A DNA stretch of 62,973 bases, the filler included, from Collodictyon triciliatum (Eukaryota): assembly GCA_043381765.1 (NCBI GenBank). It is 9 parts of 9 records of this genome, joined end to end, with 100 filler letters (N's around TTAATTAATTAA, not from the genome) between each part and the next. Parts side by side here need not be neighbours in the genome. Positions count along the whole stretch, not along the records: positions 58,432 to 62,973 come from JBHJMP010003974.1; 8 more parts are not named here. The stretch is one strand, 5' to 3'. The translations under genes were made by a program, and so were the position numbers. The notes under the pieces were generated by a model. It searched no databases, was not told the origin of the DNA, and saw nothing but the letters and a program-made list of their open reading frames with translations. Of the stretch, positions 1-62,973 are shown piece after piece (within the stretch, counting starts at the first letter, position 1; each line of letters opens with the position of its first letter).

Positions 1-18300: not shown

Positions 18301-20563
18301 ATAAAAACATATGTATTGTCAGGAGATGTTTCACCCAAAGACTTTTGTAAAACACCACTATATCTACAGTGAGAGATATTATTTCCATTTAGTTCAGATA
18401 TAAGTCAACTGAATAATAAAAATATTCGAAATAAAATATTTGGTGCCCTTCAAATTATAGTGTATTTGGAAAATTATAATCAGCTGAATCGAAATGAGAA
18501 AGTGCGGTAAAAAGCAAACGGTCTCCATCCTCTGCGAACGATTCCAACGACTTTCCCAGTTGGTCGAATATCACCCTCACCTATCTCAGGCACTTTCTGC
18601 GAATCTGTGCGATTGTTTCATTATTTAATTTCCCGATACATTTTCGTTCGTAAAATTGGTGTAAAAAAAAAGGTGACAGATTTTCTTGAAGGATGTTGGA
18701 AAGTAACTCAGTAGAGAACTTCTTTGATATATATATATATAATTTGGATGTAAACTTGGGTCGTCAGCTTCGAAAATAAGCGCGGAAACTTGTCTCCATT
18801 TTTCTTTTGGTAGAACTTCAACAGCCACCTGAAATATTTTTATTACAAAAAAAAAAAAGCAGATTTTCCATCATAATAAAATTCATTCATACTTTCTGGG
18901 CATTCCTTTTAGAATCTACTACTGAAAAGCTGATTTGCTATTTCGATTGAGTGATTTTCGATTCTAAATAACTTGATAATCTCACCACGTCTCCTTCAAC
19001 AGCTCGATTTTGTAGCTGCCTACCAGGAATGAGGATCTCCTCGAACTTCTCGCTGTTAACGAAGGCTTCCAAAACGTTGGTTCTCGAAAAACGTATCTTC
19101 CCCTTTCAAATTAAGAGATTTTGAGCTTGATGCTTTGTGATTTATCAGACTCGCCTCATTTTTGGTCATGATGCTCTAAGTGCAAAGATCGTGAGCAAAA
19201 TAATTTCATACTTGAATATAATGACCAGATTTCAAACCAGCAGTTATCACTGATTGTGATTTGTGCTATTCAATAAAGAGGGTTGATTTTTTGTATTAGA
19301 ATAATATCTGCGAATTGAAATTTCATGAAATGAAAAAATCATTTAGTCCGATATTCGAGAACACATCTACAAATCCTAAAATCATCAACACTAATGCTCC
19401 TTCACCTCATCATATATACTATCGATTCCTTCATTCATATCATCAGGCTGCGTTATCCTGGATACCATATCAACAAAGTCCTCCTTGTTTGGAAGAAGTT
19501 GGACATAATCTTGAACTGCATAAATGTATTATTCATCAGGAATTGGATAAAATATATAAATTTAAAAACTGAAAATTTATGGAGTTTTTTTTTTTTTGAG
19601 ATTATGAGTCCAAATGTTACATGAAAAAATATTTCCTTTCGAAAACCATTCAAATGAAACTGATAATTTTTTTTTTTTTTTGGTCAGAGTGGAAATTTGT
19701 ACTTACTCGATACGCATGCTATTTTATCCTCTTGGGCAAGTCTCCGATTCTCCTTGTCATTGGAAACCAGGAAAACTTCACACCCAGTGCTCGAAAGATG
19801 ATTGGCATACCACTTTGCTGCTTTTCTAATAGCTTTATTCAAATTTTATTTTGAAGAAATAGGACGATATATGTGATATGATTTACTCAAGATTGATCAT
19901 GCAGAATGAGAAACATTAATAAACTCATGATAATGGAAGAAAAAAAAACTACCTCTATCGTTTCTATCATTCGGAGACTCTTTCGAATCGGTTGATATAT
20001 GGGTTTCTCTATTTTATTTTTATACAAAAAGAAAACCTCAGCTAATAATCACAAAGTTGCAAAGGAAGAAACTATCAAAAGAATTTGAATCCGTGAAAAA
20101 AAAATGTTTTTCTTGAGGTATTTCTTAATGTTGAGACGAAAAAAAAAACATTGGACATAGTCACGTTTTATATGTAATAATTTGAGGCTGTAATACATGT
20201 AATATATATCTCTGTTTTTTTATATAAAAGACTATAAAGATAATATCATGTACTCATCGATTCACGGATTCATTCCGTCATGAAACGTGTAGTTGTGTTC
20301 ATACATGTCAAGAAAGTATAATTGTATAAAAAATAAAAAAATGGGAAAAAAAAAGAGAGACAAATCAGCATAAAATGGGCGTTTTTTTTCTTTTCTGCAT
20401 CAGAGGGGTCACCAACCTGTGATGCTCATTCGGAAACAAATAGAAATGCTTATCAGGATTGAGCATGATTGTCTTCAGCTTGGAATACGTGGCCAGGCTG
20501 CGATGCTTGACCTCATCCAAGACCGTCTGCAGCACAACAACGCTGCGAATATCGGGGTGTTGA
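15368..20563 (-). CDS. DIS3: Exosome catalytic subunit DIS3/RRP44 (PIN + RNB); partial at both ends, multi-exon
   Basis: Spliced motifs [15 protein letters not shown]...[15 protein letters not shown] (PIN), [59 protein letters not shown] (RNB). Confidence 0.93.
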
Positions 20564-21377
20564 NNNNNNNNNNNNNNNNNNNNNNNNNNNNNNNNNNNNN
20601 NNNNNNNTTAATTAATTAANNNNNNNNNNNNNNNNNNNNNNNNNNNNNNNNNNNNNNNNNNNNATGCCACTTCCTCCGAACGCAGTTGTAAAACTTCATC
20701 GGGCTCCCGTATTAATATAAAAGAATGCGACGCAAACAAACACTTGTCTTTCCTCCAAAAAACCACAAGTCTGGCCCATAAAGCGCAAGATTTAAATCAC
20801 AGAACGGCCAAGGAAAACAGTCGTCGTTTGAATAAAAGAGAGCGCATCGAATGACAAACCCAGTTCTCTTACACTCCTATAATTGCTGCAACTTGTCACA
20901 GTAGCTCTTACGGTCCGTTGGAAAACAACTCGCCATCGCGCGGTATGAGATATGCATCTTTCGATAGGAGGATTAAGAGAGTATTGAGACGGAGTTACTG
21001 CACAGGAAGGTTGCCATCTAGCAGCAGAGGGCAGAAGAAAGGTTGCATAAAGAGTTCTTTTTTTTTTTTATTCTTCCATTCATTTTTGTGCGGGATGGTA
21101 GGTTGCGAAAAGAGATGAATTATATTCCAGACTCGTCGATGTGGTCTGCAAATAGCTCTTTGCTTTGATCGGCAAATGTAAGTCGTGTGGTGGCGGAGAG
21201 CTTTGTTACGGTGAAGGCGCCAGGATGATCACCCAGACTTTCCAGCAGTTGGTGCAAGAGAGTGGATTAACTTACAAAACCAAGAAAACCAAGAAAACCA
21301 AGAAAACCAAGAAAACCAAAAACACACTCGTACTAAGCAACTTTTCATTTTAATATGGGAACAGAAAACGGTTCTAC

Positions 21378-24300
21378 ATGGCTGGCAGACTCGATCTTCT
21401 TCAGCTGCAAAACCTGACCAAGAGGGATCCTGGAAGCTATCGGGATGAGGTTCTCGTGCAATGGAAACATTATCAGTCTCTTCTCAACCTCTTTTTACTC
21501 AAACCACAAGATCCCCTTGCACAACTTGATGAGCTTGTTCAGTTCTTCGGCCACGTAACTTTCTTTTAAACCTCTTATTTTCCCTCTTTTCTATCTGAAA
21601 TGTTCGACCTTATTTAATCAACGCCTTCTGTATCTTTTTGGAACTTCGCCTTATTTTCTTGTGAACCCACTCTCGTTTCACGCTTGCTGAACCCTTTACT
21701 CAGAGTTCCTTAAAGTTTGAACCTAGTGAATGGCGTTTAAAACTCTGCGAAGAATAAGGAAGTCTATAATTTTTTTTTATTATCAGTAATAATTTATGGT
21801 TATTCAATATTCTATATTCACTTAGGTTAGCTCACTATATAAGAAAGAAACGAGCGAGTTTCCAAAGCAGATAATGTCCATTCTTGAGACACATGCACCG
21901 GTATCTACTATAACAATATTACGCGTTTAATTTCTGTTATATGATATGTTAAATTTGTTACAATCGCACACATGCAATTTATGGAAACGATGACAACCAC
22001 AGAAATGATAATACATTCAATACTAAACCATAACAATCTCTTTGATTCATAATTCTTGCAACCTTTTCAGTAAAATCCAATCTATTTCGACATGTCGAAA
22101 TTACGTAACATAGATAATGCAGCCAGCTTTCAGAAAATCATGTATTCAGTGTCTCATATTGCTTAGGAACAAAGGAATAGTTACAAATATCGAGTATGTC
22201 AATATTCTTCTTAAAACCGCCAAAAAACAGTATTGAGCAATTTCGGAATATTGAGTACGCAGGGATGCTACACAAGTATAAATCATACTGAACAATGTTT
22301 ATTTACCGCAAATCTTTTTAGAATTCTTCCGCTGTTCTTTCAGATGTTTCGATGCCAAGACAAAACCTTGCGGGAGATGCTCTTTAACTACATCGTCTCT
22401 GACATAAAAAATGTAAACCAGAAGCACAAAAACCACAAACTCAACACCACCCTACAGAACTTTATGTATCAGATGGTGAAGGACCCCAACACAACAGCAG
22501 CCAATAAATCTCTTGACGTGATGATTTCACTGTATCGTAAAAATATTTGGTGAGTATAATGTTACTTGAGTACCTTAAAGTATCTGTTTATGATATGACA
22601 TTATGGTATCAATGGGATCTGAATAGAACCAAATATTTTTCTTAATTGCCACAGCAGCTCATTTATCTATGTATTTATTTATCTTGATAATATAATCTTC
22701 AGGACAAAATTGAAAAATAAAAAAAATGAAAAATTAGGAAGGACTCTAAAACAGTAAATGTTTTGGCCCTGGCATGCTTGTCAGAGGACCTCAAAATATC
22801 AGAAAAAGCTGTTCAATTTTTCCTTGATGCAGAAGACTCCCAGACTGAAGAAAATGATTCTGATAAAGATGTACAAATTCAACCGAAAAAATAATAATAG
22901 GAACATATTTTCATTCACCACTTTAAGCATAAACACCACAAGGATGTTTAATTTTAAAAATCAAATATGAAACAGGATTTGCCCACCGTTCTAGAGGTCG
23001 AGTCAGCCCAAAAACATGCAAAGAAAACAAAGAAACGCCAAAGAATCTTGGAGAAAATTAAACATGCTGTATGATTACCACTGAGATGAAGTCTTTTTTT
23101 ATATCAATTTTGCCATACCAATGGTCCCCCATTATATTATGTTGACAATCAATTCAAGGACTGATATAAACACGATTAAAATAACACAAGACAAACAAAC
23201 AAAATAATGATTAGAATAAGAGGAAGGAGAAGTTGAAAGATAGAGCAGGGAACTCTAGAGTTTTTCCAGCCCTCTTGATGATTAATGACCCACAAGGTTC
23301 AGCATTCTTATTACCTTTAGTATTCTGCAATTATTACGCATGCCAAATAATTTATTCAATATGTCTTTATCGTGAATGTTTGTTTTGTTTCATAATATGC
23401 AATCACTCCGTAATTATTAGGCATGTGCGAAAAGTTATTCTTAAGACTGAAAAAAAGCTCCAGTAAGTTTGAGGTAAAACAATGTTACATTTCAGGATTA
23501 TCAATATATACTCCCTTTTTTCTTTTCAGTTTTACATACTAAAAGTTAAGGTACAACCACGCGTCACTGTATCTCAGAAATGTCGTTTTCTCTCACAACA
23601 GCTGATAATTGTTTATCCAAAATTATTTTGTTAGATTCGAGTACAAATGATGAACTTGATATCTCGCCTGATTGCAACACATAAGCTTCTTGAATTAAAC
23701 TTCTACCCATATATGCAAAAGTATCTACAACCCCATCAAAAAGGTTTTTTTCATCTTCAATTCGTATCTGGTAGAATCTCTCTATTTATTTCCCTCTCAC
23801 TTATCTGACAATCCTTTCCAAGGACATATCAACGAGATACTTATTTATGTACTGTAATACAGAGATTACGCTTCTGTTGGCAATCACATCTCAGGCTTGT
23901 CACGACCTTGTACCACCTGAGGTGATCGAACCTCTAGTCAAGTGCCTGGCCGATAATTTTGTATCTGATAGATGCACACCAGCAGCGATGTCGATAGGGT
24001 AAAATAAAGATTTTTTTTCATCAAAAGAGGGTTACTATGACAAAGCGATAAATTTCGGATGGTAAACCAAGAAAAAATTATTGTTTATAGAGTCAACTCA
24101 AGAAGATGATAAAAATAAACAAAAAAAATTTCCAAATTACATCCAGGTGAGAATCACTATTTAATACCATTTTGTGGACAGCTTAAATACTATTAGAGAA
24201 ATCTGTCTTCGATGTCCCTTATGCATGAATGAAACTTTGTTGAGAGATCTTGGTAAATAGAAAAATTGCCGGTGTGGCTTCCTATAAAATTGATATTTAC

Positions 24301-26177
24301 AGAATTTAATATCTGATTCATGTAGTCTGCAATTAAAATAGATTACTTTACTTGTAATGTCTCATAATAACACTTAAAGCATTTGTCCTATTAAGGCTTT
24401 TGACATGCTACTTAAAAAGAAAATTTTAGTTCAGTACAAAAACTATAAGGACAAAAGTGTATCAATGGCAGCAAAGTCACTTATAACAGTATATCGCGCA
24501 CTAAATCCTGCACTCCTTCACAAGAAAGATAGAGTAATTTTCAATATTGATGTTTATGTATCCTCTAAACTGTGTTTTATGTCATGGTTATTCACTCCGC
24601 CCCTCTTATGAAAGTTGCTTCTGATTGCAAAGCATATACGTATGTATTGAAGATATATATGTAGCACTGCTATCACAACAATCAATGGTTAGATAAATGA
24701 ACATATTTTAGTGAATCTTACAGTGCTTAATTGCTCTATGAATATATCATATTTTCAGGGAAGAGATTCCAATGTTGATGCACCAACTATTGTATACGGA
24801 CAGCAACGTATATTTTCTTCTATCCCTGGGATTGAACTGGTTCAAGAGGATGAACTCGGTGAGTAAATGCGCAATTTTCCCTTTCATAAGACAGCTCTAT
24901 TGTCTGCAATATTCACATCACTTAGAATTATGTAATCAACGATGTACACTATCAAGTGTGGTTCTTAGTATTTACTGTATTTTTTTTTATATGCAAAGCA
25001 CCTTTGAATGATTCTCCTGATGATTATTTCTTAATAGCTAATCCCGACGACGACGAGGCTTGGAAAGAAAAACTTAAATCGAAAAAGAGAAAACTGTCCG
25101 GAAAAGGTCGCAAAGGCGGCAAGGATGAGGATGATGAGGATGACGACGATGATGACGATGATGACGACGAAGAGGAAATTGAAGAATTACTTGGTTCTGA
25201 TGAAGAGATTAATCTATCTGACCTGGGCAGCGATGATTTTGAAGTAATTAAGGAAGGCAGTGACCTCGAAGGCAGTGATGAATATGAGGACCTTTCTGAT
25301 GACGAAGGCGAAAACGAAGATGACGATGAAGATGAAGACGAAGACGAGGATGAAGATAATGAGGGTGATGAGGAAGAAAACGAAGAAAATGACAGCGGGA
25401 AAGAAGAAAAGAAAATTAGGTAACTGCTTAATTCAGTGTACTAAACCAATGCCTAGTTTATATCACCTCTTTCGCGTATCATAACTACAATTTATCATAA
25501 CGAGATTTTATTTATCACTAAAGCAATATTTATAGTAAGCCTCAGCTACCCGCCAGACACCAAAAGAAGGGACCTACATCAAGCTACAAAAGCAAACTTA
25601 CTCGTAATTATAGTCGCAAATCCCTCTTAATAAGCAGAATATATGTGCGAGAGCATATTTTTATATAACTTTCTAACTGTGGGTTATTTCCAACGCAATA
25701 TATTTCATTTCCTTTTGTGCGTTATATTGCCAGTTCTAACATTGTACACAATATCTAAATTCAATGTAGAATATATCTCCAACAAAAAACAAAAGCCAGT
25801 GGGGAAAAAAGGCAAAAGACACACTGATGAAGGTGAATATGAAGATGTCAGCGACGAATATGAGGATTTGAGCGACGAATACGAGAGTATACCAAGTGAA
25901 GACGAGGGAGGAGATGAGCCTACGCCCTCTGCACTCGAAAGAGGGACTAATTCCTCAAAACCGAAGTTTTCTATACCAGAGAGACCATTATCCACGTCTG
26001 ATTCGTCAGGCATTAAAGTGGACACCAAGTCGGCGAAGGCAAAGTCAGAGAGCAAACTCGAGGCTAAGAAGAAAGCTAGTGAAACAGACTCACAAACGTC
26101 AAGGTAATTTTGTCATATTGACAAGAGTACGCCATAATGAAACCTTAAGCGAGAGACGAATAACGAAACATACGGAA

Positions 26178-26209
<32 letters not shown>

Positions 26210-26221
26210 AACAACAACCCC

Positions 26222-26260
<39 letters not shown>

Positions 26261-27600
26261 GAAATATACATCATCATCCCTTGTTATAACTACATAACAT
26301 TGAATTCATTTAATTTTGATTACTTCTAGCGTGGCAAACTCAACAACCAGCCAGACTCGCTCCCTTCCAATTGAAGCAACTAGAGTAAGGACCAACCTTA
26401 GCCTTACATAAACGTCTCATCGATGCTTTAAAATCTGATATGAGAGAGATTTTTTTTTGAAATGCTAATATCATACAGAAACAAAAACAAAAATCTATAT
26501 TGAAGAATTTAAATGTAAAATGCAACAGATTCTGACGCCCAAGGACTTTGAATTGATCAAGAAGAAGCAGAAGAAGCAAAAGCTCGAAGGGCTGATGGCG
26601 ACAAAACGTGGTCTAAAAGGAAAGGATATGTAATTTTTTTTCGTTTTTGTTTTCGTTTTTCTTCCCTTGTTCGTTTTTTTGTGGCAAATAACAATAATAA
26701 ATAAAAAGAAATATCAAAATTCTAACATATTCAACTTAAATAGTGACGAGGACGATATTTCAGACGACGAGGCTATACTCGACCCATCAGAGAGGTAACC
26801 ATCAAATTGTCTAAGTTTTGAAGCATTCGCATCGCCCATATATATTCACATAATGCATTTTCCTTCAAATCCACACCCTAATTTTTTAATGGTTGGCTCT
26901 CAGAGTGGATGTTGGAGGAATTGAGCCATACAAACTTAAAGTCAAACGCAATTTGGAGATGAGATTGGCAAGCATTCAGGTAAAGCCTGGTTTCTGCATA
27001 AAATAAATAAGGGTTAAAAAATCAAGCGGATACTTCTATGCATATCGCCTTCAAAACGATGAACAATAACCTTTCCTCCTCTTTATTTTTCTCACTCTTA
27101 AATGTCGCATTACAGAAAGGGCGCGAAGACCGTGAAAAGTTCGGTTACAAAAAGAACAAGGGAGGTGGCTCGACGAACAAGGTTCAAAAGATTATCACGA
27201 TTGTATAGCCCGTGGAGAGACCATTTGATGATGATATCTTTTAGAATTATTGAATAAGTGGCGTCCGGTATTGTAATTTTTTTCCATGCAAATTATCTAA
27301 TATCAGTATCATTCTTTGACCGAAAATAGGAAAAACTGAAATCGAAGCCATTTGTGCTTCAGAAGCAAAAGCGCGAAATCCGAGGAAAGCATTTGCGTTC
27401 ATCCAAGGAAAAACAGGTATTCTTCGCACGCTTATTTTGTATAGACAACAAATATGTTTGTCTATTCTGTTCTCCACCCTTTGAAAGAGCTGGGTTGTTG
27501 TTTTCAGAAAACGTAGACACGTTTTGATGAGCATTAACCTTCATTTCAGAAATCGCGTCGAGCGCATATGAGAAGGCTTAAGTCCAAAATGAAGAAGTAA
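21378..27600 (+). CDS. SDA1: SDA1 homolog (60S ribosome biogenesis); multi-exon with acidic low-complexity region
   Basis: [118 protein letters not shown] 27598-27600. Confidence 0.93.
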
Positions 27601-28021
27601 AACGTCTCTTGGAAACAAGTCCAAATCATAATAAATAAAAAAAAGCAGAAAGTAAATCTAGAATCCATGAAGCCTGTATTCAATATATTAAAATTACTTA
27701 AGAGAATAAATTCGAGAACTCTTGATGTTGGTGTGAATACTTTGTGTGCCAAGTCAACAGAAGAAAATAGAAACCTTGCTTGGAGGCCCACTCTGATGAA
27801 TCGCTTATACAGTTATTACCGGGTCACTCCGCCATAAAGGTAACGAGAAGTTCAAAATTGCCAACATCTCCACCATCCTGCACAAAATTGAAAGGAAGAA
27901 TTATTTTTTTTAAAAAAAACGAGAAGTTCAAAATTAGATGAATGAAAAATAAAATACATTGAAGAACTCATCCCTGGGACATGCTAGATCTGAAACTCAG
28001 CCAATCTGACATTTCCAACTT

Positions 28022-28222
28022 CATACATACATACATACATACATACATACATACATACATACATACATACATACATACATACATACATACATACATACAT
28101 ACATACATACATACATACATACNNNNNNNNNNNNNNNNNNNNNNNNNNNNNNNNNNNNNNNNNNNNTTAATTAATTAANNNNNNNNNNNNNNNNNNNNNN
28201 NNNNNNNNNNNNNNNNNNNNNN

Positions 28223-28299
<77 letters not shown>

Positions 28300-28335
28300 C
28301 ATAATCATAATCATAATCATAATAATAATAATAAT
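28022..28335. repeat. (CATA)n and (TAA)n microsatellites on either side of a linker
   Basis: Directly visible at the ends of two different contigs. Confidence 0.9.
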
Positions 28336-28605
28336 GGGGCGTTCCTATGACTAACATTAAATCTGACATATTAAAAAAAATCAATTTTTCTATGTAATTT
28401 TATGAAAACATATTTATTCAAAGTCAAAAGGAATTTGCCTATGGGCTCCTAAATATGTATTTAATTCTCTTTCTTTATTCAACCAACTCGTGCTGGTGAG
28501 GAAAAAAAGCAGTCTCAAAAGATTTTGACAGAAGTATTTGAGCGCTCATAGAAATTCAGGTGCGAGTAGATAAATCCTAGAGATTTCGTCATTACATGAG
28601 GTAGA

Positions 28606-31600
28606 TTATGCTGTTTCAGATAACGCTGTCCACACCGGAGATGTAACTTCCCTTGCAATCGCATAGTTTGGCTTCTCCCACCTCATACCGATATCATTCT
28701 TTGCCAAACGATCAACCTGTTTCTGACATCCTCTCTATTATGAGGATTTTACATTACATTGTTTGTATGAGATGGGATAAGGGTTATGTCAGGATACAAA
28801 ACAGAAACAAACGAAAAGCGTGCATACCAAAAAGGAACAAAAGAGAACTAGAATAACCTGTCTATCTTTATCCACTTCCATCAACACTTCATCCACGTCG
28901 ATAGGGTCTTCATCTAACGACTTGTGAGGGACAAAATATCGCTCGTATGCAATAAAACATAATCCGTTGAAAATTGCAATGAACCAAAGACCCCACCTTG
29001 ATTGAGTATGTGGGGTGATGTTTAGAATCTATCACATGTGCACGATGTGTATATCGTATAATATCTGGGAGAGTACATTCAAATAAACAATTATTGAAGC
29101 TGTTCAACATGTATGGAATCAAAAGATGGAGTAAAAGAGAATGACGAGATGATGATAATGAGGAAAAGGAAGAGGAAAAGGAAAAGGAAAAGGAAGAGGA
29201 AAAGGAAAAGGAAAAGGAAAAGGAAAAGGAAAAGGAAAAGGAAAAGGAAAAGGAAAAGGAAAAGGAAAAGGAAAAGGAAAAGGAAAAGGAAAAGGAAAAA
29301 GAAAAGGAAATGTAATGAGGAGTTTTCATTCTTCTGACTGACAATTACCGAGTGGAACTTTTTAAATTCACTAAATCAAATTTGTCCTTGACCCAGTCAG
29401 ATTGACTAATCGATATGATTATTTTTTTTAGTGTTCGAAAATGAAAACATCGAGGATTGGACACAAAGTTGCTTCAATTTAATTAACTCTATGCTAATAA
29501 TATTATCATAATCATCGTAACCATTAATATATAAATATTAAAAGTGGGTATATTATTATTTCGAAAAAATGTCGATTTTTTTGTTTTAAGAGACAAACTT
29601 CAATAATAATAGTGAATTAGTGACTAGCTCTGCCAAGTAAAGCAATAGTAGAGGTAGATTCTGCTTGAGGGGCTGTCGAAAAACTCCAAAGCTCTGACTA
29701 AGAGTGAGCCCAACGAAAGTGTATTGAAAATTGGAGAATAAGAATGCCTCTGTCGTGTCTGCATTAAACGAGTCATCTGTGTCATCATTAGGCTCTTCAT
29801 ACCTGCCTACAGTTAATGATAAATTGTGATATATACTAACTCATCCCTGAGACGCAAAAACAAAAAAAATTATGTATCAATTCTGCACCCTTGAGGGCAT
29901 ATTCAAATATTGACCATGAAGGCAGAATTATGTAAATTTGGATACAGTAGCGCAATTAAAGGACTTTTGATTAAAAGAGTTACTAGTAGTATGCAAATAC
30001 TCATTGGCTGCAATCTGGAAGCAAACTATGAGCAAGGCAAATCCGAAGATTGAGCGAAATATTGTGATGGAAACCAAATCTGGTTCGGGTCGGCCCCGTG
30101 TTAAGGTGTCCCTCGCATTTATCATGGGTGTCAATACCGCGATAGGTAATGCCAAAACTATATTTATTGATCAAAGAAAGAATTACAAATTACGTCTTCG
30201 AAAAAAAAAAAAAGAAGTTACAAACGCATATTCCCATTTAACATCACAAACGCAAATTAAAAGGAAACAAATAAGATCGTGCATGAAATCTCGTCAAAAA
30301 TGGTACAGTAATCGAGTACCTAAGTCAGCCCAAAGATACTGGAGGTCGGCAAATTCAAGAGAGTTCTTGTATATAGTCGACACAGCGGTAAACTGAATCA
30401 AACCATAGCAAAACATAAACCGGAAAATACCAAAGGTAGATACGATGCAACAACGACCTTCCAAGAGAAGCTCAGTAACCTATATTTTACCGATAATGTT
30501 TTGTTTCAAGATTTTCTTTGTTAAAGAATACATATGATGTAGTTTAGACTATCATGTTGGTCGAAAGTTGAAAGTCTTGAATCTTGTAGAGTCTAATTAG
30601 AAATCATAAATACATACAGCACCGATATGATGAATTGGAGTAGAAAATGGTGCAGCAACTGAAAGTGACTGGCTATCTCCTGTTTGTTCAGTATGTTCCA
30701 TCTTCTTAGGCTGTATACTAAGACCAATATCAGCTGATTTTAAAGCACCAGAGTCATTAGCACCATCACCGGTCCTAAACATTTCGTGAATTAATTTTAA
30801 TTATGTTTTTTTAAATAATTACATGTATTTTTTTTTTTTTATCAAAATGCAGTTAAAAGACCGACTCCACTACAAATACAGCTTTTCTATGAAAGGAAGG
30901 CGTCATATTTTATGATACAATCAAAAGCTACATGCAAACAGCAAAATTGAGCTCTTGTAGGCCACGCATCAAATCTTCTTTATTTTTAGGCGTCATTCGA
31001 GCAAATATGTTGGCACGAGCAAGCACCAGATGATACGGTGTCAAAGGAAGAATATATTGATAGTCTTTTTTTCGGTCTCGAAAAATTTTCTGGAGGATGT
31101 CACTGATTTAATTATACCAATAAAGTAAATGTGTGTTAGTAAAATTCTTTAAAAATATAGTACAGGGAACTAAAACGAAATAAATATGTTTTCATCTTTT
31201 ATGAAAAAAAAATGCAGATGACGAGAAAGGAATTACAAAACGACGTTCCGTTGTTCTTCAGCGCGGCGGGGTTCCTCAGTTTTCTTTTTTAAAAGCACTG
31301 CATGCTCAGCCTGGAGGAAGGAAAAGGCATTTCCTGTCACGACCAAATCAATTTTTTGTAAAGATTCGTCGATCATGTGTCCAAGTTCATTTGGTTTTAC
31401 TTTCAAAACGTGATGTGGAGATTTTAGGTCTGTCGGAGTTGTATCCAACAATATGCAATCTTGATGAAGAGATTTGTAACGGAGGAAGGACTGGAAGTCG
31501 CATCTGATCGAGGGATTTATGATATCTTCCATGACGAGCGTAGGGCTGACCCTACTGTTTGTTTGTAAATCAAGAAGGAAAGTCCTTCTTGATGGTCTTA

Positions 31601-47511: not shown

Positions 47512-50484
47512 ATGCTTGCTGTGCTTCTGCGCAGGAGGTTAACATCTCAAAGGCGAGCGCTCTCCTCGATTCCTGTCATTGACTTGAAGAGCTTCGGTGG
47601 CCCGGACTTTAAAGCAGACTCTCGTCGCGAAGTTGCTCTGCAAGTCAAGGATGCTCTGTCTTCCATCGGCTTTATGTATTTCCACCTCGTTTTGTTTTCA
47701 GAAGTCTATTCCTGGTCGGCTCCTTTCACGAGAGAAGGCTTTTTGCTTTGTGCTTTTTCCTTTTTGCTTTTTTGCTTTTTTGCTTTTTTGCTTTTTTGCT
47801 TTTTTGCTTTTTTGCTTTTTTGCTTTTTTGCTTTTTTGCTTTTTTGCTTTTTTGCTTTTTTGCTTTTTTTGCTTTTTTGCTTTTTGCTTTTTGCTTTGTG
47901 ATTTGTGCTTTCTAAGAAGTGGTTTTCTCTGTTGCAGGTATGTAAAGGGGTCTGGGCTTGATGACGCCGCCAACGAAGAAATCCTCTCTGCTGCACATTC
48001 AATCTTTTCTCTGAGCGAGGCCGACAAGGTTACTCTCCCGCCGATATAATTGGACATTATTTTCGCTTTTTCATATGTATGCATACTTAATTTATGACAA
48101 CAAACGACAACGAAACAATAAGGGCGATGTACAAAGAAACCTAGAAAACATAAGCGATATCAACATCAAGAGCCGAAGAGAAAAGAAGAAAATTAAAAAA
48201 AGCATGATTATGATTATCGTATATTCATCCAAAACATATCAGTGGAGTCATCCTAGGGAACGCAAAATAATCTGGCAGAACACTTATGTGTTTTATAACC
48301 ATCTAATGTATCTTAAAAGTGCCTCTCTTTGTTTTTTCCTTCCAAATTCGAACGATAGAAATATGCTTCCATGGACCAGAACACGTACAAAGGGTACTAC
48401 AATTATATCGGGGTGGGAATACAATATGAGACTTTTGCAGAAGACGACGTTCTCTTGCAGGTTTTTGTCCTTCTATGGCATTAAATGGTTTAAAATCAAA
48501 TTGGTTTATAAGGTACATAATTTTACATGAAAACAATTATGCAATTTTCGTCACCTCAAAAGGGTGGCTTAGACTACCAGTGACTTAATTATTATTATTT
48601 TTTTTTTGCATGACATATTCTTTATATTTTTCTCTGTATTTTTTATCTCATGATAAACACCTCAATTAATATGAATGTTGAATTCAGGCATCCAATTTTG
48701 ATGGAAATATGATCGAAGCCTTCCAGACTGGATTGGAACCCGACTCGTCTAAAGCTCGAAATGAATACTACAACAAAAGAAATGTTTGTGTATGTATTCA
48801 TTGTTTATACACGTTGAATACGCTTATGTAGTATATCATTTCGCCGATTCATGATAAAAACGCATAATACTTTCAAAAAAATTAATTAGTCAATATTACA
48901 TTTACAACTTAATTGCTTTTTTATGTTTACTCAGACTCCAATGTCAATGAGGGACATAACTAAAAATAAATGGCCAAAATCTAATCAAAATATTCGTACG
49001 GAAATTCTCGAAGGGATGCAAAAGTACTCGTATTGTTTAATTTTCTATTGTGTATTTCTTTGCACGAATTTCAGTCATAGTTTCGGTATCAATATTATTT
49101 TGATATGAAGTTTGATTTACCAGTACTTGCTTGGCTTCAAAAAAAATCAAAAGCCTGAGTTATTCCTCCAAAAAAAACTAACAACTTCTTCTAATTTTAT
49201 TTCCATGTACTATTCTCTCGCATCTTTCCCGCTATAATATAAGAGTAAACAAAGCCGCATTCTTGATTTTAAAAGCCATTTCAGTATCTCTGGACTTAAA
49301 TGAGGACCATTTATCCCTCCTCCACGACAAATGTGGTAAGATTCAAGTCTTGTAACTTGTTTTAATCGTAAAGTATTTGACGCCATTATATCATGGAAAA
49401 ATTTTACAGCTGTAAAAAATTATACCGACAAAGATATTATTTAGATCATATTAATTCAAATGTAATTGAAATGTATTGTATTGGCAATCCGGAACGCACA
49501 ATCTCACCTATAGCATGTAATGACTAAACCCAGATTGGTCATATGAAATGAAAAAGTACTCTGGACTAAAAATGGACTATGCGGATGAAAGAAAGCTTCC
49601 TCCTTTTCAGCGTGATGTCCAACAAAGAGCATTACGGAAAATGGTGAGGAGTATGTTATAGTATATAATTCCACAATTTATTTTTTGAAGTCCATTCATT
49701 CAAAAGATAAACATAAAGGCTGGTGACCTTTCTGATGGACTTGCTTTACTTTATTACCTCATTTTTCAAACAATTGATACGAAATATGAAAAAAAAAAAA
49801 CAGAGGGAAGAGAAGTGTGCAAAAGTGCTTCGTGTGAGGTAAATAGATAACATCTATTAATCTTCTTTTCAAAATAATATTAGCAAATCATTCTTTTCCA
49901 TAAAAATCTATAAACACTGACTAACCAAACACTTTTTGGAAAGGACCCATACCGATTTGAGTTCTGTCAGCTTGCTTATTCACACCGATGTATGTCCAAA
50001 ATAAGTCATGCTTGTATTGAATCTCGCATCCCACTGTTTTCATCACAAATATTTTAAAAATATGCAGGAACAAAGTCTAGAAATTCTTCACAACGACACC
50101 TGGATACCAGCTCCAAAAATAAAAGATACGATTCTTGTTAATACCGGTAATATCTTCATCAAATGCGCCTTTTGACTGGTACATCACAAGATGCGGCTCA
50201 ACCACGCACAACACTCTGTAGGCAATATTATGGAGATGTGGACTGGATGCAAATATAAGTCTACCAAGCATCGCGTTGTGTCTGTTGTTGAGCAGAATAC
50301 AAACAGCGACTCATTCTCGTGCCAGGAAAGGTCTTCATTTGTATGCTTCGTCATGCCGAACTGGGATGTTCCTATACTACCACTCGCTGATTTCATCTAC
50401 CCAGACAAACAAGAAACAGGAGAGAGCCAGCAGAAAACTGAGGATTTTGATATGTTTGGAGATATAGTACCAATCCAGCAGTGA
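47512..50484 (+). CDS. 2-oxoglutarate/Fe(II)-dependent oxygenase (IPNS/DIOX-like); multi-exon
   Basis: IPVIDL...IGFM|YVKG (DIOX_N), NKWP, HTDLSSVSLL (HxD), VNTG|NIMEMWT...YKSTKHRV (distal His), RSSFVCF (RxS). Confidence 0.88.
47760..47897. repeat. (TTTTTGC)n repeat in an intron
   Basis: Directly visible. Confidence 0.9.
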
Positions 50485-50666
50485 TTAGATGGTCAAATTA
50501 GTATTCTTTCTTTCTTGTCAGCATGGGATACCTATCAGACGTTTTGTCAGCAAGAAAAAAATTCAAGGGCAAGTGTGTTAAAAAAATGTTTTAAGTTTCA
50601 TATATTATCGCCTTTTCTTTGATTTTTTGCCTTATTATTTGTTCTTTTTGGATTGCTTTGGGTTTA

Positions 50667-51480
50667 TGGATTTCTTGGATTTCTTGGATTTCTTGGATTT
50701 CTTGGATTTCTTGGATTTCTTGGATTTCTTGGATTTCTTGGATTTCTTGGATTTCTTGGATTTCTTGGATTTCTTGGATTTCTNNNNNNNNNNNNNNNNN
50801 NNNNNNNNNNNNNNNNNNNNNNNNNNNTTAATTAATTAANNNNNNNNNNNNNNNNNNNNNNNNNNNNNNNNNNNNNNNNNNNNTCTCTTTTCTTTTCTCT
50901 TTTCTTTTCTCTTTTCTTTTCTCTTTTCTTTTCTCTTTTCTTTTCTCTTTTCTTTTCTCTTTTCTTTTCTCTTTTCTTTTCTTTTCTTTTCTCTTTTCTT
51001 CTCTCTTTTCTTCTCTCTTTTCTTCTCTCTTTTCTTTTCTCTTTTCTTTTCTTTTTTCTTTTTTCTTCTTTCTTTTCTTTTTTATTTTCTTCTTTTGATC
51101 TTTTGTTCTTTTGTTCTTTTGTTCTTTTGTTCTTTTCTTCTTTTCTACTTTTGTTCTTTTTTCTTTTTTCTTTTTTCTTTTTTCTTTTTTCTTTCTTTCC
51201 TTTTTTCCTTTTTTCCTTTTTTTCTTTTTTCCTTTTTTCCTTTTTTCCTTTTTTCCTTTTTTTCTTTTTTTCTTTTTTTCTTTTTTTCTTTTTTTCCTTT
51301 TTTTCTTTTTTTCTTTTTTTTCTTTCTTTCTTTTTTCTTTTTCTTTTTTCTTTTTCTTTTTTCTTTTTCTTTTTTCTTTTTCTTTTTCTTTTTCTTTTTC
51401 TTTTTCTTTTTCTTTTTCTTTTCTTTTTATTTTTCTTTTTCTTTTTCTTTTTCTTTTTCTTTTTCTTTTTCTTTTTCTTT
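50667..51480. repeat. (GGATTTCTT)n and long T/C low-complexity tract at contig ends
   Basis: Directly visible. Confidence 0.9.
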
Positions 51481-51481
51481 C

Positions 51482-51630
51482 CTCCCAAAACACAAAAACT
51501 CCAACCACAAAATCCGGGAGGTTTTCCATTGTCTTTTCCACGGGTCATTTTTGTCCTAGACGTGAAGGAGGTTTCATCGATCTTTGTTTTTTTCTCTATT
51601 TACTGTTGAAAAGAAACCAAAAAAAATTAA
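51482..51630 (+). repeat. Dispersed ~150-nt repeat, copy A
   Basis: aaaactccaaccaca.aatccggg...cattgtct.ttccac...cctaga.g.gaag..ggtttc...tctttgttt...actgttgaaaagaaa is shared with 56083-56230. Confidence 0.85.
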
Positions 51631-51736
51631 ATAAATTGCCCTTGCCTAACAGAACCATAAGAGAATCTCCCCTCTATACTTGTATTATTGTCTTTGCTCT
51701 ATTATGTCAACTTTTTCCTTTATTTATTTTTTTTAG

Positions 51737-53881
51737 AAAACGCAGCACCTTCAAAGCATATATACCAGCCAGACGAATCAACTAATAACTAAGCAACTTG
51801 ATCAACTGCCAGGTTCAAACAGAAGGCTTACAAATCGGAGTAAGTGCACTACCGAATCCTGTGTTCCCCAAGTTTCTTTTGCTCGCTTCTCTGACCTTTC
51901 TAGCCGATTTGAACTGACTTGACTCCATAGCCTTGTCTATATCTCCACACACATCCTTATAGCTTACATAAAATCTCTTTCATTTACTTTTTTTAAAAAA
52001 AAAACATTTTCCAAAAAAGAATTCTTTTCTTTTTGTTGAATATACACGCTATAGCACTAAATTGAGAATCATTGAAATATTTTCTATTGCTTTTCTTTAA
52101 TCATGCATAGAAAACTATGCATGCGCTGGTTGGAGATTCTTTCATAGCGACAAATATGAGGACAGGAAACTGGCGCTGGATGGTGTCCCACTTCTCTGTC
52201 TAAACAAAAAAAAATGCGACAATAAATGGAAGGTTACAAGCATGCACATTGATTTTTATCATCAAGTCACACACCTGATATGAACATGCTCTTACTTTGT
52301 GAGCAAAAATCATGTGGCAATATACTAAAAATTTGATAAGCTTTGCCATTTATATATAATTCAAATCCATCACAAATACAGTCTCTTCATAGATACCAGC
52401 GATTCCTAATTACATATGAGAGCATCATTTGAAAATCACTGGCCCGATTGAATGAAAGACAGTCACCCTAACCCCAATTCTGGTGCAAGCAAATTTATGG
52501 CTGACTTTGGAGGCTCTCATGAATCACATTCGTGGAATTCCTCAATAATCAAATCAATACACGCAAGCTGCCTGAAAGGCAATAAGATAATATTAACATA
52601 CAAGCCCTTTTTTGTATACGTGACTGTGTGCAGTTATCCTAACAGAATATAATTTTGTGTTACATTCAACCACAAAAAATGCTAAAAATAAAAAATATAA
52701 AATTCTGATACAGTATTCTTTGAATAATTACAGGATTCCTAAAGAGCATATAGGAAGAACCTAATCGCATCACATAGATGCTATTTATCCATCTTCATGA
52801 CTTGACAGTTGGGTGGAAATGTATTATGCTCGAAATATTTACGGTCTCTGACTTACTGTATAACTTTGTCCTCATTTTTTTTTACCATATGCCTGTATTT
52901 CCATGAATAATAAATGTCTCGCGTTTTATTCGCTTTCAGAAATTTGTGTTTTGTGTTTGTAAAAATTTTATTTACATCAAGAGATCGGGCAGAGTATTAT
53001 CCTCAGTATTTTATTATCTTATACGCGGTGAATTCATTCACAGGCTAAAATTTTCGATAGTGTTATTTTGCTGATTAGAAGGAGAAGCATCTAAAACGTG
53101 ACCCCTAATTTATTTTTTCCTATTTTTCAGAGGTTCTTTTAAAAAAAAACATTCCTCTCTTAATATCTTGGAATATCATCGGTCATATACTATTCCGAAT
53201 GATTTTAAATCTATCTATATAAGATTTGCTGCTTGGTGGGACAAAAACAGAATCCCTTGTGGTACCATTCGTGACATCGTTTTGATCAAGACCGTCACTG
53301 CTAACTTCGAGATGAACGATTTTTTTAATCAGATTTGTGACCAGACAGCAGGTAATTAGTGCATCCCAGCATAGCTCTCTTCTCACATATAGATTTTCTT
53401 TACATAAAAACAATAAATAAAAAATCGACATCTATTAATGAAAGCTTCCTCCTCTCTATTTAGTGTATTTTCATATATAAGTTTTTTTAAGGGCTCAAAT
53501 GCGTTCGTTGGGGATTTAGCTCTAGCTTTTTGTAAAATTTATGCAAGCTCTCACAAAATGCCTTACTAATATAGATTATACGGGTAATTATGGTTGTGCT
53601 CTTGATCAATTACCATGCGAAACTCCTCATCAAAATGTGCCACAAGTGAGCTATCAATCCTATGATGGGTCAAAAATATGTATGCACCTAATGAAAATAT
53701 ATTTGTAATTATTACGAAAGGAATAATTCACCTATGCGATTTGAGACAGTGACGGATTGTAATCATTTCATTTATGGACTCTAATTATTGTTGTTTTTTT
53801 TTAATTCACAAGGCACGGCTGCTGAAACCCTACGTTCGTGATTATACAGAACTAAATATAAATACCCGTACAAGGAGATAG
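51737..53881 (+). pseudogene. Putative spliced gene or pseudogene of unknown function
   Basis: AG/GT-bounded, phase-compatible exons (KTQHLQ...RLTNR|KNYACAGWRFF; FAAWWDKNRIPCG...|DYTGNYGCAL...|ARLLKPYVRD...*), but the candidate exons at ~52390-52800 contain stops. Confidence 0.3.
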
Positions 53882-55643
53882 CCAGTGGTTTGCGCCAACT
53901 CACTACCTGTTAGTGACACGATTGGCTCTATGAAATACAAATAGAGTTGAAGGATTTCATCCGTGGCTATCATAATTAATGATGTTATTGTTTGCGTATA
54001 GAAAAAAAATGCACGGCACGCTGTGTCGGCCACAAATCTACTGTCCGATCATCTGCTGAGTCGTTTGAAACTCAAACTTTCATCTTGCATACAAAATTAT
54101 TTGCAAGGGTTAAGGCGCGTGTATATACGACGTTGTCTTCTGTGAAGGCCCGCCAAGGTCTCGTGTCTTTTGCAGAAAACAGCGTTTGCCGAGCACATAA
54201 AGGTACTCAATCATACTCGCATAGTATACGTCGAAATTATTCATAAATATTTTTTTGGGGATATACTCACATTTATAATGACCAGTGACTCCAGATAACG
54301 ATTGTTTCCTGTGTTATTGATAAAGATGAAGTAGAGTATGCAAACTATGTATGACTCTGCTTGATTTTCTGCAAGCTGTTCCATACACAACCACAGCCAC
54401 TGGAATTTGCAGAATCATTGAGAATAATAGCACACAGTCCCCATCAAATATTTCTGTCGTATTTTCTTGAAAGAAAATTTATTAAGGAGATCATATATTC
54501 ATCGTAAACTTCATTTAACCGAGCACTGGTGGTAAACCAGCGTGAATAGCAATCAAATCCTACGAATCCCTTTTAAATGAGGTATCATTCGTCTTTTATT
54601 TATCTGAGCTTAATTAGGGTTACTATTCTTTATATGAGGCAAAGGTCAGAATTATTGGCCGCGTACGCATTAATATGATTGAATGACACAGCCAGTCCCA
54701 TCCACCTGCTCATATAAATGTGATTCCATAATAATTTTACCCATTATGTTGTTCTTGGTGAAAGAAAAGAAATACTAGTCTTACTATTTTATATACTACT
54801 AGATAAAACACGTGACAAATACAGAAATAATTGCATTTATATGTACAAATGTCCTCATTATCAATGATTATTTTCTTTTTATATATAGCATATTTTTATG
54901 TTTATGGACATTTTTTCTTAATTGCCTCAAATATTTCTTATCTAAGTATATTATAATTCAAAGTACTAACTGAAACACAGACACACACGAAAAAATTGCT
55001 ACATTCTGCAGAAACTAGCTGAATGATATTTTTTTTAAGGATTGGATGTTACTAAATTCTTTATTCTTTTCTTTTGTTAAGTTATTTTGTCTGGTTTCCT
55101 GGTGATATCTCTGCAGGGAAAAAAACTGCGGACAGAACTCATATCACAGGCAGATATAATTGAAACTTTACTTGCAGTACTTCTGTTATTACTAAACATT
55201 TTAATAACCCAGGAGCAAGAATAAAAAAAAACACAAGGATTAAAAAAATGTTACCTTTGGTCTCTTCTTTTTTATTACTTTTCTTAATTAAAAACTAGTA
55301 ATGGGAAATTAATAGAATCTAAAGCTCTATTGTGTAAGTAAAGAAGCTTTCCTTATAGAATCTGTACCAAAAATGTACAATGTTGCTTCTATGTTTTCCC
55401 CCCAATCATCTACCATCCCCATTTTATCTCAAAAGATAACAAATAAAATTGAAACTAGATTTATTTAATTTTCTCTCACCAATACTCTTTTCAATTAGGG
55501 AATAGGCTTTTGCTTTTTGCATACAGCACTTCTATCATATGTTTATGGTAAAAAATACGTTCATTGAACTATAGAAGGCACAAACTTGCTGGCACGCTCG
55601 ATCCAAAAAAAAAATGACAATCGACGAGCACTGTAACTACTTC

Positions 55644-55731
<88 letters not shown>

Positions 55732-55740
55732 AAACAACAA
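55644..55740. repeat. (CAA)n microsatellite
   Basis: Directly visible. Confidence 0.95.
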
Positions 55741-56082
55741 CGTGTAAGCAACAATAACAACAATAACAACAACGTGTAAGCAAACAATACATTCAGGATG
55801 CAAAGCGAGAAAAATTTAAAAAACTTTGACATATTATCGATTCATATATTAAATTGCGGCTTCTGTCTGAGGCGGAGGCGGTTTCCTCGTCTTTGTTTTC
55901 TCTCAATAAACTGTTAAAAATAAAACAAAAAATACGGCTTCTGTGTGATGATTCAGAGCACAAAAAAAATACAGAAAGAATAAAAATATCTAAGAGAATA
56001 ACAAAAAAAACACATCGGATAGAATAGCCTGTGTATGAGAACACTTAATATCTTTTCTATCTTTTTTCATTTCTTTTCTTCT

Positions 56083-56230
56083 TCCGCCCAAAACAAAAAA
56101 AAAACTCCAACCACACAATCCGGGGTTTTTCATTGTCTCTTCCACAGCTCATTTTTTTTCCTAGAGGCGAAGTTGGTTTCCTTGTCTTTGTTTCCTCTCA
56201 ATAAACTGTTGAAAAGAAAACAAAAAAAAT
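56083..56230 (+). repeat. Dispersed ~150-nt repeat, copy B (partial third copy at 55862-55932)
   Basis: Alignable by eye to 51482-51630. Confidence 0.85.
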
Positions 56231-58431
56231 CACCCAGTAAACGACCCAACAAACAAACACGCTCGATTGTTGCCCTATACTTTTTCTTCTTTTTTTCGTT
56301 CTGTTGATTTTAAAATCACAGAACCACCTACTTCCCAATCTTCCTCGTCCGTGGAGCAAAGCAATTGATGAATTTGTGGGATATCTTTAATGTGAGAGTA
56401 TGTGCACATTTTTATGTGCTTGAAAGAATGTTTTAATCAACAAGATTATACTATATAAAGCCCAACCTGTGCAGCTTAGTTATAGAATTTTCCATGTTTA
56501 TTAAACTCATTTTGTTTGTATAGCCTTAATGAAAAAAATTGGATATATATTATTTTATCTTGATTTTAGGATGTCAAAGAAGGTACAGGTTTGTATGAGT
56601 GAGCTTGGAATAATTTTATCTCTAATATACAAATATATACAAAACATCATAAGCAATTAGTTTTAGAGGCGCGTAGACATATTTGAAGTGTGTATTAATG
56701 AATAGAAGTATAAAAAAAGGAATAATTTCGATATTAGTTTTGGAAAATATCAGGGTCGTATAAATGCATCTTTCAGCCGCAGCGAGCGCATGTGCTTGTA
56801 TTGGGATGAGGTTTTTGTGTGTCAGAATTGTAGATGGGACTGCAATTTAGATTATTACATATGACACTTCCAGGTATTGGTAGAGGCTATGTAGTTTGTG
56901 GCCTCTTTGAAAAGAACAAAGGGAAGATGAAGTTTGTGGCATATATGGGTAGATTTCATACAGTATTTTTTTGAATGCAGGATATGGCGTAAATAGGCAC
57001 AGTATCACGAAGCAATTTTCTTGATGTGTTTTATGAGTTTACGGCTGTCGATTTTACCAAGAAGACGGGATTTGGAATGTCAATGTGAGTTGCTTGAGAA
57101 TTAATTATTATGATAATCAACCTATTGTAATTAATTGCGAGCTACATAATACATCAATAACAGTAAAGTGAAGAAATGTAGACATGTGTGCATTTTTGTG
57201 TTTGTAAGCCTGTTTTCTGAGACTTTGTAGTTTTCAGAACATCAAAACATAGCGCAATCTCATTCTTAGAGAATAAATAACAGAAAAATATAGAGTCGAG
57301 CGTGATTCTTACCCGAAAGTCGATATATTTCGATGCTATGAGAATAGAATATTTGCTCTGCTTTTAAGGTTACTACTACAAGAGTTCCTATGTGGTCACA
57401 AAAAATCAAAGGACATCACCAGGAAACTACAATTCCCCCAAAAAACATAGAGCCCAGCAAATAGTAAGATAAATGAATAACCAGGCATGTCAGTTTATCT
57501 TTTGAGACCAAAAACCAAAGACTGAAGTACTAGACTATTTTTTCTTTGCCCGTGCTTGCAGGAAAACACGAGCCGAGACGGGGAGATCGGCACAAGCCGC
57601 GAACCGTAGAAGGCCTTGCAAGTTGCAGCCAGTTTTTCTGGTTCCAACACCGGTGCGGAAAAAAAAACCCCCGAGTTGCATGTAAGTCCAGAAAGCTCCC
57701 GTGCAAGGAAGCCACCTGCAAGTTTGTCTGATCGGACAGTATTTTTGCTTGGGGTCGAGCAAGTCGTTTATAACAAGAGCAAGGCCCGCAGGCTCACAGA
57801 TGCACTCGACTCCTTCTTGAAAGCGAACAAACCTTGTGAAGAGTCCCATCCGACTGCGCTTACCGGACAGCGAAGGCCTTTATCTGATCGCCTTCCGCAC
57901 TGCGGAGAACGCCCCGAAAGCTTCTGGAGCTGAAGCAGGTAACTTTGATCGATATTATGAACAGCTTCAGCAGAAGTAGACCAACAGAGACCTCGGTGGT
58001 TCCCTACCAACTGCTGGACATGTGACGGCAACTCCTTAGTGACGAGCTGAAGCCGTTCAGACTGACCTACATGGAGATCAAAAAAAAAAACAAAGGCTTC
58101 ATCACAGAGACACGGCCGTGATGAAGCTTCTTTGTCATAAGAACCAGCTCTCTGCATATTGCGCGGTCACGGATAAAAAGTGTCCAAAGCGCATCCTCAA
58201 AGAGCGTCCGCCAGCCGCAAATAACGAATGACAAGTAAAGCTCCACAAAAGAATACACCCGCCAAGCAGACAAGCAGCAACGTGGTCAAGTAAACCAAGG
58301 CCAGGCAACATCAGATTCCGCAGCCATCACANNNNNNNNNNNNNNNNNNNNNNNNNNNNNNNNNNNNNNNNNNNNTTAATTAATTAANNNNNNNNNNNNN
58401 NNNNNNNNNNNNNNNNNNNNNNNNNNNNNNN

Positions 58432-61199
58432 GCGGCGAAGTGCAACTCTCAGACAAAAGCAACATAATTGTCCAAGCACTTCGTTTGACCAAAGGAGCAT
58501 CATCCGAAATTCAATACGAAGACCATTTCTTCGGTGATATTGCACTCATTCATCTGAGAGCAAATTATGGAAAGGAGCACAAAGATTTGAACCTCATTCC
58601 TGGAAATGAATTCATCATTTTTATTCGAATTCACAGAAGGAACATTTCCATCAAGATCCGAAAATATGACAGCAACTATGACGAAAGCGTGGAACCAGTT
58701 CGTATATTTCATGTTCTTTCATTCTTTATCAAACAAGTATCATGGATTCGACCAAATTTTATTCAAAATTGCCAACTGGAATGTCCTGAATGCAGACTCG
58801 ACGGGCTGGATGGACATATTCCAACAAATTCAAGTATGAAGGAATCAGAAATGAGAGTTTGCTCAAGAAAACATCAACTTGATACAAAGATTGTGAAGCA
58901 AGGATGCGTGTACATGGAACAAGGTATTTTTTTTTCATTTATTTTATCGACATTATGATTGCTCTTTCCTGTTTCAAATACTAAATATTGAATAAATAAT
59001 GCCTATCAATTAATGTCATTATATTTATTTTTCAGGGATATCAAATCGAGTTCAATCTGCGATGAAAGCAAGAAGAGGAAAGAAGAAGCAAACACCTGAT
59101 GAAATATTGAAGCTGGAATCAATCGACGAAAAATTGAAGGGTGTGTGGATGAACGAACAGGCAGAATTAGTGGAATATATCGGAAAAGGAGCGTTTGGCC
59201 GTGTATACAAAACCAAGTTCAGAGGAAAGGAAGCTGTTGTAAAAATACAGACAATCAAACAAACCAGCACTGAACTTATTGAATCTCTTATTTTTGAAAG
59301 CAAATACCTTTATGAATGCAGAGAAAATAAAAATATTGTGAGGTTATTTGGAGTCTATCGCAAGGATGATGACTTTTTCATGATTATGGAGCATGCCGGT
59401 ATTTCGCTGAAAACAATGTTGGAAAATAATCAAGTGGAGTTGAGGGATATTCAGATTGTTTCATACGCAAAACAAATCTGCCAAGGCCTCATTTTCATGC
59501 ATTCCAAGAACCTTTATCACGAGGACTTGAAGGCCGATAATATCATGATTGTGAAAGAAATAGTAAAGATTGTAGACTTTGGGATTGTTAGCCGACGCGG
59601 ACTGGAAAAAGTTGGTTCTAATCTGCCTACAAGATACGGCGAAGATAAACACTATGGGACGGTAAATTGGCAAGCACCCGAAATTCATGAAATTGTTAGT
59701 AAACCTTTTTATGAGGACGAATCAATGTATGGAGAACATGAAGTGAATATCGGACATCGTGGAGAGCCAATTAATGTGTATGCATTGGGGATGCTTGTGT
59801 GGTACATGTTTTCAGGAATCGAACCATTCCTTGGTGAAGCGCAGCCTCAAAGCTTTACAATGAAGGGACTAAGACCTGAAATACCTTCCAGTACACCAAG
59901 CGAATTCAGTCATCTTATCAAAGCTTGTTGGAAACAAAACTACAAACTTCGACCCACTCTACAAATGGTTTGTGAATACTTGGATACTTTATCATCAAAA
60001 CAGTACAAGCTCTCTCAAAAAGAAATAATTGGATTACTTCCAATCAGATGCTCACCTTTGATGGATATGTATCGTGGCGAGTTTATCGAATGGCTGCAAG
60101 ACCATCAGATAACGCGCTTCATTAAAGTAATTGCCGAACAAGATTGGAATAGGTTCATTGATATCAAAGAAAAATTCAACGAGAAAACGATGCTTGGAAT
60201 GTATCACATCAGTCCGTCAGATGCTTCTGCGTTTGTCGAACTATCGAAGCAAAATGTGAATGTGGGCGTTCAAAGTGCTCCGATTAAGTTTGTCAAGGAA
60301 CTATTCTATGTTCAATTAATTGGCTATCTGAAAGAGCAACACGATGAGGCATCTCAGAGATTACTCGAGAAAGTCAAAGCTCTGAGGCTCACCGGGGATA
60401 TTATTTCAAGGCTTGATAAAAAAGAAGTTTGCGCAGAACACTCAATTTCTAAGGAGGATATTTCTTTGTTTGCCACGGAACTCAAAGAGATATTGAAGGA
60501 AGAGTATGCCACAAGACCAGTAAATCGCATTTGGGCAAGCGTTTACCTGCGCCCGCCAGATGCAGAAGTCTGCCTGGCCACTTCATTGCGAATAACTGAT
60601 ATGGACGTAAACGAGACAATACCAGACTCCATGAAGACTTTGACCAAACTAAAACACCTCTCGTTGCATTCTAATCAGGTGAATATTGTGCGCTGTAATA
60701 TGAAAAATACCACCGTTAAAGTTCTCATTTGTGTTAATCACTATTATTCAAAACCTTCTTAGCTCGCTCAATTACCAGAACAATGTCTCGGATTGAAAAA
60801 TTTGTTGTACTTGAACATACCTAATAACAAAGTAAGGTTATCAATTATCACAGCCTTTTCTTAATTAAATTGGCCTGCTAATAATTAGACTTTTTTTTTA
60901 AAAAATAAAACTACATGTAATATTCATGGTGTTATAATAAAAATAAAATACTTCATCTCTAGATTTCGTACTTTCCTTCTGATATATCGCGTCTGTCGAG
61001 TCTTTCACATCTCGATATACATAAAAATCCGGTTTGGCTGATTAAAATGAATTTTTACATTATATTATTCATTCTGAACACTTTTTTTTTAAAGATTCTA
61101 GGGCTCCCGATTGGAATTACAGCTTTGACCAATCTTAGCCACCCACACACTCACTGCCGCTTTCTCCTCTCTTTTCCCATCATCAAAATAAAAAAATAG
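58432..61199 (+). CDS. 5'-partial TKL-like non-RD protein kinase with upstream Cys/His (COR-end-like) segment, SAM-like domains and C-terminal LRRs; last LRR exon disrupted
   Basis: Exons 58432-58923, 59036-60678, 60763-60831, 60963-61031, 61095-. Kinase motifs GKGAFG, AVVK, HEDLKADN, DFG, GTVNWQAPE, GLRPEIP, CW...RP. LRRs LTKLKHLSLHSNQ, LKNLLYLNIPNNK, LSSLSHLDIHKNP. Confidence 0.88.
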
Positions 61200-62973
61200 A
61201 ATCCCCCTTACCCACCGGCCTTGCCCATGTACCGTACCTTTTATCGCATCTCTTGCCATATCGGGCTCATCTGCGCCTTATCCGGCCCCGCTTACGCCCT
61301 CCCTGTCGCCCCTAACCACAAAAGGCCCATAAACATAACCATTTAGCCTTGGCGCAGACCGTTCATACCCTTCCTGGCGCCCTAAATAATAAATAGCAAA
61401 ATGCCTACGAACTAAAACATGTCTTGGTGTATCTTTGCTAATTGTAAGCGCTCTTGTATTTAAATTTAAAGTAGATAACCAACTTGTATCATCAGTTACG
61501 TCTCGTACAATCCAATAGCAATCATTGGTACTTCCAGCCCACACAAATGTAGCCCTTCCTCTAAAATTATTCACACAATTACTAAAGTATCCGTAAGAGT
61601 TCGTGTTTCTTCCTGCGACGGTATTGGTGATTCTTTGTCGACTGTCACGGGGAAATATAATTCCACGAGGGTCCACAAAAGTAAACCAAACACCAAACCC
61701 ATTATTTAAACCTTGTAAAGAATACTCCATTTCAAAACTATCATATGACTAACACATGTTACCGAGTGTTACCGTTTTATTTGATGTGATTGATGTAGAA
61801 ATTACAGTAGTTGGCGGATTATCATTTGTAGAATCATATATAACTGGATTACTATCAGCAGCAGCAACAATATAAACACTTCTTGCAACTTGTGCAGGTG
61901 CTGAAAAAGAACTGGTTATTGTTCCGCTCACACTTAAATTTCCTGTTAATGTTACTCCTGTATTACCTATAACCAACCGATCAACCCCGTTCGTACAAAC
62001 ATTAACATTATAATTCGAGCCATATAAACCTGTGGATTGTTGCCAGTAACGCCCGCTGGGTCGTTAAAAGATATACTTGGTGAAGCCGTGCTACCCCTAT
62101 AAAATTTGTCTGTTGTGATATGCCCAATCTTATAATGTGCCAGTTAGTCAAACTTGAGAAATACATACATTGGTATATTGACCCAGCTTCTAATCTTACA
62201 TTGCCTGTTGTTTGAGTTCGAACACCATTAAAGTAAGTCTCAAAATTAGCGACTCCTGTTCCCCTTGCTAAAAAAGCTCCATATTTAGTATTAGTGCTAA
62301 ACGGATTAAAGAAAACATTGTTCCGGAATTTAATACTGGGAGTTTATATGTGACATCACCACTAGAAAAATTTATACGCTGATACGGATTGCTATTTTGA
62401 TTTAAGGTTTGATTAGATGCTTGCGACGAAGTAGCTAATGATAATCCACCTCTACAAATGACATTTGAAGAAAAGTTAGTGCACCAGCGACTGTCAGTGC
62501 TGCGTTTATAGTCACTGCACCTGAAAAAGTCAAGGGAACCGATAAAGTACTACCAGCAGAATCCCACGTCTGTCTTGAAGAATTTGCGGTAATAATACCC
62601 ATTACATTGGTAGATGAAAGACCATAAACGCCTGTATTGCTATTACCAATACTTAGACCTGATGAACTCCCAGACCCTGTTCGAATAATATCTATGGTTC
62701 GATTATCACTAAATGCACATGTACCTGCACTGTTAAATTTAAAATTTGATTAGAGCCTGTTGGACCAGGTACTTCATTTACTGAAATAGAAGAAACAGCA
62801 CTTCCATTTGTTTATAAAAATTCCCTGTCTGCCCCGCCTGTGGAGGTAATTCACCTTCAATTCCGGTATACTGGTATCCGGTTGCTGTATCATTTACTTC
62901 CAAAAATTTATTTGCATCGGCTGCTGTTATTGTTGGCAAAATAAAAGATGTTTCTGTTGTGTCAGTATACTCT
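61143..62973 (-). mobile_element. Probable endogenous viral element carrying a frameshifted virus/phage-like fibre gene; runs off the window
   Basis: Abrupt break in a host LRR exon, then a C-rich terminal segment, then intronless Gly/Ser/Thr/Asn-rich coding sequence with fibre-like motifs. Confidence 0.6.
61278..62973 (-). pseudogene. Tail-fibre/virion-fibre-like protein with about 6-7 frame disruptions
   Basis: Manual translation: LPTITAADANKFLEVN, LPPQAGQTGNF/TNGSAVS, GSGSSSGLSIGNSNTGVYG, GSTASPSISFNDP.../STGLYG...VCTNGVDRLVIGNTGVTLTGNLSVSGTIT, then a C-terminal ~150-aa globular segment. Confidence 0.65.

What the first reader, a model, noticed from the sequence alone, without database searches (positions are those of the whole stretch)
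61278..62973. Virus/phage-like fibre gene embedded in a protist contig: probable endogenous DNA virus
Seen: minus-strand, intron-free, G/S/T/N-rich coding sequence. It has LPPQAGQTGNF-TNGS and two related modules (GSGSSSGLSIGNSNTGVYG...MGIITANSSR; GSTASPSISFND...TGLYG...VCTNGVDRLVI), broken by about 6-7 frameshifts but few nonsense codons. Recognised from memory: LPxQxGxxGxxLxTxG and GSxxxPSxxF...TGxY...TxGxxRxxI motifs occur in phage tail fibres and in fibre proteins of giant viruses and Polinton-like viruses/virophages. Inference: the end of an integrated Polinton-like virus, virophage or other dsDNA virus, with its receptor-binding gene nearest the terminus.
Basis: partly seen in the sequence, partly recalled or inferred. 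Interest (0 to 1): 0.7.

Follow-up and report, generated by a model that had tools for sequence, protein, structure and literature searches.

The report
Broken virus fibre gene beside host gene
A truncated, frame-broken copy of a phage-like fibre gene from a small freshwater DNA virus sits on the same short contig as a spliced protist kinase gene, so it is probably a dead viral insertion, an ordinary kind of find.

Summary
Minus strand 62972-61395 is a real coding remnant. One chain of frames gives about 522 codons with 2 stops; the other two frames hold 34 and 57.

It belongs to an unnamed family of about 700-1050-aa proteins known only from metagenomes and run assemblies. The best hit has E 2.7e-84 and 76% identity. 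The family has a fixed N-terminal start, phage-type shaft motifs and an end domain folded like phage spikes.

This copy is broken in four ways:
- It lacks the first 26 codons, because the contig ends there.
- It lacks the last ~97 codons.
- It has six frame changes, all in the same direction and each fitting the loss of one base.
- It has two in-frame stops.

The "63-kb protist contig" is nine contigs joined by linkers. The real contig is 4.5 kb. It also carries a spliced kinase-LRR gene whose last exon breaks off at 61143, where cDNA-like contigs of related organisms continue differently.

Best reading: a dead, truncated insertion of Polinton-like-virus DNA (0.55).

Rivals: the breaks are false-consensus artefacts, or the contig is a misjoin. 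No capsid, ATPase or integrase gene is on the contig, and no read evidence spans the junctions.

Earlier notes of this scan report Polinton-like virus contigs elsewhere in this genome. This is a new member of a known kind.

The parts
58432..62973 (.). The contig that holds the finding (4542 bases). The window's other eight contigs are separate pieces.
   Evidence: N44-TTAATTAATTAA-N44 linkers at eight places.
59034..61143 (+). Host kinase-LRR gene. Exons are 59034-60676 (intact frame, protein kinase domain), 60761-60831, 60963-61030 and 61094-61143. An upstream exon ends at 58921.
   Evidence: Pkinase E 1.1e-39. GT..AG joints 58921>59034, 60676>60761, 60831>60963 and 61030>61094 appear in contigs of runs X1/X2.
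61143..61144 (.). Breakpoint. One contig each of runs X1 and X2 matches up to 61143 and then continues with the same other letters. The window has no GT donor at this place.
   Evidence: Loose ends at 61143 (table 7); sequence. The continuation is absent from the window (0 matches with up to 3 mismatches).
61144..61394 (.). 251-base stretch of unknown origin with 51% G+C, lying between the host exon and the fibre remnant.
   Evidence: G+C is 0.506 against 0.37 on both sides. No Rfam match at E<=1. Fold z-score -0.82. No other copy in the window. A 165-base contig of freshwater run X3 matches 61223-61360 with 1 other letter and 1 gap.
61395..62042 (-). Fibre remnant, last frame segment: a shaft module and most of the first distal domain. 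It contains an in-frame TAG at 61749-61751 and ends at residue 613 of 710 of homologue P0002.
   Evidence: tblastn of P0002 residues 384-613: 66% identity, E 3.5e-93. phmmer 76% identity. A 151-base contig of run X4 matches 61523-61673 with 1 other letter.
62043..62816 (-). Fibre remnant, middle part: five frame segments (62816-62740, 62739-62481, 62480-62314, 62313-62104, 62101-62043) with shaft modules. It contains a TAA at 62812-62814. Frame changes lie at about 62817, 62737, 62447-62483, 62313, 62095 and 62033.
   Evidence: Frame-by-frame alignments to P0005 and P0006; local sequence at each break.
62817..62972 (-). Fibre remnant, N-terminal conserved start: residues 27-78 of the family. 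The first 26 codons run off the contig end.
   Evidence: 52 of 52 residues identical to P0004, 50 of 52 to P0002. A contig of run X4 continues past 62963 with letters that encode the family's preceding residues (table 7; my reading).

Best explanation
The stretch is a dead fragment of a virion fibre gene from a small dsDNA virus of protists, most likely a Polinton-like virus. It is lodged in host chromosomal DNA next to, and probably breaking, a kinase-LRR gene.

In intact relatives the protein is about 700-1050 aa long and has four parts:
- a fixed start of about 50 residues, inferred to be the part that docks on the capsid vertex;
- one or more LPxQxGxxGxxLxTNG-type motifs;
- a mosaic of shaft modules of the GSxxxPSxxF...TGxYG...TxGxxR type;
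- two distal all-beta domains, the last of which has the fold of phage spike and fibre domains and is inferred to bind the receptor.

The copy here cannot make that protein. It has lost almost all of the last domain, carries two stop codons, and changes frame six times. It therefore has no function of its own and is a fossil of a past insertion.

Shown: family membership, the breaks as assembled, the truncation, and linkage to a spliced host gene in the assembly.

Inferred: that the virus is Polinton-like, that the junction is real, and that the breaks are real mutations.
For: Family membership:
- 12 proteins at E<=1e-3 among 1.84 billion representatives, best E 2.7e-84.
- 29 proteins at E<=1e-5 in the word-indexed search, counting the query.
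- The N part is 52/52 identical to P0004. The middle part matches P0005/P0006 and the C part matches P0002.

Virion-fibre nature:
- In BFVD, 157 Foldseek matches at E<=1e-3. The 50 listed are mostly uncharacterised proteins of uncultured tailed phages, with a few named tail fibres and giant-virus proteins.
- The top five VIA-align matches are all phage spikes or fibres, Z 10.7 to 8.5. The next match, Z 6.8, is also a phage fibre.
- The nearest Atlas clusters are 100% viral.
- The motifs are shared with an 812-aa fibre-like ORF on a 49.9-kb IMG/VR contig and with a 1233-aa ORF on a 231-kb viral contig.

Eukaryotic-virus setting:
- Polinton-like viruses are reported to carry phage-like fibres (PMC12220804, passages).
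- One such fibre was found in virions (bioRxiv 10.1101/2022.07.28.501842, passages).
- Relatives sit on contigs of 14.8 to 24.9 kb.

Host linkage:
- The same contig carries a kinase gene with four GT..AG introns that are spliced out in contigs of runs X1/X2.

Real decay:
- 6 frame changes in 1578 bases, against 0 in 7649 bases of host reading frame in the same window (Fisher p 2.5e-5).
- The two stops are base substitutions. They sit at positions where some homologues have Gln, so each could arise from a Gln codon by one C-to-T change (my inference).
- The conserved last ~97 residues are absent.
- Freshwater runs hold 99%-identical pieces of the remnant and of the spacer at depths in or near the range of their host-gene contigs.
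Against: - No virus hallmark gene is on the contig or in the 44 long frames scanned on the window's other contigs.
- No contig listed bridges 61143/61144 or 61394/61395, so the junctions rest on the assembly alone.
- All six frame changes go the same way. The five that could be placed lie in or beside runs of one base (T5, T3, T4, G4, CC). That is also the signature of consensus error.
- PMC10120064 (passages) reports that stops and frameshifts in endogenous virus regions of protist assemblies are often false-consensus artefacts of many near-identical copies.
- The N part is 52/52 identical to an intact relative, which is hard to square with long neutral decay.
- The 251 bases between host exon and fibre are unexplained.
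Confidence: 0.55

Rival explanations
1. The insertion is real, but the breaks are artefacts. The contig edge lies in an endogenous Polinton-like virus that exists in several near-identical copies, and the consensus in that repeat region picked up false single-base gaps and base changes. The underlying gene may be intact, and the rest of the element lies on other contigs.
For: PMC10120064 (passages) describes exactly this artefact. All six frame changes have the same direction, and five sit at runs of one base. The N part is 52/52 identical to P0004. The contig ends inside the family's conserved start, where an assembler would break on a repeat (inference). Earlier notes report several Polinton-like virus contigs in this genome (unchecked).
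Against: Loss of the last ~97 codons and of all downstream genes is not a consensus error. The two stops are substitutions, and the TAG sits in a cluster of changed codons. The host reading frames of the same window have no breaks in 7.6 kb.
Confidence: 0.25
2. The contig is a misjoin. Host DNA (to 61143), an unrelated GC-rich piece (61144-61394) and DNA of a co-occurring free virus (61395-62973) were joined by the assembler, and there is no integration.
For: There are two abrupt junctions within 251 bases, with a jump in G+C from 0.37 to 0.51 and back. No bridging contig is listed. One metagenome relative, L003, is itself a visible chimera of a bacterial NrdR-like gene and a fibre gene. The assembly is fragmented into contigs of about 4.5 to 7.5 kb.
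Against: A free virus should carry an intact fibre gene, and this copy is truncated and broken. In the freshwater runs, pieces of the spacer and of the remnant have depths (3.6 and 5.3) in or near the range of those runs' host-gene contigs (3-15 and 4.9-16.8). No low-complexity overlap long enough for a graph misjoin is visible at either junction (my reading).
Confidence: 0.15
3. It is not from a virus of eukaryotes. It is either a cellular surface-protein pseudogene of the protist or a fragment from a tailed phage of an associated bacterium.
For: No relative carries a functional name or sits with a capsid gene in anything I could fetch. The structural and feature look-alikes are mostly tailed-phage proteins.
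Against: No match in 50,697 phage records for the 2 of 8 frame pieces that were tried. None of the 8 IMG/VR scans found the family. One scan of prokaryote genomes found nothing. PHROGs hits are to short motifs only. Relatives are intron-free with about 32-38% G+C and are followed by small genes and a D12 methyltransferase. Protist-labelled runs X1/X2 hold variants of the family's conserved start.
Confidence: 0.05

Closest known systems
Phage-like fibre proteins of Polinton-like viruses (survey in PMC12220804; Ltf of Gezel-14T, bioRxiv 10.1101/2022.07.28.501842)
   Same: It is a long, modular, intron-free virion fibre gene built from phage-type modules. It is inferred to attach to the capsid vertex and to bind the host cell. 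Domains are shuffled between relatives.
   Different: None of the Pfam domains listed in that survey reached its threshold. These are Peptidase_S74, Laminin_G_3, collagen, adenovirus fibre, phage tail repeat and BppL_N. Only one distant relative gave a weak BppL_N hit (E 6.8e-4). The family has its own conserved ~50-residue start and matches no Pfam model. I did not compare it directly with Ltf.
Endogenous Polinton-like virus and virophage insertions in protist genome assemblies (PMC10120064)
   Same: Virus genes sit on short contigs of a protist assembly and look fragmented by stops and frameshifts. Some are joined to host DNA.
   Different: Here only one gene fragment is present, with no capsid gene and no terminal repeats. 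One side is a truncation inside the gene rather than an element end.
Phage spike and fibre distal domains: Pseudomonas phage Pa223 capsid spike (9ny6), Klebsiella phage KP1 baseplate fibre (9f4a), CBA120 TSP4 N-terminal domains (7rfv)
   Same: The last domain of relative P0003 (residues about 297-423) superposes with Z 10.7 (rmsd 2.1 over 97 residues), Z 9.4 and Z 8.9.
   Different: Sequence identity is 8-14%. There is no sequence-level match to any solved structure (0 hits at E<=1). The window's copy lacks nearly all of this domain.

Membership tests
Unnamed fibre family with the conserved MTSYEIGSNS... start (P0002, P0004, P0005, P0007 and relatives) | Conserved N-terminal start of about 50 residues | tested here: met
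   Window 62972-62817 matches residues 27-78: 52/52 identical to P0004 and 50/52 to P0002. Residues 1-26 lie beyond the contig end.
Unnamed fibre family with the conserved MTSYEIGSNS... start | LPxQxGxxGxxLxTNG motif and shaft modules | tested here: met
   The motif is present and is cut by a frame change and a TAA. Both modules align to P0005/P0006.
Unnamed fibre family with the conserved MTSYEIGSNS... start | Complete distal domains with the conserved C-terminal residues (for example W703 and Y708 of P0002) | tested here: not met
   Homology ends at residue 613 of 710. The invariant columns beyond that point have no counterpart in the window.
Unnamed fibre family with the conserved MTSYEIGSNS... 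start | One open reading frame | tested here: not met
   Six frame changes and two in-frame stops as assembled. Not verified by reads.
Integrated Polinton-like virus or virophage | Double-jelly-roll capsid, penton, packaging ATPase, and integrase or recombinase on the same element | tested here: not met
   None on the 4.5-kb contig. None among the 44 long frames scanned on the other contigs, of which 11 matched ordinary cellular families or a reverse transcriptase. The element could continue beyond the contig end.
Integrated Polinton-like virus or virophage | Terminal inverted repeats and a target-site duplication | not testable with these tools
   Only one side is present, and it is a truncation inside the fibre gene.
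Integrated Polinton-like virus or virophage | Physical junction with host DNA supported by reads | tested here: inconclusive
   The junction exists in the assembly. Contigs of X1 and X2 leave the window at 61143. No listed contig bridges the junction, and 69 pieces were not shown.
Integrated Polinton-like virus or virophage | Intact relatives lie in Polinton-like virus genomes | not tested
   The tool that returns encoding contigs was closed. The five metagenome loci fetched are 1.3 to 3.3 kb and show only the fibre, two small genes and a D12 methyltransferase.
Tailed-phage tail fibre families (Pfam, PHROGs) | Significant match to a curated fibre family | tested here: not met
   The 8 frame pieces gave no Pfam hit above threshold and no PHROGs hit at E<0.06. 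Full-length relatives gave 0 Pfam families, and only phrog_26190 (unknown function) over a 49-residue motif.
Tailed-phage tail fibre families (Pfam, PHROGs) | Fold of a phage fibre or spike domain | tested here: met
   Shown for relative P0003, not for the window's truncated copy: Z 10.7, 9.4, 8.9, 8.8 and 8.5 to phage spikes and fibres. Model mean pLDDT is 68.7, with the C half mostly 70-94.

The most novel reading that the evidence does not exclude
This 4.5-kb contig is the first physical link between an unnamed, freshwater-abundant Polinton-like virus lineage and the chromosome of its host, a deep-branching flagellate. The insertion cut an exon of a kinase-LRR gene. If related strains carry the same broken copy, it is an orthologous viral fossil that can date the association.
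Probability: 0.3. Interest if true: 0.45.

Novelty: new member of a known kind. Interest (0 to 1): 0.3.

Why it matters
Earlier notes on this genome describe Polinton-like virus contigs that nothing tied to the organism. If the junction at 61143-61395 is real, it shows that a virus carrying this fibre family entered this protist's chromosome. The fibre family matches no Pfam model and, beyond one short motif, no PHROGs family, so it is a small addition to the catalogue of receptor-binding proteins of protist viruses. Beyond that, broken virus gene fragments in protist assemblies are common and expected.

Tried and rejected
- Family libraries: Pfam and PHROGs on the 8 frame pieces gave nothing usable.
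- Phage records: tblastn of 2 of the 8 pieces against 50,697 records found no match.
None found the family. Two found motif-level matches only (L001, L007).
- Prokaryote genomes: one scan, nothing found.
- JGI metagenome scan: 5 short loci, none with genes upstream of the fibre.
- Own genome: none is held, so no search for other copies or for capsid genes was possible.
- Earlier-findings look-ups by sequence with the window DNA, P0004, P0002 and the spacer: 0 windows each.
- Spacer 61144-61394 as an RNA gene: no Rfam match at E<=1, and the fold is no better than shuffles (z -0.82). Rejected.
- Spacer or downstream virus genes elsewhere in the window: none.
- Alternative genetic code (TAA/TAG = Gln): both stops align with Gln in some homologues. 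I rejected this because the relatives are full-length under the standard code, and a single C-to-T change at a Gln codon explains each stop.
- Programmed frameshifting: six -1 shifts have no precedent. Rejected without a test.
- Sequencing runs: no RNA holder is listed.
- Cover of the remnant: X1 and X2 show no cover between 61168 and 62231. X3 and X4 show only scattered cover of the remnant. No listed piece is shown to span a frame break, a stop or either junction, and 69 pieces were not shown. The reads therefore neither confirm nor refute the breaks.
- Sequence search of solved structures with the family profile: 0 hits at E<=1.
- Literature: 'Diphylleia' with 'polinton' gave 0 papers. 'Collodictyon' with 'virophage' gave 2 general reviews, seen in the listing only.

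Full report
**What the window is.** The 62,973 bases are not one contig. Eight linkers of the form N44-TTAATTAATTAA-N44 divide the window into nine pieces, whose ends are often simple repeats. The finding lies on the last piece, 58432-62973, which is 4542 bases long. I scanned 44 long reading frames on the other eight pieces. Of these, 11 matched families, all ordinary eukaryotic ones apart from a reverse-transcriptase fragment: NACHT/WD40/pentapeptide, phosphofructokinase, SDA1, P5-type ATPase, FAD oxidoreductase and EamA. None was a virus hallmark gene. No whole genome is held for this window.

**The observation.** The minus strand from 62972 down to 61395 reads as protein through a chain of seven frame segments. 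That chain has about 522 codons with 2 stops, while the other two frames hold 34 and 57 stops over the same segments.

**The family.** A read-through of 61281-62036, with X at the TAG, was searched against 1.84 billion representative proteins. It found 12 proteins at E<=1e-3, 11 at E<=1e-10 and 4 at E<=1e-30. The best is P0002, a 710-aa protein, with E 2.7e-84 and 76% identity; query residues 18-214 align to its residues 415-613. A second search, with the full-length relative P0004, gave 29 proteins at E<=1e-5, counting the query itself. Where a source names them, the name is 'hypothetical protein'. The sources are JGI, Logan, ENA and NCBI records, and the longest contigs run from 1.8 to 29 kb, with one of 83 kb.

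Five of the seven relatives printed share a start of about 50 residues beginning MTSYEIGSNS; of the other two, one is cut at its start and one begins differently. After that start their bodies differ. The window's copy is a mosaic in the same sense:
- Its start is 52/52 identical to P0004 residues 27-78.
- Its middle matches P0005 and P0006 at 42-51% identity.
- Its C part matches P0002, P0025 and P0041 at 73-75% identity.

**Is it a fibre?** No Pfam or PHROGs family covers it. The only PHROGs hit in close relatives is phrog_26190, of unknown function, over a 49-residue motif.

The two motifs do occur in fibre-like proteins of other viruses. An 812-aa ORF beside another repeat-rich ORF on a 49.9-kb IMG/VR contig shares the FLQTNGTDVSWQ stretch. 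A 1233-aa beta-helix ORF on a 231-kb viral contig ends in the GNSNTGVY...TNGSER module.

I modelled relative P0003 (423 aa, 29-row alignment). The mean pLDDT is 68.7, and the C half is mostly 70-94. Searches with this model gave:
- Foldseek against BFVD: 157 matches at E<=1e-3. The 50 listed are mostly uncharacterised proteins of uncultured tailed phages, with a few named tail fibres and giant-virus metagenome proteins. TM-scores are low (about 0.2), as expected for a long multi-domain monomer.
- VIA-align against 48,161 PDB chains: the five best are all phage spikes or fibres. They are Pa223 capsid spike (Z 10.7, rmsd 2.1 over 97 residues), KP1 baseplate fibre (Z 9.4), CBA120 TSP4 (Z 8.9 and 8.8) and Solidus tailspike (Z 8.5). 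A phage fibre-chaperone complex follows at Z 6.8, and unrelated rows start at Z 5.8.

The ESM Atlas look-alikes are clusters labelled 100% viral, at score 0.92, which is lead level only. So 'phage-like virion fibre' is supported. The best-matched domain is P0003 residues about 297-423, and this is the very part that the window's copy lacks.

**How the copy is broken.** Homology stops at 61395, which is residue 613 of 710 in P0002. About 97 conserved residues are therefore missing. The first 26 codons lie beyond the contig end.

There are six frame changes, at about 62817, 62737, 62447-62483, 62313, 62095 and 62033. All shift the frame in the same direction, and each fits the loss of one base. 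The five that can be placed lie in or beside runs T5, T3, T4, G4 and CC.

There are two in-frame stops. TAA at 62812-62814 sits where homologues have Gln or Glu. TAG at 61749-61751 sits where they have Ala or Gln.

In relatives L004 and L005 the fibre gene is followed by a 64-aa membrane-type ORF, a 98-aa ORF and a D12 adenine methyltransferase (E 2.4e-13). No trace of these genes is in the window.

**The neighbourhood.** The plus strand of the same contig carries a protein kinase gene (Pkinase E 1.1e-39) with leucine-rich-repeat exons after it. Contigs of runs X1 and X2 match this gene at 95-99% identity. These contigs carry remains of a cDNA-type adaptor, and the runs are labelled as other organisms. 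They skip four stretches with GT..AG ends: 58921>59034, 60676>60761, 60831>60963 and 61030>61094. So this is a spliced host gene.

One contig each from X1 and X2 follows the last exon to 61143 and then continues with the same other letters. Those letters keep the repeat in frame (my reading). They are absent from the window, and the window has no GT at that place. So, relative to its relatives, the host exon is cut at 61143/61144.

Between this cut and the fibre lie 251 bases with 51% G+C, against 37% on both sides. What they are is unexplained.

**Reads.** Only Logan contigs could be laid, and only once. Freshwater run X4 holds a 151-base contig over 61523-61673 with 1 other letter, at depth 5.3. 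Freshwater run X3 holds a 165-base contig over 61223-61360 with 1 other letter and 1 gap, at depth 3.6. These depths lie in or near the range of the same runs' host-gene contigs. This is weak support that the remnant and the spacer travel with the host.

X1 and X4 also hold variants of the family's conserved start at 62829-62973. One of them continues past the window's end with letters that encode the family's preceding residues (my reading). No listed piece is shown to span a break or a junction.

**Weighing.** Frame breaks are concentrated in the fibre: 6 in 1578 bases, against 0 in 7649 bases of host frame in this window (p 2.5e-5). A uniform error rate is therefore excluded.

A region-specific artefact is not excluded. 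PMC10120064 (passages) reports that stops and frameshifts in endogenous virus regions of protist assemblies often vanish on careful re-polishing, because reads from many near-identical copies give a false consensus. Two features here fit that picture: the one-directional, run-associated breaks and the perfect N-terminal identity to an intact relative. The truncation and the two substitution stops do not fit it.

I therefore put the readings as follows:
- A real, dead, truncated insertion: 0.55.
- A real insertion with artefactual breaks: 0.25.
- A misjoined contig: 0.15.
- A non-viral or bacteriophage origin: 0.05.

**Polinton-like virus or not?** That the virus is Polinton-like is inference, from three things. 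The first is the literature on phage-like fibres of these viruses (PMC12220804 and bioRxiv 10.1101/2022.07.28.501842, passages). The second is the contig sizes of relatives. The third is earlier unchecked notes of this scan that report capsid, penton and fibre contigs of such viruses in this same genome. One of those notes (e1-7303033) describes a fibre with a fixed 45-residue start. I saw a conserved start among this family's members, but I could not confirm that it is the same fibre.

**Comparison and novelty.** The mechanism matches that reported for fibres of Polinton-like viruses and of tailed phages. As a sequence family it is unnamed and carries none of the Pfam domains listed for such fibres. 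Fragments of endogenous viruses in protist assemblies are well known. The scan has found Polinton-like virus pieces in this genome before, on other contigs. What this contig adds is a possible join to host DNA. Verdict: a new member of a known kind, of modest interest.

Noticed in passing
window 7471-7570, 15033-15132, 20564-20663, 28123-28222, 35680-35779, 43233-43332, 50784-50883, 58332-58431: Eight N44-TTAATTAATTAA-N44 linkers show that the window is nine separate contigs. Several contig ends are simple repeats, such as (CATA)n, (ATA)n, poly-T and (TCTTGGATT)n, so the assembly breaks at microsatellites.
   Followed up: yes
window 230-6235 (+): A 2002-codon open frame combines a NACHT domain, pentapeptide repeats and WD40 repeats, and runs into a 688-N gap. 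This is an STAND/NLR-like architecture in a protist.
   Followed up: partly
window 61144-61394: A 251-base island with 51% G+C and no known identity lies between the cut host exon and the fibre remnant. A freshwater metagenome run holds a 99% match to 61223-61360.
   Followed up: partly
window 61094-61143 (+): Runs X1 and X2 continue the last LRR exon with letters absent from the window. X2 also holds a second variant that leaves at 61135, which suggests paralogues of this kinase-LRR gene.
   Followed up: partly
window 12738-13211 (+): A reverse-transcriptase fragment (RVT_1, E 1.3e-5) lies on another contig of the window.
   Followed up: no
L003 1-640 and 3073-3300: This metagenome contig is a chimera. 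A bacterial NrdR-like ORF and a non-family N-terminus are fused to a fibre body, and the far end reads like an adaptor-type artefact. Some public contigs of this family are therefore misassembled.
   Followed up: partly
L004 1429-2315; L005 656-1728: Downstream of intact fibre genes lie a conserved 64-aa membrane-type ORF, a 98-aa basic ORF (weak DUF5754 hit, E 0.006) and a D12 adenine methyltransferase.
   Followed up: partly
L001 6872-10573: A 1233-aa ORF on a 231-kb viral contig consists of dozens of ~20-residue SNL..V.SN.TLCN...VYG repeats. It ends in the same shaft module as the fibre family.
   Followed up: no
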